Positions 1 to 64,000 of a stretch of DNA of 64,000 nt are shown here, piece after piece; positions within the stretch are counted from its first letter, which is position 1; each line of letters opens with the position of its first letter. This stretch comes from a bacterium. Lineage in GTDB: Bacteria; UBA8248. The notes beneath the pieces were generated by a model. That model was not told the origin of the DNA. It searched no databases and worked only from the letters and a program-made list of their open reading frames with translations. Both the position numbers and the translations under genes were made by a program. The stretch spans positions 800,001-864,000 of the forward strand of contig OZ241326.1 of assembly GCA_965199855.1 (NCBI GenBank). Reading direction: 5' to 3'.

Positions 1-259
1 GGTGCGCCTCGTAGTCCGTCAGCAGGCGGCCGAACCCCTCCGGGGAGCGCTTCTCCACGAGGCCCCGGCGCGCCAGATCGTCCACGAACGCCTCGAGCGT
101 CTCGCGGCCCAGGGGCGCGCCCTCCTCGTGGTGGCCCGCCTCGCGCAGCGCGCTCCACAGGAGGAGGCTGCCCACGCTCGCCCCCGCGTGAAAGGCGTCC
201 TGGTAGTAGAGCGTCTTCAGGATGTCGCCGCGCAGAACGCGGGCGGTCAGTTCGTTCAC
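1..259 (-). CDS. Phage-like winged-helix protein resembling Mu gp26 family (3' end runs out of window)
   Basis: Not in ORF track; translated by hand from GTG at 259 with GGAGG RBS: MNELTARVLRGDILKTLYYQDAFHAGASVGSLLLWSALREAGHH...RETLEAFVDDLARRGLVEKR. Host-like GC3; lies downstream of the lysis genes as in Mu-like phages. Confidence 0.5.
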   Translation of the reverse strand, partial: MNELTARVLRGDILKTLYYQDAFHAGASVGSLLLWSALREAGHHEEGAPLGRETLEAFVDDLARRGLVEKRSPEGFGRLLTDYEAH

Positions 260-384
260 GATTGCAGCCTCCCGAACGGTCCGGATGCGGCGCGGGCGCG
301 CCCGGCCCCGATGGCGCGGCGCGCGCGGGCGCGTTTGAGAAAAAGGCGCGCGAGGCGCATGATCGGGGAGAGGAGGAGCGACCG

Positions 385-792
385 TTGCGCGCGAGCCGTC
401 CGAAAATCATCCTCTGCGCCCTGTGCGCCGCGCCGCTCCTCTGGCTTTCCGCCGCCCCCGCCCTGGGCCACGGCGAGGAGGAAATCCTCCTGTTCGTCTC
501 CATGGCGGACGAGCCGAACCTGCTCCGCGTCTCGACCGCCCTCGTGGGCGGCCTCATTCTCGCGCTGGGCGCGCTCATCCTGCGCCAGACGCGCGCCGGG
601 GCGGGAGAGGAAGCGGGCGCCCCGCGCCTCAAGCGCATGGCGCCGGGGCTGGTCGCCGCGGGGCTGGGCGCCGCCATCCTGCTCACGGCCGCCTTCATCC
701 TCCCCGAGCGGATTCCGGTGTTCCACGATCACCCCGTCCCCGGCGACGCCGGAGGCGGGCGAGAGGACGCGCCGCGGCCCTCGCCGCAATGA
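385..792 (+). CDS. Hypothetical membrane protein (signal peptide plus 2 TM)
   Basis: TTG start after GGAGAGGAGGAG; hydrophobic segments IILCALCAAPLLWLSAAPALG, ALVGGLILALGALIL, GLVAAGLGAAILLTAAFIL. Confidence 0.55.
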   Translation: MRASRPKIILCALCAAPLLWLSAAPALGHGEEEILLFVSMADEPNLLRVSTALVGGLILALGALILRQTRAGAGEEAGAPRLKRMAPGLVAAGLGAAILLTAAFILPERIPVFHDHPVPGDAGGGREDAPRPSPQ

Positions 793-827
793 CGCCGAAA
801 GACGGAAGCCGTCCGCCGCGTCAGCCC

Positions 828-1262
828 TCACTTCGCCCGCCCTCCGATCTTCTCCACGGTGCGGAGCGCGCCGAGTCCCAGCATCCCGAGGGTGAGCTCC
901 ATGAGCCCGTCCGCCGCGACGGGATAGGGGACGAGCTCCCCCGTCATGATTACCTGGCGCGTCCACAGCCAGGCGCCCAGGGCGAACTGCGGGATGAAAT
1001 AGAACGCGAGCGAGACCCCGCACGTCCACAGGATGAACGGCCGGCCCCCCGCCACGAAGGGCGAGCGGTGCGCGGCCTCGATCTTCGCGATCTCCGCCTG
1101 CGCCTCCGCCGGCTTCATCATGATCTTCATCTTCAGGGCCTCGGCGGCCCGCTTCTCCTCCGGCGTCTCCACGAAGCGGTCGATCACGTTCGCCACGCCC
1201 TCGGCCGCCGTCGCCACGCTCGCCGCGCCTCCGCCCAGCAGCCCGCCCAGAAAGCCGATCAT
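828..1262 (-). CDS. 3TM holin (GTA-type, DUF3154-like family)
   Basis: MIGFLGGLLGG...VIDRFVETPEEK...AKIEAAHRSPFVAGGRPFILWTCG...LMELTLGMLGLGALRTVEK matches the characteristic 3TM-holin pattern; overlaps the lysozyme stop (ATGA). Confidence 0.85.
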   Translation of the reverse strand: MIGFLGGLLGGGAASVATAAEGVANVIDRFVETPEEKRAAEALKMKIMMKPAEAQAEIAKIEAAHRSPFVAGGRPFILWTCGVSLAFYFIPQFALGAWLWTRQVIMTGELVPYPVAADGLMELTLGMLGLGALRTVEKIGGRAK

Positions 1263-1723
1263 CTCCTCTCTCCTCCTCTCCCGGACTCCGGCGATTTCCT
1301 CGCCGTTCCCTCCGCCTCCCGCAGCCCCGCCGCCACGCGCGCCGCGCGCGCGGGCGCCTGCCGCGCGTATTCCGAATCGAGCGCCTCGGCCGCGGCGCGC
1401 CCATAGTCGCCGCGCGCCAGCGCCGCCCACATCCTCCGAAAGCCCAGCAGGGCGGGGACGCCCATGTTGTAGGCCATGTCGAGCAGCGCCTCCCGCGCGG
1501 CGGGGGCGAGGCGCCCGAAGACCGCCCCCCGCTCCGAGCGCGCCACCTCCTCCGCCATCGCGCCCAGGCGGTGGCGAAGGAGCAGCTCCGCCTCCGCCTC
1601 GCTCACGCCCTCCTCCAGCAGCGTTCCGTAGCCGATGGTCGCGTTCCCCAGATGGTCGAGATAGATTTTTCGGGAAAATCCCTCCTCGCGCTTGACGCGC
1701 TCGACCAGTTCGTCCGTGATCAT
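1259..1723 (-). CDS. Phage lysozyme/endolysin (GH24, T4-like)
   Basis: Catalytic E-x8-D-x5-T motif EEGFSRKIYLDHLGNATIGYG; LLDMAYNMG; AAAEALDSEYARQAPARA. Confidence 0.88.
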   Translation of the reverse strand: MITDELVERVKREEGFSRKIYLDHLGNATIGYGTLLEEGVSEAEAELLLRHRLGAMAEEVARSERGAVFGRLAPAAREALLDMAYNMGVPALLGFRRMWAALARGDYGRAAAEALDSEYARQAPARAARVAAGLREAEGTARKSPESGRGGERR

Positions 1724-2050
1724 GCGAGCCTCCTTTTTCGGGTCTGCGGCCTTTCCCGGCGTCCCGCGCCTCTTTCGCCGGACGCCGCCACCGCGGGAGG
1801 ATTCTAGCCGCGCCCCGCCCCTCTCCCGCGATCGCAGATGCGGGCAAATGCGCGCAGGCGCGGCCTTTCTTCCGAAAAAAGAACGCCCGCCGCTCCCGAA
1901 GGCGGAGGGCGCGGCCTCCGCCGGGCGGCGGCGCGCGCGGGGGGTTGGGTTCGCGCGCGAGGCGCGCTAGAATGGCGGACGCCGGACCGGGGAATCGATC
2001 ACAGGGGCCGCTTCGGGAGAAGCCGCCGCCCGACACTGGGGAGATGAACG

Positions 2051-2542
2051 ATGAAGAAATGGATGAGCGTCGCGCTGGCAGCCGCATTCGCCCTGGGGCT
2101 CGCCGGATGCGGCCCCGGCAAGGGGCAGTTCAACAAGCAGACGGGCGGGACCATCATCGGCGGCATCGCGGGCGGAGTCCTGGGCTCCAAGATCGGCAAG
2201 GGCCGAGGCCGCGCCATCGCCACCATCGGGGGCGCCATCATCGGCGGCCTGCTGGGCGGCGCCGTCGGCTCGCAGCTCGACGAGCGCGACCGGATGCTCA
2301 TGGCGCGCAGCACGCAGACCACCCTCGAGAAGGGCAAATCCGGCGTGGCGACCAGGTGGGTGAACCCCGACAGCGGCAACCGGGGCGCCATCATCCCCAG
2401 GCGCGCCTACAGGGTCAGGCGGGGGTCGAAAGAGGCGTATTGCCGCGAGTTCCAGCAGACCATCACCGTGGGCGGCAAGACCGAGCGCGCCTACGGACGC
2501 GCCTGCCGCCAGCCCGACGGGAGCTGGAAGATCGAGCGGTAG
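2051..2542 (+). CDS. 17-kDa surface antigen family outer-membrane lipoprotein (glycine zipper)
   Basis: Lipobox LAGC; Gly-zipper GGIAGGVLGSKIGKG; WVNPDSG; YCREFQQTITVGG...YGRACRQPDGSWKI. Confidence 0.9.
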   Translation: MKKWMSVALAAAFALGLAGCGPGKGQFNKQTGGTIIGGIAGGVLGSKIGKGRGRAIATIGGAIIGGLLGGAVGSQLDERDRMLMARSTQTTLEKGKSGVATRWVNPDSGNRGAIIPRRAYRVRRGSKEAYCREFQQTITVGGKTERAYGRACRQPDGSWKIER

Positions 2543-2656
2543 GCGCCGCCTCTTTTCGGAGCCGTCGAACCCCCGGGCGCGCGCTCATGCGTCCGGGGGG
2601 AGCGAGCCGGCCTCCGCAGGGGGCGGAAGCCGCGATTCGCGCTCGCGCCGCGGCCC

Positions 2657-2665
2657 TGCTACAAT
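2657..2665 (+). promoter_or_regulatory. Putative extended -10 promoter (TGcTACAAT)
   Basis: TGnTAnAAT element about 65 bp upstream of the ATG at 2731. Confidence 0.35.
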
Positions 2666-2730
2666 CAAGCGGGGGCTGATGAACGCGCGCGCAGGCGCGC
2701 CCCGCATCCCCGGCGCAAGGAGGCCGACGC

Positions 2731-3231
2731 ATGGTTTCCGATCAGACGCGAAACGAGGTTTGGCAGGATCTTCTGGACGTCTCGCGCCTCGTCCGCTACT
2801 ACGACGCGCTCTCCGACGTTCACCGGCGCAACCACGCGATCATCCGGTTCGTCCTGCTCGCCGCCGCGGCGGGCGGAATCGCCGCTCTGCTCGACCTGCT
2901 TCCGCCGATCGCCCAGCTCGCCGCGAGCGGATTCATCGCCCTGGTCGTCGCCTGGGACTTCGCGTCCGACTACGCCAGGAAGGCCGCCGTCCTGCACACG
3001 ATCAGCCTCGAATGCGGCCTGCTGGAAATCGAATGGCGCGACCTGTGGAACGACGCCAACAATCCCGACGCGAGCGACGACGAGGTGCGGGAGAGGAACG
3101 CGCATCTGTCGCGGAGAATCGCCGGCGCGACCGGGCGGGCGGGAGACGCCGGCATCCGCGAGAACCGCAAGCTGAACGAGGAATGCGAGAGAGCGGCATA
3201 CAGGATAATAGAAGACAAATATGCCGCCTGA
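2731..3231 (+). CDS. SLATT-like 2TM protein
   Basis: AAGGAGG RBS; N-terminal helix with RYY, two TM helices, then KAAVLH and a helical C-terminus, which is the SLATT-type topology. Confidence 0.55.
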   Translation: MVSDQTRNEVWQDLLDVSRLVRYYDALSDVHRRNHAIIRFVLLAAAAGGIAALLDLLPPIAQLAASGFIALVVAWDFASDYARKAAVLHTISLECGLLEIEWRDLWNDANNPDASDDEVRERNAHLSRRIAGATGRAGDAGIRENRKLNEECERAAYRIIEDKYAA

Positions 3232-3349
3232 AGAATCCATCCGCGAAATCGCCGAAAGCGGCAAGCCCCAGAGACCGGGCAAGACGACCCCTCCGAAGCC
3301 CGAAGAGACGCCGCAGCCCCGAAACGGCGAAGAGCGTCCCCGGCCCTAG
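3221..3349 (+). CDS. Putative 42-aa Pro-rich peptide
   Basis: ATG overlaps the end of the SLATT-like gene: MPPEESIREIAESGKPQRPGKTTPPKPEETPQPRNGEERPRP*. Confidence 0.35.
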   Translation: MPPEESIREIAESGKPQRPGKTTPPKPEETPQPRNGEERPRP

Positions 3350-3424
3350 CCGGGGGGCTTTCGGCTTCAGGAGACGCGCGCGACGGGAAAGGAACCCCAC
3401 CTCCGCGCGTCCGGCAGGATCGCT

Positions 3425-3817
3425 TCAATCGCGCAAAAATCTCCTGAGCCTCCGCCGAAGAACGGCGGATTCTTCCTTCAGCTGGCACTCCCAAATGACG
3501 AGAATCCGCCATCCGGCCTTTCTGAGCTCGCGCGCGTTGCGCTTGTCTCTCGTCTTGTTTCTGGCCAGCTTGCCGTTCCAGTATTCAAGGTTGGATTTCG
3601 GGGTGTTTCTTCCGGCCCTGCAATCATGGCCGTGCCAGAAGCAGCCATGAAGGAATATCACGCGCTTTTTGCCGACGAAAACAACGTCAGGCTTTCCCGG
3701 AAGCTTCTTGTAGTGAACCCGGTATCCGCGATAGCCCATGGCGTAAATCAGCTTTCTGAGCCGCAATTCGGGCGCAGTATTCTTGCTTCGCACCTTTCGC
3801 ATGTGCGGTCGGTTCAT
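3425..3817 (-). CDS. vsr: Very short patch repair endonuclease
   Basis: MRKVRSKNTAPE, LPGKPDVVF, FLHGCFWHGH, LVIWECQ motifs; next to a 5mC MTase. Confidence 0.92.
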   Translation of the reverse strand: MNRPHMRKVRSKNTAPELRLRKLIYAMGYRGYRVHYKKLPGKPDVVFVGKKRVIFLHGCFWHGHDCRAGRNTPKSNLEYWNGKLARNKTRDKRNARELRKAGWRILVIWECQLKEESAVLRRRLRRFLRD

Positions 3818-3820
3818 CGC

Positions 3821-4558
3821 TCATACTCGCTCTATCCAGTCCTCCTTGAAGCCGATCAGATTCAAAACGCGCTCGGGTTCCAATGGCTCAACGGGACGCT
3901 TGACGCGGAATTTGCGCGCCGACCCGGGAACGGGCTTGATAATCGTGAACTGGGCGCCGTGCGGCTGCCATGTGAATTGATGCTCGCGGCCGGATTTCTC
4001 GAATCCTTCCAGGTTTTTGCGCCTGTTGAGCTCCCAGTAATAATTGCTCGGGACGTATCTCGACGCTTCGGACTCGAACAGAACGAACTCCAGGCTGGCC
4101 ATGCTTCTAATCAGGACGGCGACGCGCAAATCATCGTATTCGGCGAATGACTGATTCACTCGACCATTCCAGATTCCGAGAACCGCCTCGCCGGTTTTTT
4201 CAACGTCCGAGAGAGGGTCCGTTATGCCGTAGGAATAAACGGGAGAGTTCCGGCCTGAAATGAGCCGGACGTTCAGCAACTCAAAAGGCTTTGGGGCCTG
4301 GACAGTTTTGACCGACCAGGAGCAGTTTCCCCAGACTACGTCGGTTACGCCAATGGGATTCTTGAGGTGATTTCCATCAATGGCGGCCGCGAATATATCT
4401 CCAAAGTCGTCTCCGCTGATGTTCGTCTGCCCTACCGCCAGCCTGTGGACAATCCGGCGGCCGATTTCAACGACGATCTCATCCGGAAACTCGCCGAGCG
4501 GATACGGGCCTCTACGCGCTCTTGACGCGCCTCTCAGCTTCGGACCCCTTGACGACAT
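3821..4558 (-). CDS. Probable type II restriction endonuclease (PD-(D/E)xK-like)
   Basis: Lies between a C5-MTase and vsr and overlaps the MTase 3' end; lower GC; D...SVK motif (VTDVVWGNCSWSVKT). Confidence 0.7.
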   Translation of the reverse strand: MSSRGPKLRGASRARRGPYPLGEFPDEIVVEIGRRIVHRLAVGQTNISGDDFGDIFAAAIDGNHLKNPIGVTDVVWGNCSWSVKTVQAPKPFELLNVRLISGRNSPVYSYGITDPLSDVEKTGEAVLGIWNGRVNQSFAEYDDLRVAVLIRSMASLEFVLFESEASRYVPSNYYWELNRRKNLEGFEKSGREHQFTWQPHGAQFTIIKPVPGSARKFRVKRPVEPLEPERVLNLIGFKEDWIERV

Positions 4559-5525
4559 CTAAAATCCCTTCCATGCCGGCGAGGGCGAGCGGGACGGGAA
4601 TGGCGTTGCCGGCCTGTTTGCGCGTCTGCGCGTCATTGCACGCGAGCTCGAACGAATCCGGAAAGCCCTGAAGCCTCAGCATCTCTCTCGGCGTCAATCG
4701 CCTCTCGCCGTCCACCAACAGGTAATTGTAGGACGCTCCGGCTCTCAGGGCGCAAGAATAAGGGTAGCTGGAAACATTGCCGGCCTTGTTTTCGTGCCAG
4801 ACGCCGGGCCGGTGCGCGCTTCGATGCGCGTCCCGTCGCCGCCGCCGGATGCGTTCGCTGGCGTAGTGTTTCGGAGCGGGATTTTCCTCAAGAATCTCCG
4901 CGAGCGGCTTCCTCGGCCTGCCGCCCGACGGCCAGGGGAATTCCTCAAAAGCGTCCAGCGTCGCCGCAATCAGGACGCGCTCCCGCTTTTGGGGCAATCC
5001 ATAGTCGAGGACGTTCAAAACCTTCCAGGAAACCGTATAGCGAAGCTCTTCCAGAGCCTCTAACACGCGCTCCAGAATAGCGCCCTTGTTCAGGGTCGTA
5101 AGCTGCTTGACGTTTTCCAGGATGACGGCTCTCGGCCGCTTCTCGCTCAGTATCCTCACTATCTCGAAAAACAGCGTCCCCCGGATGTCGTCGAACCCTT
5201 TTCTGTGGCCGATAATCGAAAACGGCTGGCAGGGAAAGCCCGCGCAAAACAGATCGTGGTCGGGAATTTCCTCGGCCCGGACTTTGGAAATGTCTCCTCT
5301 CGGAGTCAATCCGAAGTTATGCGCATACGCTCTTCGGGCCTCGGCGTCGATGTCGCAGGCGAATACGCAGCGCATCCCGAAGGATTGGGCGGCTAAATGA
5401 AATCCCCCTATCCCGCAAAACATGTCCACGAAGGTTTGCAGCCCGAAGGCGCCGGAGGCGCGAGCCGGAAGCGCGGCGCGCCTGGCGAGGCGGGAAAAGT
5501 CCGCCATTGGATGGTTCTCGCTCAT
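4512..5525 (-). CDS. DNA (cytosine-5)-methyltransferase
   Basis: Motifs DMFCGIGG (I), AGFPCQPFS (IV), LENV (VI), QKRERV (VIII), RLQGFP (IX), KQAGNA (X). Confidence 0.95.
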   Translation of the reverse strand: MSENHPMADFSRLARRAALPARASGAFGLQTFVDMFCGIGGFHLAAQSFGMRCVFACDIDAEARRAYAHNFGLTPRGDISKVRAEEIPDHDLFCAGFPCQPFSIIGHRKGFDDIRGTLFFEIVRILSEKRPRAVILENVKQLTTLNKGAILERVLEALEELRYTVSWKVLNVLDYGLPQKRERVLIAATLDAFEEFPWPSGGRPRKPLAEILEENPAPKHYASERIRRRRRDAHRSAHRPGVWHENKAGNVSSYPYSCALRAGASYNYLLVDGERRLTPREMLRLQGFPDSFELACNDAQTRKQAGNAIPVPLALAGMEGILDVVKGSEAERRVKSA

Positions 5526-5883
5526 CCGCTCAACGCCTTGACAAGCGATCCTTCCACCTTCCGGGCCTCAACAGCGGCGATTCCGGAATGCGTCATGGCT
5601 CTCGGAGTGCTCCAGGTTGAAAGGGCGGGTTCTCTACGCGAAGTCATTGCCGGCAGGATATCAATATATCCGTCAAGGCGCAAGGAAACCTTGCGCCGCG
5701 CTTCATCGAGATTCTTTCCCGTTTCGTTGTATATCCGACGAGCGCGTTCCACAGCCTGTTCCGCCGGAGCAGCTCGTCCACGCCCGCCTTCGGAAAAGAA
5801 TCGGCGAACGCGGCCCTGCCCTTTTCGGGATTGATGAGAACCGCGCCGCATTGATATGCGCGGGTCGTCTCCCTCGCTTCCAT
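5522..5883 (-). pseudogene. Frameshifted fragment, possibly the N-terminus of a TnpB/Cas12-like protein
   Basis: GGGAGG RBS plus ATG at 5883. Joining two frames near 5735 gives TRAYQCGAV...GVDELLRRNRLWNALVG/IYNETGKNLDEARR; no RuvC motifs seen. Confidence 0.3.
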
Positions 5884-6002
5884 CTCGCGCGCCTCCCGGG
5901 CGCGGGCGGAGAGTTTCCCGATGGGTGAGCGGGGCAGGATAAAGGGCGGCGGAGAAGCGCGTCAACGCGCCCGGCGCGCGGGCGGGGAGGCGGCCGACCG
6001 GA

Positions 6003-6040
6003 GAAACGAAAAACCCCCCGGAGGAGCCGAGGGGTCTTTC
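6003..6040 (-). terminator. Rho-independent terminator
   Basis: Minus strand GAAAGACCCCTCGG-CTCCT-CCGGGGGGTTTTTCGTTTC hairpin followed by a T-tract. Confidence 0.65.
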
Positions 6041-6067
6041 CCGATGCCGGCGATGCTCGGGGATTCG

Positions 6068-6109
6068 CTAGAATCCGGGGTCCTCATCCTTCTCGTATCG
6101 GTGGTTCAT
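6068..6109 (-). CDS. Putative 13-aa peptide MNHRYEKDEDPGF
   Basis: Perfect AAGGAGG RBS 7 nt upstream of ATG; lies between the SDH protease gene and the terminator. Confidence 0.35.
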   Translation of the reverse strand: MNHRYEKDEDPGF

Positions 6110-6148
6110 GGGGCGTCCTCCTTGGTAAGAATGGTTTATATCTGGCCG

Positions 6149-7162
6149 TCAAGCGTTTTGGCCAGTTTTGGCGTCCTTTTCTGTTCCGATTCGAGATTTT
6201 CTGCTTCTTGCTGTATTGCTCTTCCCAGATTCTTGGCGTCCATCATCCACCTTGGGATTTCCTTCTTTTTTCTCTCGTTTTGGTCTTGCATCTCGATTGT
6301 CATCATCAGAAGCGCCCCCTTCCATCGTATAACATTTATCCAGCCTTGCGACATAGCAAGGCCTTTGCGGAGAATAAACCACAGAACCCAGTTCTTCAAT
6401 CAAGGAGGAAACATCTTCCGTCGGTTCGGTCACCTTGTTGAAAAGTTTCTCGGCTTCCGAACGGTCAATGATGAAATCGTGCGATGGATAGTCCTCAACC
6501 AAGCTTCGGACAGTTCTCTGTTTTGCATTTTGCCCATGCTCAACCAGTCTCTCTCCATACGCCGTTGCGACACGAAGATTGCGCAAATCGCTTCCCAAGG
6601 CTTCGGGATCAACCTGGGCATAAACGGGTGTCATAACACCCGTAGCAATCGTCGTGGCGATGCGAGACGCTACTTCAAAACTGATCGCTTGCCTACTGTT
6701 TATCGTGATATCTATCATCACTTGCGAGTAAACTTTCCATGTTTCTTCAGCGAGACCTTCAAGAGCGGTTCGGACGACCAAGCCGGATCTTCTCTGTCCA
6801 AGCTCGTCCCGCCGCACAAGCTGAACGTCAAGAGGACCAAGCTCGGCTATCCCAGTCATTACAATCTCGTTGGCGCCAAGTGCGATAAGAGTTCCCGCGC
6901 TCTTACAGATATCCGCGATGCACAGGCGGAAATTCTCAAAAGTATTTTGAAATAATCTCGCGATTTGGTAGGCGGCAGCTGCTTCTCCTCCATGAGTTGC
7001 CAGCAGTAGAAACGCATTTGGTTTGAAGGGTTGTGCCTCAGATGGCTGCATGGATTCAATAAGTTGCCCAAAACCCTTTGAATCAATGATACCGCTATAG
7101 ACAAATACGCTCGCATCAAAAGCTTCAGAAACCGCATTCGCAATACGGTTCGTTTCCGTCAC
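6149..7162 (-). CDS. SDH-family ClpP-fold serine protease
   Basis: LLLATHGG, CKSAGTLIALGANEIVM, ELGPLDVQ, YPSHDFII motifs; GTG start with AAGGAAGG RBS; markedly low GC. Confidence 0.85.
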   Translation of the reverse strand: MTETNRIANAVSEAFDASVFVYSGIIDSKGFGQLIESMQPSEAQPFKPNAFLLLATHGGEAAAAYQIARLFQNTFENFRLCIADICKSAGTLIALGANEIVMTGIAELGPLDVQLVRRDELGQRRSGLVVRTALEGLAEETWKVYSQVMIDITINSRQAISFEVASRIATTIATGVMTPVYAQVDPEALGSDLRNLRVATAYGERLVEHGQNAKQRTVRSLVEDYPSHDFIIDRSEAEKLFNKVTEPTEDVSSLIEELGSVVYSPQRPCYVARLDKCYTMEGGASDDDNRDARPKREKKEGNPKVDDGRQESGKSNTARSRKSRIGTEKDAKTGQNA

Positions 7163-7500
7163 CTGCTCGCCACCTTCCTTTCGCGACTGCTCTGGCAATG
7201 TCCTGCCCTCTAATAAAATGATAGGCTTCAAGCCCGAGTCCTTGCTACGCTTTTAATCTCTCCGTCTCCGCAAATTGTTCCGGAACCGCAACTTCAAATC
7301 TCGCTTTTCGCTTGTCAGTAGCCAAATTCATAACGAGCCTGATGAATTGGCTATGGGCAACAGCACCTTATTGTTTTTTTATCTTTAGTAAATTATGGCA
7401 CTAGGCTAACCCCGAGGCAACTTGATTCTTCAAATCAATCCGACGGGCCGGCGCGCCGGCGAAGCCCGCAACCCTTCCCTCTCCGGTCGGGCCCGACTCC

Positions 7501-7866
7501 TCACTCCCGCGTTCCGCCGTATTTCCATTCCAGGTCGAGGGGAAACTCCTCGCGCATCTTCTCGACGTAGGCGAGGACGTCCTCCCTGCGGAAGCGCGCG
7601 CTCTTGAAGGAGGGATGGTTCGCGGGCCGCCGGGGGTCGCGCGGGCGCGGGCGGCGCAGATAGACGGGGCGCAGGCACGGGGCGGCGCTCACGCAGTCCT
7701 CGGCGATGATGGCGTCCAGCGCGCGGCGGCCGTAGCCCAGCACCTTCGCCAGCATGGGCTTGGTGAGCAGAGCCTCCTCCTCGAGAATCCGGCGCGGGGT
7801 TCTGGGGTCGGGCGGCGCGCGCCTGGGGCGCGGCGCGGAGCGCGCGCGAGGCTTCCTCGGCGGCAT
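7501..7866 (-). CDS. Excisionase/AlpA-like HTH DNA-binding protein
   Basis: LLTKPMLAKVLGYGRRAL...RPVYL...ARFRREDVLAYV; start overlaps the upstream stop (TGATG). Confidence 0.55.
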   Translation of the reverse strand: MPPRKPRARSAPRPRRAPPDPRTPRRILEEEALLTKPMLAKVLGYGRRALDAIIAEDCVSAAPCLRPVYLRRPRPRDPRRPANHPSFKSARFRREDVLAYVEKMREEFPLDLEWKYGGTRE

Positions 7867-8129
7867 CAGCGAAGCGCCTCGGGCAGGGAGAGGACGCGAA
7901 CCTCGCGCCTGCGCGCCCGTCCGCTGCGGATGAGCGCGGCGGCGCGCGCCCGGGCGGAGCCTGAATCCGGGAAGAGGAGGCGCACGCGCCTCTCGCGCGT
8001 CCTGTCCCGGTAGAGGAGCAGCGCGCCCTCGGCCGGGACGCCCAGGCCCTCCTCGGCCATGTCGGCCAGGGCGCGCTCGTGGGCGCCGATGAAGGAGACG
8101 GCCTCCTCCACGTCCGTCAAAGCGCTCAT
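7866..8129 (-). CDS. Hypothetical protein (phage-like small gene)
   Basis: GGGAGG RBS, host-like codon usage, translationally coupled to the HTH gene. Confidence 0.55.
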   Translation of the reverse strand: MSALTDVEEAVSFIGAHERALADMAEEGLGVPAEGALLLYRDRTRERRVRLLFPDSGSARARAAALIRSGRARRREVRVLSLPEALR

Positions 8130-8174
8130 CGGAATCCTCCCTCGCGCGAAAGCGGCGGCTGGATGAGGCGGGGC

Positions 8175-8310
8175 GCCCGGATGATCCGCGCGAGGTGGAA
8201 AGCGCGGGTTCGGAATGCGGAGGGGACGCCCCGCGCGCCGGACCTGCGGCGGCGCGGGACGCCTCGGGGAGGGGAATGGGGCGGGCGTTTGCGGGGCGGA
8301 TCATCCGGGC
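8175..8310. repeat. Perfect 15-bp inverted repeat
   Basis: GCCCGGATGATCCGC (8175-8189) and GCGGATCATCCGGGC (8296-8310). Confidence 0.7.
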
Positions 8311-8334
8311 AGAATGAACTCATGCGAATATCGG

Positions 8335-8373
8335 CAAATTCAGACAAATTCACGACCTTTTCCGACAAATTCA
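8335..8373 (+). repeat. Phased CAAATTCA direct repeats
   Basis: Copies at 8335, 8345 and 8366; the same motif and spacing occur at 37854-37913. Confidence 0.7.
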
Positions 8374-8682
8374 CAGCTTTTTTCCGTCCTTTTGAAAGCC
8401 GATAGACGCCGGAAGGAGACCTCTGTTCCCTGCGGCGCAATGTGCTTTTTCACACATCACGCGCACCGAATATATCTATTTATATTCAACACGTCAAGAA
8501 AAATATCCACGAATAATCATTCTCACATGATTTTTCTCGCAACCGAAGGAATTTCAATGCGTTATCGATTCGACCGGCGGCGCGGAGCGTCCACCGAAGG
8601 GAAGCCGCCCCGGGAGGGGACCGGAGCCGCTAATTCGTTGATAAGAAATGCGTTGGGGAAAATGGGAGCTCGCGAGAGGGGG

Positions 8683-9567
8683 CTAGTCGATCTCCGCGCC
8701 CAGAAGGTCGATGAACCGCTTGACGACGCCGCGCAGGGGTCTGCCGCGCCTGTGAATGAGGCCCACCGGGCGGATGAGGCGCTCTCCCTCGAAGGGCAGG
8801 ACGGCGAGCGTGTTCATCGCCCGCTCGTTCTGGACGGCGGAGCCCGGCAGGACGCTCACCCAGACGTCGATGAAAAGCGCCTCCTTGATGCTCTCCACGT
8901 TGTCGAACTCCATGACGACGTCCACGCTCACGCCGGCCTTGCGAAAGACCCGGTCTATCGCGCTTCGTATGGGCAGATCGGCGTCGAACGCCACGAACGG
9001 CTCGCCCGCCAGGTCCGGGAGCCGCACCGCGTGGCGAAAGGCGAGCCTGTGGCCCGGATGACTGACGAAGAACATGGGCTCCTCCCGGAAGGGGACGACC
9101 CGAAGCGCCTTGTCCCTCGGCGGATAGGAGAGAACGCCTACGTCCGCCGTGTCGTTCAGGACGGACTGCACCACCTTCTCGGGATGGAGGCATTCCAGGT
9201 CAGCCCGCGCCTGGGGATACAGGGCGCGGAACCGCTGCATGCAGGCGCCCATCTGGTGAAGCCCGACCGAGTAGATGGCGGCTACGCGCACCTGCCCGCG
9301 CACCTCGCCGACTCCGTGCGATATGTCCGAGCAGACCTGATCGAAGCCTCCGAGCAGCTCCCGGCACGCCTCGTAGAAGCGCGCGCCCTCCTCGGTGACG
9401 TCGAAGGGTCTCTTGCTTCGGTCAAGCAGCTCGACGCTCAAATCCTCTTCGAGCTGGCGAATCGCCTGACTCGCCGCGGACTGGGTCACCCCGCACCCGG
9501 CGGCGCCCCTGGAAAAGCTCCTCTCCTGGATGATTCGGCAATAGAGCCGCAAGGTCTCGATGTTCAT
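8683..9567 (-). CDS. LysR-family transcriptional regulator, divergent from gltB
   Basis: HTH SFSRGAAGCGVTQSAASQAIRQLEEDL, LLDRS; C-terminal substrate-binding domain. Confidence 0.93.
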   Translation of the reverse strand: MNIETLRLYCRIIQERSFSRGAAGCGVTQSAASQAIRQLEEDLSVELLDRSKRPFDVTEEGARFYEACRELLGGFDQVCSDISHGVGEVRGQVRVAAIYSVGLHQMGACMQRFRALYPQARADLECLHPEKVVQSVLNDTADVGVLSYPPRDKALRVVPFREEPMFFVSHPGHRLAFRHAVRLPDLAGEPFVAFDADLPIRSAIDRVFRKAGVSVDVVMEFDNVESIKEALFIDVWVSVLPGSAVQNERAMNTLAVLPFEGERLIRPVGLIHRRGRPLRGVVKRFIDLLGAEID

Positions 9568-9574
9568 GCGAGAG

Positions 9575-9660
9575 AATCTATAATATAAAGAATTCTAATG
9601 CAATATATTAAAAATTTTAGTTTGGCTTATGATTCAGGGCGTGCTATGCTTGCATCGTTT
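9575..9660. promoter_or_regulatory. AT-rich divergent promoter region with LysR-type T-N11-A boxes
   Basis: ATAAAGAATTCTAAT, ATTAAAAATTTTAGT and TGCTATGCT lie between lysR and gltB. Confidence 0.5.
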
Positions 9661-9786
9661 TCATGGAAGTTGCTCTAAAGCTTTCAACGGCATCCACCGG
9701 GACAGACAGGCCGCTTTCGGGAATTTCTCCGCGTGATGGGGAACCGGGGAATTTTCCCCCCGAATTCAGGGAAAGCCGGGAAAAAG

Positions 9787-12700
9787 ATGAGAAAACCCTT
9801 GCGAGAACAAGGTCTTTACGATCCCGCCTTCGAGCACGACGCCTGCGGCGTCGCCTTCATCGTGGACGTGAAGGGGCGCAAGTCCAACGAGATCATCAGG
9901 CAGTCCCTCGCCATTCTGCGCAACCTCGCCCACCGGGGAGCGACGGGCTCCGAAATCAACACGGGCGACGGGGCGGGACTTCTGATGCAGATTCCCGACA
10001 AATTCCTCCGAAAAGCCTGCGAGGCCGAAAGGTTCAAAATCCCGGAGGCGGGCCGATACGGAGTGGGGTCGGTGTTTCTGCCCAAATCCCCGGATCAGGC
10101 GAACGAGTGCGAGCAGATTTTCGAGTCCATCGTCCACGAGGAGGACGCCGTCGTCCTCGGCTGGCGGCCGGTGCCGAACGACCTCTCCTCCGTCGGCCCT
10201 ACCGCCCGGGAGGGCGCGCCGCAGTTCAGGCAGGTATTCATCGGCGGATTCGACGATTCCCTGGACGCCATGGGCATGGAGCGCAGGCTCTACGTCATCA
10301 GAAAGCGCGCCGAGCACGCGATTCGCGAGTCGGGCATGAGGGATCGGGACGAGTTCTTCATTCCCTCCCTTTCCTCGCGCACGCTGATCTACAAGGGGAT
10401 GCTCACGGCGAAGCAGCTCGAAGACGCCTTTCCCGATCTGCGCGATCCCGACATGGAATCGGGCCTGGTGCTGATCCACTCGCGGTTCTCGACCAACACG
10501 TTTCCCTCCTGGCCCCTGGCGCACCCCTACCGCTACCTCGCCCACAACGGGGAGATCAACACCCTGCGCGGCAACATCAACTGGATGCGCGCGCGGGAGG
10601 CGCTGTGCGAATCCCCCCACCTGCCGGACCTCGAGAAAATCCTGCCCATCATCGTAGAGGGCGGGAGCGATTCGGCGATTCTCGACAACGTGCTGGAGTT
10701 CCTCTACATGGCCAGCCGGGAGCTGCCCCACGCCGTCCTGATGATGATCCCCGAGCCGTGGATGGGCCACGAATCCATGAGCGAGGAGCGCAAGGCGTTC
10801 TACGAGTTCCACGCCAGCCTGATGGAGCCCTGGGACGGCCCCGCCTGCATCGCGTTCACCGACGGCTCCGTCATCGGCGCCGCCCTGGACAGAAACGGCC
10901 TGCGGCCCGCCAGGTACTATCTCACGCGCGACGACCTGCTCGTCATGGCTTCCGAAGTCGGCGTCCTCGACATTCCGCCCGAGAAGGTGAAGCTCAAGGA
11001 GCGCCTCCACCCGGGGCGCATCCTGCTCGTGGACACCGGGGAGGGCCGCATCGTCGAGGATGAGGAAATCAAGTCGCGCTACGCCTCCGAGCATCCCTAC
11101 CGGGAGTGGCTGGACGCCCATCTCCTGAGCCTGGACGCCCTGCCCGACGCCCCGGTGCTCCCGGAGCCGGACCGCCGGAGCATCCTCGAGCGGCAGAAAA
11201 TCTTCGGCTACACCCAGGAGGACCTGCGCTTCTTCATCGGCCCGATGGCGCGGGAGAAAAACGACCCGACGGGTTCGATGGGCAACGACGCCGCCCTCGC
11301 CGTGCTCTCGAACCGGCCCCGGCTTCTCTACGACTACTTCAAGCAGCTCTTCGCCCAGGTGACGAATCCGCCCATCGACGCCATCCGCGAGGAGCTCATC
11401 ACCCAGATATCCTCCACCATCGGCCCCGAGAAGAACCTGCTCCGCCCCGGGCCGGAATCCTGCCGGCGGGTGAGGCTCGACTCCCCCATTCTCGGCAGCG
11501 CGGATTTCCACAAGCTCGTCCACGTCGAGCAGCCGGACCTCAAGGCGGTCACCCTGCCCATCCTCTTCTGGGCGAAGGACGGACCGGGGGGGCTCCGGCA
11601 GGCGATGGACGATCTTTGCAGAAAGGCGAGCCGCGCCATCGAGCAGGGCTACAGCTTCATCGTCCTCTCGGACAGGGGCGTCTCGGAGGAATACGCGCCG
11701 ATTCCCGCCCTCCTCGCCACCGCGGGCGTGCATCACCATCTGGTGCGCGAGGGCACCCGCACGCGCGTCGCCCTTCTCGTGGAGACGGGCGAGGCGCGCC
11801 AGGTGCACCACATGTGCCTGCTGCTCGGCTTCGGCGCCGCGGCCATCAACCCGTATCTCGTCTTCGAGACCATCGACGACATGATCGAAAGCGGTCTTCT
11901 CCCGAACGTGGAGCGCGAATCCGCCCGCGAAAACTGCATCGCCGCCCTCAACAAGGGCATCCTCAAGGTGATGTCGAAGATGGGCATCTCGACCATCCAG
12001 TCCTATCGCGGCGCGCAGATATTCGAGGCCATCGGCCTGAAGCGCGACTTCGTCAAGAAGTATTTCACGCGGACGGCCTCGCGCATCGGCGGCATCGGCA
12101 TCGACGTGGTGGCCGAAGAAACGCTCAGGCGGCTCAAGAGCGCCTTTCCCGATCGGCCCGCGGGCTCCCTGGAACTCGAGGGAGGCGGAGACATCCAGTG
12201 GCGCCGGGACGGAGAATTCCACCTGTTCAACCCCGAGACCGTCTTCAAGCTCCAGCACGCCACGATGTCGGGGCGATACGAAATTTTCAAGGAATACGCG
12301 GAGAAGGTGGACAGCCAGAACAGGCATCTGGCCACCCTGCGCGGCCTGCTGGACTTCAGATGGGCGGAAAGCGCCGTCCCCCTGGAGGAGGTGGAGCCGG
12401 TCGAGGCGATCCTGAAGCGCTTCAGCACGGGGGGCATGTCCTACGGCGCGCTGAGCGCCGAGGCCCACGAAGTCCTGGCCGTGGCCCTCAACCGCATCGG
12501 CGGCAAGTCCAACTCGGGCGAGGGCGGGGAGGATTCCGACCGCTACGTCCCGGACTCAAACGGCGACCTGAGGCGAAGCGCCGTCCACCAGGTGGCGTCG
12601 GGGCGCTTCGGCGTGACGAGCGACTATCTGGTCAACTGCACCGATCTCCAGATCAAGATGGCGCAGGGCGCCAAGCCCGGCGAGGGCGGGCAGCTGCCCG

Positions 12701-14343
12701 GCCACAAGGTCTATCCCTGGATCGCCCGGACGAGGCACTCGACCCCCGGGGTGGGCCTCATCTCCCCCCCGCCCCACCACGACATCTATTCCATCGAGGA
12801 TCTGGCGCAGCTCATCTACGACCTCAAGAACGCGAACCCCCGGGCGAACGTCCACGTCAAGCTCGTCTCCGAGGTCGGCGTCGGCACGGTGGCGGCGGGC
12901 GTCGCCAAGGCCCGCGCCGACACCATCCTCATCTCGGGCCACGACGGCGGAACCGGCGCGTCTCCCCTCACCAGCATCCTCCACGCGGGCACTCCCTGGG
13001 AGCTGGGGCTGGCGGAAACGCAGCAGGTGCTCGTGCTCAACAGGCTGCGCGGCAGGATCGCGCTCCAGGTGGACGGGCAGATCAAGACGGGGCGCGACGT
13101 GGTCGTGGGCGCGCTGCTGGGAGCCGATGAATTCGGCTTCTCCACCGCCCCGCTCGTCGTCATGGGCTGCATCATGATGCGCGTGTGCCACCTGAACACC
13201 TGCCCCGTCGGCGTCGCCTCCCAGGATCCGAAGCTCAGGGAGAAATTCGAGGGCAAGCCCGAATTCGTGGAGAATTTCTTCCGCTTCGTCGCCGAGGAGG
13301 CGCGCGAATACATGGCCAGGCTCGGCTTCCGCTCGATGGACGAGATGATCGGGCGCGTGGACAGGCTGGACGCCAGAAAAGCGGTGAACCACTGGAAGGC
13401 GAAGGGCCTCGACTTCTCGGCCATCCTTCACAAGCCCGACGCGGGGCCCGGCGCGGCGATTCGCCAAATCACGGCGCAGGACCACGGACTCGATCGCTCG
13501 CTCGACGTGCGGGAGCTGCTACCCAGATGCCGGGACGCCATCGAGACGGGGACGCCCGTCTCCTTCGAGCTCCCCATCCGCAACATCCACAGAACCGTGG
13601 GCGTCGTCACGGGCTCGGAGATAACGCGCAGGCGCGGCGCGGAGGGCCTGCCGGAGGACTCGATTCGCATCCGCTTCACGGGCTCCGCCGGCCAGAGCTT
13701 CGGCGCTTTCATCCCCAGGGGCATGACCCTCGCCCTCGAGGGCGACGCCAACGACTACGCGGGCAAGGGCCTCTCGGGCGGGAAGATCGTCGTCTATCCC
13801 CCGAAGGAGGCCGGCTTCAGGCCCGAGGAGAACATCCTCATCGGCAACGTGGCGCTCTTCGGCGCCACGTCGGGAGAGGCGTATTTCCGCGGCGTGGCCG
13901 GCGAGCGCTTCTGCGTGCGCAACAGCGGCGCCCATGCCGTCGCGGAGGGCGCGGGGGACCACGGCTGCGAATACATGACGGGCGGGCGCGTCGTCATCCT
14001 GGGAAAGACGGGCAGGAACTTCGCCGCCGGCATGTCCGGGGGCGTCGCCTACGTCTGGGACGAGGAGGGCGATTTCGAGCGGCGCTGCAACGCGGAGATG
14101 GTCGATATCGAACCCCTGCGCGCGCCGGACGACGTAGAGGAGGTGAAGGGCCTCATCCGCAGGCACCTCGAATACACGGGCAGCGCGCGCGCGCGCGCCG
14201 TTCTCGACGCCTGGGAGGAGCATCAGCCGCGCTTCGCCAAGGTGATGCCCCGGGACTACCGGCGCGCGCTCGCCGCCATCGAGGAGGCGAAGGAAAGAGG
14301 CGTCCCCTGGGAGGAGGCCGTCATGGAGGGCGCGCATGGGTAA
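9787..14343 (+). CDS. gltB: Glutamate synthase large subunit
   Basis: [52 protein letters not shown] motifs. Confidence 0.98.
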
Positions 14344-15787
14344 GCCGACGGGATTCGTGGAATTCGGCAGGGAGCCGCCCAGAACGAGGCCGGTGGAGGA
14401 GCGCGTCCGCGACTGGGACGTGGTCTATCTCCCCACGCCGCGCGAGACGCTCCGGCGCCAGGGGGCGCGGTGCATGGACTGCGGCATCCCCTTCTGCCAC
14501 CAGGGGTGCCCGCTCGGAAACCTGATTCCCGACTGGAACGATCTCGTCTATCGGGACTTGTGGAAGGACGCCATCGAGCGGCTTCACGCGACGAACAACT
14601 TCCCCGAGTTCACGGGCTGGCTCTGCCCCGCGCCGTGCGAGGATTCCTGCGTCCTCACGATCAACGACTCTCCCGTGACGATCAAGGAGATCGAGAAATC
14701 CATCATCGAGCGCGCCTTCTCCGAGGGATGGGTGGAGGCGGCCCCTCCCCGGGTCAGAACCGACAGGAAGGTCGCCGTCGTGGGCTCGGGGCCGGCGGGC
14801 CTGGCCGCCGCCCAGCAGCTCAACCGGGCGGGGCACCGCGTCACCGTCTTCGAGCGCGACGACAGGATCGGCGGGCTCATGCGGTACGGAATCCCCGACT
14901 TCAAGATGGACAAGACCTACATCGACCGCCGCGCGCGGCAGATGGAGGAGGAGGGAGTGGTCTTCCGGGTGAACGCGAACGTGGGCGTCGACCCCGGAGT
15001 CTCCGAGCTGCGCGAGGCGTTCGACGCCGTCGTGCTGGCCGCGGGCGCGCTGCGGCACAGGGATTTGCGGATTCCGGGGCGCGGGCTGGAGGGCGTCCGC
15101 TTCGGCATGGAATACCTCGCCGCGCAGAACCGAAGACTCGCGGGCGACCACGTTCCCGAGGCGGCGCTCCTCACCGCGCGGGAGAAGCATGTGGTCGTCA
15201 TCGGCGGCGGGGACACGGGCGCCGACTGCGTGGGCACCGCCCACAGGCAGGGGGCGAAGTCCGTCCGCCAGTTCCAGTATCATCCGCGCCCGCCGGACAA
15301 GAGGGACCCGCTCAACGATCCCTGGCCGAACTACGCGCACGTCTTCCGCACCGCGCCGATGTATGAGGAGGGCGGCGAGCGCATCTTCGAGATTCAGACC
15401 CGCCGCTTCCTCGGCGAAAGCGGCCGCGTGCGGAAGATCGACACCGTCCGGGTGAGCGAGGCGCGGGGCGAGGACGGACGCGCGGTGTTCAGCGAGATTC
15501 CGGGAACAGAAGAGGAAATCGACGCCGACCTCGTCCTCATCGCCATCGGCTTCGAGGGGCCCGACTGCGCCCCGCTTCTCGACGAGCTGGCGCTCGCGCG
15601 CGACGGGCGCGGCGCGGTCGGCCGCGATGAGAACTGGATGACGAGCGCGCCCGGCGTCTTCGTGGCGGGCGACATGACGCGGGGGGCGTCTCTCGTGGTC
15701 TGGGCGATTGCGGACGGGCGCTCCTGCGCCCGCGCCGTGGACGAATACCTGATGGGAGAATCCCGCCTGCCCGCCCCGCTGGAGTAG
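14336..15787 (+). CDS. gltD: Glutamate synthase small subunit
   Basis: [41 protein letters not shown]. Confidence 0.97.
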
Positions 15788-15808
15788 AAGGCGCGGGCCG
15801 GCAGAAAA

Positions 15809-17350
15809 TCATAGAGATTTTCTCCACAGCTCCAGCCCTATGACCAGCGACTCCTCCACCCACAGTTTGAATCTTTCCACCAAAACACCGAAATCATCCA
15901 GATAATTGAACTGGAAAATATCACTACATGACGGCTCCAGTTGAACGAATTCCTCTTCTGACGGGCCGCCGCCCGCCGCCTTTGCGAAAAAAGTGCAGGA
16001 ACAAGCCATGATCCCGCGAAATTCCGGACCATACCCGTGAAACGAGAACAACAGAGTGGTTTTTTCACGATCCCGATTGCTGATTTGTAGCGTATTCCAA
16101 GCTCGATAAGAACTTAAGCTCGCCCAGTATTCGATTTTCTGCGCGGTATTCACTATCTGGGCTTTATAGTAATAAGAATTTTCAGCCGCATCCGAGGCTT
16201 CTCGGTGCCAGACGTCATACCCCAAGTTCAGCTTTATCACTTCAGCTTTGGGCGCTTTTTCAGCATCCACTAGGCGATCTGCGAATTCATCGGGAAGCCT
16301 GCGGAATTCAGCCTTGAGCGCTTTTTCCGTATCCTCCAAGATTTTTGAAAGAACGGTTTGCAGCTTCCGCGCGAATTCAAAAACGCCTCTCATTTTCTGT
16401 GCTTGCTCTTCTTTTCTTTTTCTTAGTTTCTCTCCCGCCGCCTCAATAACGGACAAGACGGGCCTGCGGCCAGCAACCTCATGAACAAGGCCGAGCGCGG
16501 ACAGCAAACTCTTTTTCTGGCGCTCCGACATAAAGTCAACGAGGGGAGAAAGGTCTCCTGAGTCGGCCTTCTCCAGCACATCCAGATAGCTTTCTCTCAA
16601 ATCATTGAATATCACGACCGGAAACAGCCTGCTTCTTAAAAAAATCAGATTTGAAACGGCCCTGGCGACCCGGCCGTTCCCGTCCTGAAAGGGATGAATT
16701 TGAGTAAAGCGATGATGAATCCACGCCGCTTCAATTTCCGGAGGCACATCTTCATCCTCATGTTTTTGATGAATCTCACACAGACGATCCATTTCAGAGG
16801 CGACGTGCTCCGGGGGACAATACTCGTGGATGGTTTCATCTTCGGTAATCGGATTGTTCGACAGGGTCTTCCAGTCCCCTTTTTTCAGCTCGCTCTCAAC
16901 GTATTGGCCTGTATTGTCCACGGCTGAAACATATTTCTGAGATCTCATCAAAGCGGCGTGAAGCTCTTTGATGTATCCAGTCGTCAATCGACGATTTTGG
17001 CCGACGAAATCCATTAAGCCGTCATATACGTTAGCGTGATCTCTTAAAAAACGAATCACCTCTTCTGGAGATTTATCCGTCTTGCCCTTTGGAACAAGAT
17101 CAAGGTTCAGGCCATGCTCGACGAGCAATTGCGTTGTCCCGCGATCAATCGTATAAACGCGCTCAATCACTCCCGTTTCAATCGACCAGCTTCTTTTCAG
17201 CCTTTCGTGAAATTCTTTGAGGGTCTCGGTTTTCTCCAGGGAATGTTTCTGTTCCTGCCAAAGGCCGGACAGGCTCTTCAGCTCCTCGCTGGCCATTTTC
17301 GGCCAGTCCGGCGGCAAATCCTCAATAGGTCTCCACTTATACTCAGGCAT
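15809..17350 (-). CDS. Fic-domain protein with long C-terminal extension
   Basis: Canonical HPFQDGNGRVAR motif; SWSIETG N-terminal motif; low GC. Confidence 0.9.
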   Translation of the reverse strand: MPEYKWRPIEDLPPDWPKMASEELKSLSGLWQEQKHSLEKTETLKEFHERLKRSWSIETGVIERVYTIDRGTTQLLVEHGLNLDLVPKGKTDKSPEEVIRFLRDHANVYDGLMDFVGQNRRLTTGYIKELHAALMRSQKYVSAVDNTGQYVESELKKGDWKTLSNNPITEDETIHEYCPPEHVASEMDRLCEIHQKHEDEDVPPEIEAAWIHHRFTQIHPFQDGNGRVARAVSNLIFLRSRLFPVVIFNDLRESYLDVLEKADSGDLSPLVDFMSERQKKSLLSALGLVHEVAGRRPVLSVIEAAGEKLRKRKEEQAQKMRGVFEFARKLQTVLSKILEDTEKALKAEFRRLPDEFADRLVDAEKAPKAEVIKLNLGYDVWHREASDAAENSYYYKAQIVNTAQKIEYWASLSSYRAWNTLQISNRDREKTTLLFSFHGYGPEFRGIMACSCTFFAKAAGGGPSEEEFVQLEPSCSDIFQFNYLDDFGVLVERFKLWVEESLVIGLELWRKSL

Positions 17351-17482
17351 ATATCTTCTCCCCGGCACCATGCTCGTCAACCTAGAATTATGCCATTTCT
17401 TATCCCACCGGAGTAAACGGCGGAATTGAAAAACCCCTTAACGCCTTCGCGGCGTTCAATTCAGCGTCCTGGATTGAAAGAG

Positions 17483-18361
17483 TCACCTGAGCCAGCCCAC
17501 CCTCTCGGCGACGCGCAGGAGGATGTCCGAGCGGTTGAGAGCGTAGACGTGGAAGTGTCTGACGCCCATCCGCGTCAGCTCCTGAATCTGCGCCGCCGCG
17601 AGATCGGCCGATTTTTCCCGGAAAGCGCGCGGATCGTCCTCATAGGGCGCAAGAGCCTCCACGACGCTCCGCGGCACGCTCGCCCCGCATTTGCGGGCGA
17701 AGCGCCGCGCCTGGGCGAGGTTGCGTATGGGCAGGATGCCGGGGGCGAGGGGCGCGCTCACCCCCCGCGCGCGCGCCGCCTCCAGAAACCGCTCCCAGAC
17801 GCGCGCCTCGAAGAAGAACTGGGAGGCCGCGTAGTCCGCGCCCGCCTCCACCTTCTGGACGAAATAGTCCATCTCCCTGTCGCGGTCGGGCGTTTCGGGG
17901 TGACCCTCCGGGTAGCAGGCCACCCCTATCGAGGAGAGCCCGCCCATGCGCCTCAGCCACCGCACGAGATCGACGGCGTGGCGAAACCCGCCCGCCGCGG
18001 CCTCCTCCCGCGTCATGCCCTCCGGCAGGTCGCCCCGAAGCGCCAGGATGTCGCGGACCCCGTTCTCCCGATAAACGGCCATGAGGCGCGAGAGCTCTGC
18101 CTCGCCCGCGCCCGCGCAGGTGAGGTGCGCCACGACGCGGCCGGGGCTTCGCCGGGCGAGTTCGAGCACGAGCTCGAGCGTCCCCTCCCGCGTGGAGCCG
18201 CCCGCACCGTAGGTCACCGAGGTGAAGGCGACCTCCATCGCCTTCTGAATCGCGGCCGCCTCGCGCAGGGCGCGCGCCGCGGCTTCGGCGTCCTTCGGCG
18301 GGAAAAGCTCGACCGAGACGCTGACTTCCGGAGAGCGGACGCTCTCGACAATCGCCGACAA
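17483..18361 (-). CDS. metF: Methylenetetrahydrofolate reductase
   Basis: SVELFPPK, SVTYGAGGST, AHLTC, LALRGD, ACYPEGHPE, SQFFF, HFHVYALN. Confidence 0.93.
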   Translation of the reverse strand: MSAIVESVRSPEVSVSVELFPPKDAEAAARALREAAAIQKAMEVAFTSVTYGAGGSTREGTLELVLELARRSPGRVVAHLTCAGAGEAELSRLMAVYRENGVRDILALRGDLPEGMTREEAAAGGFRHAVDLVRWLRRMGGLSSIGVACYPEGHPETPDRDREMDYFVQKVEAGADYAASQFFFEARVWERFLEAARARGVSAPLAPGILPIRNLAQARRFARKCGASVPRSVVEALAPYEDDPRAFREKSADLAAAQIQELTRMGVRHFHVYALNRSDILLRVAERVGWLR

Positions 18362-18471
18362 TCCGCCGTCCCTTCGCCGTGGGGAGGCCGCCGCGGGAGC
18401 CGCGGAGGCGAAAAAACGGGCGCGGGGCGAATCCGCCCCGCGCCCGCAGGCGTCGAAGCCCCGAAAGCGGG

Positions 18472-18936
18472 CTAGCCCAGATTCTCCAGCGCCGCGAAGA
18501 GCTTCCCGTCGTCGGGCTTCTCCGGGGGGGCGGAGGTCTCCTCCACGTAGGCGACCTTCCCCTCCTTGTCGACGAGAATCACCGCGCGGTTGCTGAAGCC
18601 CTTGTCGTTCAGCAGCCCGTAGGCCGCGCACGTCCCCTTGCCGAAGAAGTCGCTCAGCAGGGGAAACTCGATGCCGTATTTCTCGGCCCAGGCGGCGTGG
18701 GCGAACGGGCTGTCCACGCTGATGCCGAGCACCTCGCAGTCGGCGGCCTCGAATTTCGCCTTCTCCGCCTGGTAGGCGGGCAGCTGCTCGCTGCACACCG
18801 AGGAGAAGTCGAACGGATAGAAGCAGAGCAGCACGTTCTTCTTCCCGCGATAGTCGCTCAGTTTGACGGTGTCCCCCTCGGCGAGGGTTCTCGGAAGCTC
18901 GAAGTCGGGCGCGGCGTCGCCTACGCTCAAAGCCAT
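18472..18936 (-). CDS. Peroxiredoxin (AhpE/BCP-like)
   Basis: [42 protein letters not shown]. Confidence 0.9.
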
Positions 18937-18949
18937 CGGATCGCCCCCC

Positions 18950-19537
18950 CTATCCGGCGGCCGCGAAGCGCGCGGCGACATTGTCCCAGTTCACCACGTT
19001 CCACCACGCGGCGATGTAGTCGGGACGGCGGTTCTGATAGTTCAGGTAGTAGGCGTGCTCCCAGACGTCCACGCCGAGAAGCGGCGCGTAGCCCTCCGTG
19101 CGCACGCTCGTCTGGTTGGGCATCTGTTTGATCTCCACCTTGCCCGAGCCCGGCTTCGTGCAGAGCCAGGCCCAGCCGCTTCCCTGCACGGTCGCCGCCT
19201 TGGTCGAGAATTCCTTCTTGAAGGCGGCGAAGTCGCCGATGGCCGCCGCCAGGTCGCCGTCCGGCTCGCCGCCGCCGTCGGGGCTCATGTTCTTCCAGAA
19301 GATGCAGTGGTTGTCGTAGCCGCCGCCGTTGAAGTTGAGGCCGCCCTGCTCCGGCGAGAGGTTCGAGAGAATGTCCTCGATGCTCTTGCCCTCGAGGTCG
19401 GTTCCGGCGATCGCGCTGTTCAGGTTCGTGAGATAGGTGTTGTGGTGCTTCGTGTGGTGAATCTCCATGGTGCGCGCGTCGATGTGCGGCTCCAGCGCGC
19501 CGTAGTCGTAATCGAGAGCGGGGAGTTCAAAGGCCAT
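18950..19537 (-). CDS. sodA: Fe/Mn superoxide dismutase
   Basis: [32 protein letters not shown]. Confidence 0.93.
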
Positions 19538-19851
19538 TTTGTCTTCTCCTTGATGGGAATGGAACGTTGTTTTTCGCTCAGATGGAAGCCATCGGCTCCG
19601 AGATGCCGCCGGCCTCCCGGAAGCGCCCCTGCCGCACAGACGCCGAAGAATCCCGTAGCCGCGGCCGGACGCTTCCCTCGCGCGAACCCGGGAGAACGCC
19701 CCCTTCGCCTCGCCGCCCCTGGATTCAACCCGAGGCGCCATTCTATTTCAGGGGGCGGCCCCGCGTCAATCCTCTCCGGGAGAGCGCATCCGCGCCGCGG
19801 CTATCCGGCGGCCTTCGTTCGGTGGACTATCGCTCGCGCGCCTGTCCGCGG

Positions 19852-19928
19852 TGGAGCCGACGACCGGACTTGAACCGGTGACCTGCTGATTACGAATCAG
19901 CTGCTCTACCTGTCTGAGCTACGTCGGC
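19852..19928 (-). tRNA. tRNA-Thr(CGT)
   Basis: GCCGACGTAGCTCAG...CTGATT-CGT-AATCAG...GGTTCAAGTCC...CGTCGGCTCCA cloverleaf with CCA end. Confidence 0.95.
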
Positions 19929-20066
19929 CAGAGGACGCGCCCGCCATTGCCGCGCGAGAGGCATTGAACACGCGCGCGCGGCGCCCGTCAAGCAGCGAGA
20001 AGGCGTGGCGCTTTCGCGTCGGGGTTGACTTACCCGGCGGCGCGGCGTAAAGCTTGTCCTTCCTTC

Positions 20067-20142
<76 letters not shown>

Positions 20143-20259
20143 CGAATCGCCCCGGGCCCCGCTTGGGTTCCGTTTTCTCCATTCGGGGACGCCTCGCCGA
20201 TGCGCGCCGGCCCCGCCGCCCGGAGAAGCAAGGCGCCTTGAAGCGCTCCAAGAGACATC

Positions 20260-21435
20260 GTGATCATGTATGACAATGTCGTAGCCCATAAAATCGCCGA
20301 GCAAGATCCAAGCGTTCCCCTGACGAACTTCTCTGCCGTCCAGCCCGATACGGCCCTGGAAAGCCTGAACCTGAACTGGCGAGAAAGAGACTTGCCTCAA
20401 AGATTGAGAACGAAGCACGTCCATTGCCTTCACCCCTACCTGGGAAAATTCATTCCGCAAATCGTAGAAATTTTTCTGCGCAAATTTCAGCCGCGGCTGG
20501 TCTATGATCCTTTTTGCGGTTCCGGGACGACTCTCGTCGAAGCGAAAACTTTGGGGATTCGCTCGCTTGGAACCGATATTTCCGCCTTCAACGTCCTGCT
20601 TTCGCGCGCCAAGACGAGCGATTACGACATCAGGACGCTCAAGAATGAAATTCAGGACATCTTGTTCAGACTTTCCATATTCAAGGAGCAATTCGCCGGT
20701 GAGGCGCGCAACGAATATCTGGAGGAATGGTTCTCGGAGCAGGCGAGAAGGGAGCTTCTATGCTATCTGGATTTGATCAAAGATTACGAATATCAAGATT
20801 TGCTCAAGATTATCCTTTCCCGCTCCGCGCGCTCGTCGAGACTCACAACCCACTTTGACCTGGACTTTCCCAAGAAGCCGCAAAAAGAGCCCTACGAATG
20901 CTACAAGCACGGGCGAATCTGCCGGCCGGTTCAGGAAGCCTACAAATTCCTGAAGCGATACACGATCGATACCTTGCGAAGGATTGAAGAGTTCCATCAA
21001 CTAAAGCCGGCAGGCGAGGCGGAAGCACTTCACGGAGACGCCCGGGCCATTGAATTGCCGAACGGGATAGACATGGTCTTTACTTCTCCTCCCTACATCG
21101 GCCTCATCGACTACCACGAACAGCACAGATACGCCTACGAACTGCTCGGTCTGGAAAACAACGAAGCGAAGGAGATAGGCTCCGCAAAAAAAGGGGCCTC
21201 TCAAAAGGCGAAGCGGGAATACATCGAAAGCATCAACGAGGTGCTGTTGCATACGCGCTGCCACATGGCCAAGGACGGGATTATGGCCATCGTGGTGAAC
21301 GACAAATACGGCCTTTACGATCCTTCCCAAGTCGGCTTCGAGGCCATCGGGAGAGTCGAACGGCACGTGAACCGCCGCACGGGCAGACGCGGCGACGCCT
21401 TCTACGAAAGCATCTTGATTTGGAAAAAAGCATGA
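20260..21435 (+). CDS. Amino DNA methyltransferase, probably N4-cytosine
   Basis: HPYLGKF, DPFCGSGTT (motif I) and FTSPPY (motif IV, SPPY type); coupled to the REase by ATGA overlap. Confidence 0.9.
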   Translation: MIMYDNVVAHKIAEQDPSVPLTNFSAVQPDTALESLNLNWRERDLPQRLRTKHVHCLHPYLGKFIPQIVEIFLRKFQPRLVYDPFCGSGTTLVEAKTLGIRSLGTDISAFNVLLSRAKTSDYDIRTLKNEIQDILFRLSIFKEQFAGEARNEYLEEWFSEQARRELLCYLDLIKDYEYQDLLKIILSRSARSSRLTTHFDLDFPKKPQKEPYECYKHGRICRPVQEAYKFLKRYTIDTLRRIEEFHQLKPAGEAEALHGDARAIELPNGIDMVFTSPPYIGLIDYHEQHRYAYELLGLENNEAKEIGSAKKGASQKAKREYIESINEVLLHTRCHMAKDGIMAIVVNDKYGLYDPSQVGFEAIGRVERHVNRRTGRRGDAFYESILIWKKA

Positions 21436-22247
21436 TTGAAAGGGAGACGCGACTTTGCATCAAGGGTTACCTTGAAGGCTTCATCCAAGGCATCATAGAC
21501 GACAAAGCCAGCGCCAGCTTCGATCCCAGAGAGTTGCGGCCATTCAGAAGCGAATCGAAAAAAGCCGATCTGAAGCCCTTCCATGAGTCTCTGCTTCCGG
21601 ACGGATTGCTCAGAATAAGCGAATTCGAAAGGTCGTTTTCCACCAAACTGGGAACGACGTTTGAGGAATGCGCCCGGCTCATCGCCCTCGCCCATCACAA
21701 GCACGCGGAGAGGGCGTATCGCGTTGCGGGTCAAATTTCTCTTGAAGCCGTCAGGTTCATCGAAGAGACGGTCAGCGCGATAGATTCCGGCGGACTGAAG
21801 AGGAGCTACCCAGAACTCATCGAGCAAACGCTCAGGCTTGCGGAGAAGGGGGAGCGCGCGGAAAGGAGCAGCATCGTCGATCTATACATTCTTACGCATG
21901 ACGACGCGAGAATTTTCATCGAGATCAAGAGCCCGAAGCCAAACAAGGGGCAATGCGTGGAAATCATGGGGCGATTGCTTCAGATTCATGGCCTGACTCA
22001 TCGGGAATACCCGAAAATCAAGGCGTATTACGCGACTGCCTACAACCCTTACGGTGTTGAAAAGTCAACATATAAGCACAGCTTCGCCCTGAATTATATG
22101 GACATGGAAAACGAAGTTCTGCTAGGAAGGGATTTTTGGGAGCTGGTCGGCGGAAACGGGACATACGAGGAAATCCTTGAGATTTATCAGGAGGTAGGAC
22201 GGGAAAAGGGACCGGCCATGTTCGAGCAGCTGGCGCTCGGGTATTAG
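21432..22247 (+). CDS. TdeIII/MjaII-family type II restriction endonuclease
   Basis: KPFHESLL, FERSFSTKLG, VDLY...FIEIKSPKPNKGQ, YNPYG, GRDFWELVGG...YEE. Confidence 0.85.
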   Translation: MIERETRLCIKGYLEGFIQGIIDDKASASFDPRELRPFRSESKKADLKPFHESLLPDGLLRISEFERSFSTKLGTTFEECARLIALAHHKHAERAYRVAGQISLEAVRFIEETVSAIDSGGLKRSYPELIEQTLRLAEKGERAERSSIVDLYILTHDDARIFIEIKSPKPNKGQCVEIMGRLLQIHGLTHREYPKIKAYYATAYNPYGVEKSTYKHSFALNYMDMENEVLLGRDFWELVGGNGTYEEILEIYQEVGREKGPAMFEQLALGY

Positions 22248-22641
22248 CTCCTTATTCACGGACGCGGGCCAAAAGCGACTGAACGAGGCCCATCCGATAG
22301 GCCGCCGATGACGCATACGCCATCCCGGCCCGGAGAGAACGCCGGCCCCGCGGCGGCGATGGAGACCGACGATGGATGACGCCGGGAAGAAGACCATGAT
22401 GGAGCAGATCGCGGCGGCTCGCGGGTGCCGTCTCGCCTGAGGCTTTCCTGAGTCCCGCCCCCGCGCGGATCATAGAGAATTGCGGCGAGGAGGCGGAGGC
22501 CATGCTTGCCAGGAGAATCGGCGAGCGCATGGGCATATTCACGGAGGCGGACAGGACGAGCGACCCCGCCGCGGCTCTCCCCGCGCCCGGGGCAACCCGC
22601 GCCCCCCTCGGCGCGCGCGATGCGAAGGATGAGCGGACGCG

Positions 22642-23085
22642 ATGAGCGACAAGCCCGAATTCGTCTGGGAAAACCTCAAGGTCGGCATGGTGATCGGCGA
22701 GCGCAGCCTCGAGGTGACCCAGGAGATGGCGGACGCCCACTGCGAGGCCGTGGGCGCGCGGCGGGAGCGATACGCGGGCGAATCCCCGACGGGCGGGCCC
22801 ATCGCGCCGCCGATGCTCTTCATCAACGACCTGCTCGCCATCTACGACGAGAACTACAGGCGGTTCGGCACCATCCACGCCAGGCTGGGCTACCGCTTCC
22901 ACCGGCCCGCGCGAATCGGCGAGACCGTGCGGCAGAAGGTCACGGTCACGGACTTATACGTCAAGAGGGGGAAGGGCTGGATCGTGAGCGAGCTGCGCGT
23001 GACGAGCGAGGCGGGGGCGCTCCTCCTCACCTCCTCGCACGCCTCCGTCCTGAGCCTCACTAGAAGGCACGCGGAAGATGGCTGA
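22642..23085 (+). CDS. MaoC/hotdog-fold dehydratase subunit
   Basis: PIAPPML, TIHA...YRFHRPARIGE, YVKRGK pattern. Confidence 0.8.
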   Translation: MSDKPEFVWENLKVGMVIGERSLEVTQEMADAHCEAVGARRERYAGESPTGGPIAPPMLFINDLLAIYDENYRRFGTIHARLGYRFHRPARIGETVRQKVTVTDLYVKRGKGWIVSELRVTSEAGALLLTSSHASVLSLTRRHAEDG

Positions 23086-23527
23086 GAATTTTCGCGGAAT
23101 CGAGGCGATGGAGGTCGGCGACGCCCTTCCCGCCTGGACGTTCGAGATGAGCCGGGAGTCCATCCTGAAGTTCAACCGCTACGTCGCCGGCGGGCGCGAT
23201 ACGAAGAACATCCACACGGACGACGCGGCGGCGCGCAGGGCCGGCCTCCCCCGGGCGGTGGCGACCGGCCGCCACCCCGTCGCCTTCATCGCCGAGCTGA
23301 TGGTCGAGCATCTGGGCGCGGGCTTCCTCGAGGGCGGCGAGCTGGACGTCGCCTTCGTCAAGCCCGTCTTTCCGGGCGACGTTCTCCATCTTTCGGCGAC
23401 GCTCAGGGAGAAGAGGCGCGAGGGCGGGGAGACGCGCCTCCTCTTCGATGTCGCGCTCGCCAACCAGGAGGGCGCCGCCGTCACGGTCGGGACGGCGGGC
23501 GGACGCCTCCCGGCCTCCGGCGCGTAG
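23078..23527 (+). CDS. MaoC-family dehydratase
   Basis: NIHTDDAAARRAGL...VATG, FVKPVFPGD. Confidence 0.85.
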   Translation: MAENFRGIEAMEVGDALPAWTFEMSRESILKFNRYVAGGRDTKNIHTDDAAARRAGLPRAVATGRHPVAFIAELMVEHLGAGFLEGGELDVAFVKPVFPGDVLHLSATLREKRREGGETRLLFDVALANQEGAAVTVGTAGGRLPASGA

Positions 23528-23537
23528 GCCGCGCCCG

Positions 23538-25670
23538 ATGCGCGCGCGCCGAGGCTCCCTCGACAGCCTCTTTCACCCGAAGTCCTTCGCGGTGGTGGGC
23601 GCCTCCTCGAACCTCCGCAGGCTGGGGGGCATCCCCCTGCGCCTCACGATGGAATACGGCTTTCCCGGCCCCGTCTACCCGATCAACCCCGCCCGCGAGG
23701 AAATCGCGGGGCTGAAGTGTTACCCGGACGCGGCTTCCCTTCCCGAGGCGCCCGAATTCGTCCTCGTCTGCGCGCCGCGGGACGACGTTCTCCCCGCCCT
23801 CGTCCAGTGCGCGGAGCGCGGGGCGCGCGCCGCCGCCGTCATCACCGCGGGCTTCGCCGAAGCCGGCGCGGAGGGAGCGGCGCTTCAGGAGAAGATGCTC
23901 GAGCTCCGCGCGGCGTCCGGCATGAGAATCCTGGGTCCCAACTGCATGGGCGTGGTTCACGTCCGCTCGAGGCTCATGGCCACGTTCACCATCTCCATCC
24001 GGGAGGACGATCCGCTGGTTCCGGGGGCGGCGGCGGTCGTCACCCAGAGCGGGGCGATGGGGGCGTGCATGCTGACGGGCCTTCAGGAGAGCGGCGCGGG
24101 GATAAGCGCGCTCGTGAGTCTGGGCAACGAGGCGGACATCGACTTCGCCGAATGCGTCGAATACTTCCTCGACGACCCCCACACGCGCGTCATCTGCGGG
24201 TATCTCGAATCGGTGAAGGACGGCGCGCGCCTCAAGCGCGCCGCCGCCCGGGCGCTCGCGCGGGGCAAGCCCATCGTCCTGCTCAAGGGGGGCAGGACGG
24301 AGGAGGGGGCGCGCGCCGCGCGGAGCCACACCGCCGCCATCACCACGTCGAGCGCCGTCTTCCGCGCCTTCGCCGACCAATACGGGATTCACGCGCCGGA
24401 CTCGATGGACGAATTTCTGGAAGTCGCGGACTTCCTCGTGCGCTCGAAGCCGATCGCGGGAAGCAGGCTGGGCGTCCTCAGCTTCTCGGGCGGGCTGGGC
24501 GCGCTCGCCGCCGACCTGGCGGCGGAGGCGGGCTTCGAGCTCCCCGCCCTGGGCGAGGAGGCGCAGGCGAGGCTGCGGGACGTCCTCCCCGACTACGCCC
24601 CGACGGAGAACCCCGTCGACCTCGTCTCCGTGATGGTCAGCCGGCCGGACAGCCAGCCCCTGCGCGCGGCGGGCGAGGCGGTGGCTTCGGACGAGGGAAT
24701 CGACGCCCTGCTCTTCCTCATGGGCATCTACCACCACGCGGGCGAGCGAATCGCGGAGCAGGTGAAGGGGCTGTTCGAGGCGCTGGACGTCCCCTTCGCC
24801 TTCGCCTGGCTCACGGGGCCGCGCGAGAGCATCCAGGCGCTCAGGAAGCAGTCCGCGCCCGTCTTCGGCGACTACCCCCGGGCGATTCGGGGGCTGGGGG
24901 CGCTTCTCTCCCTCGAACGGGCGCGCGAGGCCGCAGCCTCCCCGGCGCGCCCGATGAACCGCGCGCGGGCGGAGGCGGCGAGGGAGATCATCCGCGGGCA
25001 TCCGCCCTCGCCTGACGGCTTCTTGCCGCCCGAGGCGTGCGCCGGAATTCTCGACCTCTACGGGATTCCGAGACCCCGGGAAATTCTCGCCGAAACGCCG
25101 GAGGAGGCCCTTCGCGCGCGGGAGGAGATTGGGGGCTCCGTCGCGCTCAAGGCCGTATCCCAAAGCCTCACGCACAAGACGGAGGCGGGCGGCGCGCTCC
25201 TGGGCCTGGACGGGCCGGAATCCATCCTGGCCGGGGCGCGAAAGCTGCTCGCCCTGGCGCCCGACGCCCGCCTTCTCGTGCAGGAGATGGTCGAGGGCGG
25301 CGTCGAGCTGCTCGTCGGCGCGGCGCATGACCCGACGTTCGGCGCCTGCGTCACGGCGGGGCCGGGCGGGATATTCGTCGAGGCGCTCGGCGACGCGGCG
25401 CGCCTGCTGCCCCCCTTCGACGCCCGCCAGGCGGAAAGGGCGCTCCTGGGCCTTCGCTCGCGCGCCTTATTCGAGGGCTTCCGGGGCGGGCCGGCCGTTC
25501 CCCTCCCGCTCGTATCGGGTATAATCACGAAGATCGCGGACGTGGCGCTCGAACTGGAAGGGGAGCTCGTCGAGATGGAGATCAACCCGCTCATCGCGCG
25601 GGCGTCAGATTGCCGCGCCGTGGACGCGCGGATGCGGGCGCGCCCCGGGCGCGGGAGGAAGGGCGCATGA
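23538..25670 (+). CDS. ADP-forming acyl-CoA synthetase (acetate-CoA ligase family)
   Basis: LFHPKSFAVVGAS, RILGPNCMG, TQSGA, SLGNEAD, ARSHTAA, NPVD, HKTEAGG, EINPL. Confidence 0.92.
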   Translation: MRARRGSLDSLFHPKSFAVVGASSNLRRLGGIPLRLTMEYGFPGPVYPINPAREEIAGLKCYPDAASLPEAPEFVLVCAPRDDVLPALVQCAERGARAAAVITAGFAEAGAEGAALQEKMLELRAASGMRILGPNCMGVVHVRSRLMATFTISIREDDPLVPGAAAVVTQSGAMGACMLTGLQESGAGISALVSLGNEADIDFAECVEYFLDDPHTRVICGYLESVKDGARLKRAAARALARGKPIVLLKGGRTEEGARAARSHTAAITTSSAVFRAFADQYGIHAPDSMDEFLEVADFLVRSKPIAGSRLGVLSFSGGLGALAADLAAEAGFELPALGEEAQARLRDVLPDYAPTENPVDLVSVMVSRPDSQPLRAAGEAVASDEGIDALLFLMGIYHHAGERIAEQVKGLFEALDVPFAFAWLTGPRESIQALRKQSAPVFGDYPRAIRGLGALLSLERAREAAASPARPMNRARAEAAREIIRGHPPSPDGFLPPEACAGILDLYGIPRPREILAETPEEALRAREEIGGSVALKAVSQSLTHKTEAGGALLGLDGPESILAGARKLLALAPDARLLVQEMVEGGVELLVGAAHDPTFGACVTAGPGGIFVEALGDAARLLPPFDARQAERALLGLRSRALFEGFRGGPAVPLPLVSGIITKIADVALELEGELVEMEINPLIARASDCRAVDARMRARPGRGRKGA

Positions 25671-26107
25671 GCGGCAGAATCACCCCCGAAATCCGCGCTC
25701 TGGTGGGGCGAAGGCACGGGCCCTACCGCGTCCGCGTCGAGCAGGGGGCGATAGAGAAGTTCGCGGACGCCATCGGCGACCCGAACCCCGCCTACCGGGG
25801 TCCCCGGGCCATCGCGCCGCCCACGTTTCCCACCACCTTCCGGCCGAAGGACGCCTATCCCGACCTGCCGCCCGACTTCGGCGACGTGGGGCTTCACGCC
25901 TCGCAGGTCTATGAATTCGACCGCCCCCTGCGCGCGGGCGACGAGCTGGAGGTCTCCTTCACCATCAGGAGCGTCACGGAGAAGCCGGGCCGCTCGGGCG
26001 ATCTCGTTTTCATCGAGCGCGAATACGAATTCACGGACGCGCGCGACGGAACCCGCGCGGGCGGGGGGCGGTGGGTCTCCCTCCGGCGGTTTCAGAAGCG
26101 GGGATAG
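25667..26107 (+). CDS. MaoC dehydratase N-terminal-type (FAS1-like) subunit
   Basis: VEQGAIEKFADAIGDPNPAY, APPTF, LHASQVYEFDRPL. Confidence 0.87.
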   Translation: MSGRITPEIRALVGRRHGPYRVRVEQGAIEKFADAIGDPNPAYRGPRAIAPPTFPTTFRPKDAYPDLPPDFGDVGLHASQVYEFDRPLRAGDELEVSFTIRSVTEKPGRSGDLVFIEREYEFTDARDGTRAGGGRWVSLRRFQKRG

Positions 26108-26110
26108 GCG

Positions 26111-26521
26111 ATGAGCCTCCGAAAGGGCGACGCCCTGCCCGAACTCGCCAAGCCGCCCGTGTCGAGAATCCAGCTCGTGAAATACGCGGGCGCGAGCGGC
26201 GACTACAACCCGATTCACTTCGACGACGAGGCGGCGCGGGCGGGAGGGCTCCGGGGCGTCATCGCCCACGGGATGCTCTCGATGGGGTTTCTGGGGCAGT
26301 TCGTGGAGGCCGCCTTCGGCGCGGGAAGCTGCCAGAGGATCGAGGCGCGCTTTCAGGGCATGGTGAGCCTGGGCGAGGAGATCGTCTGCCGGGGCGTCGT
26401 CGCCGAGACGGGCGAGGAGGACGGCCGCCCCTTCGCCGTCTGCGAAATCGAGGCGGCGGACCCGGGCGGCCGCGTGGTCGCCTCGGGCGAGGCGCGCGCC
26501 TGGCTGGACTTGAACCCGTAG
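26111..26521 (+). CDS. MaoC-family dehydratase
   Basis: YAGASGDYNPIHFD, VIAHGM. Confidence 0.9.
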   Translation: MSLRKGDALPELAKPPVSRIQLVKYAGASGDYNPIHFDDEAARAGGLRGVIAHGMLSMGFLGQFVEAAFGAGSCQRIEARFQGMVSLGEEIVCRGVVAETGEEDGRPFAVCEIEAADPGGRVVASGEARAWLDLNP

Positions 26522-26534
26522 CGAGAGGATTTTT

Positions 26535-27278
26535 ATGAGACTCAGGGACAGAAACGCCCTCGTCACGGGCGCGGCGCAGGGCATCGGCCGCGCCGTCTGC
26601 CTGCGCTTCGCCGAGGAGGGCGCGCGCGTCCTCGCCGTGGACATGAACGAGGAGGCGGGCGAGGAGACGGCGCGCCTCATCCGGGAGGCGGGCGGGCGGG
26701 CGGCGTTCCACAAGGCCGACGTGAGCCGGCCGGAGGAGGTCGAGGGCGCGGTCGAGGCGTCGGAGAGCGCGCACGGCCCCATCCGCGTCATGGTGAACAA
26801 CGCGGGCGTCGTTCGCGCCGCCATGCTCCACAAGATGACCGAGGCGCAGTGGGACGAGGCGCTCGCCGTCCACCTGAAGGGAACCTGGGCGGGGATTCAG
26901 GCGGCGGCGAAGCGGATGATTCCCCGCAAAGAGGGGCGCATCATCAACGTCACCTCGGGCGCGGGGCTTCGCGGCACCATCGGCCAGATCAACTACGCCT
27001 CCGCCAAGATGGGCGTCGTCGGCGCGACAAAGAGCGCGGCGCGCGAGCTGGGCCGCTACGGCGTCACCGTCAACTGCGTCTCGCCCGCCGCCATCACCCC
27101 GATGACGGAGACCATCCGCACCGACGAGCGCTTCGAGTCGAAGTATCTGGAGCGCATCTGCCTCGGCAGGTGGGGGGAGCCGGAGGAAGTGGCGGCGGGC
27201 TTCGCCTTCCTAGCGTCGGATGAGGCGAGCTACGTGACCGGCATCGTCCTCCGCATCGACGGCGGCCTGGGGATGTGA
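26535..27278 (+). CDS. SDR oxidoreductase (3-oxoacyl-thioester reductase-like)
   Basis: TGAAQGIG, NNAG, YASAK. Confidence 0.92.
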   Translation: MRLRDRNALVTGAAQGIGRAVCLRFAEEGARVLAVDMNEEAGEETARLIREAGGRAAFHKADVSRPEEVEGAVEASESAHGPIRVMVNNAGVVRAAMLHKMTEAQWDEALAVHLKGTWAGIQAAAKRMIPRKEGRIINVTSGAGLRGTIGQINYASAKMGVVGATKSAARELGRYGVTVNCVSPAAITPMTETIRTDERFESKYLERICLGRWGEPEEVAAGFAFLASDEASYVTGIVLRIDGGLGM

Positions 27279-27344
27279 GGGGGCGGCCAGTCGCCTGGCC
27301 ATTTTCCCGATCAGGGGCATCCAATCTTCATTAGGGCCGCCCGG

Positions 27345-27790
27345 AACCCGTAGGGGCGGTTCGGGAACCGCCCGTTGCGGACGATAACGGCGTTGATTCG
27401 GACAACCACAAGGGGTTGTCCCTACGAAATACCCCGCCGTCATTCCGGCGGAAGCCGGAATCCAGAACGGTCGCGTCATTCGAGAAAGACGGGCGGCCGC
27501 CCGATCATTCACCTGACCATCGGCGCAGGGTTTCGTAGGGGGCGCATATATGCGCCCCGAACGGATGAGCGCGCGGGCGCGGAGGCGAAGAATATCCACC
27601 GGATCGGTTGCGCGCGCGTGGCTTCGCAGGGGCGACCCGTCCGCAACCCGTAGGGGCGGTTCGGGAACCGCCCGTTGCGGACGATAACGGCGTTGATTCG
27701 GACAACCACAAGGGGTTGTCCCTACGGATGCGAAACCACCCAACCGTCGCCAGCCTACGCGCGGGGCGCATATATGCGCCCCCTACGAAC
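27345..27790. repeat. REP/BIME-like palindrome cluster, including an exact 82-bp direct repeat
   Basis: GTAG-type REPs (CGTAGGGGCGGTTCGGGAACCGCCC; CGTAGGGGGCGCATATATGCGCCCC) and a CGTC-type REP (CGTCATTCCGGCGGAAGCCGGAATCC); 27345-27426 is identical to 27645-27726. Confidence 0.85.
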
Positions 27791-27817
27791 CCAAAGACCC
27801 CGCCCCGTGAAACGCTC

Positions 27818-27971
27818 GACCCCCGACGCCTTTCGACGCCGGGGGTCTTCCTCGCCATGCCACGCCCCGCCCTGCCAAGCCTGGCCGAGCCATGCCTTGC
27901 CCTACCTTGCCGCGCCGTGCCCCGCCTGGCCAAACCTAGCCGTGCCCTGCCGGGCCACGCCTCGCCATGCC
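27818..27971 (-). ncRNA. GGY-NN pentamer array 2 (24 units) with 3' hairpin; putative guide RNA
   Basis: 27852-27971 holds 24 contiguous units (22 GGC-NN, 2 GGT-NN), then GGAAG and a 13-bp stem with a GAAA loop (27818-27847). Confidence 0.75.
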
Positions 27972-28010
27972 TCGAACTGTCAGTTTCTCACGCTTCGCGT
28001 CGTTTTCAAT

Positions 28011-28125
28011 GAGCGCGGGGGTAATATATTCGGGCCCCCGCTCCCCTTCCTCGCCAAGCCTCGCCTCGCCAAGCCTCGCCGAGCCCAGCCACGCCTTGCC
28101 ATGCCCAGCCGAGCCACGCCCCGCC
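28011..28125 (-). ncRNA. GGY-NN pentamer array 1 (15 units) with 3' hairpin; putative guide RNA
   Basis: 28051-28125 holds 15 contiguous GGC-NN units starting 3 nt after the stop of the RAMP-like gene, then GGAAG and a hairpin at 28011-28043. Confidence 0.75.
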
Positions 28126-28128
28126 CCG

Positions 28129-28728
28129 CTAATCCGTCAACGCCTCGATGCTCTCCGTCTCGAAGCGTCCATAGACGCCGGATTTCTCCGGCCGCCAGTC
28201 GCCCAGGCCGATGCGGCGGCCGGCGATGTCCAGCCACGCTTCCAGCTGGCTCTGATCGACGAGCTCGTCATCCGCCTCGACGACGAACGCCACCCCCCAT
28301 TCGTCGAATTTCGCCCGCGTTCGCAGGACGCGGCTGCGCTGGACGACGACGCCCGTCGTGAACTGCGCGGTCTTGGCGAGCGCCTCCGCCGTCGCTCCCA
28401 TGCTCCTGTCGTAGGAGAACTCCTCGACTTTCTCCACGAGCATCCCCTCGCGCACCTGCGGGCCCTGCTTCAGCTTTCGCGCGCCCGTTTCGATGGCCGC
28501 CCTGAGCATGCCTTCCGGGACGGTAGGCCCGCCGTCCGCGTCGAGATAGAGACTGGTGAGGCAGTCGAGCTCCCGGAGCCGGGCTTCGTCGGACTCCGTG
28601 CGGTTGCTCCCCCGCTTTCGCGCGATTTCCGCCTTCTCGACGTTGGCAGGGGATCGCGCGTCGAGTCCAGCCGCGCCGTTGTGCATGATGAGCGGTCTGA
28701 TGCCCCTGATTTTGATTCTGTATCGCAT
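28129..28728 (-). CDS. Stand-alone Cas7/RAMP-like RNA-binding protein (199 aa)
   Basis: GGGGAGAGG RBS; N-terminal strand YRIKIRGIRPLIMHN; PTVPEGMLRAAI; thumb-like VVVQRSRVLRTRAKF; C-terminal Gly-rich loop IGLGDWRPEKSGVYGRF. This is the motif order of Cas7-group RAMPs. The gene is hidden at the end of the 717-aa ORF in the track. Confidence 0.75.
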   Translation of the reverse strand: MRYRIKIRGIRPLIMHNGAAGLDARSPANVEKAEIARKRGSNRTESDEARLRELDCLTSLYLDADGGPTVPEGMLRAAIETGARKLKQGPQVREGMLVEKVEEFSYDRSMGATAEALAKTAQFTTGVVVQRSRVLRTRAKFDEWGVAFVVEADDELVDQSQLEAWLDIAGRRIGLGDWRPEKSGVYGRFETESIEALTD

Positions 28729-29129
28729 TTCCTCTCCCCTGAATGTTCGCCCGTCCGCCGCCGGGACGCCGGCAGAGGATCGGGCCTCAAGTCGGGCCGC
28801 CCCTCGGCGCGTGATGAGCGGCCCAGCATCCCCGGCGTCTCCGCCGTTTCCGACTGCGCCGCGGCTTCCCTGAACGCGGCCATGAATTGATGCGGGTCGC
28901 CGCCGTATTTCTCGATGTGGCGGCGCAAGGTGGTCGCCGCTTGATGGCATACCCCGCAAAGCGCGGTGAGATCGTTCGCCGTGAGCTCCCCCGGCTTCGG
29001 ATACCGCCATGCCCAATGATGCGCTTCCTCGGCGGGCCGTAGTCCGCAGAACTGGCACCTGCCCCCGCTTCGGGCGAAGGCTTCCGCCCGCGCCGCCTCG
29101 TAATTCGGCCCGTAGGTCGATTCCTTCAT
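28470..29129 (-). CDS. HNH endonuclease (Zn-binding) with low-complexity tail overlapping the RAMP gene
   Basis: GGGAGGG RBS; RSGGRCQFCG...EAHH...DLTALCGVCH (CxxC-HH-CxxCH). Confidence 0.8.
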   Translation of the reverse strand: MKESTYGPNYEAARAEAFARSGGRCQFCGLRPAEEAHHWAWRYPKPGELTANDLTALCGVCHQAATTLRRHIEKYGGDPHQFMAAFREAAAQSETAETPGMLGRSSRAEGRPDLRPDPLPASRRRTGEHSGERKCDTESKSGASDRSSCTTARLDSTRDPLPTSRRRKSRESGGATARSPTKPGSGSSTASPVSISTRTAGLPSRKACSGRPSKRARES

Positions 29130-29237
29130 GCGCCCTCCCGAATGAGAAAAACCGAAGATAGCATAAATCGCCCGGCGCGGTGATCCGCAGGGGCGGGGGC
29201 TCGCCCCGGCCATTTTCCCGATCATCGGCGGAAGGTT

Positions 29238-29380
29238 CCGTAGGGGCGGTTCGTGAACCGCCCGTTGCGGATGTCCACGGAAAAACGGGGCGTTCACGAA
29301 CGCCCCCTACGAAATCAATCGCCGACCTGCGGGCGGGTCGCATATATGCGTGGGACGCGCCTCTTGGCGCGTCACCTACG
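29238..29380. repeat. REP-like palindrome cluster
   Basis: CGTAGGGGCGGTTCGTGAACCGCCC, inverted partner GGGGCGTTCACGAACGCCCCCTACG, and a degenerate GCATATATGC copy. Confidence 0.8.
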
Positions 29381-29494
29381 GAAGCAAATATCCCGCCCCG
29401 TGACGGACGCCCCCGCCGCGCGTGGCGTCCCCGGGGCGGGGCTGGTAGAATCGGCGCGGAACCCTTGGATACCCCAACGCGGAAGGACGCGCCC

Positions 29495-30523
29495 ATGAAG
29501 GCCATGATCCTCAAGGAGTTCGGCCGTCCGCTCGCCCTGGAGGAGGCGCCCGAGCCGCGCATCGGCCCCCGCCAGGCATTGGTGGAATCGAAGGCGAACG
29601 GGCTGTGCGCGACGGATTTGAAGATCGTGGACGGCAGCGTCAGAACCGCCCCCACCCCCCTCATGCTCGGCCACGAGAACGCCGGCGTCGTGCTGGAGAC
29701 GGGCGCGGAGGTGGAATCCGTCGCGCCCGGGGATCGCGTGGTCGTCGTGAGCAAGCAGACCTGCGGGCGCTGCCGCATGTGCCGCGCGGGGAGCGAGGAG
29801 ATGTGCCTGAACTCGCCCGGACGCCTGGGGATAGAGCTGGACGGCGGCTTCGGGCAGCTTGTCGCCGCCTCGGAGCGCAGCCTCGTCAAAATCGGCGAGA
29901 ACGTCTCCCTGGAGGCGGCCTGCCTCATCGGCGGCACGCTCGGCTCCCCGCTCCACGCCATCCGCATGGCGCGGCCCGAGCTCGGCGAGTGCGCGGTCGT
30001 GTTCGGGGCGGGCGGCCTGGGGCTGCACGCCCTGCAGATCCTCCGGCACCTGGGGGCGAACGTGATCGCCGTGGACGTGAAGGAGGAGAAGCTGGCGAAG
30101 GCGCGCGAACTCGGCGCGTTCGAGGCGGTCAACGCCGCGCGAACCGACCCGGTGAAGGCGGTGATGGACATCACGGACGGCTTCGGGGCGGACGTCGCCC
30201 TCGAAATCGTGGGAGGCGCCGCCGTCCCGCCCGTCATCCAGCAGTGCCTGGATCTGCTGCGCCCCGGCGGGCGGCTCGTCATCCTGGGCTACGCCTTCGG
30301 CCAGAAAGTGGAGATCGACCCCGCGCAGCTGGTCTATAAATGGATTCAGGTGGTCGCCTCCCACAACCACACCGTCCGCGACGTGGCCGACGCGGCGAGC
30401 CTCGTGAACGACGGACGGGTGCGCGCCGTCATCACCGAGGAGGCGCCGATGCCGGAGGCGAACGCGGCGCTCGCCGCCCTTCGCGCGGGGGATCCCGTGG
30501 GCCGCATCGTCCTGACGTGGTAG
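29495..30523 (+). CDS. Zinc-binding alcohol dehydrogenase family
   Basis: GLCATD, LGHE, CGRCRMC...C, GAGGLG. Confidence 0.92.
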   Translation: MKAMILKEFGRPLALEEAPEPRIGPRQALVESKANGLCATDLKIVDGSVRTAPTPLMLGHENAGVVLETGAEVESVAPGDRVVVVSKQTCGRCRMCRAGSEEMCLNSPGRLGIELDGGFGQLVAASERSLVKIGENVSLEAACLIGGTLGSPLHAIRMARPELGECAVVFGAGGLGLHALQILRHLGANVIAVDVKEEKLAKARELGAFEAVNAARTDPVKAVMDITDGFGADVALEIVGGAAVPPVIQQCLDLLRPGGRLVILGYAFGQKVEIDPAQLVYKWIQVVASHNHTVRDVADAASLVNDGRVRAVITEEAPMPEANAALAALRAGDPVGRIVLTW

Positions 30524-30589
30524 GGCGGGGCGCGGGGCGGCGCGTCAACAGGAGGACGCCGACCAGGAAGGGCATTCGGGGGAGGGAGC

Positions 30590-31981
30590 ATGGGACACCG
30601 GATTGAGACGGACAGCATGGGCGAAATCGAGGTTCCCGAGGACAGATACTACGGGGCGCAGACCGCGCGCTCGCTGATTCACTTCCGCATCGGGGGCGAC
30701 CGCTTCCCCCGGGAGATCATCCGCGCCCTGGGGATTCTCAAGAAGGCCGCGGCGCAGACGAACGAGGAGCTCGGCATCCTGCCGTCCGAGAAGGCCGCCC
30801 TCATCGTCCGGGCGGCGGAGGAGGTCATCTCGGGCGCGCTCGACGAGCATTTTCCCCTCGTCGTGTGGCAGACGGGCAGCGGCACGCAGACGAACATGAA
30901 CGCCAACGAGGTGATCGCCAACCGCGCCATCGAGCTGGCGGGCGGGCGGATGGGGGCGAAGGCGCCGATTCACCCGAACGACGACGTGAACAAGGCGCAG
31001 TCCTCGAACGACACCTTTCCCACGGCGATGCACGTCGCGGCGGGCGAGCGAATCAGCGCGCGGCTCCTGCCCGCCGCGGGCGCGCTCCGGGACACCCTCT
31101 CGGCGAAGGCGGAGGAATTCCGGGAGATCATCAAAATCGGGCGCACCCACCTGATGGACGCCGTCCCCCTCACCCTGGGGCAGGAGTTCTCCGGCTACGC
31201 CCGGCAGCTCGAAAACGGAATCGCCCGCGTGGAAGCCTCCCTCGACGGCCTCTACGAGCTCGCCCTCGGCGGGACGGCGGTGGGAACCGGCCTCAACACG
31301 CACCCGGAGTTCGCGGAGCGCGCCGCCGCCAGAATCGCCGAGATGACGGGGCTTCCCTTCCGCAGCGCGCCCAACAAGTTCGAGGCGCTCGCCGCGCACG
31401 ACGCGGTCGTCTTCGCCAGCGGGGCGCTCAAGACCCTCGCCGCCTCCCTGATGAAGATCGCCAACGACGTGCGGATGCTCGCCTCGGGCCCCCGGTGCGG
31501 CGTGGGCGAGCTGCGCATCCCCGAGAACGAGCCGGGCAGCTCCATCATGCCCGGCAAGGTGAACCCCACCCAGAGCGAGGCGATGACGATGGTCTGCGCC
31601 CAGGTGATGGGCAACGACGTGGCCGTGAACATAGGCGGGGCGACGGGGCACTTCGAGCTCAACGTGTTCAAGCCGCTCATGATCTTCAACCTGCTCAACT
31701 CGACGCGCCTGCTCGCGGACGCCTGCGATTCGTTCGACGTCCACTGCGCCCGCGGCATCGAGCCCGACCGGCCCGCCATAGACGCCCACCTCGAAAACTC
31801 GCTCATGCTGGTGACCGCCCTCAACCCCGTCATCGGCTACGACAGCGCGGCGAAGGTGGCGAAAAAGGCGTTCGCCGAGGGAGGCACCCTGCGCGAGGCC
31901 GCCCTCGCCCTCGGCCTGCTCACCGGCGAGGAGTTCGACGAGGCGGTAAGACCGGAGAAGATGATCGGGCCGGCGGACTAG
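30590..31981 (+). CDS. fumC: Class II fumarate hydratase
   Basis: [33 protein letters not shown]. Confidence 0.97.
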
Positions 31982-32189
31982 GACAAGGGCCGCTTCGCGC
32001 GGGCGGGGCGATTGCGCGGAACAAAGCCGCAAATCGCCGGCGGACGGCATCAACGAAACGGACGGCCTCTAGGGACGCGCTGCCAAGCGCTACTTCCTCT
32101 CCCGATGCCGCCTCAAAAGTCCGGTTTCAGCAACAATACCACATAAACACGTCCTGGCTTCCAAGCGTTCGCGCGGGGCGGATATGCAA

Positions 32190-34886
32190 TCAGCCCTCCC
32201 CGCTCTTCAGGAGCTGGCGCAGGACGTATTGCAGGATGCCGCCGTGGCGGTAGTAGGCGGCCTCGTTGGGGGTGTCGATGCGGACGATCGCGCTGAAGAC
32301 GACGGGCGCGCCGCCGCCCTCGGGCGCCGCCGTAACCCGCGCCTCCTTCGCCTCGCCTCCGGCCAGCCCCTCGACGTCGAACGTCTCCCGGCCCGTGAGG
32401 CCCAGCCCCTCCGCCGTGTCGCCCGGCCTGAACTGGAGCGGCAGCACGCCCATGCCGACCAGATTCGAGCGGTGGATGCGCTCGAAGCTCTCGGCGATGA
32501 CGGCGCGCACGCCCAGAAGGCTCGACCCCTTGGCCGCCCAGTCGCGCGAGGAGCCCGTGCCGTATTCCTTCCCGCCCAGGATGACGAGCGGAACGCCCGC
32601 CTCCCGATACCGCATCGCCGCGTCGTAGATGGGCATGACCTCGCCCGTCGGGAAATGGGTGGTGAAGCCGCCCTCGGTGCCCGGCGCCGCCCTGTTGCGC
32701 AGGCGCACGTTCGAGAAGGTCCCGCGCGTCATCACCTCGTGGTTTCCGCGCCTCGAGCCGTAGGAGTTGAAGTCGGCGGGCAGGACGTCGCTGCGCACCA
32801 GAAACTCGCCGGCCGGGCCGTCGCGCTTGATGGCGCCGGCGGGCGAGATGTGATCCGTCGTCACCGAATCGCCCAGAAGCGCGAGGCAGCGCGCCCCCTT
32901 CACGTCCTCCACCGGGTCGGGCTCCGGCTTCATGCCGTCGAAGTAGGGCGCGCGGCGGATGTAGGTGGACATGTCGTCCCAGGCGAAGAGGCCGCCCTCG
33001 GGCGTGGGGATGCCCTGCCAGCGCAGATCGCCCCGGAACGCGCCGCCGTAGCTCCTGCGGAACATGTCCGCCTTCACGTGGCGCATCACGGCGTCCTGAA
33101 TCTCCGCCCGCGTGGGCCAGATGTCGCGCAGATAGACCGGGCGGCCCTCCGCGTCCTCGCCGAGGGGCTCCTTCGCCATGTCGATGTCCATGCGGCCGGC
33201 GATGGCGTAGGCGACCACGAGGGGGGGCGAGGCCAGGAAGTTCATGCGCACCTCGGCGTGCACGCGGCCCTCGAAGTTCCTGTTGCCCGAGAGCACCGCG
33301 CAGGCCACGAGGTCGCCCTCGGCCACCGCCTTCGAGACGGGATCGGGCAGGGGGCCCGAGTTCCCGATGCAGGTGGTGCAGCCGTAGCCCACGTTGTGGA
33401 AGCCGAGCGCCTCGAGGTGCGGGGTGAGGCCCGCGCTTTCGAGGTATTCCGTCACGACCATGGAGCCGGGCGCCAGCGAGGTCTTCACCCAGGGCTTGAC
33501 GCTCAGCCCCCGCTCGACCGCCTTCTTCGCCGCCAGGCCCGCCCCCAGCATCACGGAGGGGTTCGAGGTGTTGGTGCAGCTCGTGATGGCGGCGATGACG
33601 ACCGCCCCGTGCGTCATCTCGTAGGTCTTCGTCCCGTCCCGGACGGCGACCCTGGGGGGGGCGACGGCCGTCCCGCCGCCGGAGTCGCCCAGCATCCCCT
33701 CCAGCTCGCGCTCGAAGGCGTCCCTGGCGCCGCTCAGCGCGATGCGATCCTGCGGGCGCCGGGGGCCGGAGATGCTGGGAACCACGGCTCCCAGGTCGAG
33801 TTCGAGGGAGTCGCTGTAGATCGCCTCGGGCGCGTCCGCCTCCCGGAACATCCCCTGCGCCCGCGCGTAGGCCTCGACGAGGGCGACCTGCTCCGCCGGC
33901 CGGTTCGTGAGCTCGAGATACCGGATCGTCTCCCCGTCGATGGGGAAGATGCCGCAGGTCGCGCCGTATTCGGGCGCCATGTTGGCGATGGTCGCGCGAT
34001 CCGCCAGGGGCAGGCCGTCCAGGCCCGGGCCGTAGAACTCCACGAACTTGCCCACCACCCCCTTCTCCCGCAGCGTCTGCACCACCGCGAGAACGAGGTC
34101 GGTGGCCGTGGCGCCTTCCGCCAGAACGCCCGAGAGCCTGAAGCCCACCACGTCGGGAATCAGCATCGAGTAGGGCTGGCCCAGCATGGCGGCCTCCGCC
34201 TCGATGCCGCCCACCCCCCAGCCCAGGACGCCCAGGCCGTTGATCATCGTGGTGTGGGAGTCCGTGCCCACGACGGTGTCGGGAAAGGCGCGGAGGACGC
34301 CCCCCTTCTCGTCCGTCCCCACCACGGGCGCGAGGAATTCGAGGTTCACCTGGTGGACGATGCCGGTGTCCGGCGGCACCGCCCGGAAGTTGTCGAACGC
34401 CCCCTGCGCCCACCGGAGAAAGGCGTAGCGCTCCGTGTTGCGCTCGTATTCGAGGCGCGCGTTGTTCTCGAGCGCCGTCGGCGCGCCGAACTCGTCCACC
34501 TGGACGGAGTGGTCGATCACCAGATCGACGGGCTGGAGGGGGTTGATGAGGTCGGGGTCGCCCCCCAGCGCCTTCATGGCGTCGCGCATGGCGGCGAGGT
34601 CCACCACGACGGGAACGCCCGTGAAGTCCTGGAGGAGGACGCGGCTGGGCATGAAGCCGATCTCCTTCGCCGGGTTCTCCCTCGCGTCCCAGGAGGCGAG
34701 CGCCTCGACGTCCGCCGCGCGCGCGGAGCGTCCGTCCTCGCTTCTGAGGAGGTTCTCCAGCAGCACCTTCATGGCGAAGGGAAGACGGGCGACGTCGCCC
34801 CTGTCCTTCAGGGCGTCGATCCGGTAGATCTCGTAGGTTTTCCCGTCCACGTCGAGCGCGGAGCGGGCGCCGAAGCTGTCGTTCAT
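32190..34886 (-). CDS. acnA: Aconitate hydratase A
   Basis: [50 protein letters not shown]. Confidence 0.97.
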
Positions 34887-35116
34887 GGCTCACCTCGCTC
34901 GATTCGGGCGGACGCCGCGCCTCCCCCCGAAAGCCGCCGGGAAAGCGGAGCCGCCGCCTCAGGCGCCCGCCTCGCCCGAAGCCGCCGGAGGGCGAATCGG
35001 GGCGAGGGCCGCCGCCTGCTGAATCATATCGGGTTAAAGAAAAAACGAACCTTCCACTCCGCCATCATACCACAGACGCGCGGGCGGGACGAGGGCGGCC
35101 GGGGCGCGAGGACGGC

Positions 35117-35542
35117 TCAGGCCTCCTTCACGACCATGTAGGTGGCCGAGGCGAAGCAGACGAGCCTCTCCGCGTCATCGAGAATCCGCACCTCCCACAC
35201 CGAGGTCTTTCGTCCCAGGTGGAGGGCCTTCGCCTCGCCGATGATCGCGCCCTCCGAGACGGGGCGGATGAAGTTGACCTTGAGCTCCACCGTCGCCATT
35301 TCCGTTCCGGCCGGGCGGCTCACGTAGCTGCCCACCCCGCCCGCGGCGTCGGCGAGGCTCGCCAGCGCGCCGCCGTGCGCGATCCCGAAGGGCTGGAGCA
35401 GCCTCGGCTCGAGCGGCATCCGGAGGCGGGCGAATCCCCTTCGGGCGTCGAGAATCTCGAAGCCCATGAGGTCGTTGAAATTCCCCCGCCAGCGCGACCG
35501 GAATACCCGCTCGACCTCCTCCCTGCTCCAGGACTTCTCCAT
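35117..35542 (-). CDS. PaaI-family thioesterase
   Basis: LQPFGIAHGGALASLAD, TVELKVNFIRP. Confidence 0.9.
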   Translation of the reverse strand: MEKSWSREEVERVFRSRWRGNFNDLMGFEILDARRGFARLRMPLEPRLLQPFGIAHGGALASLADAAGGVGSYVSRPAGTEMATVELKVNFIRPVSEGAIIGEAKALHLGRKTSVWEVRILDDAERLVCFASATYMVVKEA

Positions 35543-35681
35543 CGGCGGCCTCCGGGCGCGCGTCCGCCCCGCCGGAGGGGCGAGAATGCGCGCGGCGGAT
35601 GAAAGGGATGACCCGAAGACGCTCCCGGGGGGATCGACACCGGCCGAAGCCGTTCGCCCGCTCGCGGGAGCGAAGGCGCGC

Positions 35682-35996
35682 TCAGCCGAAGATCTGCGTC
35701 GGCACGCGCCCCCAGGCGGACGGGTCGGTGAGGATGCCGCCCTCCGCCTCCTCGTAGGAGAAGAAGAGGATTTCGGTTTCCGTCTTCGCGCCCTTCTTCT
35801 CCAGGCGCCGCACGGTGATGGTCGGAACGTGGACGCCCAGCTCGAAATTCTTCGCGTGGCTCACCGAAACGCCCGCCCCGAACTTGGCGGCGCAGCGCTC
35901 GAGCTGCTCCCTCGTCGTCCGCACCCGCCCGTCGGCGAGAATCTCCCCGCCGAAGTTCTCCGTGAGATCGACCGCAAAAACGTCCGGCTCCAGCAT
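35682..35996 (-). CDS. Hypothetical protein
   Basis: GGGGAG RBS and host-like codon usage; no family recognised. Confidence 0.65.
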   Translation of the reverse strand: MLEPDVFAVDLTENFGGEILADGRVRTTREQLERCAAKFGAGVSVSHAKNFELGVHVPTITVRRLEKKGAKTETEILFFSYEEAEGGILTDPSAWGRVPTQIFG

Positions 35997-36119
35997 GATG
36001 GCGCGTTCTCCCCTGAATTTTCCCGGTGAAAGAAGCCGCGGCGCGCCCTCCCGAAAGCGGCGCGCGAGCGCGGAGTCTAGCAGAAGGAGGGGGCGGGCGA
36101 AAAGGCCGGGCGCGCGCGC

Positions 36120-36893
36120 CTACCAGTCCCAGAAGAGCGTGTAGGCGCGGCCGGTGACGGGGCGGCGCTCCTCCCATTCGAGGCGGGTCCGCCCCGTCTC
36201 GCCCAGGACGCGGGGATAGACCCTTCGCTTGTTGAAGCTGTTGGACGCCCCCTGGGACTCCTCGCGCCGCGCGCCCGCCACCTTGCGCCCGGCGGGCAGG
36301 AGGACTTCCAGGCGAAACGCCTCGGTGGGATACCCCACCACGAGGGTGACCCATTCGTTGCGCGCGGTGAAGGCGTCGCGCAGGCGCGCGCGGTGGCGCA
36401 GCTCGAACGCCTCCCCCTGGCGAATCGGCTCGGGCAGGGGGAAGCTGGCGGAATAGTCCGCCCCCCCCGCCTCCTCGACGCGGCGCTCGAGCGGGGTCCA
36501 GCCGCCCTCCCCGCCCTCTTCCTCCCGGAGGAGCCGGTAGTCGTAGGAAGCCTCGCGCGCGCCGCTTCCGGTGTGGTAGCGCGTCCTGAGCTGCGTCAGA
36601 CGCCTGAGCGCCGCGCACCGGCGAACGCTCTCCATGCGCGCGCGCGCGCCCTGAACGTCCTCTATCACGTAGGAGCGGACGTTCAGCAGCACGCGGTAGT
36701 CGTAGGCGCCCTCCTCGCCGGCCGCGTCCGAAGCCGGGGCGTCCGGCGCGGGCAGCGCCTCCTCGACGCGCCGCAGGCGCGCCTCGAGCGCGTCCATCTT
36801 CCCCGAAAACTCCTCCTGCCGCGCGAGCATGGAGGAGACGCCGCTGGAGAGCGCGTCGAGCAGGCTTTTCAGCTCGGAATCGCTCGCCGCCAT
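36120..36893 (-). CDS. Hypothetical protein (N-terminal coiled coil, C-terminal beta-rich domain)
   Basis: Heptad-like N-terminus; ends RPVTGRAYTLFWDW; host-like codon usage. Confidence 0.7.
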   Translation of the reverse strand: MAASDSELKSLLDALSSGVSSMLARQEEFSGKMDALEARLRRVEEALPAPDAPASDAAGEEGAYDYRVLLNVRSYVIEDVQGARARMESVRRCAALRRLTQLRTRYHTGSGAREASYDYRLLREEEGGEGGWTPLERRVEEAGGADYSASFPLPEPIRQGEAFELRHRARLRDAFTARNEWVTLVVGYPTEAFRLEVLLPAGRKVAGARREESQGASNSFNKRRVYPRVLGETGRTRLEWEERRPVTGRAYTLFWDW

Positions 36894-37034
36894 GTTCGCC
36901 CATCCCCCTGAGTCCGCGCTCGCCGCCTTCCTCCCTCCGGCGGGCGTCGGGGAGAGTGTATAGCAACATCCCCCGCGCCCGCCAACCAGCCCGCGGAGCC
37001 GCGCCTACGGCCCCTCATTCATGGACAACCATCC

Positions 37035-37476
37035 CCGTAGGGGCGGTTCGCGCGCCGCCCGCATTCCCGAATCCTCGGCGGCGACGAGGGCGGCTCGCGC
37101 GCCGCCCCTACGAAACCATGAAACCGCGCATGGATTGACCGGGAACGCCCGTTCGCCGCCGCGCGCCCCGGTTCCGGATTCCGGCCTTCGCCGGAATGAC
37201 GGGTTTTGCGGCGGCGCGCGCCGGAGGGGAAATCCTCGTTGCCGTCTCGATGTTGTTCCCTGTCAGATCGAAGGGGCACCGGGGTTGGCCCTTTCGCCGT
37301 CATTCGCGCATTTCGATTGTAGGGGCGGTTCGGGAACCGCCCGCGCCGCAAACGGGAACGGCGCGGGACGCATGAATGGAAACGCTCTCGCGTTTCACCT
37401 ACGAAACCATGAAACCCGCATCGCCCCCCGCAGGGGGCATCCCCGGCCGTCATTCCGGCGAAGGCCGGAATCCAGG
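37035..37476. repeat. REP/BIME-like palindrome cluster
   Basis: GTAGGGGCGGTTCG..CCGCCC copies near 37035, 37088 (inverted) and 37318; CGTCATTCCGGCGAAGGCCGGAATCC near 37448 and inverted near 37176. Confidence 0.85.
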
Positions 37477-37853
37477 GTTTGGTTTATGACCGCCCCGCCG
37501 GGACGATTCCTCCGCCCCGTCGGAATCGATCGCGCATTTGCCCGCATTTGCGCCTGTCGGGCTTCCCCGAGAATGCGCGAGAATCCGCCGCGAGAGGGAG
37601 GAGGCGAACGCATGGACTTCGGGAAGCGGATGATGACGAAGGCGAAGGCGTGGGTCAGGGCGTTTTTCGTCCCGCGCCGTTCCCGCGTCGTCAATCTCGG
37701 CGAGGAGGCAAGATTGCGGAATCCGGGGGTTGTCGTCCGGCGACGGGCGATTCGCGAATCGTGGGGCTGCCCCGATGAAGGGTCGCCCCTGCGCGTTTCA
37801 GGCGCGACGCGCGCGCTCCGTTCGCGCCATGATGAAAACGATTCCGTTTTCGA

Positions 37854-37913
37854 CAAAATCCGACAAATTCACGGCCTTATCCCGCAAATTCACGCCTTTT
37901 TTCGACAAATTCA
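37854..37913 (+). repeat. Phased CAAATTCA direct repeats
   Basis: Copies at 37854 (degenerate), 37864, 37885 and 37906, followed by AT-rich AAGTCATTGAAAATAAA. Confidence 0.7.
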
Positions 37914-38139
37914 AGACCCTTCGGAGCGCGGAAAAAATATCAAGTCATTGAAAATAAACGGATTATATGGATCAAGAGGCTCCCGGAGAGGTCATTTCAC
38001 GCGGCCGCGGCGTTTGCGCGCATCTGCCCGCATCCGCGCATGGAACGCCCGGCCGTCTTGCCGCGCCCGGGGTTTCCTGCTACATATCCCTCTCCGAAAC
38101 GGAAGCATTCCCATCGCCTGCGGGGAGGAGCGGGGCGCG

Positions 38140-39225
38140 GTGTCGAACGAGGAGATCATCGACGAATTCATCGAGAAGACGGCGGCGCTGAACGGACGAA
38201 AGGTGCGCGAGCGCGAGGCGTGGAACAACGAGGCGAGCGCGGACGCCATCCGCCACTTCGCCTACGGCATCGACGACGACAACCCGCTCTGGCTGGACGC
38301 GGAATACGCCTCGCGCACCCGGCACGGAACCCTCCTCGCGCCGCCGGCGTTCCTGGCGTCGGCGCTCTACCCGATTCTGCACGGCGCGCCCATGGCGGCG
38401 CCTCTCTCCTCGCTCATCGGGGGCGTCGAATACGAGTGGAGCAGGACCATCCCGGTAGGCGCCAGGCTGCGCGCCGAGTCCATCCAGAAGGACTCATACG
38501 TCAAGACGAACAGGGCCGGCCGCCGGCTCATCTTCATCATCTCCGAATGCAGCTACTGGAACGAGAAGGAGGAGATCGTCGGCAGGGCGACGGGCACGAT
38601 GATCCGCGCCCCCCAGGAGGGGAACGCGCTTCTCTACGACAGGCCGATCAAGAAATACGACGAGGCGGAATGGCGGGAGATCGAGAGCGCCTACGAGGCC
38701 GAGGAGCGCAGGGGCGGCGAGAAGCGCCGCTTCGGGGACGTCTCCGTGGGCGACGAACTCCCGTCCATGATTCGAGGCCCCCTCACCATCGGCGACATGG
38801 TGGCCTGGAACGCGGGCAACGGCCCCTCCTACAGGGCGGGCAGGCGCGGCTACCTCGACCTCGGGAAGGCGCCGCACAACGCCGTCCTCATCCCCCAGAT
38901 CGGGATGCGGGTGAAGAACTCCCAGCAGCACGAGGACTTCAACCTCGCCTCGGGGCGCGGGATGCCGGGCCCCTTCGACAACGGCGTCATGCGCTTCGCC
39001 TGGGTGAGCCCCTTCATCACCAACTGGATGGGGGACGACGCCTTTTTGGAAAGCCTCTACGTCCAGGTGCGCCGCCCGATGATCTACGGGGACGTCATCC
39101 GGCACGCGGGCAGGGTGGTCGAGAAGAACGAGGCCGACGGCACCGTCAAGGTCGAGATTGCCGGAAAAAACCAGGAGGGCGAACTCGCGACGGCGGGCCG
39201 CGCCGTCGTCCGCCTCCCCGCGTGA
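38140..39225 (+). CDS. Double hotdog-fold (FAS1-like/MaoC) dehydratase
   Basis: GTG after GGGGAGGAG; DAIRHFAYGIDDDNPLW, APPAF, second domain GMPGPFDNG...NWMGD. Confidence 0.87.
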   Translation: MSNEEIIDEFIEKTAALNGRKVREREAWNNEASADAIRHFAYGIDDDNPLWLDAEYASRTRHGTLLAPPAFLASALYPILHGAPMAAPLSSLIGGVEYEWSRTIPVGARLRAESIQKDSYVKTNRAGRRLIFIISECSYWNEKEEIVGRATGTMIRAPQEGNALLYDRPIKKYDEAEWREIESAYEAEERRGGEKRRFGDVSVGDELPSMIRGPLTIGDMVAWNAGNGPSYRAGRRGYLDLGKAPHNAVLIPQIGMRVKNSQQHEDFNLASGRGMPGPFDNGVMRFAWVSPFITNWMGDDAFLESLYVQVRRPMIYGDVIRHAGRVVEKNEADGTVKVEIAGKNQEGELATAGRAVVRLPA

Positions 39226-39244
39226 GGCGCGAGGCGGCGAAGCC

Positions 39245-40015
39245 ATGACGCGGGACGGGCTGAGGCTCTTCTACGCGGAGGCGCGGGCGGTTCGGGAGGG
39301 GCGCGCCGCCCTGGGGCCGGAGGAGGCCGCTCACGCCAGCCGCGTTCTCAGGATGAAGCCGGGCGAGGTTTGCCGCGTGGCGACCGAGGAGGGCCGCGAA
39401 TACCTCGTGAGATGGACGGAAGTCTCCGCCGCCGGATGCGCCGGCGAAATCCTCGAGCGCCTGCCCGCGAGACCGCCCTCCCCCCTTTCGATTTCGCTCG
39501 GCCTGCCGCTGCTCAGGGGGGAGCGGTTTGAATGGACGCTTGCGAAGGGCTGCGAGCTCGGGGTCTGCGCGTTTCATCCGCTCGCGCTCGATCGGTGCGA
39601 GGCCAGGGTGCGGGAGAAGAAGAGCGCCGCGCGCCTGGGCCGCTGGCGGCGCGTCATCCTGGAAGCCTCCAAGCAGTGCGACCGCGTCCCCCCGCCCGAG
39701 GCGCGCGACCCGGGCGGACTGGACGACTACCTGGACGCGACGAGGGACTGCGACCTCAAGCTGATGGGCTTTCTGGGAGAAGGCGCGGGTTCCCTCGAGC
39801 AGGCGCTCTCACAGGCGCGCGATCGCGCGAATGGCGAGCCGCTTCGGGCCGCGCTCCTGACGGGCCCCGAGGGAGACTTCACGGATGAGGAATCCCGCCG
39901 GGCGATGGACGCGGGCTTCGCCCCGGTATCCCTGGGGCCGAGAATCCTGCGGGCGGACACGGCGCCCCTCGCGCTCGCCGCCATCGCGCAGCACGTCCTG
40001 GGCGACATGGGCTGA
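39245..40015 (+). CDS. rsmE: 16S rRNA m3U1498 methyltransferase
   Basis: HASRVLRMKPG, KGCELG, EASKQC, GPEGDF, SLGPRILRADTA. Confidence 0.93.
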   Translation: MTRDGLRLFYAEARAVREGRAALGPEEAAHASRVLRMKPGEVCRVATEEGREYLVRWTEVSAAGCAGEILERLPARPPSPLSISLGLPLLRGERFEWTLAKGCELGVCAFHPLALDRCEARVREKKSAARLGRWRRVILEASKQCDRVPPPEARDPGGLDDYLDATRDCDLKLMGFLGEGAGSLEQALSQARDRANGEPLRAALLTGPEGDFTDEESRRAMDAGFAPVSLGPRILRADTAPLALAAIAQHVLGDMG

Positions 40016-40108
40016 CATGCCGCTCCCCCGCCTGACGCCCCATCGCTTGACGCCTCCCCCGCCCCGTCCCAGGCCGCGGCTTTCCCCGCTTCAGGACGGA
40101 CGCTTCCG

Positions 40109-41389
40109 ATGAAGATCATCATCGTGGGGAGCGGCGGGCGCGAACACGCCCTGGCCTGGAAGCTGGGCCGCAGCCCGGAGGTGGACGAAGTCGTCTGCGC
40201 CCCCGGAAACGCGGGCACGGCGCGCGTCGGGCGCAACGCGCCGGTCGGGGCGGAGGACGTCGCGGGCCTCGTCGCGCTGGCGAGAGAGGAGAAGCCCGGC
40301 CTCGTCGTCGTCGGCCCCGAAGCCCCCCTCGCGCTCGGTCTCGTGGACGCGCTGGAGGCGGCCGGCGTCCGCGCGTTCGGCCCCTCGGCCGCGGCCGCCC
40401 GCATCGAGGCGAGCAAGGCGTTCTCCAAGGCGCTCATGGACGAGGCGGGAATCCCCACCGCCGCCTACGGGGTATTCGAGGAGGCGGAGGAGGCCGGAAG
40501 CTTCGTCTCGGAGCGCGGCGGCGCCTGGGCGGTGAAGGCGGACGGGCTGGCCGCCGGCAAGGGCGTCCTCCTTTGCCCCGACCCTCCGAGCGCGCGCGAG
40601 GCCATCTCCCGAATCATGGAGGAGAGGGCGTTCGGCGAGGCGGGCGCCCGATGCGTAGTGGAGGAGTTCCTCGAGGGCGAGGAGGCGAGTTTCCTCGCGT
40701 TCGTGGACGGCGAAGCCGCGCTCCCGATGGCCTCCGCCCAGGATCACAAGGCCGTCGGCGAGGGCGACGTCGGGCCCAACACGGGCGGCATGGGCGCGTA
40801 CTCTCCCGCTCCGGCGCTGTCGGGCGCGCTCGAGCGCAAGGCGCTCGAAACCGTCATCCAGCCCGCCGTCGACGCCATGGCGAGAAGGGGAACCCCCTAC
40901 AAGGGGGTTCTCTACGCCGGCCTCATGGCGCGGGGGGACGACCTGAAAGTCCTGGAATTCAACTGCCGGTTCGGCGACCCCGAATGCCAGCCGCTCCTCA
41001 TGCGCATGGAGGGGGACTTGCTGCCCCTCCTCATCGCGTGCGCGGAGGGCGGGCTGCGCGGAATGAAGGTGGATTATTCGGAGGACGCCGCCGTCTGCGT
41101 CGTCATGGCCGCGGGCGGCTATCCGGACGCCTACCGCAAGGGCGACGTGATTCGGGGAATCGACGACGCCGACGCCCTGCCCGGCGCGCGCGTCTTTCAC
41201 GCCGGAACGGCGCTGAACGACGCGGGCGAGGTGGTGACCGCGGGCGGCCGCGTGCTGGGCGTCACCGCGCGAGGGGCGGACGCGCGCGCCGCCATCGCGC
41301 GCGCCTACGAGGCGAGCGACCTCATCCACTGGGAAGACGCCTACTACCGAAAGGACATCGGCGCCAAGGCGCTCAGACGCCCTGGCTGA
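40109..41389 (+). CDS. purD: Phosphoribosylamine-glycine ligase
   Basis: GSGGREHAL, KADGLAAGKGV, GPNTGGMGAY, EFNCRFGDPE. Confidence 0.97.
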   Translation: MKIIIVGSGGREHALAWKLGRSPEVDEVVCAPGNAGTARVGRNAPVGAEDVAGLVALAREEKPGLVVVGPEAPLALGLVDALEAAGVRAFGPSAAAARIEASKAFSKALMDEAGIPTAAYGVFEEAEEAGSFVSERGGAWAVKADGLAAGKGVLLCPDPPSAREAISRIMEERAFGEAGARCVVEEFLEGEEASFLAFVDGEAALPMASAQDHKAVGEGDVGPNTGGMGAYSPAPALSGALERKALETVIQPAVDAMARRGTPYKGVLYAGLMARGDDLKVLEFNCRFGDPECQPLLMRMEGDLLPLLIACAEGGLRGMKVDYSEDAAVCVVMAAGGYPDAYRKGDVIRGIDDADALPGARVFHAGTALNDAGEVVTAGGRVLGVTARGADARAAIARAYEASDLIHWEDAYYRKDIGAKALRRPG

Positions 41390-41460
41390 GCGATGGCGGC
41401 GGCCGCCGCCTGAAAGCCCTCACCCCCGCCCGAAGCGAGCGGCGCAATCCGCCTCCGCGG

Positions 41461-41844
41461 TCAGGGGCCGCGCTTCACCCACGGAAATTTGTCATCGAGG
41501 CCCGGCCACGTCTCCCGGATGGCGAAAAAGCAGATGCCTATCCAGATGGCCAGCCCCAGGTCGAAGCCCTCGAGTATCCGCATCATCCAGACGAAATCGA
41601 ACGCGCCCAGAACGATCGCCGCGAGGTAGGCGCACCACGTGAACCCGCGCCAGGCTCCCAGCCCGAACAGGGCCAGGGCGGCGCCTCCCGCCAGCGTCGG
41701 CCAGCCGTAGCCCACCCTGCCCGGCTGATTCGTCCAGAGCGCCGACGCGGTGAAGGCGAGCATCAGCAGCGCGACCAGCAGCGCGACCCGCGCCGCGCGC
41801 CCGGGGTCGAACGCTCTCTCCCCGCTTCCGCCGGATTCGCTCAT
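41461..41844 (-). CDS. Hypothetical membrane protein (about 4 TM)
   Basis: GAGAGGA RBS; four hydrophobic segments. Confidence 0.7.
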   Translation of the reverse strand: MSESGGSGERAFDPGRAARVALLVALLMLAFTASALWTNQPGRVGYGWPTLAGGAALALFGLGAWRGFTWCAYLAAIVLGAFDFVWMMRILEGFDLGLAIWIGICFFAIRETWPGLDDKFPWVKRGP

Positions 41845-41977
41845 CGTCCTCTCGCTCTGGAAGGGCCGCGCCGCGCGAAGGAAGGCTACGGCATCCGCCT
41901 CCCGTTGCCTAGCCGCTCCCGCGTGTGATGTAATCGGGCGGATGAAATCCCTTGTCATCTTTCGAGGAGGACGCGCT

Positions 41978-43024
41978 TTGAAGGCGATGGTGCTGAGAGA
42001 GCCGGGAAAACCCTTCGTCGAGGAGGAATATCCGGACCCCGAGCCCGGCCCCGGCGAGGCCGTCGCGAAGGTGCTCGCCTGCGGCGCCGGGCTGACGATC
42101 CACCACGCCCGCATGGGGCGGGTGCCCGGGGTGGAGTATCCCCTCGTCATCGGCCACGAGATCACGGGGGTGATCACCGCCGTGGGCGCGGGCGCGGAGG
42201 GGCTCGGGGAAGGCGACGCGGTGACCGCCTACTTCTACGTCACCTGCGGCGCCTGCAAATGGTGCCGCGTCAACCGCGAGACGCTGTGCGAGAATTTCGC
42301 GGGCTACGTCGGCCGCCAGGCGCAGGGCGCCTACGCGGAATACATCAAGCTCCCCGCGCGAAACTTCCTCAAGCTCCCGGCGGGGCTCGACCACGAGAAG
42401 AACGCGGCGGAGGTCTCCGTCATCTGCGACGCGATAGCCACCCCCTACAAGGTGACGAAGCGCGCGCGCATCGCGCCGACGGAGACGGTGGCCGTCATGG
42501 GCGCGGGCGGCGGCGTGGGAATCCACATGGTGATGATGGCGAAGTGGGCGCACGCGAGCGTCATCGCCGTGGACGTCGAGGCGAACAAGCTGGGCAAATG
42601 CCGCGACGTGGGCGCGGACGAGGCGGTGGACGCCTCGCGGGGGGACGTGGCCGGCGCGCTGCTCGACCTCACGGGGGGGGCGGGCGTGGACGTGGTGATC
42701 GATTTCGTCTCCTCCTCCGCCACGCTGGAGGCGGGCGTCCGAGCGCTGGGGCGCGGCGGGCGTCTGGTCGCCCTGGGCGGCACGGGCCAGCCGTTTCAAT
42801 CCGCGGCGCGCGATCTGGTGCAGAAGGAGCTGGAGCTTCTGGGCAGCCGATACGCGACGAAGCAGGAGGTGAAGGAGTCGCTCGACATCGTGGCGCGGGG
42901 CGACGTCTGGCCCGTGGTGACGGAGACCTACCCGTTCCGCGTCGATGAGGTGGAAAAGGTCCACGAGCGGCTGGAGCGCGCCGCCGTCACGGGCCGCGCC
43001 GTCATCGTGATGGACGAGGCCTGA
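41978..43024 (+). CDS. Zinc-binding alcohol dehydrogenase family
   Basis: TTG after GAGGAGG; IGHE, CGACKWC...C, GAGGGVG. Confidence 0.9.
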   Translation: MKAMVLREPGKPFVEEEYPDPEPGPGEAVAKVLACGAGLTIHHARMGRVPGVEYPLVIGHEITGVITAVGAGAEGLGEGDAVTAYFYVTCGACKWCRVNRETLCENFAGYVGRQAQGAYAEYIKLPARNFLKLPAGLDHEKNAAEVSVICDAIATPYKVTKRARIAPTETVAVMGAGGGVGIHMVMMAKWAHASVIAVDVEANKLGKCRDVGADEAVDASRGDVAGALLDLTGGAGVDVVIDFVSSSATLEAGVRALGRGGRLVALGGTGQPFQSAARDLVQKELELLGSRYATKQEVKESLDIVARGDVWPVVTETYPFRVDEVEKVHERLERAAVTGRAVIVMDEA

Positions 43025-43036
43025 GCGGCCGGCGGG

Positions 43037-43732
43037 CTAGTTGACGATCTCCCACTGCCCGTCGGGCCGCCGGCAGGCCGTCCCGTAGGCGCTCTCCTCC
43101 CTGCCGTCCACCACGACCGTCTGCTGGAATTCGCGGCAATACTGGTCGCGCTCGTTCTTGAAGGCGGGCTCCGGCACCACCACGCCGCACGCGCGCCCGC
43201 CGGAGACGCGCCAGATGGTTCGCGTGCCGGAGGGCCGGCTTTCGAGCGCGTATTGCGTGGCGCCGGCGAGCCGGTATCTCGCGGCCTCGTCGAGCTCCCG
43301 CCCGACGCCCGAGCCCACGCCCGCGCCGATGATCGTCCCCAGGAACATCGCCAGCGCCTTTCTTCCGCCCCCGTCTCCGATTTGATAGCCGACGGCGGCG
43401 CCGCCTATCGCGCCCAGCAGCGCCAGGAGACCCTCGTGATCCGGCGCGCGGGACGCGCAGACCGCCTCGACGTAATATCCCTCGCCGCCGTCGTGGGAAT
43501 GCCCGACGCGCCGGTGGACGTGGTCGTCATGCGCGTGGTGATGATGAAGATGGACGACGGGCGGGCTGCGCCAGAGCGGATATACGAAGCGCGGGCCATG
43601 CCAGAACGAATAGTGAACGAAATGCCGGCGCCAGTGGCGTCGCCCATGCTTGCGGCCGGCCTCCGCCAGGTCGTTGATCGCGAAAACGCCCGCCATGACG
43701 CTCAAGACGAAGATGATTCCGAAGCGCCTCAT
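43037..43732 (-). CDS. 17-kDa surface antigen family protein with His-rich N-terminal region
   Basis: Signal peptide; HLHHHHAHDDHVH; Gly zipper; YCREFQQTVVVDG...YGTACRRPDGQWEI. Confidence 0.82.
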   Translation of the reverse strand: MRRFGIIFVLSVMAGVFAINDLAEAGRKHGRRHWRRHFVHYSFWHGPRFVYPLWRSPPVVHLHHHHAHDDHVHRRVGHSHDGGEGYYVEAVCASRAPDHEGLLALLGAIGGAAVGYQIGDGGGRKALAMFLGTIIGAGVGSGVGRELDEAARYRLAGATQYALESRPSGTRTIWRVSGGRACGVVVPEPAFKNERDQYCREFQQTVVVDGREESAYGTACRRPDGQWEIVN

Positions 43733-43929
43733 TCGTCCATCCCCCCTGGGTATTCCCGCCGCTTGCCGCGCGCCGCCCCTGCTCTACCAAAAATTCCCGA
43801 ACAGGGAAACTGTCCTGATTGTATCATTCAACGAGGCCGGATTCCACCCCTTTTCAAGCCGTTGACGCGAGGAGCGCGCCCCGCTTCCGCCCGTGCCGCG
43901 CCCCGGGGATCAACCCGGCGCGGGCGCGC

Positions 43930-44778
43930 TCACCCGACTTCGATCAACAGCCGGCAGTGGTCGCTCGGTCCCCATTCGTCCACGCCGTTCATGGCGCGAA
44001 CGGAGACGCTCTCGTGAAACCCCCGGGAGGCGAAGACGTAGTCGAGTTGATGTTGGGTACTGTGAAAGGTCGGGACGTTCCGCGTGTCTTTCGGCACGCC
44101 CTGCGGCGGAGGCTCCGCGCGCCTTCCGCCTGTTCCGTCTGGATGATATTGGGGTCCCATGAACTCGAGACCCAGCGCGTCCATCCGCTCGAATATCGTA
44201 CGATCCCGCGCCGGGAGCGCGAGCGTGCTCTTCTCCGTCGCGCCACGAATCGTGTTGAAGTCGCCCGCCGCCAGAATGCGGTGGGTCGAGGGATCCGTGT
44301 CGCCGATGAACGCGGAGATATCCGAGATGACCCGGTGGGCCGAGGCGTCCTGATAGCCGACGAACCACTTCGTCGGAACCTTCGGCTTGAGCCAGGCCGC
44401 ACACAGCGAGAACGCTATGAACGGCTCTCCCTCTCCCTCCTCCGGAGTCACCCGGGCGGCCGCGATTGTCCCGATCTCGCTGACCGCGATTTCATCACAC
44501 TTCACCGCCGCGCTGTTCAGGAAAACTCGCTTGAACCATTCGACCTCGACCCGGTCGGAGAGTTTCACGACCGCCGCTCCCCATTTATGCGCTTTCTGGC
44601 CAAAGAGATCTGCATCCCACGGCTCCCAGGGGGCTTGCGGCCCACACTCGACCGAATGCCCCAGATCGGGCGGCCTGCCCGCCTCCTGCAGCAGGGCAAC
44701 ATCCGCGTCCATCTCCAGCAGCTCCTCCCAAGACTGCCTTTTGTTTTGTTTGATATTCCAGCAGACGACTTTCGTCAT
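43930..44778 (-). CDS. Endonuclease/exonuclease/phosphatase family protein
   Basis: WNI, DVALLQE, AGDFN, LDYVF, SDH motifs. Confidence 0.88.
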   Translation of the reverse strand: MTKVVCWNIKQNKRQSWEELLEMDADVALLQEAGRPPDLGHSVECGPQAPWEPWDADLFGQKAHKWGAAVVKLSDRVEVEWFKRVFLNSAAVKCDEIAVSEIGTIAAARVTPEEGEGEPFIAFSLCAAWLKPKVPTKWFVGYQDASAHRVISDISAFIGDTDPSTHRILAAGDFNTIRGATEKSTLALPARDRTIFERMDALGLEFMGPQYHPDGTGGRRAEPPPQGVPKDTRNVPTFHSTQHQLDYVFASRGFHESVSVRAMNGVDEWGPSDHCRLLIEVG

Positions 44779-45035
44779 AGCGCGCTCCGGTTCTTCTCAT
44801 CCGCAGGCTCCGGCGGCCTTGCGCCGGGTCTTCGGACATTCGCCTTCGTTCATTCGCGCCGGCCAGCATAGCCGAGCGAAGCCGCCCGAACAACCCGGGA
44901 GCCGCCCCGGGGCGGATGGCCCGATGCTTTCCCGTCCCGGGGAGGACGGCCCCGCCCGCGCTTTGAAGATGCGCGCCGCGCGCGTAGAATCGCCTTTACG
45001 CGAGATCACGAGACCATCCGGGAGGTCGGACAGAC

Positions 45036-45491
45036 ATGAGCGAGGGCGTTCCGTTCGAGAAATGGGAAGTCGGGAGCAGGCTCATCACCCGGGGAAGAAC
45101 CATCACCGAGACCGACGTGGTGAGCTACGTCAACCTGGTGGGCTACGCGGAGAGCCTGTTTCTCGACATGGAATTCCTGCGGGAGCAGGGCCACGAGAAG
45201 CGCATGGCGCCCGCCCTGTTCACCTGCGCGATCGCGGACACGCTCATCGTCCAGACGGGCGTTCTGCGCGACTACGCGGTCGCGCTCCTGGGGGTGGACG
45301 GCCTCGCCGCCCGCGCGCCCGTCTACGTGGGCGACACGCTGAGGGTGGAGGTGGAGACGACGGCGGTTCGCCCCTCGAGGAGCCGGCCCGACCGGGGCGT
45401 CGTCTCCACGCATCAGCGGGTGATGAACCAGAGGAGCGAGGTCGTCCTCGAATACGACGTGAAGCGGATGCTGCTCAGAAGCGCGCCGTAG
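45036..45491 (+). CDS. MaoC-family dehydratase
   Basis: GRTITETD, APVYVGDTL, SRSRPDRGVV. Confidence 0.88.
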   Translation: MSEGVPFEKWEVGSRLITRGRTITETDVVSYVNLVGYAESLFLDMEFLREQGHEKRMAPALFTCAIADTLIVQTGVLRDYAVALLGVDGLAARAPVYVGDTLRVEVETTAVRPSRSRPDRGVVSTHQRVMNQRSEVVLEYDVKRMLLRSAP

Positions 45492-45505
45492 CCGGCGCCG
45501 CGCCC

Positions 45506-46483
45506 CTACAGCCCGAAAAACGCCCTGGCCGTTCCGCTCCAGACGCTTTCCGCCTCCTCGGGGGAGAGCGCCAGCCCGTTCACCAGATCCACGTGCCGCT
45601 TCACGGGAACCCAGGGGGCGTCGCTGGCGAACATGACGCGCGAGGCGCCCATCTCCTTCAGGGCGAACGCGAGCGCCGTTTCGGAATGGACGACGGCGTC
45701 CGTATGGAAGCGCTCGAAGTAGGCGCTCGGCGGCCGGGCGATGCAATCCCCCTCCTCCCGGTAGCGCGCGCTCAGGCTGTCCACCCGTCCGATGAACAGG
45801 GGGAGCGAGGCGCCCCCGTGCGGCAAAAGCGCCTTCAGGGTCGGGTGGCGCTCCAGAACCCCGCCCAGAATGAGCCGGAGCGCGGCCAGGCACTCGTCGA
45901 ACATGAAGCCTATGAGCGGCCCCAGCCAGTAATCCCGATACTGGGGCGCCGAGGGGGAGGGGCCCGGGTGCAGGACGAGAGGGACGCCGCGCTCCGCCAG
46001 AAGCGCCCACAGGGGCTCGTGGGCGGGATCGTCGATGCGGCGCCTCCCGCCCACGTAGGCGAAGACCTGCAGGGCGACGAAGTCCAGCTCGTCCGCGCAG
46101 CGCTCGAGCTCACGGCAGGCCGCGTCCACGTCCCCGAAGCCGAGCGAGGCCACGCCCCGAAACCGCCCCGGGTGGCGCGCGGCGGCCTCGGCCAGGCCGT
46201 CGTTGCCGATGCGGGCGAGCTCGTCCGCTTCCTTCGGGCTCCTCGCCAGGTCCGGGCCCGGAATGTTCAGGCTGATGAGGGCGAGGTCTATTTCCTGCTC
46301 GTCCATCTCGGCGAGCTTGAGGGAGATGTCGAGGGCGGGAGCGCGCATCGGGAGCTTCTCGTCCGGACTCGCCCACGCCCACCAGAAATCCCCGGCCTTC
46401 TCGTAGCGGGGAAAATCCGAGCGGGCGGCGAGCGCCTTGACGTAGGCCGGCGGTACGTGATGGGTTTGAACGTCGACGCGCAT
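45506..46483 (-). CDS. Amidohydrolase family protein (ACMSD-like)
   Basis: DVQTH, VLHP, PHGG, VMFASDAPW. Confidence 0.87.
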   Translation of the reverse strand: MRVDVQTHHVPPAYVKALAARSDFPRYEKAGDFWWAWASPDEKLPMRAPALDISLKLAEMDEQEIDLALISLNIPGPDLARSPKEADELARIGNDGLAEAAARHPGRFRGVASLGFGDVDAACRELERCADELDFVALQVFAYVGGRRRIDDPAHEPLWALLAERGVPLVLHPGPSPSAPQYRDYWLGPLIGFMFDECLAALRLILGGVLERHPTLKALLPHGGASLPLFIGRVDSLSARYREEGDCIARPPSAYFERFHTDAVVHSETALAFALKEMGASRVMFASDAPWVPVKRHVDLVNGLALSPEEAESVWSGTARAFFGL

Positions 46484-46570
46484 GGAATCCTCCTGAAGCG
46501 CGGGGGGGTCTGACGCGCGGAAATTATTCCCCCGAAGCGGTTCGGACGCAAACGAGACGAGGAGGCGATT

Positions 46571-47629
46571 GTGAAAACGACAGGCGTGGCCGTCATCGGC
46601 GCGGGAGGCATCGGAACGCTCAGGGCGCACTCCTGCGCGCAGATTCCCCAGGTGGACTATCTCGCGGTGTGCGACATCGTCCCCGAGAAGCTCGACCGCC
46701 TGGCGGAATCGGTGCGCGCGGACGCGGCGACGGAGAAATACGAGGAGGCGATACGCGATGAGCGCGTGGGCGCCGTCATCGTCTCCTCCGATGAGGAATA
46801 CCACCACGGGCCCGCCGCGCTGGCGGCCGAGCTCGGCAAGCCCGCGCTCATCGAAAAGCCCTTCGTCCTCGATCTGGACGAGGCGGACGACATTCTGGCG
46901 AAGGCGGAGAAGTCGGGCGCGGAGGTTTTCGTGGGCTACACCCAGCGCTACCGGAGGCGCTTTCTGCTGGCGAAGCAGGCGGCCTTCGCGGGGCAGCTGG
47001 GCGACATCGTGATGGCGCTCGGAAAAATCTACGTGACGCGCGCCGTGGGCGAGGCGGTGGCGAGGCGCTCGCCCAACACCACGCCCTCCGTCAACACGCT
47101 CACCTACATGGTCGATCTGATTCTCTGGTACATGGAGGGGAAAAGGCCCGTCGAGGTCTATGCCCGCTCGGCGAGCTTCGTGTTCAAGAAATACGAGCGC
47201 GACGACTTCCAGTGGATGATCGTCACCTTCGACGACGGCAGCGTGGCCACGCTGGGCACGAGCTGGCTCCCGCCCCACCACTGGCCCGCCTACACCGCGA
47301 CGATGGAAATCGACCTCCAGGGAACGAAGGGCTCGCTGAACGTGGACGACGCGCACCGCGACGTGATTCTCGCGCCCGAGGAGGCGATTCCCTGCCCCTA
47401 CACGCCCGAGCATCAGGTGAACGTGGCCTTTCTCGGGTCCGCCATGCCGGGAGACTTCGTGATGGGCGAGTTCTTCGGCCCCATGAAGGAGGAGACGGAC
47501 GCCTTCGCGCGCCGCGTTCTGGGCATCGGCGGCGTGGGACTCGCCACGGGCGCGCACGCCCGAGAGGTGCTGGCCCTCACCATGGCGGCGGACAGATCGT
47601 GCAGGGAGGGAAAGCCCGTAGAGCTCTAG
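46571..47629 (+). CDS. Gfo/Idh/MocA oxidoreductase
   Basis: IGAGGIG, IEKP, VGYTQRY. Confidence 0.9.
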   Translation: MKTTGVAVIGAGGIGTLRAHSCAQIPQVDYLAVCDIVPEKLDRLAESVRADAATEKYEEAIRDERVGAVIVSSDEEYHHGPAALAAELGKPALIEKPFVLDLDEADDILAKAEKSGAEVFVGYTQRYRRRFLLAKQAAFAGQLGDIVMALGKIYVTRAVGEAVARRSPNTTPSVNTLTYMVDLILWYMEGKRPVEVYARSASFVFKKYERDDFQWMIVTFDDGSVATLGTSWLPPHHWPAYTATMEIDLQGTKGSLNVDDAHRDVILAPEEAIPCPYTPEHQVNVAFLGSAMPGDFVMGEFFGPMKEETDAFARRVLGIGGVGLATGAHAREVLALTMAADRSCREGKPVEL

Positions 47630-47684
47630 GAGCGAGAGGGAGGAAGCGCGGCGGCCGCTCCTTCCCTCGCCGTATCGGGCGGAA

Positions 47685-49178
47685 TCAGCGCGCCATCAGG
47701 CTTCTGATCTGCGCCTCGAGCGGCTCCGTCCCAAGCCGCCCGAAGCCGAGATGGCGCGAGAGGGCGTCGCCGTCCCGGCGCTGGCCGTCCCGCCACAACT
47801 CCGTCAGGAACGCGCCGCTCGCCTCGCTCGCCCACCACCTGCGGCCGAACCTCCCCTTGAGCGTCTCCGACAGCTGCGCCTGGAGCATCCAGGCCCGGAG
47901 ATAGTTCGCGCAGTAGAAGAACGGGTCCACGTCGTCGAGCCAGGAGGCCTCGGGAAACTCCACCCCCGTGGCCGCGCCCAGCTTCTCCCGATAGAGGTCG
48001 GCCTTGCCCGCCAGCTCCGCGCCCCGGTGAAGCGCGAGCTCGTAGTCCACCTTCGCCGCGTAGCGCCTCAGCATATACAGCTCGAAAAGCGCGTGACGGC
48101 GCAGAAACGCCGCGTAGTCGGACGCCTCCCCGCCCAGGGCGTCCGCCAGCCAGAGCGGCTCCAGCAGAAGGTGGTCGAAGAGCATGGCGAACCCCTCGGT
48201 CACGGAGTTGTCGCCCAGGCGCCTCGCCTCGAAGCCCGCGTCTTCCGCCACGCCCGCGAAATGCAGGGCGTGGCCGAGCTCGTGCCAGAAGGCGCGGTAG
48301 TCGTCGTGCCCGCCCCGGGGCCTGATGACGAGATACACCTCCTCCGGCGCGCGCACGGCGGCGCAAAACGCGCGGGGGCTCTTGCGGGGGCGCTCCTCCA
48401 CGTCGAGGCGCACCCTGCCCTCCGCCAGCAGGTCGAGGCCCATCGCCGCGCAGATCTCTCTCGCGGACGACTCCATCTTCTCCGCCGGGAAAAGGCCGTC
48501 GAACGCCGCGCCCCGGAAAAGGCGAAGGGCGTCGTGGCGGCGCGCGGAGGAGACGGGAACGCCCTCCCGCCGCAGCGCCTCCTCCATCGCCTCGCCGTAG
48601 AGCGTCTCCGTGCGGCCGAGAAACCGGCGCATCTCATCCCGCACCGGCTCCAGCGGATAGGGCTTGAGCTCCGCCATCATCCCCAGATAGCCGCCGAAGC
48701 CGAGGCTTTCGGACATCCCGTGGGTGACGCGGTGGATTTCCTCCAGAAGCCCGTTCTTCTCCCCCAAGGCCTCCGAGCGGGCGTTTTCCAGAAACGTCCG
48801 CCTCGCCCTGTCCGGCTCGTTCAGGAGCGCGACGGCGCTCCCCCGGTAGGGAATCTCCTCGCCCGAGGCCGTCCTCACCATCGCGCGGGTCTCGAAGCGA
48901 AGCGCCCGATCGCTCAAATCCCCGCACGCATGGCGGATCGCGCCGAAGACCAGAAAGCCGAGCAGCGCGGAGAGCCGGGTGGATTCCGCCTCATCGTCCG
49001 CGGCGCGGGCCAGGGCGCGGACGGCCTCGACGCTCTCGCGCGCGAAGAGGTCGGCGTAGGCGGCGAGAATCTCGCCTAGGCGAACTTCCTCCTTCAGGCC
49101 CGCCCCGCACTCGTACCATTCCCTTCGGGATTCGACGAGAAAAGCCTCCGCCCGGGCGCGGAGCTCCGCCAGACGCAT
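47685..49178 (-). CDS. M3-like zinc metallopeptidase family protein
   Basis: RPRKSPRAFC, HELGHALH, SVTEGFA. Confidence 0.78.
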   Translation of the reverse strand: MRLAELRARAEAFLVESRREWYECGAGLKEEVRLGEILAAYADLFARESVEAVRALARAADDEAESTRLSALLGFLVFGAIRHACGDLSDRALRFETRAMVRTASGEEIPYRGSAVALLNEPDRARRTFLENARSEALGEKNGLLEEIHRVTHGMSESLGFGGYLGMMAELKPYPLEPVRDEMRRFLGRTETLYGEAMEEALRREGVPVSSARRHDALRLFRGAAFDGLFPAEKMESSAREICAAMGLDLLAEGRVRLDVEERPRKSPRAFCAAVRAPEEVYLVIRPRGGHDDYRAFWHELGHALHFAGVAEDAGFEARRLGDNSVTEGFAMLFDHLLLEPLWLADALGGEASDYAAFLRRHALFELYMLRRYAAKVDYELALHRGAELAGKADLYREKLGAATGVEFPEASWLDDVDPFFYCANYLRAWMLQAQLSETLKGRFGRRWWASEASGAFLTELWRDGQRRDGDALSRHLGFGRLGTEPLEAQIRSLMAR

Positions 49179-49181
49179 GGC

Positions 49182-50414
49182 TCAGATGACGGGCCGGGTG
49201 AACCCGCGCGGCAGGACGATGATGCCGGAAGGGTCGGAGACGGCGCCGGGATAGGCGCCGGCGGCGGCGTCCGTCACGGAGGCGCCCGCCTCGATTCGAT
49301 TGAACCGATCCACGATGGCTCTCTCGAGCCTCGCCCCCGCCCCGATGTGGGTGTGATCCATGACGACGGAATCCGTAATCTCCGCCCCCTTCTCGATCAT
49401 CACGCCGCGCCCGATGACGGAGCGCTCTATTCTCGCTCCCGCGATCTGGCACCCTTCCCCGATGAGGGCGTTCTCCACCCGCGTGGAGAGGATGCGGCTG
49501 CCGGGCCCCGGGTAGGCGCCGGTGCGTATCGGCCACTCGTTGTTCCCCAGGTCGAGGCGCGGCGTCTCCCCCAGCAGGTCCATCTGCGCGTCCCAGTAGG
49601 CCCTGATGGTTCCCACGTCGCGCCAGTAGCCCCGCTCCTCGCTCGCCCTGAGGCCCGGAACCTCGTTTTTCAGAAAATCATAGGCGTACATCTTCTTGCG
49701 CTCGCCCAGCAGGGCGGGAATGACGGTGCGCCCGAAGTCGTGCTCGCCCTCGCGCGCCGCGTCGCTCAGGAGCGCGTCCATCAGCACCTCGGCGGAAAAC
49801 ACGTAGTTTCCCATGGAGCAGAGGGCGCGCGAGGCGTCGCCCGGCATCGGCTGGGGGCGGGAGGGCTTCTCGTCGAAGCGCTCCACCCGCCCCTCCTCGT
49901 CCACGGCCAGCACCCCGAAGCCGCGGGCCTCCGCCAGCGGCGCGGGGAGCGCGGATATCGTCGCGTCCGCCCCGCGCTCGACGTGAAAGCGAACCATCTG
50001 GCTCACGTCCATGCGGTAGATGTGATCCGCCCCGAACACCAGGACGATGTCGGGCGCGTGGTTGGTCACCAGGTTTCTGTTCTGGTGGATGGAGTCCGCC
50101 GTGCCCTTGAACCAGAACTCCCCGCCGGAGCGCTGCTGGGGGGGAACGGCCGTCACGAAATTCTCCTCCAGCGGCCCGCCGATGTTCCAGGAACGCCTCA
50201 GATGATCGATCAGGGACTGCGCCAGATACTGCACCAGCACGTAGATGGACTGATAGCCGGAGTTCACCAGATTGCTCAGCGCGAAGTCGATGATCCGGTA
50301 TTTGGAGCCGAAGGGCACGGCGGGCTTGCCGCGGGCGACCGTCAGGGGGCGCAGCCTGCTTCCGGCGCCGCCCGCCATGACGAAGGATATGACGCGGGGA
50401 CCTCGTGGATCCAA
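49182..50414 (-). CDS. glgC: Glucose-1-phosphate adenylyltransferase
   Basis: MAGGAGSRLRPLT...KPAVPFG, GTAD, DHIYRMD, SMGNYVF, YWRDVG. Confidence 0.95.
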   Translation of the reverse strand: MDPRGPRVISFVMAGGAGSRLRPLTVARGKPAVPFGSKYRIIDFALSNLVNSGYQSIYVLVQYLAQSLIDHLRRSWNIGGPLEENFVTAVPPQQRSGGEFWFKGTADSIHQNRNLVTNHAPDIVLVFGADHIYRMDVSQMVRFHVERGADATISALPAPLAEARGFGVLAVDEEGRVERFDEKPSRPQPMPGDASRALCSMGNYVFSAEVLMDALLSDAAREGEHDFGRTVIPALLGERKKMYAYDFLKNEVPGLRASEERGYWRDVGTIRAYWDAQMDLLGETPRLDLGNNEWPIRTGAYPGPGSRILSTRVENALIGEGCQIAGARIERSVIGRGVMIEKGAEITDSVVMDHTHIGAGARLERAIVDRFNRIEAGASVTDAAAGAYPGAVSDPSGIIVLPRGFTRPVI

Positions 50415-50418
50415 ACCC

Positions 50419-51903
50419 TCATCCCCCCTTGTCCGGCGCGCCCAGGCCCGCCGCCCGCGCGCGCATCGCCTTCTCGTATAAGTCAACGTAGCGGGGCGCG
50501 GCGTCCTCCCAGCCGGAGTTCTTCTCCATGGCGTTGCGCGTCATCATACGCCAAAGCTCCCGATTCGAGAACGCCTCGCAGACCCGCCTCATTCCGGCGA
50601 GAAAATCGGCCGTGGCGAACGAGTCGAAGTGAAAGCCCGTGTCCGCCTCCGGGTCGGGACGCGGGGAGGAGAGGATGGAATCCGCCAGTCCGCCGACCCG
50701 CCGCGCGTAAGGCAGCGTTCCGTAGCGCATGGCGTAGAGCTGGTTCAGGCCCGACGGCTCGTATCGGGAGGGCATGAGCAGGACGTCGCCGCCCGCATAC
50801 ATGCGGTGGGAGAGCCCCTCGTCGTAGGCGGACGCGAACGCCACCCGGCCCGGCCACGCGGCGGCGGCCTCGGCCAGGGATTCCTCCAGCGCCTTCTCGC
50901 CGGTTCCCAGAACGGCCAGGGTGATTCCCAGCTCCATCAGCGCGTCCAGGGCTTCGAGCAGAAGGTCGATCCCCTTCTGCGCCGCCAGCCGGGAGACGAC
51001 GACGCAGAAAGGCCCCTTCTCCGCCGTCCCCAGCCCCAGCTCCGCCATGAGCGCCGCCCGGCACTTCGCCTTTCCCCCGGGAGAGGCGGCCGAGAACGGC
51101 GCGGGAATGCGCGGATCGCTCTCCGGATTCCAGACCCCGCAGTCGATGCCGTTCATGATCCCGAACAGCGAGGACGCCCTTCGGGCGATCACGCCCTCGA
51201 GCCCCTCGCCCTGCTCTTCCGTCTGAATCTCCCGGGCGTAGCGCTCGCTCACGGTGGAGAGGGCGTCGCTGAAGAGGATGCCTCCCTTGAGGAAGTTCAC
51301 GTCGCCGTGAAACTCGAGGCCCTCGACCCCCATCGCCTCATCGGGCAGGCCCGTGCGCGCGAAATCCGCCGGATGAAACCGGCCCTGATACGCCAGATTG
51401 TGAACCGTGAAAACGGTGGAGACCTCCCGCCATTCCCCGCGCTCCTCGCGCCGCCACTTCAGCAGGGGCGGAATCAGGGCGGTTTGCCAGTCGTGGCAGT
51501 GAATGACGGAGGGGCGCGCCCCCTCCTGCTCCATGTGGGAGAGCGCGCCCCGGGCGAAGCGGGCGAAGCGCTCCGCGTTGTCGGGAAACGCCCCGCGCGC
51601 GTCGCCGTAGAGCCCGCCGCGATCGAACAGGTCATCGGCGGCGACGAGCCGGACGAGGACGCCTTCATGCTCGATCGTGAACACCTCGCAGCGCGCCTCC
51701 GAGAAGACGTCCGAAACCCGCGTGGAACCCCCGGGCGCGCATTTTTCGAGAATCCTGCGGTAGGCGGGAAGATAGACGGAAACCTCATGGCCCATCCGCC
51801 CCAGGGCCAGCGGCAGCGCGCCGACGACGTCCCCCAGCCCGCCCGACTTCGCGAAGGGAAACATCTCGCTCGCCACCATGGCGACTTTGATGGATTTGCC
51901 CAT
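50419..51903 (-). CDS. glgA: Glycogen synthase
   Basis: KSGGLGDV, HCHDWQ, TVHNLAYQG, SRLAAQKG, MPSRYEP. Confidence 0.95.
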   Translation of the reverse strand: MGKSIKVAMVASEMFPFAKSGGLGDVVGALPLALGRMGHEVSVYLPAYRRILEKCAPGGSTRVSDVFSEARCEVFTIEHEGVLVRLVAADDLFDRGGLYGDARGAFPDNAERFARFARGALSHMEQEGARPSVIHCHDWQTALIPPLLKWRREERGEWREVSTVFTVHNLAYQGRFHPADFARTGLPDEAMGVEGLEFHGDVNFLKGGILFSDALSTVSERYAREIQTEEQGEGLEGVIARRASSLFGIMNGIDCGVWNPESDPRIPAPFSAASPGGKAKCRAALMAELGLGTAEKGPFCVVVSRLAAQKGIDLLLEALDALMELGITLAVLGTGEKALEESLAEAAAAWPGRVAFASAYDEGLSHRMYAGGDVLLMPSRYEPSGLNQLYAMRYGTLPYARRVGGLADSILSSPRPDPEADTGFHFDSFATADFLAGMRRVCEAFSNRELWRMMTRNAMEKNSGWEDAAPRYVDLYEKAMRARAAGLGAPDKGG

Positions 51904-52043
51904 GCCGGCTCCCGGGATTTCCTTGGCTCGCCGCGCCATTCTAGCGCAGGCGCCCGGCGATGACACATCCGCAATCTTATAGGCGAATGACGGCGTCCGT
52001 GTTACAATCAGGTGACGCGTCCGTGAAAATGAGGGGCGAGGCC

Positions 52044-52451
52044 ATGCGCTACCTGATGCGGGGAAAGGTCATCAAGGGCAAAAGCGCCGCCCTGCTCGAA
52101 GCCGTCGAATCGGGCGAGCTCGGGCGCGGCTCCATCGCGCATCGGACCTTTCTCAAGTGCATGAAGGAGGCCCGGCTCACCGAGGAGGGCGAGGCGCGCT
52201 GGCTCGAGGTCTGCTACTGCCGGGAGGCGTTCGGGCCGGGCTACGAGCTCTGCGAGGAACTGCCCTACTGGGAGGCGTATTTCGAGGACATCGACGTGCG
52301 CTTCGCCAGAAAGCCCGAAGACTGCGAGGGCTATCCCGTCTGCGGCGACTGCGACTGCACGGAGAAGCTCGAGGCGAAGCTCGGGAAGCTGGGCGTCCCT
52401 TTCCTTGAGCGCCTCAGGGAATCAGCCTCCTCTCCTTCGCCCGAACCGTAA
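52044..52451 (+). CDS. Cys-rich hypothetical protein
   Basis: WLEVCYC...EELPYWEAYF...CEGYPVCGDCDCT; host-like codon usage. Confidence 0.7.
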   Translation: MRYLMRGKVIKGKSAALLEAVESGELGRGSIAHRTFLKCMKEARLTEEGEARWLEVCYCREAFGPGYELCEELPYWEAYFEDIDVRFARKPEDCEGYPVCGDCDCTEKLEAKLGKLGVPFLERLRESASSPSPEP

Positions 52452-53432
52452 GCCCGCCCCCCGCGTCCGTCCTCCGCCCTTGGCGAGCTTCCACCTGTCG
52501 TGCATCCACAGATATTGCTCCGGCCCTTTTCGGATGAGGCTTTCCGTCTCCTCGTTCAGCGCCGCCGTGAGCCTCGCTATTTCCTCCTTCGCGCTTCGCG
52601 CGCCCATGTCGGGGGCTATCGGCTCGCTCAAAAAGGCTTCATAGCGGCGGGAGGCGCCCTCCCTTCTCAGGCATGAAACCAGGAGGATGGGCCGCTTGTA
52701 GAGAACCGCCAGCGCGGCGGGGGCGGGCGTCGTGCTCGCCTTTCTGCCGAAAAACGGCGCGTCTATTCCGTGGGCGCCCGCGTTCTGATCCGCCAGAATC
52801 GCCACCGAGCGGCCCCTGCGCAGCGCCTCGCGCAGGTGGAAGAAAGCGTTTCGCTTGGAGAGTATCTCCTGGCCGGAAGCGGCGCGCATCCCGCGCAGGG
52901 CGGCCTCGAGCTTCCGGTTGTCCAGGGGCCTCACGGGAATGGTGAGCGGAATCCCCGCCAGCGCGCCCGCGTGGGCGAGGAATTCCCAGTTTCCCAGATG
53001 GGGGGCGACGAACACGCACCCGCCCGCGTCCTCGTGCGCCGCACGCGCTTTTTTCAGCACCTCCTCCCCTCCCTCCACGGTCTCCAGCATCATCTCCCTC
53101 GCCCGCCGCGGATCGAAGCGGGCGAGAAACTTCGCCCCCTCCAGGCCCGTCAGGACGAAGGAGCGGCAGCTGCGCCGCGCCAGAGCCAGACGCTCCGCCT
53201 CGCCCAGTTCGGGAAAGGCGATTCGCAGGTTGGCGCGCGCGATGCGCCTCCTCCTGGGGACGAGGCGGAAAATCGCCTCGCCCGCCGCCGCGGCGACCGC
53301 CCGGCAGACCCCGTAGGGCAGCGCGCGAACCGCCCCCAGCAGGGAGACGAGCAGGACGTATTCCACCCACTGGCGCGGCGCGCCCTTGTCCTTGCTGCGC
53401 TTTCTCTTTTTTCGCTTCGCGGATTCGTTCAC
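52422..53432 (-). CDS. Lipid A lauroyl/LpxL-family acyltransferase
   Basis: NLRIAFPE, HLGNWE, RPLDN, LADQ, FFG, PEQYLWMHDRWK. Confidence 0.9.
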   Translation of the reverse strand: MNESAKRKKRKRSKDKGAPRQWVEYVLLVSLLGAVRALPYGVCRAVAAAAGEAIFRLVPRRRRIARANLRIAFPELGEAERLALARRSCRSFVLTGLEGAKFLARFDPRRAREMMLETVEGGEEVLKKARAAHEDAGGCVFVAPHLGNWEFLAHAGALAGIPLTIPVRPLDNRKLEAALRGMRAASGQEILSKRNAFFHLREALRRGRSVAILADQNAGAHGIDAPFFGRKASTTPAPAALAVLYKRPILLVSCLRREGASRRYEAFLSEPIAPDMGARSAKEEIARLTAALNEETESLIRKGPEQYLWMHDRWKLAKGGGRTRGAGLRFGRRRGG

Positions 53433-54726
53433 GGCGCGGCGACGACGGTCGCGGAGGATTGCCCGCCGATGCCGTGGCTCAGGGACAGGAACGCGGCCCC
53501 CGAGAGGGCGCATTCCTCCCGGGGGATGCGCAGGGCGGCGAACGCCGCGTCCGCCCGCTCGAAGCCGGGCGTGGACGGGAGACGCGCCTCTCGCAGGGCG
53601 CGCAGCCCCAGCACGATTTCCGCCAAATCGCTGACGGAGCCCATGTGACCCGCGCAGGGCTTCCAGCCGGCGAGCGGGACGGCCTCTTTCGCCTCGCCCA
53701 GATACCCCATCAGGGCGGACAGCTCGCCCGCGTCCCCCTGCGGCGTCCCGCTTCCGTGGGGCAGAATGAAGGCCAGATCGTCAGGAGCCAGTCCGGCGTC
53801 GGCCATGGCGGATTCCACCGAGAAGCCCGCCGCCTCGCCGGGGACGGGAATGGAGCGCTCCGGCGACCCCTCCTGGGAATTCGCCGCCCCGAGGACGCGG
53901 CCCAGGGGCTTCGCCCCCCGCGCGCGGGCGGATTCGGCGGCTTCCAGCGTCAGGGCGGCCGCCCCCTCGCCGGTGAAGAACCCGTCCCGCCTCCTGTCAA
54001 AGGGCCGAAACGACGCCGCGCCCTCCTTCGCGCGGGAGAGAACCCCCAGGCCGTCCAGCTCCAGAAGCACGACGGGATGCGCCCAGCTTCCGCAGCCCAC
54101 GACCAGCCCCACGTCGGCTTCTCCCAGGCGAAGCGCGCGCTCGCAGCTCTCGAGCGCCTGCGCGCCGCAGGAGGAAAGGCTGGAGAAGCTGCCGTTCGGC
54201 CCCATGCACTCATACACGGCCGAGAGATAGCTGAAAAGATTGTTGGGGAGGCCTCGAGCAGGAAAAAGGGGCTGACGCTGTGGAGCGCCGCCTCGTTCAG
54301 CGCCGGAGCGTCCGGGAAATCCCACCCCTCGCCGGCCGTCCGCCGCAGGGCGGCGTAGAAGTCCGAATAGCCCACCCGCGTGAAGTCGCCCGATCCTACG
54401 TAGACGGCCTTCCTCTCCGGGGACGCCTCGCTCATGTCCAGCCCCGCGCGCGCCACCGCCTCGGCGGCCGCGTGAAGGCCCAGAATGGAGCTCCTGTTCA
54501 GGAACTTGCGCTGGCTCGAGAGCCCGGGCGGCGCATCGGGCGGATCTTCATGTCCGGCGACCCTGCCGTGATACAGAAAATTCTCCGGCAGGGACTCGCT
54601 TTCCGCGTCCCGATGGCGCGCGACTCCTCTTTCGCCGGCGCGAAGCGCGCGCCAGTTCTCCTCCACGCCCGCGCCCAGAGAGGTGAGCAGTCCCGCGCCG
54701 GTGATCCAGACCTCCCGTCCTTCCAT
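53429..54726 (-). pseudogene. Beta-ketoacyl synthase-like protein split by a 1-nt frameshift near 54250
   Basis: The N-half (ORF 53950-54726) reads ...SPFFLLE and the C-half (ORF 53429-54325) continues GLPNNLFSY; the DNA has GAG GC CTC where GAG GGC CTC would restore the frame. Confidence 0.8.
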
Positions 54727-55190
54727 CAGCGCCCCGCCTGGTTCAGCCGAACCTCGCGGCCCAGAACGCGAAAATGACGGCGCTGCTCCTCGGGGTCCTC
54801 ATAATCCGCGAGCGCCACCGCCCTGCCGCCGAAGTCGGCGACCACCCGACGCTCCCCCTCGACGGCCGCCACGCCCCTGAAGTTCCTGAGTTCGCCCTCC
54901 GTCCCCTGCGCCTCCACGCTCAGGGCGACCTGATCCCCGGGAAAGGCGAACCCGTAGTATCTGACGGCGCGCGCCCTCTCCAGAAGGATCCATTTCGTGA
55001 AGTCGGAGCCGGCCGCCTCGAGCCAGCCGGCAAGCTGCACCAGCCCCTCGAATATCAGCGCGCCCGGCATGACGGGAAAGCGCGGAAAGTGGAACTCCAG
55101 AAAATCCTCGCTCATGGTGATGTTCTTGACGCCCTGGATGGATTCTCCCGCCTTCCACGCCGTCACCCTGTCCACCAGCATGTATCGCAA
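54726..55190 (-). CDS. FabZ-like 3-hydroxyacyl-ACP dehydratase
   Basis: LVDRV, KNIT, HFPRFPVMPGALIFE. Confidence 0.88.
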   Translation of the reverse strand: MRYMLVDRVTAWKAGESIQGVKNITMSEDFLEFHFPRFPVMPGALIFEGLVQLAGWLEAAGSDFTKWILLERARAVRYYGFAFPGDQVALSVEAQGTEGELRNFRGVAAVEGERRVVADFGGRAVALADYEDPEEQRRHFRVLGREVRLNQAGR

Positions 55191-55252
55191 AGCGCCCCTC
55201 TCCCGCTCGCCCGGCGCGCGCCCCTGCGCGGCGAATCCGCCGGACGAAACCT

Positions 55253-55669
55253 CTAGCCGGACTCTTCCGGCGCGCCCTCTCCCATCAGAATCACCTGGGC
55301 CACGGCCAGCTCCAGCGTATGGCTCATCGAGAGGGTCGTCTGGGCGATCTTCTTTCGCGCGCTCATCCGCGCCATCGAGCCGCGCAGCCTGAGCGCGGGC
55401 TTGCCCGACGCCGCCGACTCCACCTCGATCTCGCGCAGGCGGCCCCGCCCGCCCAGGCCGTCGGGCCCCGCAAGGCCGAGGCCGAAGGCCTTGAGGCAGG
55501 CCTCCTTCGCGGCGAAGCGGGCGGCGAAATGGGGATACGGATTGCGGCGCCGGAGGCAGTAGGCGCGCTCGGCTTCGGTGAATACGTCCGCCTGGAACGC
55601 ATCGCGGCGCTCGCAGGCCTTCTTCACGCGCGCCACTTCCACCAGGTCCACCCCCTGATACAGCAGCAT
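55253..55669 (-). CDS. acpS: Holo-ACP synthase (4'-phosphopantetheinyl transferase)
   Basis: GVDLVE, FTEAERAYC, ARFAAKEACLKA, SGKP, LSMSH. Confidence 0.92.
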   Translation of the reverse strand: MLLYQGVDLVEVARVKKACERRDAFQADVFTEAERAYCLRRRNPYPHFAARFAAKEACLKAFGLGLAGPDGLGGRGRLREIEVESAASGKPALRLRGSMARMSARKKIAQTTLSMSHTLELAVAQVILMGEGAPEESG

Positions 55670-55685
55670 CCCCGCCTCCCCCTCC

Positions 55686-56438
55686 TCAGCCGGCGAGCAG
55701 GCCGCCGTCCACGGCGATGGCCTGTCCGTTGATGTAGTCCGCCGCCGGGGAGGCCAGAAACGCCACGAGCCCGGCCACGTCCTCCGGCTCGCCGAAGCGG
55801 CCCGCCGGGATGCGCTCCAGAATCGCCTCTCCCGCCCTCTCTCTCGCGCGCGCGCTCATGTCGGTGACGATCATGCCCGGCAGGACGGCGTTGAACTGTA
55901 TCCCGCGCTTTCCCATCTCGGCGGCGCAGGCGCGCATGAAGGCGATGACGCCCGCCTTGGCGGAGGCGTAGTTCGCCTGCCCTCCTCCGCCGGCGACTCC
56001 CGCGACCGAGGAGATGCTGATCACCTTGCCGGAGCGCTTCCTGAGCATGATCTCGCCGGCCGCCTTCGTGCAGTGATAGGCCCCGTCCAGGCTCACGCCG
56101 AGAACCTTCCGCCATCCATCGGGCTTCATGGTGAGCAGCAGGGTATCGTGAATCACGCCCGCGTTGTTCACCAGGACGTCGATCGTTCCGAAATCCGCCT
56201 TCACGCGCTCGAACATCGCCGCCACCTCCTCGAAGGAGGAAACGTCGGCCTGATAGGCGAGCGCCCTTCCGCCGGCCGCCTCGATTTCCGCGCGGATTTC
56301 CTCGGCGGCCTCGGCCGAGCGGCTGTAGTTGACGGCCACCGCCGCCCCCGCCTCGGCCAGGGCGGCGCAGCAGGCGCGGCCGATGCCCCGGCCGCCTCCG
56401 GTCACCAGCGCGATTTTTCCGCTCAAGTCGATTTTCAT
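55686..56438 (-). CDS. fabG: 3-oxoacyl-ACP reductase
   Basis: TGGGRGIG, NNAG, GQANYASAK, IPAGRFG. Confidence 0.88.
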   Translation of the reverse strand: MKIDLSGKIALVTGGGRGIGRACCAALAEAGAAVAVNYSRSAEAAEEIRAEIEAAGGRALAYQADVSSFEEVAAMFERVKADFGTIDVLVNNAGVIHDTLLLTMKPDGWRKVLGVSLDGAYHCTKAAGEIMLRKRSGKVISISSVAGVAGGGGQANYASAKAGVIAFMRACAAEMGKRGIQFNAVLPGMIVTDMSARARERAGEAILERIPAGRFGEPEDVAGLVAFLASPAADYINGQAIAVDGGLLAG

Positions 56439-57704
56439 CTAGGCCGCCTTTCTGATGAGGAGGGTGGCGTTCTGCCCGCCGAAGCCGAAGGAATTCGTGA
56501 TGGCGGCGGGCACGGGCATCTCGCGCGCGCCCTCGGCCACGTAGTCGAGGTCGCACTTCGGGTCGGGGTTCTCCAGTCCGACGGTGGGATGCGCGACGTC
56601 GCGCGCCACGCTCAAGGCCGTGAAGATGAACTCGGGCGCGCCGCACGCGGCGATCAGATGCCCGATCATGGACTTGGAGGAACTCACCGCCAGCGCGTCC
56701 GCGCGCGCGCCGAACGCCTCCCGAATCGCCCGGGTCTCGGCCGGGTCGTTGAGCTTCGTGCCCGTGCCGTGCGCGTTGACGTAGGCGACGTCGCCGGGCG
56801 CCATGCCCGCGTCCCCGAGCGCCTCGCGCATTGAGCGAACGGCGCCCCGGCCCGCCGGATGCGGGGCGGTCACCCGCCAGGCGTCCATGCTCGCGCCGTA
56901 GCCCGCCAGGACGGCCCAGGGCGCCGCCCCCCTCTTTTCTACGCGCGCCGCCGACTCCAGAACGACCACGCCCGCCCCCTCGCCCACGGCGAGGCCCGCG
57001 CGCCTGCGGTCGAACGGGCGGCAAACCGGGGGCTTCGATTTCGAGGCGGCGCCCAGCAGGAGGAAGATGGCCATCCCGACGGGGTGGATCATCGAGTCCG
57101 CCCCGCCGCAAACCGCGATATCCGCCTCGCCCCTGCGAATCATCCGCATTCCGAGGCCAATCGCCTGGGCCGCGGCCGCGCAGGCGGAGGTAATGGTTCC
57201 GCCGGGGCCGGCCAGCCCGAACCATTCCGCAATCTTCGTCGTCGCCCGCTCGGGCGGATTGTCGAAGTAGCCGGCGGGGTGCGTTCCGTCCAGCTCCCTT
57301 GCGAAGCGCGCGGCGTCGAAGCCGCTCTCCTCGTCCGCCCAGGCGGAGAAATCCTCCAGCCGATAGCTGCTCAATCCCGTCCCCATCACCACGCCCGCGC
57401 GACCGGGCGCGTAATCCCCGACGCGAAGCCCAGCGTCCGCCATCGCCTCCCGGGCGGCGTGGAGCGCGAACAGCACCCTGTGCTCGCCCTCGTCCGCGTA
57501 TTCATCGGGCAGCCTCTCCCGGATGGCGCGGAGCGTCTCCCCGGGCACCTCCCCCGCCGCAGCGACGGGCAACGCGCCCGCGTCGAAGGATTCTATCGGC
57601 GCGAGGCCCGACTCGCCGGCCAGCGCCCGCCGCCATGAGGTCTCCACGTCGGCGCCGAGGGAGGTCACCATGCCGAGGCCGGTGATGAATACCGGCGCGC
57701 TCAC
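56439..57704 (-). CDS. Beta-ketoacyl-ACP synthase (FabF-like, catalytic triad intact)
   Basis: TSACAA, NAHGTGT, KSMIGH, NSFGFGG. Confidence 0.92.
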   Translation of the reverse strand: MSAPVFITGLGMVTSLGADVETSWRRALAGESGLAPIESFDAGALPVAAAGEVPGETLRAIRERLPDEYADEGEHRVLFALHAAREAMADAGLRVGDYAPGRAGVVMGTGLSSYRLEDFSAWADEESGFDAARFARELDGTHPAGYFDNPPERATTKIAEWFGLAGPGGTITSACAAAAQAIGLGMRMIRRGEADIAVCGGADSMIHPVGMAIFLLLGAASKSKPPVCRPFDRRRAGLAVGEGAGVVVLESAARVEKRGAAPWAVLAGYGASMDAWRVTAPHPAGRGAVRSMREALGDAGMAPGDVAYVNAHGTGTKLNDPAETRAIREAFGARADALAVSSSKSMIGHLIAACGAPEFIFTALSVARDVAHPTVGLENPDPKCDLDYVAEGAREMPVPAAITNSFGFGGQNATLLIRKAA

Positions 57705-58153
57705 GCTCCCTCCCCGAACGCCAGCCAGCCGCACCTTCTGAAGCGCTCTCTCAGCCCCTCGGGGTCGTCGTTGGGAAAGTGCGGATAGATGAACCGCCCC
57801 GCCCTCGCCACCAGGGCGCCGTCTTTTTCGACGCGCGCGCGGCACAGGCTCGCCTGCTCGTTCGTGTCGATCATCTCGCCGTGAATCTCCAGGGCCGCGC
57901 CGGGGCGCAGGTCGCTCGCCACCTCCACATCGTCGATGAGGGAGATGACGCACGAGGTCTCGAAGTCATGGGTATAGACCACGAGCCAGCCCGCAATCTG
58001 CGCCATCGCCTCGATGAGCATGGAGCCGGGCACGCGGGGGGCGCGGCTGAAGTGCCCGTTCAGACAGGCCTCCGAGAGCGGAAACGTCTTGAGGCCCACG
58101 ATGCGCTCTCCGCGCGCCGCCTCCTTGATCTGATCGAACAAGAGAAACCGCAA
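57701..58153 (-). CDS. FabZ-like dehydratase (second copy)
   Basis: LLFDQI, GHFSRAPRVPGSMLIEAMAQ. Confidence 0.85.
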   Translation of the reverse strand: MRFLLFDQIKEAARGERIVGLKTFPLSEACLNGHFSRAPRVPGSMLIEAMAQIAGWLVVYTHDFETSCVISLIDDVEVASDLRPGAALEIHGEMIDTNEQASLCRARVEKDGALVARAGRFIYPHFPNDDPEGLRERFRRCGWLAFGEGA

Positions 58154-58168
58154 CCGGCCGCTCCTCCG

Positions 58169-59356
58169 TCAGGCGCTCCTCCCCACCACGAAAGCCGCGC
58201 ACGCGCCGTCGAAGCCCTGGAGAAGAACGAGCGCGTTCCTCATATCGCCCCGCTCCGCCCCGGGCTCCGCGCAAAAGCGCAACGCCTCCGCGCCGCGGGA
58301 CGGAGGCGCCTCGCCCTCCGCCAGCGCCCTGAGCGCGATGATGAGGTCCAGCGCGGGACTTCCCCCCCAAAGGTCGCCGAATACGCCCTTTGTCGCAAGT
58401 CCGCAGGGCCTGTGGCGTCCGAAAAGGGCGGAAACCGCCTCGGCCTCCGCCGCGTCCGCCGCGCCCTCCCCCGCTCCATGAAGCGCGAGGAGGTCGATTT
58501 CCCCGGGCGCGAGGCCCGAGAGCGAGAGAGCGGCCTCCGCCGCGTCCCGAATCGCGCCGGCGAGCCCGCCTCCCGTTCCGAGCGCGCGAACCGAGGCGCG
58601 CCCTTTGAGCCAGCCGCGTATCCTGCCGGGGTCGGCTTCTTCCGCCGCCTCGAAAAGCACGACGCCCGCGCCCTCGCCCGGCGCGAAGGCCGCGCTCCGC
58701 GCGCCGCGCTTCACCGCGCGGGCGATCATCCGGGCGGAAATCGCCCCGCTCACGCCGGCGGCGAGACCCAGCTTCGCCTTTCCCAGGCGCGCGGAGTCCG
58801 CCGCCTCCCAAAGGGCGCGCGCCGCCGCCTCCGCGCCCGCGCTGAAGACGGCGTTCTCCCCCCGGAATTGATGCCGAATCGCCGCCTGGCTGAAGCCTAT
58901 CGCGTTCAGCAGTCCGAGCGGCCAAAGAGGGGGAATGCGGTCGATTCCCTCGCTGAAAAAATGATCGAGGCGGACGCCGTCCTCCGACTCCCGAATCGCG
59001 CCGATCAAGTCGCCGGCCGCCGGATCGAAGGAATCCATGCCGGCGAAAAAGGCGACCTCCTCCCCCGCCGCGTCCGCCAGGGCGGGCGCGTCCGCTATCG
59101 CTTCCTGAACCGCCGCCAGAAGCATGCGGGCGTGATGGCCCATGAGCCTGGCCGCGCGATGGTCCGCGCCGATGGATTCAGGGGCGATCCGCGCGCACCG
59201 CGCCGTTTTTATCGGGGCGAAGCCGGCGAGTTCGGGATCCGCGTCGGGAGCGAGGCAGGAGCGTCCCGCGCGAAGCGCCTCCCAGGCGGCGTCGACGCCC
59301 CGCCCCGCCGCCGTTATCAGGCCGACCCCGGTGATGGGAAGGGGCGGGAGCTTCAC
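58169..59356 (-). CDS. Ketosynthase-like protein lacking catalytic residues (chain-length-factor-like)
   Basis: KS fold (ITGVGL, PGEGAG), but FSAGAEAA at the catalytic Cys site and KGVFGD at the second His site. Confidence 0.8.
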   Translation of the reverse strand: MKLPPLPITGVGLITAAGRGVDAAWEALRAGRSCLAPDADPELAGFAPIKTARCARIAPESIGADHRAARLMGHHARMLLAAVQEAIADAPALADAAGEEVAFFAGMDSFDPAAGDLIGAIRESEDGVRLDHFFSEGIDRIPPLWPLGLLNAIGFSQAAIRHQFRGENAVFSAGAEAAARALWEAADSARLGKAKLGLAAGVSGAISARMIARAVKRGARSAAFAPGEGAGVVLFEAAEEADPGRIRGWLKGRASVRALGTGGGLAGAIRDAAEAALSLSGLAPGEIDLLALHGAGEGAADAAEAEAVSALFGRHRPCGLATKGVFGDLWGGSPALDLIIALRALAEGEAPPSRGAEALRFCAEPGAERGDMRNALVLLQGFDGACAAFVVGRSA

Positions 59357-60663
59357 GCGCGCCCGGGGCCGCCCAGGCACAGACAGGCGTTCTGCCCCCC
59401 GAAGCCGAAACTGTTGGAGAGCGCCACGCGATGGGCCCGCCTCCTGGTCTCGTTCGGCACGTAGTCCAGGTCGCACTTCGGGTCGCGGTGCTGGTAGTTG
59501 ATGGTGGGCAGAATTTCCGAGCGGCGCATTCCCTCTAGAGTCAGAATCGCCTCGATGGCCCCGGCCGCGCCGATTGTGTGGCCGATCATGGACTTGTTGG
59601 AGCTGATCGGCAGCTTCTCCGCGCGGGCGCCGAACACCTCCTTGACGGCCCTGGTCTCCGTCACGTCGTTCTTGGGCGTCGAGGTGCCGTGCGCGTTGAC
59701 GTATTCGACGCTCCCGGGCGAAACGCCCGCGTCCGCGAGCGCCCTTTTCATGGCGAATATCGCGCCCAGGCCCTTCGGGTGCATGTCGGTGATGCGAAAG
59801 GCGTCGGCGGAATCGCCGTAGCCGAGCACTTCGCCCAGAATCTCCGCGCCGCGCGCGCGCGCGTGGTCGCGGCCCTCGAGAATCATCGCGCCCGCGCCCT
59901 CGGACATCACGAAGCCGTTTCGACGCCTGTCGAAGGGGCGGGACGCCGTTTGCGGGGTTTCGTATTTCTCGGCCAGCGCGGTGAGGAGAACGAAGCCGAG
60001 AAACCCGACGTAGGTGATGGCCGCCTCGCAGCCGCCCGCCACCATGACGTCCGCTTTTCCGTCCCGGATGAGGCGCGCCGACTCGCCAATCGCCTGCGCC
60101 CCCGCCGCGCAGGCCGAGCAGATGGAGGCCGTCGGTCCCCGGCAGTCGAAATCCAGGGCGACGACGGAGGTCGCCACGTCCGCTTTTCGTCTGAAAAAAG
60201 TCATCAGGTCATACGCGCCGCGGGAGCGGAGCGCCTTGACGTCCCATCCGCCCCGCATGGGATCGCCGTTTTCGGGCTTCCAGTAGGGGAAGATGCGCAG
60301 GAGTTCCTCAATCTGGGGGTGATCGCCGTGGGAGCCGAGCGCGACGCCGACCCGCCTTCGATCCGAGACCTCGTCCAGGCGCGCCGCCTTCGCCGCCTGG
60401 GAGACGGCCGCGCGCATCATGCGCGCGCCGCGCGTCGAGAACTTGTCGAGCCTGCGCCCGCCGCCGTCCTCGCGGGATTCGAGCCACGCATCCTCGATTT
60501 CGCCGGCGATCCGGCAGGGAAGGCCCTCGGGGGAGAAGCGGCTGATCTCGTCGATTCCCGAGCGCCCCTCGCGCATGGCCTCGAAGGTGGAGGCGACGTC
60601 CCCGCCCAAGGGCGTCATCGCCCCGTATCCGGTGACCACGACCCGTCTGCCGCGAGCGGCCAT
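59353..60663 (-). CDS. Beta-ketoacyl-ACP synthase II-like (catalytic triad intact)
   Basis: CSACAAG, RPFDRRRNGFVMSEG, NAHGTST, KSMIGH, NSFGFGG. Confidence 0.93.
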   Translation of the reverse strand: MAARGRRVVVTGYGAMTPLGGDVASTFEAMREGRSGIDEISRFSPEGLPCRIAGEIEDAWLESREDGGGRRLDKFSTRGARMMRAAVSQAAKAARLDEVSDRRRVGVALGSHGDHPQIEELLRIFPYWKPENGDPMRGGWDVKALRSRGAYDLMTFFRRKADVATSVVALDFDCRGPTASICSACAAGAQAIGESARLIRDGKADVMVAGGCEAAITYVGFLGFVLLTALAEKYETPQTASRPFDRRRNGFVMSEGAGAMILEGRDHARARGAEILGEVLGYGDSADAFRITDMHPKGLGAIFAMKRALADAGVSPGSVEYVNAHGTSTPKNDVTETRAVKEVFGARAEKLPISSNKSMIGHTIGAAGAIEAILTLEGMRRSEILPTINYQHRDPKCDLDYVPNETRRRAHRVALSNSFGFGGQNACLCLGGPGRA

Positions 60664-60707
60664 TCGCGCGCGCTCCAGGAAAGATGGGTGAGGCGAGGCG
60701 GGCGGCG

Positions 60708-61271
60708 TCAGGAGGAGAAGAGGCCCCTCTCCTCCTGCACCCCGTTCAGCCAGTTCTGAACCACCTCGTCCCCGCTGGGCAGAGAGGCGGGCGCGCCCGT
60801 CCCGGCGCAGACGATGCGCGTTCCCTCCTCGGTCTTCCAGTCCGCTCCGGCCGGGCTCTTCTCCGGCAGGCAGTTCAGCACGTCGCGCACCGCGCCGGCC
60901 AGCGTTTGGGGGGTGACGAGGGCGGGCAGCTCATCCACGGGGGTTCCTGGCTCCAGCGCCCCGGCCGCCTCGTTCAGGCGCAGCTTCAGCACCTCGACCC
61001 CCTTTTCCGTCACCTCGCTCTCCTCGTTGATGGCCACGCCCTCGCCGAACATCTCCTCCACGTGCTCGAGGACGAAATTGCGCGCCATCTTGATGCCGAA
61101 CACCTGTTCGAGGCGAAAGTTGATGTCCAGGAAATCGAGCGAGAGCACGCCCAGGTCGTCCACCAGTGAGCTGTCCGGCTCGATGGTCTCCTTCTCGATC
61201 CCCGTGGTGTGGGCGATCGCCTTCTTCACCTCTTCCAGAATCGCGTCGTCCGGGATCAGGTTTTGCGGCAT
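60708..61271 (-). CDS. Extended acyl carrier protein (187 aa)
   Basis: AGGAG RBS; LVDDLGVLSLDFLDINFRLEQVFGI, followed by about 110 extra residues. Confidence 0.85.
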   Translation of the reverse strand: MPQNLIPDDAILEEVKKAIAHTTGIEKETIEPDSSLVDDLGVLSLDFLDINFRLEQVFGIKMARNFVLEHVEEMFGEGVAINEESEVTEKGVEVLKLRLNEAAGALEPGTPVDELPALVTPQTLAGAVRDVLNCLPEKSPAGADWKTEEGTRIVCAGTGAPASLPSGDEVVQNWLNGVQEERGLFSS

Positions 61272-61395
61272 GATTCTCCTCTGGCCGGCAAGCGCGCGGC
61301 CTTCTCGCTTCCATGGGGATGGGCGCGCGGAAATCCTCGGTTCTCGGGGCATATACAAGCAAAGAGGAGCGTGAAAATCAATCGGCTCCGAAAAA

Positions 61396-62175
61396 TCACC
61401 CGCGCGGGCGGTTCAGCCGGTTGCCGAGCCCCCTGTCCACCACGAGCGTCTGGCCGCGTATGGAGGCGGCGCCCGCGCCGGCGAGAAAGCAGACGGACTC
61501 GGCCACTTCCTCGGGCGCGACGAAAAAGCGCTCGGGCAGCTCCTCCAGCTCCGGCTGAATCATCCGCAGCGTCTTGAACGAGTCGGTCTTCACGAGACCC
61601 GCGCAGACGGCGTTGACCGATACGCCCCGCTCGCCGAAGCTCTCCGCCCAATGCCTCACCGCCGCCTCCATGGCCGCCTTCATCGGCCCCAGGGGATACT
61701 CGGGGTGGTGGAAGCGGCCGCCCAGGCTGGAGAGGAACACGACGGCGCCCCCCCGGCGCGAGAGCAGCGGAAGCGCCGACTGCATGCAGAACACGTTGCC
61801 CAGGAAATTCGTCTCGACCAGGAGCCTGAGGTCGCGCTCCAGAAGCTTCTCCCAGGGCTTGAAGGGGGCGCGCGCCGCGTTCAGGATCAGGACGTCGAGC
61901 CGCCCGAATTCCTCCTCCACCCGCGCGAACATCTCCCTTACGGCGTCTTTTTTGGAAATATCGGCGGCGACGGCGAGGGCGCGGCCGCCGGCGGCCTCGA
62001 CCTCCCGGCAAAGCGCGTCCGCCATCCGCGCCGATCTGCCCCGCCCTTCCCGATGGTTCAGCACCAGACGCGCGCCCTCGCGCGCGAAGCGCCTCGCAAT
62101 GGCGGCGCCGATGCCGCGCGAGCCGCCCGTTACGAGAACCACCCTGTCCTTCATCCCAGGCTCCGCCGCGTCCAT
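61396..62175 (-). CDS. FabL-like enoyl-ACP reductase (SDR)
   Basis: TGGSRGIG, ILNAA, SSLG...YPLGPMKAAME; heads the fatty-acid cluster. Confidence 0.75.
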   Translation of the reverse strand: MDAAEPGMKDRVVLVTGGSRGIGAAIARRFAREGARLVLNHREGRGRSARMADALCREVEAAGGRALAVAADISKKDAVREMFARVEEEFGRLDVLILNAARAPFKPWEKLLERDLRLLVETNFLGNVFCMQSALPLLSRRGGAVVFLSSLGGRFHHPEYPLGPMKAAMEAAVRHWAESFGERGVSVNAVCAGLVKTDSFKTLRMIQPELEELPERFFVAPEEVAESVCFLAGAGAASIRGQTLVVDRGLGNRLNRPRG

Positions 62176-62316
62176 CGCTCCTCCCCACGGCCGCGCGCCG
62201 CGAAAAGCGGAAAACCGCCTCCCGCCTCTCGAGGAAACGCGGACGGCATCTCTGAAAATTTATATCCCAGGGGCGCGCCCTCATCAAACCCCGCGAGGGA
62301 GGCCGGACGCCGGGGT

Positions 62317-62345
62317 TTGAATCCCCGCCCGCAACCTCATACAAT
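62317..62345 (+). promoter_or_regulatory. Sigma70-type promoter
   Basis: TTGAAT-17 bp-TACAAT upstream of the ATG at 62399. Confidence 0.6.
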
Positions 62346-62398
62346 GCGGGCGTCTGCTCTCTTACCCGCGCGTTGCGGCGCGGCCCGGGGGAAATCCT

Positions 62399-63286
62399 AT
62401 GGAATATCTGGACATCGAAAAGGCGCCGAACCTTCGGGAGCCCGCTCTCCTCATGGCCTTCGCGGGCTGGAACGACGCCAGCAACGCCGCCACGACGGCC
62501 GCGAGCTTCATCACCGAGAAAATGGGGGGGCTGGAATTCGCCCGAATCGACTCCGATCCGTTCTACAATTTTCAGGACATGCGGCCCCAGGTCAGCCTCG
62601 ACGAGGGCAACCGCCGGAAAATCACGTGGCCCACGAACGCCTTCTACGCCTGCGAGACGCCCGACCTCGAGCACGACGTGGTCGTGTTCCTGGGCGTGGA
62701 GCCTCATTTGCAGTGGGGCCGCTTCTCCAAAATCGTCCTCTCCATGGTGCGGGAATGCCGGGTTCGCATGGCCGTGACGGTAGGCGCCCTGCTGGCGGAC
62801 GTCTATCACCGGAGCAGGGTGCGGGTCACCGGCACCTCCACGAACCCGGAGCTGGCCGCGAGGCTCGGCCTCAGCCCCTCGCGCTACGAGGGTCCCACCG
62901 GCATCGTCGGCGTGCTGAACAACCTGTTCCGCGACGAGAGCCTGCCCGCCGTCAGCGTCTGGGCGAACGTGCCCCACTACGTGAACGTGTCGCCCAACCC
63001 GAAGGCGGCGCTCGCGCTGGTGGAGCGGCTCAGCGATCTCCTCTCCTATCCCCTCAACCTCTCGGAGCTCGAGGCGGGCGCGCATGAATTCGAGGAGAAG
63101 GTCGATGAGGCGCTCGAAAAGAACAAATCGGTGCAGGACTACGTGAACCAGCTCAGGATCAGGGACGAGGAACAGGACGACGAGGAAATCCGGCCGGGCG
63201 AACTCCCCTCGGGAGACGATCTGGCCAGGGAGCTGGAGCGCTTCCTCAGAAAACAGGGGAGCGGCGGCGCGCCCGAAAGCGACTAG
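62399..63286 (+). CDS. PAC2 (proteasome assembly chaperone) family protein
   Basis: AFAGWNDA, FQDMRP, GVEPHLQW, GALLADV, YEGPTGIVG, WANVPHY, PNPKA. Confidence 0.88.
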   Translation: MEYLDIEKAPNLREPALLMAFAGWNDASNAATTAASFITEKMGGLEFARIDSDPFYNFQDMRPQVSLDEGNRRKITWPTNAFYACETPDLEHDVVVFLGVEPHLQWGRFSKIVLSMVRECRVRMAVTVGALLADVYHRSRVRVTGTSTNPELAARLGLSPSRYEGPTGIVGVLNNLFRDESLPAVSVWANVPHYVNVSPNPKAALALVERLSDLLSYPLNLSELEAGAHEFEEKVDEALEKNKSVQDYVNQLRIRDEEQDDEEIRPGELPSGDDLARELERFLRKQGSGGAPESD

Positions 63287-63981
63287 CCGGACGATTCGCG
63301 CGGCGACCGCAAGCCGCGCGGCGGCGCGCCCGGATCCTTCGGGAAGCCCTCCGGGACGCTCCGGGCGGCGCGGAAGCGATTCGAGAGGAACTCCCTCACC
63401 AGCCGCCCGAGCATCGCCGCGTCCACGGGCTTCGGCAGGCAGTGCGCCGCGCCCAGGGACATGACGCGCTCGCGCGCGTCCCCGTCGGGGCGGCCGCCGA
63501 TGGCCAGGACGAGCGCGTCTCCTCCCCCCTCGCCGCGCCTGATCTGGCGGCACGCCTCGAAGCCGTCCACGCCCGGATGATTCAGATCGAGAATCACCAC
63601 GTCCGGCCGGAGCGCGGCGTAGAGGACGCCCGCGTGAAACCCGTCGCGCGCCACGCGGACGTCGCACCCCGGGCTGTCGCGCAGCAGCGCCTCCCGGAGG
63701 GAGGCGGCAAGGGCGGCGTCCTCGTTCAGGATGAGCGCCCGGGGAGGCCCCGCCCTCTCCGGAAAGGCGTGGGGAACGCCGCGCGACTCCAGAAAGGCGA
63801 GAAGCGCCTCCCTCTCCACCCGTCTGTGCCCCCCGGGCGTCCGGTAGGCGCGCAGTCAGCCCTTGTCTATCCAGTTCTGAATCGTCACGGGCGTGACGTC
63901 GCAGATTCTCGCCGCCTCGAAGGTGGTGAACACGCTTTTGCCGCGCAGCTTCTCGGCGCCGGACAATGGAGCCGCCCTCAT
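63283..63981 (-). pseudogene. Excisionase-type HTH plus receiver-domain regulator with an in-frame TGA at 63856-63858
   Basis: VFTTFEAARICDVTPVTIQNWIDKG*LRAYRTPGGHRRVE continues in frame into a REC domain (PDVVILDL...DGFE...CLPKP). Confidence 0.8.
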
Positions 63982-64000
63982 GTGGTCGAGACGCGAAGGA

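What the first reader, a model, noticed from the sequence alone, without database searches (positions are those of the whole stretch)
27852..28125. The variable dinucleotides look like information, not microsatellite decay
Seen (minus strand, 5'->3'). Array 1 NN: GG GT TC TG AT AA GT TG TC GA TT GA GA TT GA. Array 2 NN: AT GA GT CC AG AC TA TT CA GG AC GC AA AG AA AT TC CA TT AG GG GT AT GA. Across 39 units the GG is invariant, position 3 is only C (37) or T (2), and there are no indels. NN uses 14 of 16 dinucleotides (CG and CT absent) and is 32/78 (about 41%) G+C, far below the host. A slipped-strand repeat would show homogenised neighbours and mutations at all five positions. Inference: the NN strings encode two different targets, read either contiguously or with a gap (NN-x-NN-x, which would skip codon wobble positions).
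Basis: partly seen in the sequence, partly recalled or inferred. Interest (0 to 1): 0.88.

Follow-up and report, generated by a model that had tools for sequence, protein, structure and literature searches.

The report
VIPR guide-RNA arrays beside vipr gene

Summary
On the minus strand there are 15 and 24 in-register GGYNN units; GG is invariant, position 3 is C in 37 and T in 2, and 14 of 16 NN kinds occur.

The arrays start 3 nt after the stop codon of a 199-aa gene (28129-28728). That protein matches the solved SUSP1 Vipr protein (PDB 36pp, E 8e-17) and keeps its GGY-binding residues. It folds as a Cas7-like RAMP. An HNH-like accessory gene lies upstream.

This matches the VIPR system described in three 2026 preprints. 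There, Vipr polymerises on GGY/NN repeat RNAs and the NN bases pair with DNA, skipping one base per unit.

- 75 of 80 homologous loci from several phyla carry such arrays next to the gene.
- A syntenic relative that lacks vipr keeps a homologous array: 9 of 26 NN bases changed, 0 of 26 GG bases.
- Three further 'solo' arrays lie elsewhere in this genome.
- I found no natural target, but the public-collection searches were low in sensitivity.

Verdict: a new member of a known kind.

The parts
28470..29129 (-). vap-like accessory gene. The ORF has 219 codons. The HNH-like core is about residues 1-100 (28830-29129). The ORF's 3' part overlaps vipr in another frame.
   Evidence: ATG at 29129 preceded by GGGAGG. 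Pfam HNH E 0.014, below the family cut-off. Invariant CxxC...HHW...D...CxxCH in 19 homologues. A profile hits the HNH domains of ZRANB3 (4.4e-5) and Cas5-HNH (8.2e-5). The AF2 model has pLDDT 87.8, and its best Foldseek hit is Cas5-HNH Cascade at 3.4e-4. A homologous ORF lies directly upstream of vipr in 58 of 80 loci.
28129..28728 (-). vipr gene, 199 aa: a RAMP (Cas7-like) protein that binds the GGY/NN repeat RNA
   Evidence: The RBS AGGGGAGAGGAA precedes the ATG, and GC3 phase supports this frame. phrog_4652 E 3.3e-36. PDB 36pp_D 'SUSP1 Vipr protein' E 7.9e-17; a profile gives 1e-17. H16, R138 and D177-W178-R179 align with the SUSP1 residues reported to hold G1/G2/Y3. AF2 pLDDT 88.6. Foldseek gives 34 PDB matches at E <= 0.001; the listed ones are CRISPR RAMPs.
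28051..28125 (-). vrRNA-1 repeat tract: 15 GGCNN units, starting 3 nt after the vipr stop codon
28011..28050 (-). vrRNA-1 3' tail: GGAAGGGG followed by a hairpin
   Evidence: The same tail follows the three solo arrays of this genome and two arrays of G001. It has a 7-bp stem, and 2 pairs keep pairing through changes on both sides in 6 sequences. The fold alone is not significant, z -0.58.
27852..27971 (-). vrRNA-2 repeat tract: 24 GGYNN units (22 GGC, 2 GGT)
   Evidence: It is homologous to the solo array at the syntenic site of G001.
27792..27851 (-). vrRNA-2 3' tail: GGAAG followed by a 13-bp hairpin at 27818-27847
   Evidence: Fold -33.5 kcal/mol, z -2.26; the G001 homologue gives z -4.75. 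The tail is conserved between G000 and G001 while the NN bases differ.
28754..28821 (-). Diverged partial duplicate of the vipr 5' coding region (28628-28695), lying just upstream of the vipr start
   Evidence: Direct repeat D4, 68 nt, 74% identity. It is visible as PLITRRGAARLEARS versus PLIMHNGAAGLDARS.
27294..27810 (.). REP-like repeats and palindromes on the downstream side of the module
   Evidence: A 43-nt unit in 3 copies, a 90-nt unit in 2 copies and GGGGCGCATATATGCGCCCC-type palindromes have copies on both sides of the module. Pieces are also present at the vipr-less syntenic site of G001.
29174..29440 (.). REP-like repeats on the upstream side of the module
   Evidence: families D3, D5-D10, I1, I3

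Best explanation
The region 27792-29129 (minus strand) is a chromosomal VIPR (Viral Interference Programmable Repeat) locus. It holds an HNH-like vap gene, the vipr gene and two vrRNA genes.

Shown for the homologous SUSP1 system in print, inferred here:
- The arrays are transcribed.
- One Vipr protomer binds each pentamer. It buries G1, G2 and Y3 and presents N4 and N5.
- The filament pairs the NN dinucleotides with double-stranded DNA whose matching dinucleotides are separated by one skipped base (NN-x-NN-x).
- The 15 and 24 NN pairs are therefore two guide sequences, and each hairpin tail caps its guide.

Inferred from the preprint's statement about nuclease-bearing types: because the accessory protein is an HNH-type nuclease, this clade probably destroys its target rather than only repressing it, and serves the host or a resident element against phages or other mobile elements.

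The three further arrays in this genome share the vrRNA-1 tail but have no vipr next to them. They are solo vrRNAs that would load onto the single Vipr protein in trans.
For: Protein.
- Vipr homology: PDB 36pp_D E 7.9e-17 for the protein and 1e-17 for a profile.
- H16, R138 and D177/W178/R179 align with the residues that hold GGY in SUSP1 Vipr (preprint 10.64898/2026.04.26.720927 section 5).
- The fold is Cas7-like RAMP.

Anatomy.
- The arrays lie on the gene's strand, start 3 nt after its stop codon, and each is followed by GGAAG and a hairpin.

Conservation of the association.
- 75 of 80 homologous loci have at least one run of 6 or more GGNNN units. Their record titles name at least six phyla.
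- A stricter caller finds 184 arrays, 179 of them on the vipr strand.
- An HNH-like ORF lies upstream in 58 of 80 loci.

Information-like variation.
- At the syntenic site of G001 the flanks are 90-92% identical. Across 13 aligned units, GG changed at 0 of 26 positions, Y at 1 of 13 (C to T) and NN at 9 of 26, with one whole-unit indel.
- L031 and L034 differ at 4 of 32 NN positions and 0 of 48 GGY positions.
- Sponge-metagenome contigs show indels in multiples of five and replacement of whole arrays between conserved flanks.
- Neighbouring units are not homogenised.

Mechanism in print.
Against: - No target was found. The own genome gives no site above shuffled guides at skip 0, 1 or 2; under skip 1 the best scores are 20/30, 30/48, 20/30, 19/26 and 21/32, against shuffle maxima of 22, 31, 22, 20 and 22.
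- 142 guides scanned against 80 loci show no excess at skip 1: 6 real guides reach 0.8 against 7 shuffled.
- Four exact 9-unit seeds in IMG/VR gave 0, 0, 0 and 16 stretches. The 16 extend at 3-5 of 12 positions, which is chance level.
- Two 10-unit seeds in JGI metagenomes gave 0 and 1 stretch. The one hit lies on a 26% G+C contig and scores 21/30 overall.
- Full vrRNA-1 with up to 3 mismatches gave 0 hits in 61 genomes.
- Transcription, processing and Vipr binding were not observed here.
- Array 2 has 24 units, more than the 9-16 reported for the SUSP1 clade, so it may be two guides or only partly used.
- The vrRNA-1 tail fold is not significant alone (z -0.58).
- The Pfam HNH match is below the family cut-off.
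- NN composition is A+T-shifted. N4 is C in only 195 of 2122 units, which a pure 'copy of coding sequence' model does not explain.
Confidence: 0.9

Rival explanations
1. The arrays are pentanucleotide microsatellites made by replication slippage and decaying by point mutation. The position next to the gene is coincidental.
For: Period-5 tandem repeats do exist in the same genus: (GGCTC)n at four loci of G013, (GGTTC)n in G020 and (GGTGT)n in G015. Whole-unit indels occur between strains.
Against: Those true microsatellites are homogeneous and also match the reversed control pattern. The arrays of G000 and G001 are heterogeneous and give 0 control hits. GG is invariant in 39 of 39 units while NN uses 14 of 16 kinds. 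Adjacent identical NN is not enriched, 151 against 170.7 +/- 10.5. The arrays accompany the vipr gene in 75 of 80 loci from different phyla. Between G000 and G001, changes fall on NN at 9 of 26 positions and on GG at 0 of 26.
Confidence: 0.01
2. The arrays are bound by the protein but carry no address. They would act as an RNA sponge, an assembly scaffold or a G-rich (two-tetrad G-quadruplex) structural element, in which NN is simply unconstrained. TRAP or CsrA binding sites with free spacers would be the analogy.
For: No target was found at any skip length. The form (GG N3)n could in principle form G-quadruplexes (inference). N4 is depleted of C, which suggests constraints other than target copying.
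Against: For the homologous SUSP1 and P. fulva systems, NN reprogramming redirects repression and phage defence, and cryo-EM shows NN paired with DNA (preprint sections read). The GGY-binding residues are conserved here. Unconstrained spacers would drift at about the rate of neutral flanks, yet NN differs at 35% where flanking genes differ by 8-10%. Whole arrays are also swapped between strains.
Confidence: 0.05
3. The locus is a VIPR relic. The guides once had targets, but the system is no longer expressed or functional in this host.
For: vipr was found in only 1 of 23 genomes of the genus. The syntenic site of G001 has lost, or never had, vap, vipr and array 1. A diverged partial duplicate of the vipr 5' end lies upstream. 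No targets were found.
Against: vipr and vap are intact ORFs with ribosome-binding sites. Vipr is 55-77% identical to homologues across phyla and every functional residue checked is kept. All 39 units keep GGY. Near-identical loci with different arrays occur in several metagenomes, which points to ongoing turnover.
Confidence: 0.04

Closest known systems
VIPR system of Escherichia phage SUSP1 ('type II' in bioRxiv 10.64898/2026.04.26.720920; structure PDB 36pp)
   Same: Both have a Vipr protein of about 200 aa. The window protein matches at E 8e-17 and aligns with about 30% identical residues; that share is my estimate from the alignment, not a tool figure. H/R/DWR are kept at the GGY-binding positions. 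Both have GGY/NN pentamer arrays on the same strand next to the gene, each capped by a conserved structured 3' tail. Several vrRNAs occur per locus, and solo vrRNAs exist elsewhere.
   Different: The window locus is chromosomal, lies between metabolic genes and is not in a recognisable phage. Its accessory gene is upstream, overlaps vipr and is HNH-like, whereas the preprint describes the type II vap as a predicted DNA-binding protein. The tails are simple hairpins of different sequence; the SUSP1 tail is described as a pseudoknot. Array 2 has 24 units against the reported 9-16.
Nuclease-associated VIPR types (types III-V of the same preprint; an HNH domain is named in its Fig. S21 legend)
   Same: Both have a vap with a nuclease fold. 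The loci sit in cellular chromosomes, and vrRNAs follow the gene.
   Different: I could not assign a type. The preprint says types III and V lie in defence islands; this locus lies between a short-chain dehydrogenase and an alcohol dehydrogenase gene. PADLOC gives no hit for the Vipr protein; neighbouring genes were not scanned for defence systems.
Class 1 CRISPR effector backbones (Cas7/Csm3/Cmr4; Cas5-HNH type I-E Cascade)
   Same: The Vipr model's best structural matches are Cas7-family subunits of type III and type VII complexes. The vap model's best match is the HNH domain fused to Cas5 in type I-E HNH Cascade. Both systems use periodic thumb-mediated base flipping along a guide, as stated in the preprints.
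   Different: There is no CRISPR array, no cas1/cas2 and no spacer-repeat structure. The period is 5 nt, with 3 bases buried and 2 presented, instead of 6 nt with 1 flipped. The guide is noncontiguous.
Solo (orphan) vrRNAs of phage satellites and vipr-less phages (bioRxiv 10.64898/2026.10.15.759431)
   Same: Arrays B, C and D of this genome and the arrays of G001 have GGYNN tracts and the clade's tail but no adjacent vipr.
   Different: Here they sit on 1.5-3 kb low-G+C islets that encode small secreted-looking and ribbon-helix-helix-like ORFs, inside a bacterial chromosome that itself carries vipr. They share a conserved leader of about 125 nt, whose function is unknown. No REP-type decoy target was detected in the own genome.

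Membership tests
VIPR system | Vipr protein: a single-RRM RAMP with G-loop and thumb, homologous to characterised Vipr | tested here: met
   phmmer against PDB gives 36pp_D 'SUSP1 Vipr protein' at E 7.9e-17 over residues 4-192; a profile gives E 1e-17. The AF2 model has pLDDT 88.6. Foldseek gives 34 PDB matches at E <= 0.001; the top ones are Cas7-type RAMPs. The G-loop GLGDWRPEKSGVYGRF is present.
VIPR system | Residues that recognise G1, G2 and Y3 (SUSP1 H17, R138, D177, W178, R179) | tested here: met
   In the alignment, window H16, R138, D177, W178 and R179 stand opposite them. R138, D177, W178 and R179 are invariant in 16 clade members, and H16 is kept in at least 90% of them. The SUSP1 K33 column reads A33 here, with invariant K32 next to it.
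VIPR system | Tandem GGY/NN pentamer tracts (at least 4 units) flanking vipr on its strand | tested here: met
   15 and 24 units follow directly 3' of the gene. 75 of 80 homologous loci have such tracts, and 179 of 184 called arrays lie on the gene's strand.
VIPR system | Conserved, structured 3' tail after each repeat tract | tested here: met
   The tail of vrRNA-1 is shared by 6 arrays of two genomes; it has a 7-bp stem with 2 compensated pairs. The vrRNA-2 tail is a 13-bp hairpin conserved in G001. A pseudoknot, as in SUSP1, was not tested.
VIPR system | NN hypervariable between relatives while GGY is kept | tested here: met
   G000 against G001: NN 9/26, Y 1/13, GG 0/26. L031 against L034: NN 4/32, GGY 0/48. 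In 2122 units all 16 NN kinds occur.
VIPR system | Accessory vap gene in the operon | tested here: met
   An HNH-like ORF lies directly upstream and is conserved in 58 of 80 loci.
VIPR system | vrRNAs are expressed as roughly 100-nt RNAs and co-purify with Vipr | not testable with these tools
   No listed sequencing run that holds the stretch is on record as RNA.
VIPR system | Natural targets that match the NN string under the 1-nt skip rule (at least 80% NN match) | tested here: inconclusive
   Nothing above background in the own genome, 80 loci, 61 genomes at up to 3 mismatches, IMG/VR exact 9-unit seeds or JGI metagenomes with exact 10-unit seeds. The collection scans accept exact matches only, so an 80-90% match would be missed.
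Slipped-strand pentanucleotide microsatellite | Neighbouring units homogeneous; mutations at all positions of the unit | tested here: not met
   (see observation check)
CRISPR array | Direct repeats of 20-50 nt separated by unique spacers; cas genes nearby | tested here: not met
   The repeat period is 5 nt. Rfam reports only two tRNAs in the window. No neighbouring protein that was scanned matches a Cas family in Pfam.

The most novel reading that the evidence does not exclude
This HNH-bearing VIPR clade is a cellular module that moves across phyla. Its proteins are 55-77% identical in genomes whose record titles name Chloroflexota, Alpha- and Gammaproteobacteria, Binatia, Acidobacteriota, Actinomycetota and Thermodesulfobacteriota. 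Many of these are sponge-associated MAGs, and only 6 relatives were found in IMG/VR.

Within one cell its single Vipr would be shared by guides from several independent loci. These are the operon's own two vrRNAs plus three solo vrRNAs, each with a conserved leader of about 125 nt, carried on tiny low-G+C islets. That would make the islets a new kind of minimal mobile element, or a distributed host guide store, that 'hires' a chromosomal VIPR. It would extend the phage and satellite picture in print to conflicts inside bacterial chromosomes of a symbiont community.
Probability: 0.3. Interest if true: 0.6.

Novelty: new member of a known kind. Interest (0 to 1): 0.42.

Why it matters
That is the mechanism published in 2026 for VIPR systems, so the finding is real but no longer new.

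What this locus adds is a well-delimited chromosomal example of the little-studied nuclease-associated branch.
- It has an intact HNH-vap/vipr operon and two guides, plus three solo guides elsewhere in a complete genome.
- A natural vipr-less comparator exists at the same chromosomal site in a sister genome.
- About 180 arrays from homologous loci in very different bacteria could be mined for targets.
- The HNH domain's closest solved relative is the Cas5-HNH fusion of type I-E Cascade, which bears on the proposed VIPR-to-CRISPR link.

Tried and rejected
1. The 717-aa ORF (28129-30282) as the gene next to the arrays. Rejected: GC3 phase shows only its last 199 codons are coding, and a + strand alcohol dehydrogenase gene occupies the rest.

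2. My first idea was a TRAP-like ring-protein binding site or an iteron or centromere. It was dropped once the PDB match to Vipr appeared.

3. Rfam: no family matches the arrays, tails or solo leaders. In particular there is no hammerhead between arrays.

4. Pfam and PADLOC on the 199-aa protein: no hit. NCBIfam gave only a chance-level hit.

5. Target searches:
- own genome at skip 0-3 against 15 shuffles per guide;
- 142 guides against 80 loci;
- IMG/VR exact seeds;
- JGI metagenomes.
All were at background. The collection scans take exact matches only, so sensitivity is low. The solo guides B, C and D were scanned only against the own genome and the 80 loci.

6. RNA evidence: no RNA holder is listed for the stretch, so expression is untested.

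7. Read laying on four DNA contig sets showed array indels and replacement. One contig (X10) aligns to array 1 with 5 gaps and with differences at G1, G2 and Y3 positions. I take this as misalignment of a different array, not as GGY mutation. The table is cut (81 differences are not shown), so I do not use it for counts.

8. Functional overlap of vap with vipr: the test on synonymous sites was weak, 0.50 in codons 1-80 against 0.44 in codons 81-199.

9. Pfam on the islet ORFs: nothing above the family cut-offs.

11. The supplements of the preprints (type tables, locus lists, target data) are closed. I therefore cannot say whether this clade or this genome is among the 664 representative loci, or which type it is.

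Full report
**Observation**

On the minus strand the window holds two in-register pentamer tracts. One has 15 GGCNN units at 28125-28051. The other has 24 GGYNN units at 27971-27852, of which 22 are GGC and 2 are GGT. Each is followed by GGAAG.

G is found at positions 1 and 2 in 39 of 39 units. Position 3 is C in 37 and T in 2. Fourteen of 16 dinucleotides are used, and CG and CT are missing. NN G+C is 0.410, against 0.67 for the window.

This is far from chance:
- In the complete 3.04-Mb genome, GG[CT]NN runs have either 4 units (34 runs) or 13-24 units (5 arrays), with nothing in between.
- A six-unit pattern hits 46 times, against 0 for its reversed control.

**What lies around it**

The 717-aa ORF that ends at the arrays is an artefact of high G+C. 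Codon-position G+C shows that only its last 199 codons (28129-28728, minus strand) are coding, and they are preceded by a good ribosome-binding site. A + strand alcohol dehydrogenase gene occupies the rest.

The 199-aa protein has no Pfam or PADLOC match and belongs to phrog_4652, a family of unknown function.
- Against PDB sequences it matches one entry, 36pp, 'SUSP1 Vipr protein', at E 7.9e-17; a profile of 16 homologues gives 1e-17.
- Its AF2 model (pLDDT 88.6) resembles the Cas7-type RAMP subunits of type III and type VII CRISPR complexes.

Directly upstream, and overlapping the vipr start in another frame, is an ORF beginning at 29129.
- Its first ~100 residues carry CxxC...HHW...D...CxxCH, invariant in 19 homologues.
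- Pfam HNH scores below its cut-off, at E 0.014.
- A profile finds the HNH domains of ZRANB3 and of Cas5-HNH Cascade.
- The model (pLDDT 87.8) is closest to Cas5-HNH, T4 endonuclease VII, IscB and a phage HNH endonuclease.

**Identification**

A paper search for the PDB name led to three 2026 preprints on VIPR systems.

I read the Results and Methods sections 18, 20, 26 and 27 of 10.64898/2026.04.26.720920 (plus passages). I read sections 5 and 6 of 10.64898/2026.04.26.720927. I read sections 7, 8 and 17 of 10.64898/2026.10.15.759431.

They describe the following:
- a Vipr protein, which is an early-branching RAMP;
- an accessory vap gene;
- vrRNAs made of 9-16 GGY/NN pentamers followed by a conserved structured tail.

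One Vipr protomer binds each repeat and buries G1, G2 and Y3. The NN bases pair with DNA in which one base is skipped per unit, the '1 nt skip rule', often at the codon wobble position.

The residues reported to hold GGY in SUSP1 Vipr are H17, R138, D177, W178 and R179. They align with H16, R138, D177, W178 and R179 of the window protein. R138, D177, W178 and R179 are invariant in 16 members of the window's clade, and H16 is kept in at least 90% of them. The window therefore holds a vap(HNH)-vipr-vrRNA1-vrRNA2 locus.

**Tests of the association and of 'information'**

(a) Gene-array linkage. A scan of one genome per species found 110 relatives among 121 candidate stretches, and the best 80 were kept. 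They are 55-77% identical to the window protein. Their record titles span Dehalococcoidia and other Chloroflexota, Alpha- and Gammaproteobacteria, Binatia, Vicinamibacterales, Acidimicrobiia and Thermodesulfobacteriota, and many names point to sponge MAGs.
- 75 of 80 loci carry at least one run of 6 or more GGNNN units, mostly starting within about 100 nt after the gene. L029, L040, L077, L079 and L084 have none.
- A stricter caller finds 184 arrays, 179 on the gene's strand.
- The HNH-like ORF lies upstream in 58 of 80 loci.

(b) Turnover. vipr was found in 1 of 23 genomes of the genus.
- The sister genome G001 is 99% complete and has no phrog_4652 match.
- It has the same flanking genes at 90-92% identity, but only a 13-unit array homologous to the 3' part of array 2, with the same tail.
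- In 13 aligned units, GG changed at 0 of 26 positions, Y at 1 of 13 (C to T) and NN at 9 of 26. One whole unit is missing.
- Loci L031 and L034 differ at 4 of 32 NN positions and 0 of 48 GGY positions.
- Contigs from sponge and marine metagenomes carry the locus with a 15-nt insertion, a 47-to-7-nt change, or 264 nt (both arrays) replaced by 74 other letters between conserved flanks. That table is cut, so I use it only qualitatively.

(c) No homogenisation. Adjacent identical NN occurs 151 times in 2181 pairs, against 170.7 +/- 10.5 after shuffling. Real pentamer microsatellites in G013, G015 and G020 look quite different.

(d) Tails.
- The vrRNA-1 tail recurs after five other arrays. It has a 7-bp stem in which two pairs are kept through double changes.
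- The vrRNA-2 tail is a 13-bp hairpin conserved in G001.

**Targets**

No target was found.
- In the own genome, no site exceeds shuffled guides at skip 0, 1 or 2. Skip 3 finds only the arrays themselves. The preprint likewise reports no self-targets.
- 142 guides against the 80 loci show no excess.
- Exact 9-unit seeds (18 fixed bases) from both arrays gave 0, 0, 0 and 16 IMG/VR stretches. Thirteen of the 16 are one redundant sequence, and all extend at chance level, 3-5 of 12.
- Full vrRNA-1 with up to 3 mismatches gave 0 hits in 61 genomes.
- Two 10-unit seeds in JGI metagenomes gave 0 and 1 hit. The one hit is on a 26% G+C contig and scores 21/30 overall.
- These scans cannot see 80-90% matches, so the result is inconclusive rather than negative.

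**Other arrays in the genome**

Arrays B (672387-672461, minus), C (1022850-1022914) and D (1193134-1193213) have 15, 13 and 16 units. They carry the vrRNA-1-type tail followed by a terminator-like hairpin, and a shared leader of about 125 nt, but no vipr.

They lie in low-G+C islets with small ORFs, and none of these ORFs has a Pfam match above the family cut-offs. They fit the 'solo vrRNA' concept of the third preprint, here within a vipr-positive chromosome.

**Verdict**

The kind of system is already in print (April-October 2026), so this is a new member, probably of the nuclease-associated branch. I could not assign a type because the supplements are closed. Neither 'sponge' nor 'Chloroflex' occurs in the main text of the discovery preprint.

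Noticed in passing
G000:C1 672387-672461 (-), 1022850-1022914 (+), 1193134-1193213 (+) = L012 8388-8462, L013 8351-8415, L014 8135-8214: Three solo vrRNA-like arrays of 15, 13 and 16 units. They have the same tail as vrRNA-1 and a shared leader of about 125 nt that can fold into a multi-stem structure. Only 3 sequences are available, so there is no real covariation. The leader's function is unknown: promoter, processing site or ribozyme. Rfam finds nothing there.
   Followed up: partly
L012 7790-10227 (G000:C1 about 671790-674227): The islet with array B has 47-65% G+C against a 67% genome. It encodes 53-, 79- and 89-aa ORFs. It appears to sit between two pieces of one gene. The upstream 167-aa piece matches DUF429 weakly (E 3.8e-4, below the cut-off), and a 61-aa ORF downstream could be its C-terminus. 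This suggests insertion of a small mobile element. Homologous small ORFs recur at array C.
   Followed up: partly
window 28628-28695 and 28754-28821: A 68-nt direct repeat at 74% identity. A diverged copy of vipr codons about 12-34 sits just upstream of the vipr start, inside the 3' part of the vap ORF. It is probably a scar of a 126-nt duplication.
   Followed up: no
window 28470-28728; L025-L104 about 4001-4259: The vap ORF runs 259 nt into vipr in another frame. In most homologous loci the corresponding ORF also stays open for about 235-259 nt into vipr. Synonymous sites of vipr are only slightly more conserved in codons 1-80 (0.50) than in codons 81-199 (0.44), so a functional overlap is not shown.
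   Followed up: partly
window 27294-27810 and 29174-29440: REP-like repeats (a 43-nt unit in 3 copies, a 90-nt unit in 2 copies, GGGGCGCATATATGCGCCCC-type palindromes) flank the VIPR module on both sides. Pieces also occur at the vipr-less syntenic site of G001. They could have mediated gain or loss of the module.
   Followed up: no
184 arrays in L025-L104 (2122 units): N4 is C in only 195 of 2122 units (9%). CG is the rarest NN (18 units) and AT the commonest (320). NN G+C is 0.40, although the loci are 51-74% G+C. The last unit before the tail is GGCAG, GGCAA or GGCGA in 111 of 184 arrays. Whether this reflects target composition or a constraint of the Vipr filament is open.
   Followed up: no
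vap model ma62256d7405f (window 28830-29129): The closest solved relative of the vap HNH domain, by sequence profile and by fold, is the HNH domain fused to Cas5 in type I-E HNH Cascade (8yb6, 8zlu). This is of interest for the proposed evolutionary link between VIPR and CRISPR.
   Followed up: partly
G013:C4 12806-, 46714-, 197815-, 3507067-; G020:C1 1541281-; G015:C53/C64: True pentanucleotide microsatellites, (GGCTC)n, (GGTTC)n and (GGTGT)n, occur in three genomes of the same genus. They served here as a natural contrast to the vrRNA arrays.
   Followed up: no
L121 (IMGVR_UViG_3300009884_000001, end of a 42.9-kb viral contig): Only 6 relatives of this Vipr clade were found in IMG/VR, the best at 58% identity, against 110 in cellular genomes. 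The clade seems mainly chromosomal.
   Followed up: no

Follow-up and report, generated by a model that had tools for sequence, protein, structure and literature searches.

The closest described relatives of the locus reported here are the VIPR (Viral Interference Programmable Repeat) systems, which were described only in 2026, in two bioRxiv preprints (10.64898/2026.04.26.720920 and 10.64898/2026.04.26.720927), and of which, in the parts of those texts considered here, phage-borne silencing systems alone have been characterised by experiment. In the published model a RAMP protein polymerises on an RNA of 5-nt period, with the constant GGY bases held by the protein and the variable NN dinucleotides displayed as a discontinuous guide. 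Cryo-EM and mutagenesis of the Vipr protein of SUSP1 give its GGY contacts as H17, R138, D177, W178 and R179 (10.64898/2026.04.26.720927). VIPR types III and V bear nucleases and are described as host defence, and an HNH vap appears in fig. S21 of the first preprint (10.64898/2026.04.26.720920).

Here we describe an HNH-vipr cassette found in a window of 64,000 nucleotides, the whole stretch of DNA that was analysed (contig OZ241326.1 of assembly GCA_965199855.1, positions 800,001 to 864,000). We conclude that it is very probably a chromosomal VIPR system of the HNH-accessory class, with the working order proposed below; of this, homology, fold, residue conservation, association with arrays, a conserved gene overlap and strain-level variation at NN are shown directly. 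The class is most likely HNH ("type III") VIPR, the step from HNH to type III being taken from the legend of fig. S21 and from the statement of nucleases for types III and V only in the part of the preprint considered. A preliminary description of this DNA had suggested the name VIPR, correctly, and its picture of a RAMP protein on RNA of 5-nt period, holding GGY and displaying NN, is that of the published model as far as the parts of the preprints considered here set it out. It had also called a chromosomal, nuclease-linked copy notable. The copy is both chromosomal and nuclease-linked, but its kind was known already: the part of the preprint considered describes a chromosomal class that is linked to a nuclease and has HNH as accessory gene.

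The Vipr protein and the vrRNAs

The locus has the following features (positions are those of the window).

27283..29407, unstranded: intergenic stretch from the SDR gene to the Zn-ADH gene, holding the cassette and flanking REP-like repeats
28470..29129, minus strand: HNH accessory (vap-like) gene, 219 aa, ATG at 29129 (Pfam, PHROG, conservation, AF2)
28129..28728, stop included, minus strand: vipr, encoding the 199-aa Vipr RAMP protein (PDB 36pp, PHROG 4652, AF2/Foldseek)
28049..28128, minus strand: guide region of vrRNA A, made up of 16 YNNGG units and beginning 1 nt past the vipr stop
28011..28048, minus strand: 3' tail of vrRNA A, with the motif AAGGGG and then a 7-bp hairpin
27850..27974, minus strand: guide region of vrRNA B, made up of 25 YNNGG units (24 GGY-NN units)
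27818..27849, minus strand: 3' tail of vrRNA B, a 13-bp hairpin resembling a terminator

The 199-aa protein matches the SUSP1 Vipr protein (PDB 36pp_D; E 7.9e-17, query residues 4-192 against 5-188) and PHROG 4652 (E 3.3e-36); Pfam gives no match for Vipr, and PADLOC none for Vipr or for the HNH protein. When the AF2 model of Vipr (pLDDT 97.7, pTM 0.91) is compared with the PDB by Foldseek, the top matches are all Cas7, Csm3 and Cmr4 proteins (prob 1.0, E from 3.5e-5, TM 0.45-0.55), which agrees with the minimal RAMP fold of VIPR, built of a single RRM core, a thumb and a glycine-rich loop. The gene at 28728-28129 of the minus strand is present as the preliminary description had it, and the call of a Cas7/Csm3-like RAMP protein is borne out by the homology with 36pp and by the fold of the model. 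Two motifs flagged at that stage, PLIMH and GLGDWRP, contain the published GGY-contact residues. The second is the G-loop, in which GDWRP is identical to the SUSP1 G-loop. SUSP1 H17 aligns to H16 here, and R138, D177, W178 and R179 keep the same numbers; K33 of SUSP1, an alpha-bundle lysine that contacts the target DNA backbone, aligns to A33, with K32 adjacent, such that five of the six functionally named SUSP1 residues are kept. Among 66 diverse relatives R138 never varies, while at least 90% conserve D177 and R179. There are 3019 representative relatives at E<=1e-3. The clade itself has 1155 close homologues; its members share 54-77% identity across six phyla or more, and most of the genomes concerned are labelled sponge-associated. 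A pattern-limited search of IMG/VR with the single protein gave only two distant matches.

Read in the GGC-NN register, vrRNA A has 15 perfect units after the TAG stop and 3 nt, and between its tail and vrRNA B lies a spacer of 36 nt; the two arrays (15 and 24 units), two hairpins and spacer reported earlier are all in the sequence. The stem of the vrRNA A hairpin pairs 28041-28035 with 28021-28015 (7 bp), and this tail forms one family with those of three stand-alone vrRNAs that the genome encodes away from the locus, at genome positions 672,285-672,575, 1,022,737-1,023,016 and 1,193,026-1,193,310. In all there are two vrRNAs in cis and three in trans. In an alignment of only four sequences, tails A, C, D and E share the motif and a 7-bp consensus stem with one compensatory pair. 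Folded singly, the shared-stem tails give weak z-scores (for vrRNA A, -18.4 kcal/mol, z -1.25). The vrRNA B hairpin (27847..27818) folds at -31 kcal/mol with a z-score of -4.68, and none of 200 shuffles was as stable. Rfam found no relevant family at E<=1, and no hammerhead, in the locus or the stand-alone arrays. When the whole genome was scanned on both strands with a regular expression for at least six YNNGG units, only five arrays were found. A chance origin of the arrays is excluded, because a simulated first-order Markov genome of equal length contained none.

The HNH gene and its overlap with vipr

The HNH protein comprises a folded domain, at about residues 8-96, and a tail predicted to be disordered; the final ~86 codons of the gene are read within vipr, in its +1 frame. 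In the AF2 model the domain has pLDDT >90 and the tail 47-64. Its Pfam HNH match (E 0.0065) is below the cut-off, and PHROG HNH families match it with a best E of 2.6e-6. Residues C25, C28, H37, H38 and C58 are invariant in 50 homologues, C61 and H62 are conserved in at least 90% of them, and the nearest solved folds of the domain are those of Cas5-HNH and type I-E HNH Cascade (E 8.5e-4, 26-31% identity). A minus-strand HNH reading frame starting at 29129 had been noted before and is confirmed, but it does not end ahead of the 199-aa gene as had been thought: it runs on to 28470 and overlaps vipr by 259 nt.

This overlap is widespread. We compared 80 related loci, drawn from six phyla or more, in 79 of which HNH could be scored. 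An HNH homologue lies upstream of vipr in 60 of the 80, in every case in the +1 frame relative to vipr, and its stop mostly falls 235-259 nt inside vipr. In these 60 loci the +1 frame of vipr nucleotides 1-231 is free of stops in 53 and the +2 frame in only seven, and among the loci that lack HNH the +1 frame is open in three of 19. Judged from these sequence comparisons, the +1 frame within vipr looks to have been kept open by selection. The overlap may be a new feature, since the part of the published VIPR text considered here makes no mention of it.

The same observations weigh on an alternative in which the system, like type II VIPR, would only bind and silence its target; the HNH protein would then not be an effector of the complex, and could instead serve in processing or maturation, or be a hitch-hiker with no part in the system. 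Transcriptional repression is indeed the only VIPR mechanism shown by experiment, in the part of the preprint considered (10.64898/2026.04.26.720920), and 19 of the 79 scorable loci have no detectable HNH, most of them still with arrays. We nevertheless regard this alternative as unlikely. The HNH gene stands directly upstream of vipr in most loci, in a constant relative frame and with an overlap that appears selected; the catalytic histidine and zinc cysteines are invariant; and the closest solved folds are DNA-cutting HNH domains of HNH-Cascade. The preprint itself, in the part considered, reads the nuclease-bearing types as target-destroying (10.64898/2026.04.26.720920).

Genomic setting and guide targets

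The host is a sponge-associated bacterium, with a genome of 3,043,534 bp, 67% G+C and many REP-like repeats; the REP-like copies that flank the cassette occur genome-wide. The gap between the SDR and ADH genes is 2125 nt here and 79-525 nt in five same-genus genomes. The neighbouring genes encode SDR, MaoC dehydratases, Zn-ADH, fumarase and aconitase, and the first genes of a defence-like kind, a methylase/TdeIII pair, are ~6 kb off; a Fic protein is encoded ~11 kb off. The immediate surroundings are metabolic, and are not a defence island. Defence-island enrichment is a property of a family, not of one locus. The earlier statement that cas genes and CRISPR arrays are missing holds for repeats in the window, where TRF detects nothing CRISPR-like, and for the ORFs between 13 and 45 kb, in which Pfam detects no cas gene; cas1 and a 23-repeat CRISPR array lie in the same genome ~150 kb off, outside the window.

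The cassette was not found in any of the 22 other same-genus genomes searched. In the closest of these, G001, no vipr is detectable and the matching site is occupied by a solo vrRNA, which ends in the same tail as vrRNA B. The placing of the cassette between metabolic genes, with no copy found in the 22 same-genus genomes, may be a new feature, and so may the three stand-alone vrRNA genes elsewhere in the chromosome. Contig joints that skip the cassette occur in runs X4 and X8 (27786/7 to 29234); these are unreliable and were not used as evidence of an empty site, because their sides are only 26-32 nt and lie inside REP repeats.

The five guides were compared with the whole genome, allowing 0-3 skipped bases, and no match exceeded those of unit-shuffled guides. 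The best self scores with a 1-nt skip (21/32, 30/50, 21/32, 21/28 and 22/34) are at the level of the unit-shuffled guides, and targeting of self or of REP sequences is accordingly rejected. In IMG/VR the five 8-unit seeds gave 19, 20, 21, 38 and 63 matches with no extension beyond chance, the best extension (L139, guide D, 23/28) being that expected by chance among 21 seeded matches; in the JGI metagenomes one 9-unit seed gave 33 matches, none of which extended. These seeded scans would miss imperfect targets because 8-9 perfect units were demanded.

A second alternative is that the cassette is a selfish mobile element, whose vrRNAs would guide the HNH protein to empty sites in relatives so that RNA-guided homing copies the cassette in. 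Its small size (~1.4 kb), its intergenic position between metabolic genes, the failure to find it in the 22 other same-genus genomes searched, the scatter of 54-77% identical relatives over the phyla noted above and the flanking REP-like repeats would all suit such an element. Nevertheless, none of the five guides matches the corresponding regions of the five same-genus genomes above the shuffled-guide null level, none matches the cassette's own flanks, no recombinase or transposase is seen beside it, and the joints that seem to skip it are those found unreliable above. On these comparisons homing is very unlikely.

Arrays in related loci and between strains

The preliminary description had pointed to downstream pentamer arrays in homologues as a check, and these are common. 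In 68 of the 80 related loci the 300 nt that follow the vipr stop contain a same-strand run of at least five YNNGG units, and a further 10 have an array no more than 600 nt upstream of vipr. Counting arrays anywhere in the locus, 77 of 80 have one on the same strand, two have one on the opposite strand and three have none; relatives carry up to eight array runs. The distant flanks, more than 1.5 kb from vipr and 220,401 nt in all, contain a single array.

Variation between strains follows the repeat structure. All seven of the in-array substitutions listed for runs X4 and X8 fall at NN positions, and array B is shorter by 5 nt in X4 and by a net 40 nt in X8, in both cases by whole units. Such variation, at NN and by whole repeat units, may also be a new feature. 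A reading of the tracts as nothing more than microsatellites rich in G+C, or repeats of REP type, placed beside a RAMP-like gene by chance, could be suggested by a 67% G+C genome rich in REP-like repeats and by the simple (CTCGG)n-type microsatellites of related genomes, but is refuted by the array-free simulated genome, by the association with vipr across phyla as against one array in 220 kb of distant flank, and by NN varying within each array where true microsatellites are invariant and also match the reversed control pattern.

Proposed mechanism

For the VIPR reading that we prefer, we infer a working order that runs from transcription, through assembly of the ribonucleoprotein and a 1-nt-skip rule in this clade, to HNH cleavage and the nature of the targets. 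The HNH-vipr operon would be co-transcribed with the two downstream vrRNAs, and the three stand-alone vrRNA genes would be transcribed elsewhere in the chromosome. Vipr protomers would polymerise on each vrRNA, one per YNNGG unit, with the flipped GGY bases gripped by H16, R138 and the G-loop residues D177-W178-R179; with GGY so held, the NN dinucleotides would be exposed. The filament could then read double-stranded DNA by the gapped code set out in the published text considered here, two paired bases and one skipped. The small HNH nuclease, its catalytic and zinc-binding residues intact and its disordered basic tail encoded inside vipr in another frame, would cut the bound foreign DNA, and the cassette would defend its host, under RNA guidance, against phages or other mobile elements.

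We further propose, tentatively and with rather less than an even chance of being right, that this is a minimal VIPR defence dispersed over the chromosome, several features of which are as yet undescribed. One 1.4-kb HNH-vipr cassette may be served by five vrRNA genes, of which the three stand-alone units, each of ~290 nt with its own conserved leader and terminator, may lie between housekeeping genes. The basic, disordered C-terminal tail of the HNH protein may be overprinted on the first ~80 vipr codons, an arrangement that may couple the synthesis of HNH and Vipr or anchor the nuclease on the filament. Guides may diversify without Cas1 or Cas2, through point changes at NN and the gain or loss of units, and the cassette may move between phyla in sponge microbiomes, its loss sometimes leaving a solo vrRNA.

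Compact as it is, the locus offers a clean natural instance of VIPR in its chromosomal, nuclease-linked form. Does the HNH partner convert gapped-code DNA binding into DNA cutting, and does the conserved 80-codon overlap link the nuclease to the backbone? The locus likewise raises the questions of whether one effector uses guides encoded far away, and of how guides change in a system with no adaptation module. The clade is large and well conserved, and should therefore serve well for comparative studies and as a source from which to choose small programmable modules that cut DNA.

Comparison with known systems

With published VIPR systems, as the part of the text considered here presents them, the locus shares a Vipr homologue that keeps the residues contacting GGY, arrays of YNNGG next to vipr in which NN varies, and a two-gene organisation of vipr and one accessory gene, in this case HNH. 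Published arrays are followed by a conserved structured 3' tail; here the B tail is a strong hairpin, and tails A, C, D and E have a predicted common stem with weak z-scores. Its chromosomal site is shared with 25.5% of published VIPR loci (10.64898/2026.04.26.720920), and the lack of self-targets reported for types III and V is matched by our searches. There are differences, however. For one nuclease-bearing type, probably type III, the text implies a single vrRNA, whereas here there are two in cis and three in trans; published arrays have 9-16 units, a range exceeded by the 25 of array B; and type III is described as enriched in defence islands, in which this single locus does not lie.

The type II VIPR of SUSP1 and P. 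fulva is close in sequence (E 7.9e-17, 199 compared with 202 aa, identical GDWRP). According to the part of the text considered, it is phage-borne, has as its vap a DNA-binding protein (WH-like), represses transcription and has a pseudoknot tail; in contrast, the locus here has an HNH nuclease and a chromosomal site. In lying away from vipr, the stand-alone vrRNAs resemble those termed orphan or solo, which are known from satellites and from phages that are VIPR-null (10.64898/2026.10.15.759431). Those orphans, in the part of that text considered, are carried on satellites or phages and hijack the Vipr of another element, and some target REP decoys (10.64898/2026.10.15.759431), whereas the stand-alone vrRNAs here lie between metabolic genes of a genome that encodes Vipr and match neither REP nor other self sequences.

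Among class 1 CRISPR-Cas systems, the Cas7/Csm3 backbones, and HNH-Cascade in particular (Cas5-HNH, variants of types I-E and I-F), offer the likeness of a RAMP backbone on a guide RNA together with an HNH domain. The present locus, however, lacks Cas5, Cas6, Cas8 and Cas11 as well as adaptation genes and a repeat-spacer array, and HNH is a separate small protein, unlike Cas5-HNH. The guide code differs as well, being a gapped 2+1 in VIPR compared with 5+1 in class 1 CRISPR-Cas.

Organisation of the locus

The locus is most likely a VIPR system of the HNH ('type III') class, in which an accessory HNH gene, a vipr gene and two arrays of guide RNA (vrRNA) units follow one another. VIPR has been reported in the preprint 10.64898/2026.04.26.720920 and, in the portions consulted, in 10.64898/2026.04.26.720927 (cryo-EM) and 10.64898/2026.10.15.759431; VIPR arrays were also recovered in 10.64898/2026.10.21.760802, again according to the portions consulted. 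Vipr is a RAMP protein of ~20 kDa that polymerises on vrRNAs of 9-16 YNNGG units, gripping GGY and exposing NN, and dsDNA is read with one skipped base between dinucleotides (10.64898/2026.04.26.720920; 10.64898/2026.04.26.720927, in part). The preliminary description had linked the name VIPR to a RAMP and GGY-NN architecture, which matches these preprints, 10.64898/2026.04.26.720920 among them, and the guide mechanism that it proposed, with GGY held and NN displayed, is essentially the published one. Its HNH gene starting at 29129 and its 199-aa gene are both present as minus-strand ORFs, and its 15 GGC-NN and 24 GGY-NN units, with their hairpins, correspond to 16 and 25 YNNGG units:

ATG at 29129, minus strand: HNH-like ORF
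28728..28129, minus strand: 199-aa ORF (vipr), TAG stop
28128..28049, minus strand: array A, 16 consecutive YNNGG units, beginning one base past the vipr TAG
28048..28011, minus strand: tail of array A, with a 7-bp hairpin
27974..27850, minus strand: array B, 25 YNNGG units (24 in the GGY-NN register)
27847..27818, minus strand: strong hairpin closing the tract (-31 kcal/mol, z -4.68)

Read as GGC-NN, array A has 15 perfect units, the first 3 nt past the vipr stop. The spacer between its tail and array B is 36 nt, and none of 200 shuffles of the closing hairpin was equally stable. That the pentamer arrays are real, as first claimed, is borne out by a regular-expression search for YNNGG arrays of at least six units, which finds five in the genome (3,043,534 bp, 67.3% G+C) and none in a sequence of that length simulated with a first-order Markov model.

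The Vipr protein

The 199-aa protein is a Vipr. Neither Pfam nor PADLOC gives a match for it, and PHROG 4652, which it matches at E 3.3e-36, is of unknown function. Its sole real match among PDB sequences is with the 'SUSP1 Vipr protein' of 36pp, at E 7.9e-17 and over residues 4-192 against 5-188. Of the SUSP1 residues named in the consulted portions of 10.64898/2026.04.26.720927, R138, D177, W178 and R179 have the same numbers here in the 36pp alignment, H17 corresponds to H16, and K33 falls on A33, with K32 adjacent. R138 never varies across 66 diverse relatives, at least 90% of which have D177, and likewise R179. The AlphaFold2 model (pLDDT 97.7, pTM 0.91) was compared by Foldseek with the PDB, as had been suggested for Cas7 and Csm3, and the best matches are all Cas7-type RAMPs, namely type VII Cas7, Csm3 and Cmr4 (from E 3.5e-5, TM 0.45-0.55). 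The family is large, with 1155 homologues at E<=1e-3 in a 90%-clustered collection and 3019 members among 50%-identity representatives, 1043 of these at <=1e-10.

Association of arrays with vipr

Arrays go with the vipr gene. A single scan of species-representative genomes gave 80 loci whose proteins are 54-77% identical and which, by their record titles, come from Chloroflexota (Dehalococcoidia, Caldilineaceae, Tepidiformaceae, SAR202), Alpha- and Gammaproteobacteria, Binatia, Thermodesulfobacteriota, Acidimicrobiia and Vicinamibacterales. If five or more perfect, consecutive YNNGG units are counted as an array, 68 of the 80 have one starting within 300 nt past the vipr stop on the same strand, at distances of 0-84 nt, which answers the question, raised at the outset, of whether homologues consistently have pentamer tracts downstream. 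An array lies within 600 nt upstream of vipr in 10/80, anywhere on the vipr strand in 77/80 and on the opposite strand in 2/80; three loci (L005, L060, L080) have none. Flanks more than 1.5 kb from vipr hold one array in 220,401 nt. In two further loci, L012 and L054, the arrays stand directly past the homologous region, but within an extended frame, and in L007, L010 and L043 (about 2480-2715) vrRNA arrays are upstream of the HNH gene, not downstream of vipr. The relatives have vrRNAs in strings, and every vrRNA finishes with a conserved final unit and a short tail.

The HNH gene and its overlap with vipr

The HNH ORF matches Pfam HNH weakly and under the cut-off (E 0.0065), and PHROG HNH families at E down to 2.6e-6. 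All 50 homologues compared have C25, C28, H37, H38 and C58, and the conservation of C61 and H62 is at least 90%; these are the zinc ligands of the two CxxC motifs, together with the catalytic histidines. In the structural model residues ~8-96 form a confidently predicted domain, whereas the tail has pLDDT 47-64. Among solved folds it comes nearest to the HNH domains of Cas5-HNH / type I-E HNH Cascade (E 8.5e-4, 26-31% identity); T4 endonuclease VII, a phage HNH and IscB rank next. At genome 2278119-2278319 (minus strand), far from any array, is a second HNH paralogue, which shares 48% identity over 67 residues with the VIPR-linked HNH.

In the window the HNH frame extends to 28470, 259 nt into vipr. 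It is the +1 frame relative to vipr in every one of the 60 related loci that carry an HNH homologue, its stop falling mostly 235-259 nt inside vipr. Over vipr nt 1-231 of these loci the +1 frame is stop-free in 53/60 (mean 0.20 stops), compared with 7/60 (mean 2.18) for the +2 frame; of the 19 loci lacking HNH, 3 have a stop-free +1 frame (mean 1.32). Past nt 261 the +1 frame averages 3.98 stops. Taken together, these stop counts indicate that an overprinted, S/T/P/R-rich HNH tail of ~80 residues has been kept by selection. The HNH of the window also has a 42-residue insert absent from the other 49 sequences. It is given by a partial duplication: within 28729-28860 (minus strand), ~77 nt just before the vipr ATG are a diverged partial copy of vipr nt 33-112 (local score 48, shuffled maximum 29).

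Stand-alone vrRNA modules

By tblastn the genome has one copy of vipr, and three further arrays stand alone:

genome 672385-672464, minus strand: 16 units
genome 1022847-1022916, plus strand: 14 units
genome 1193131-1193215, plus strand: 17 units

All three share a module of ~290 nt, in which a conserved leader of ~110 nt precedes the array, and a tail belonging to the array A tail family and a terminator hairpin come after it. Their Pfam-recognisable neighbours are genes for metabolism or transport; some ORFs nearby have no match. Small same-strand ORFs with signal-peptide-like N-termini lie ~0.5-0.9 kb upstream of each.

Genomic context and strain variation

The cassette is surrounded by genes for an SDR, MaoC-type dehydratases, an acyl-CoA synthetase, a Zn-ADH, fumarase and aconitase. 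A type II restriction-modification pair (DNA methylase, 20260-21432, and TdeIII restriction endonuclease, 21420-22244, both plus strand) lies ~6 kb away, and a Fic/DOC protein (15812-17380, minus strand) ~11 kb away. REP-like palindromic repeats flank the cassette at 27337-27426, 27637-27726 and 29234-29300; the two 90-nt copies are 97.8% identical, and dozens of sites across the genome carry short cores of 28-39 nt. Metagenome contigs give very high depth in one bin, 29212-29265. Period-21 tandem repeats with related units occur at 8339-8381 and 37860-37913. Outside the window, ~150 kb from the VIPR locus, are a cas1 gene (genome 978061-978717, PF01867, E 7.1e-25) and a CRISPR-like array (genome about 981,200-981,360) with one 20-mer occurring 23 times at 50-90 nt spacing.

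A search of 41 related genomes found vipr in this genome alone; 22 other genomes of the genus gave no match. The gap between the SDR and ADH genes on either side of the cassette is 79-525 nt in five same-genus genomes, compared with 2125 nt in the window. In the closest genome, G001, whose flanks are about 91% identical, the matching site holds a solo 14-unit array (L296, G001:C1:434342-434411) with an array-B-type tail and different NN content, and the genome has no vipr or HNH match. The cassette was thus either gained here, next to a vrRNA already present, or lost in G001, where a vrRNA stayed behind. When the 41 genomes are scanned for a ten-unit motif, variable-NN arrays turn up in this genome and G001 only; the other four with matches have simple microsatellites, which the reversed control matched too.

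Twenty rows from nine studies contain part or all of the stretch, their uncoded labels being sponge, marine or plain metagenome; no RNA dataset is on record among them. Contigs of four metagenome runs were compared over 27700-29300. Among the best-supported 40 of 148 differences, the seven in-array substitutions of runs X4 and X8 (27857, 27957, 27968, 28086, 28087, 28111, 28122) all fall at NN positions, to which 40% of the array positions belong. In X4, array B is shorter by 5 nt; in X8, 7 nt of it stand in place of 47 nt, for a net loss of 40 nt. Both changes are whole numbers of units. In a third run, X9, array A differs by many small indels, and its differences are therefore unassignable to positions.

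Comparison with known VIPR systems

Seven VIPR types have been described, with predicted enzymes in types III-V and nucleases, interpreted as host defence, only in III and V (10.64898/2026.04.26.720920). The legend of fig. S21, in the portions of that preprint consulted, places an HNH domain among the vap proteins of types II, III and VII; since II and VII are called DNA binders, we infer that the HNH vap found here belongs to type III. As such a system the locus would be expressed, form an RNP and cleave its targets. No target was found for the guides in the genome itself, in same-genus matching regions or in IMG/VR and metagenome scans, whose seeds of 8-9 perfect units would miss imperfect targets; the absence of own-genome targets agrees with types III and V, for which the same portions report no self-targets.

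Published stand-alone vrRNAs, as described in the consulted portions of 10.64898/2026.10.15.759431, are carried by satellites and VIPR-null phages and some are aimed at REP decoys, whereas those found here are on a vipr-bearing chromosome and match no self sequence. Such trans-encoded vrRNA genes may be a new feature. So may the conserved overprinting of HNH and vipr, of which the consulted portions of the VIPR preprints make no mention, the array of 25 units, whose length differs among strains, and the solo vrRNA that remains at the matching site in a sister species. The cross-phylum clade, with genome titles and run labels that point to sponge microbiomes, may likewise be new.
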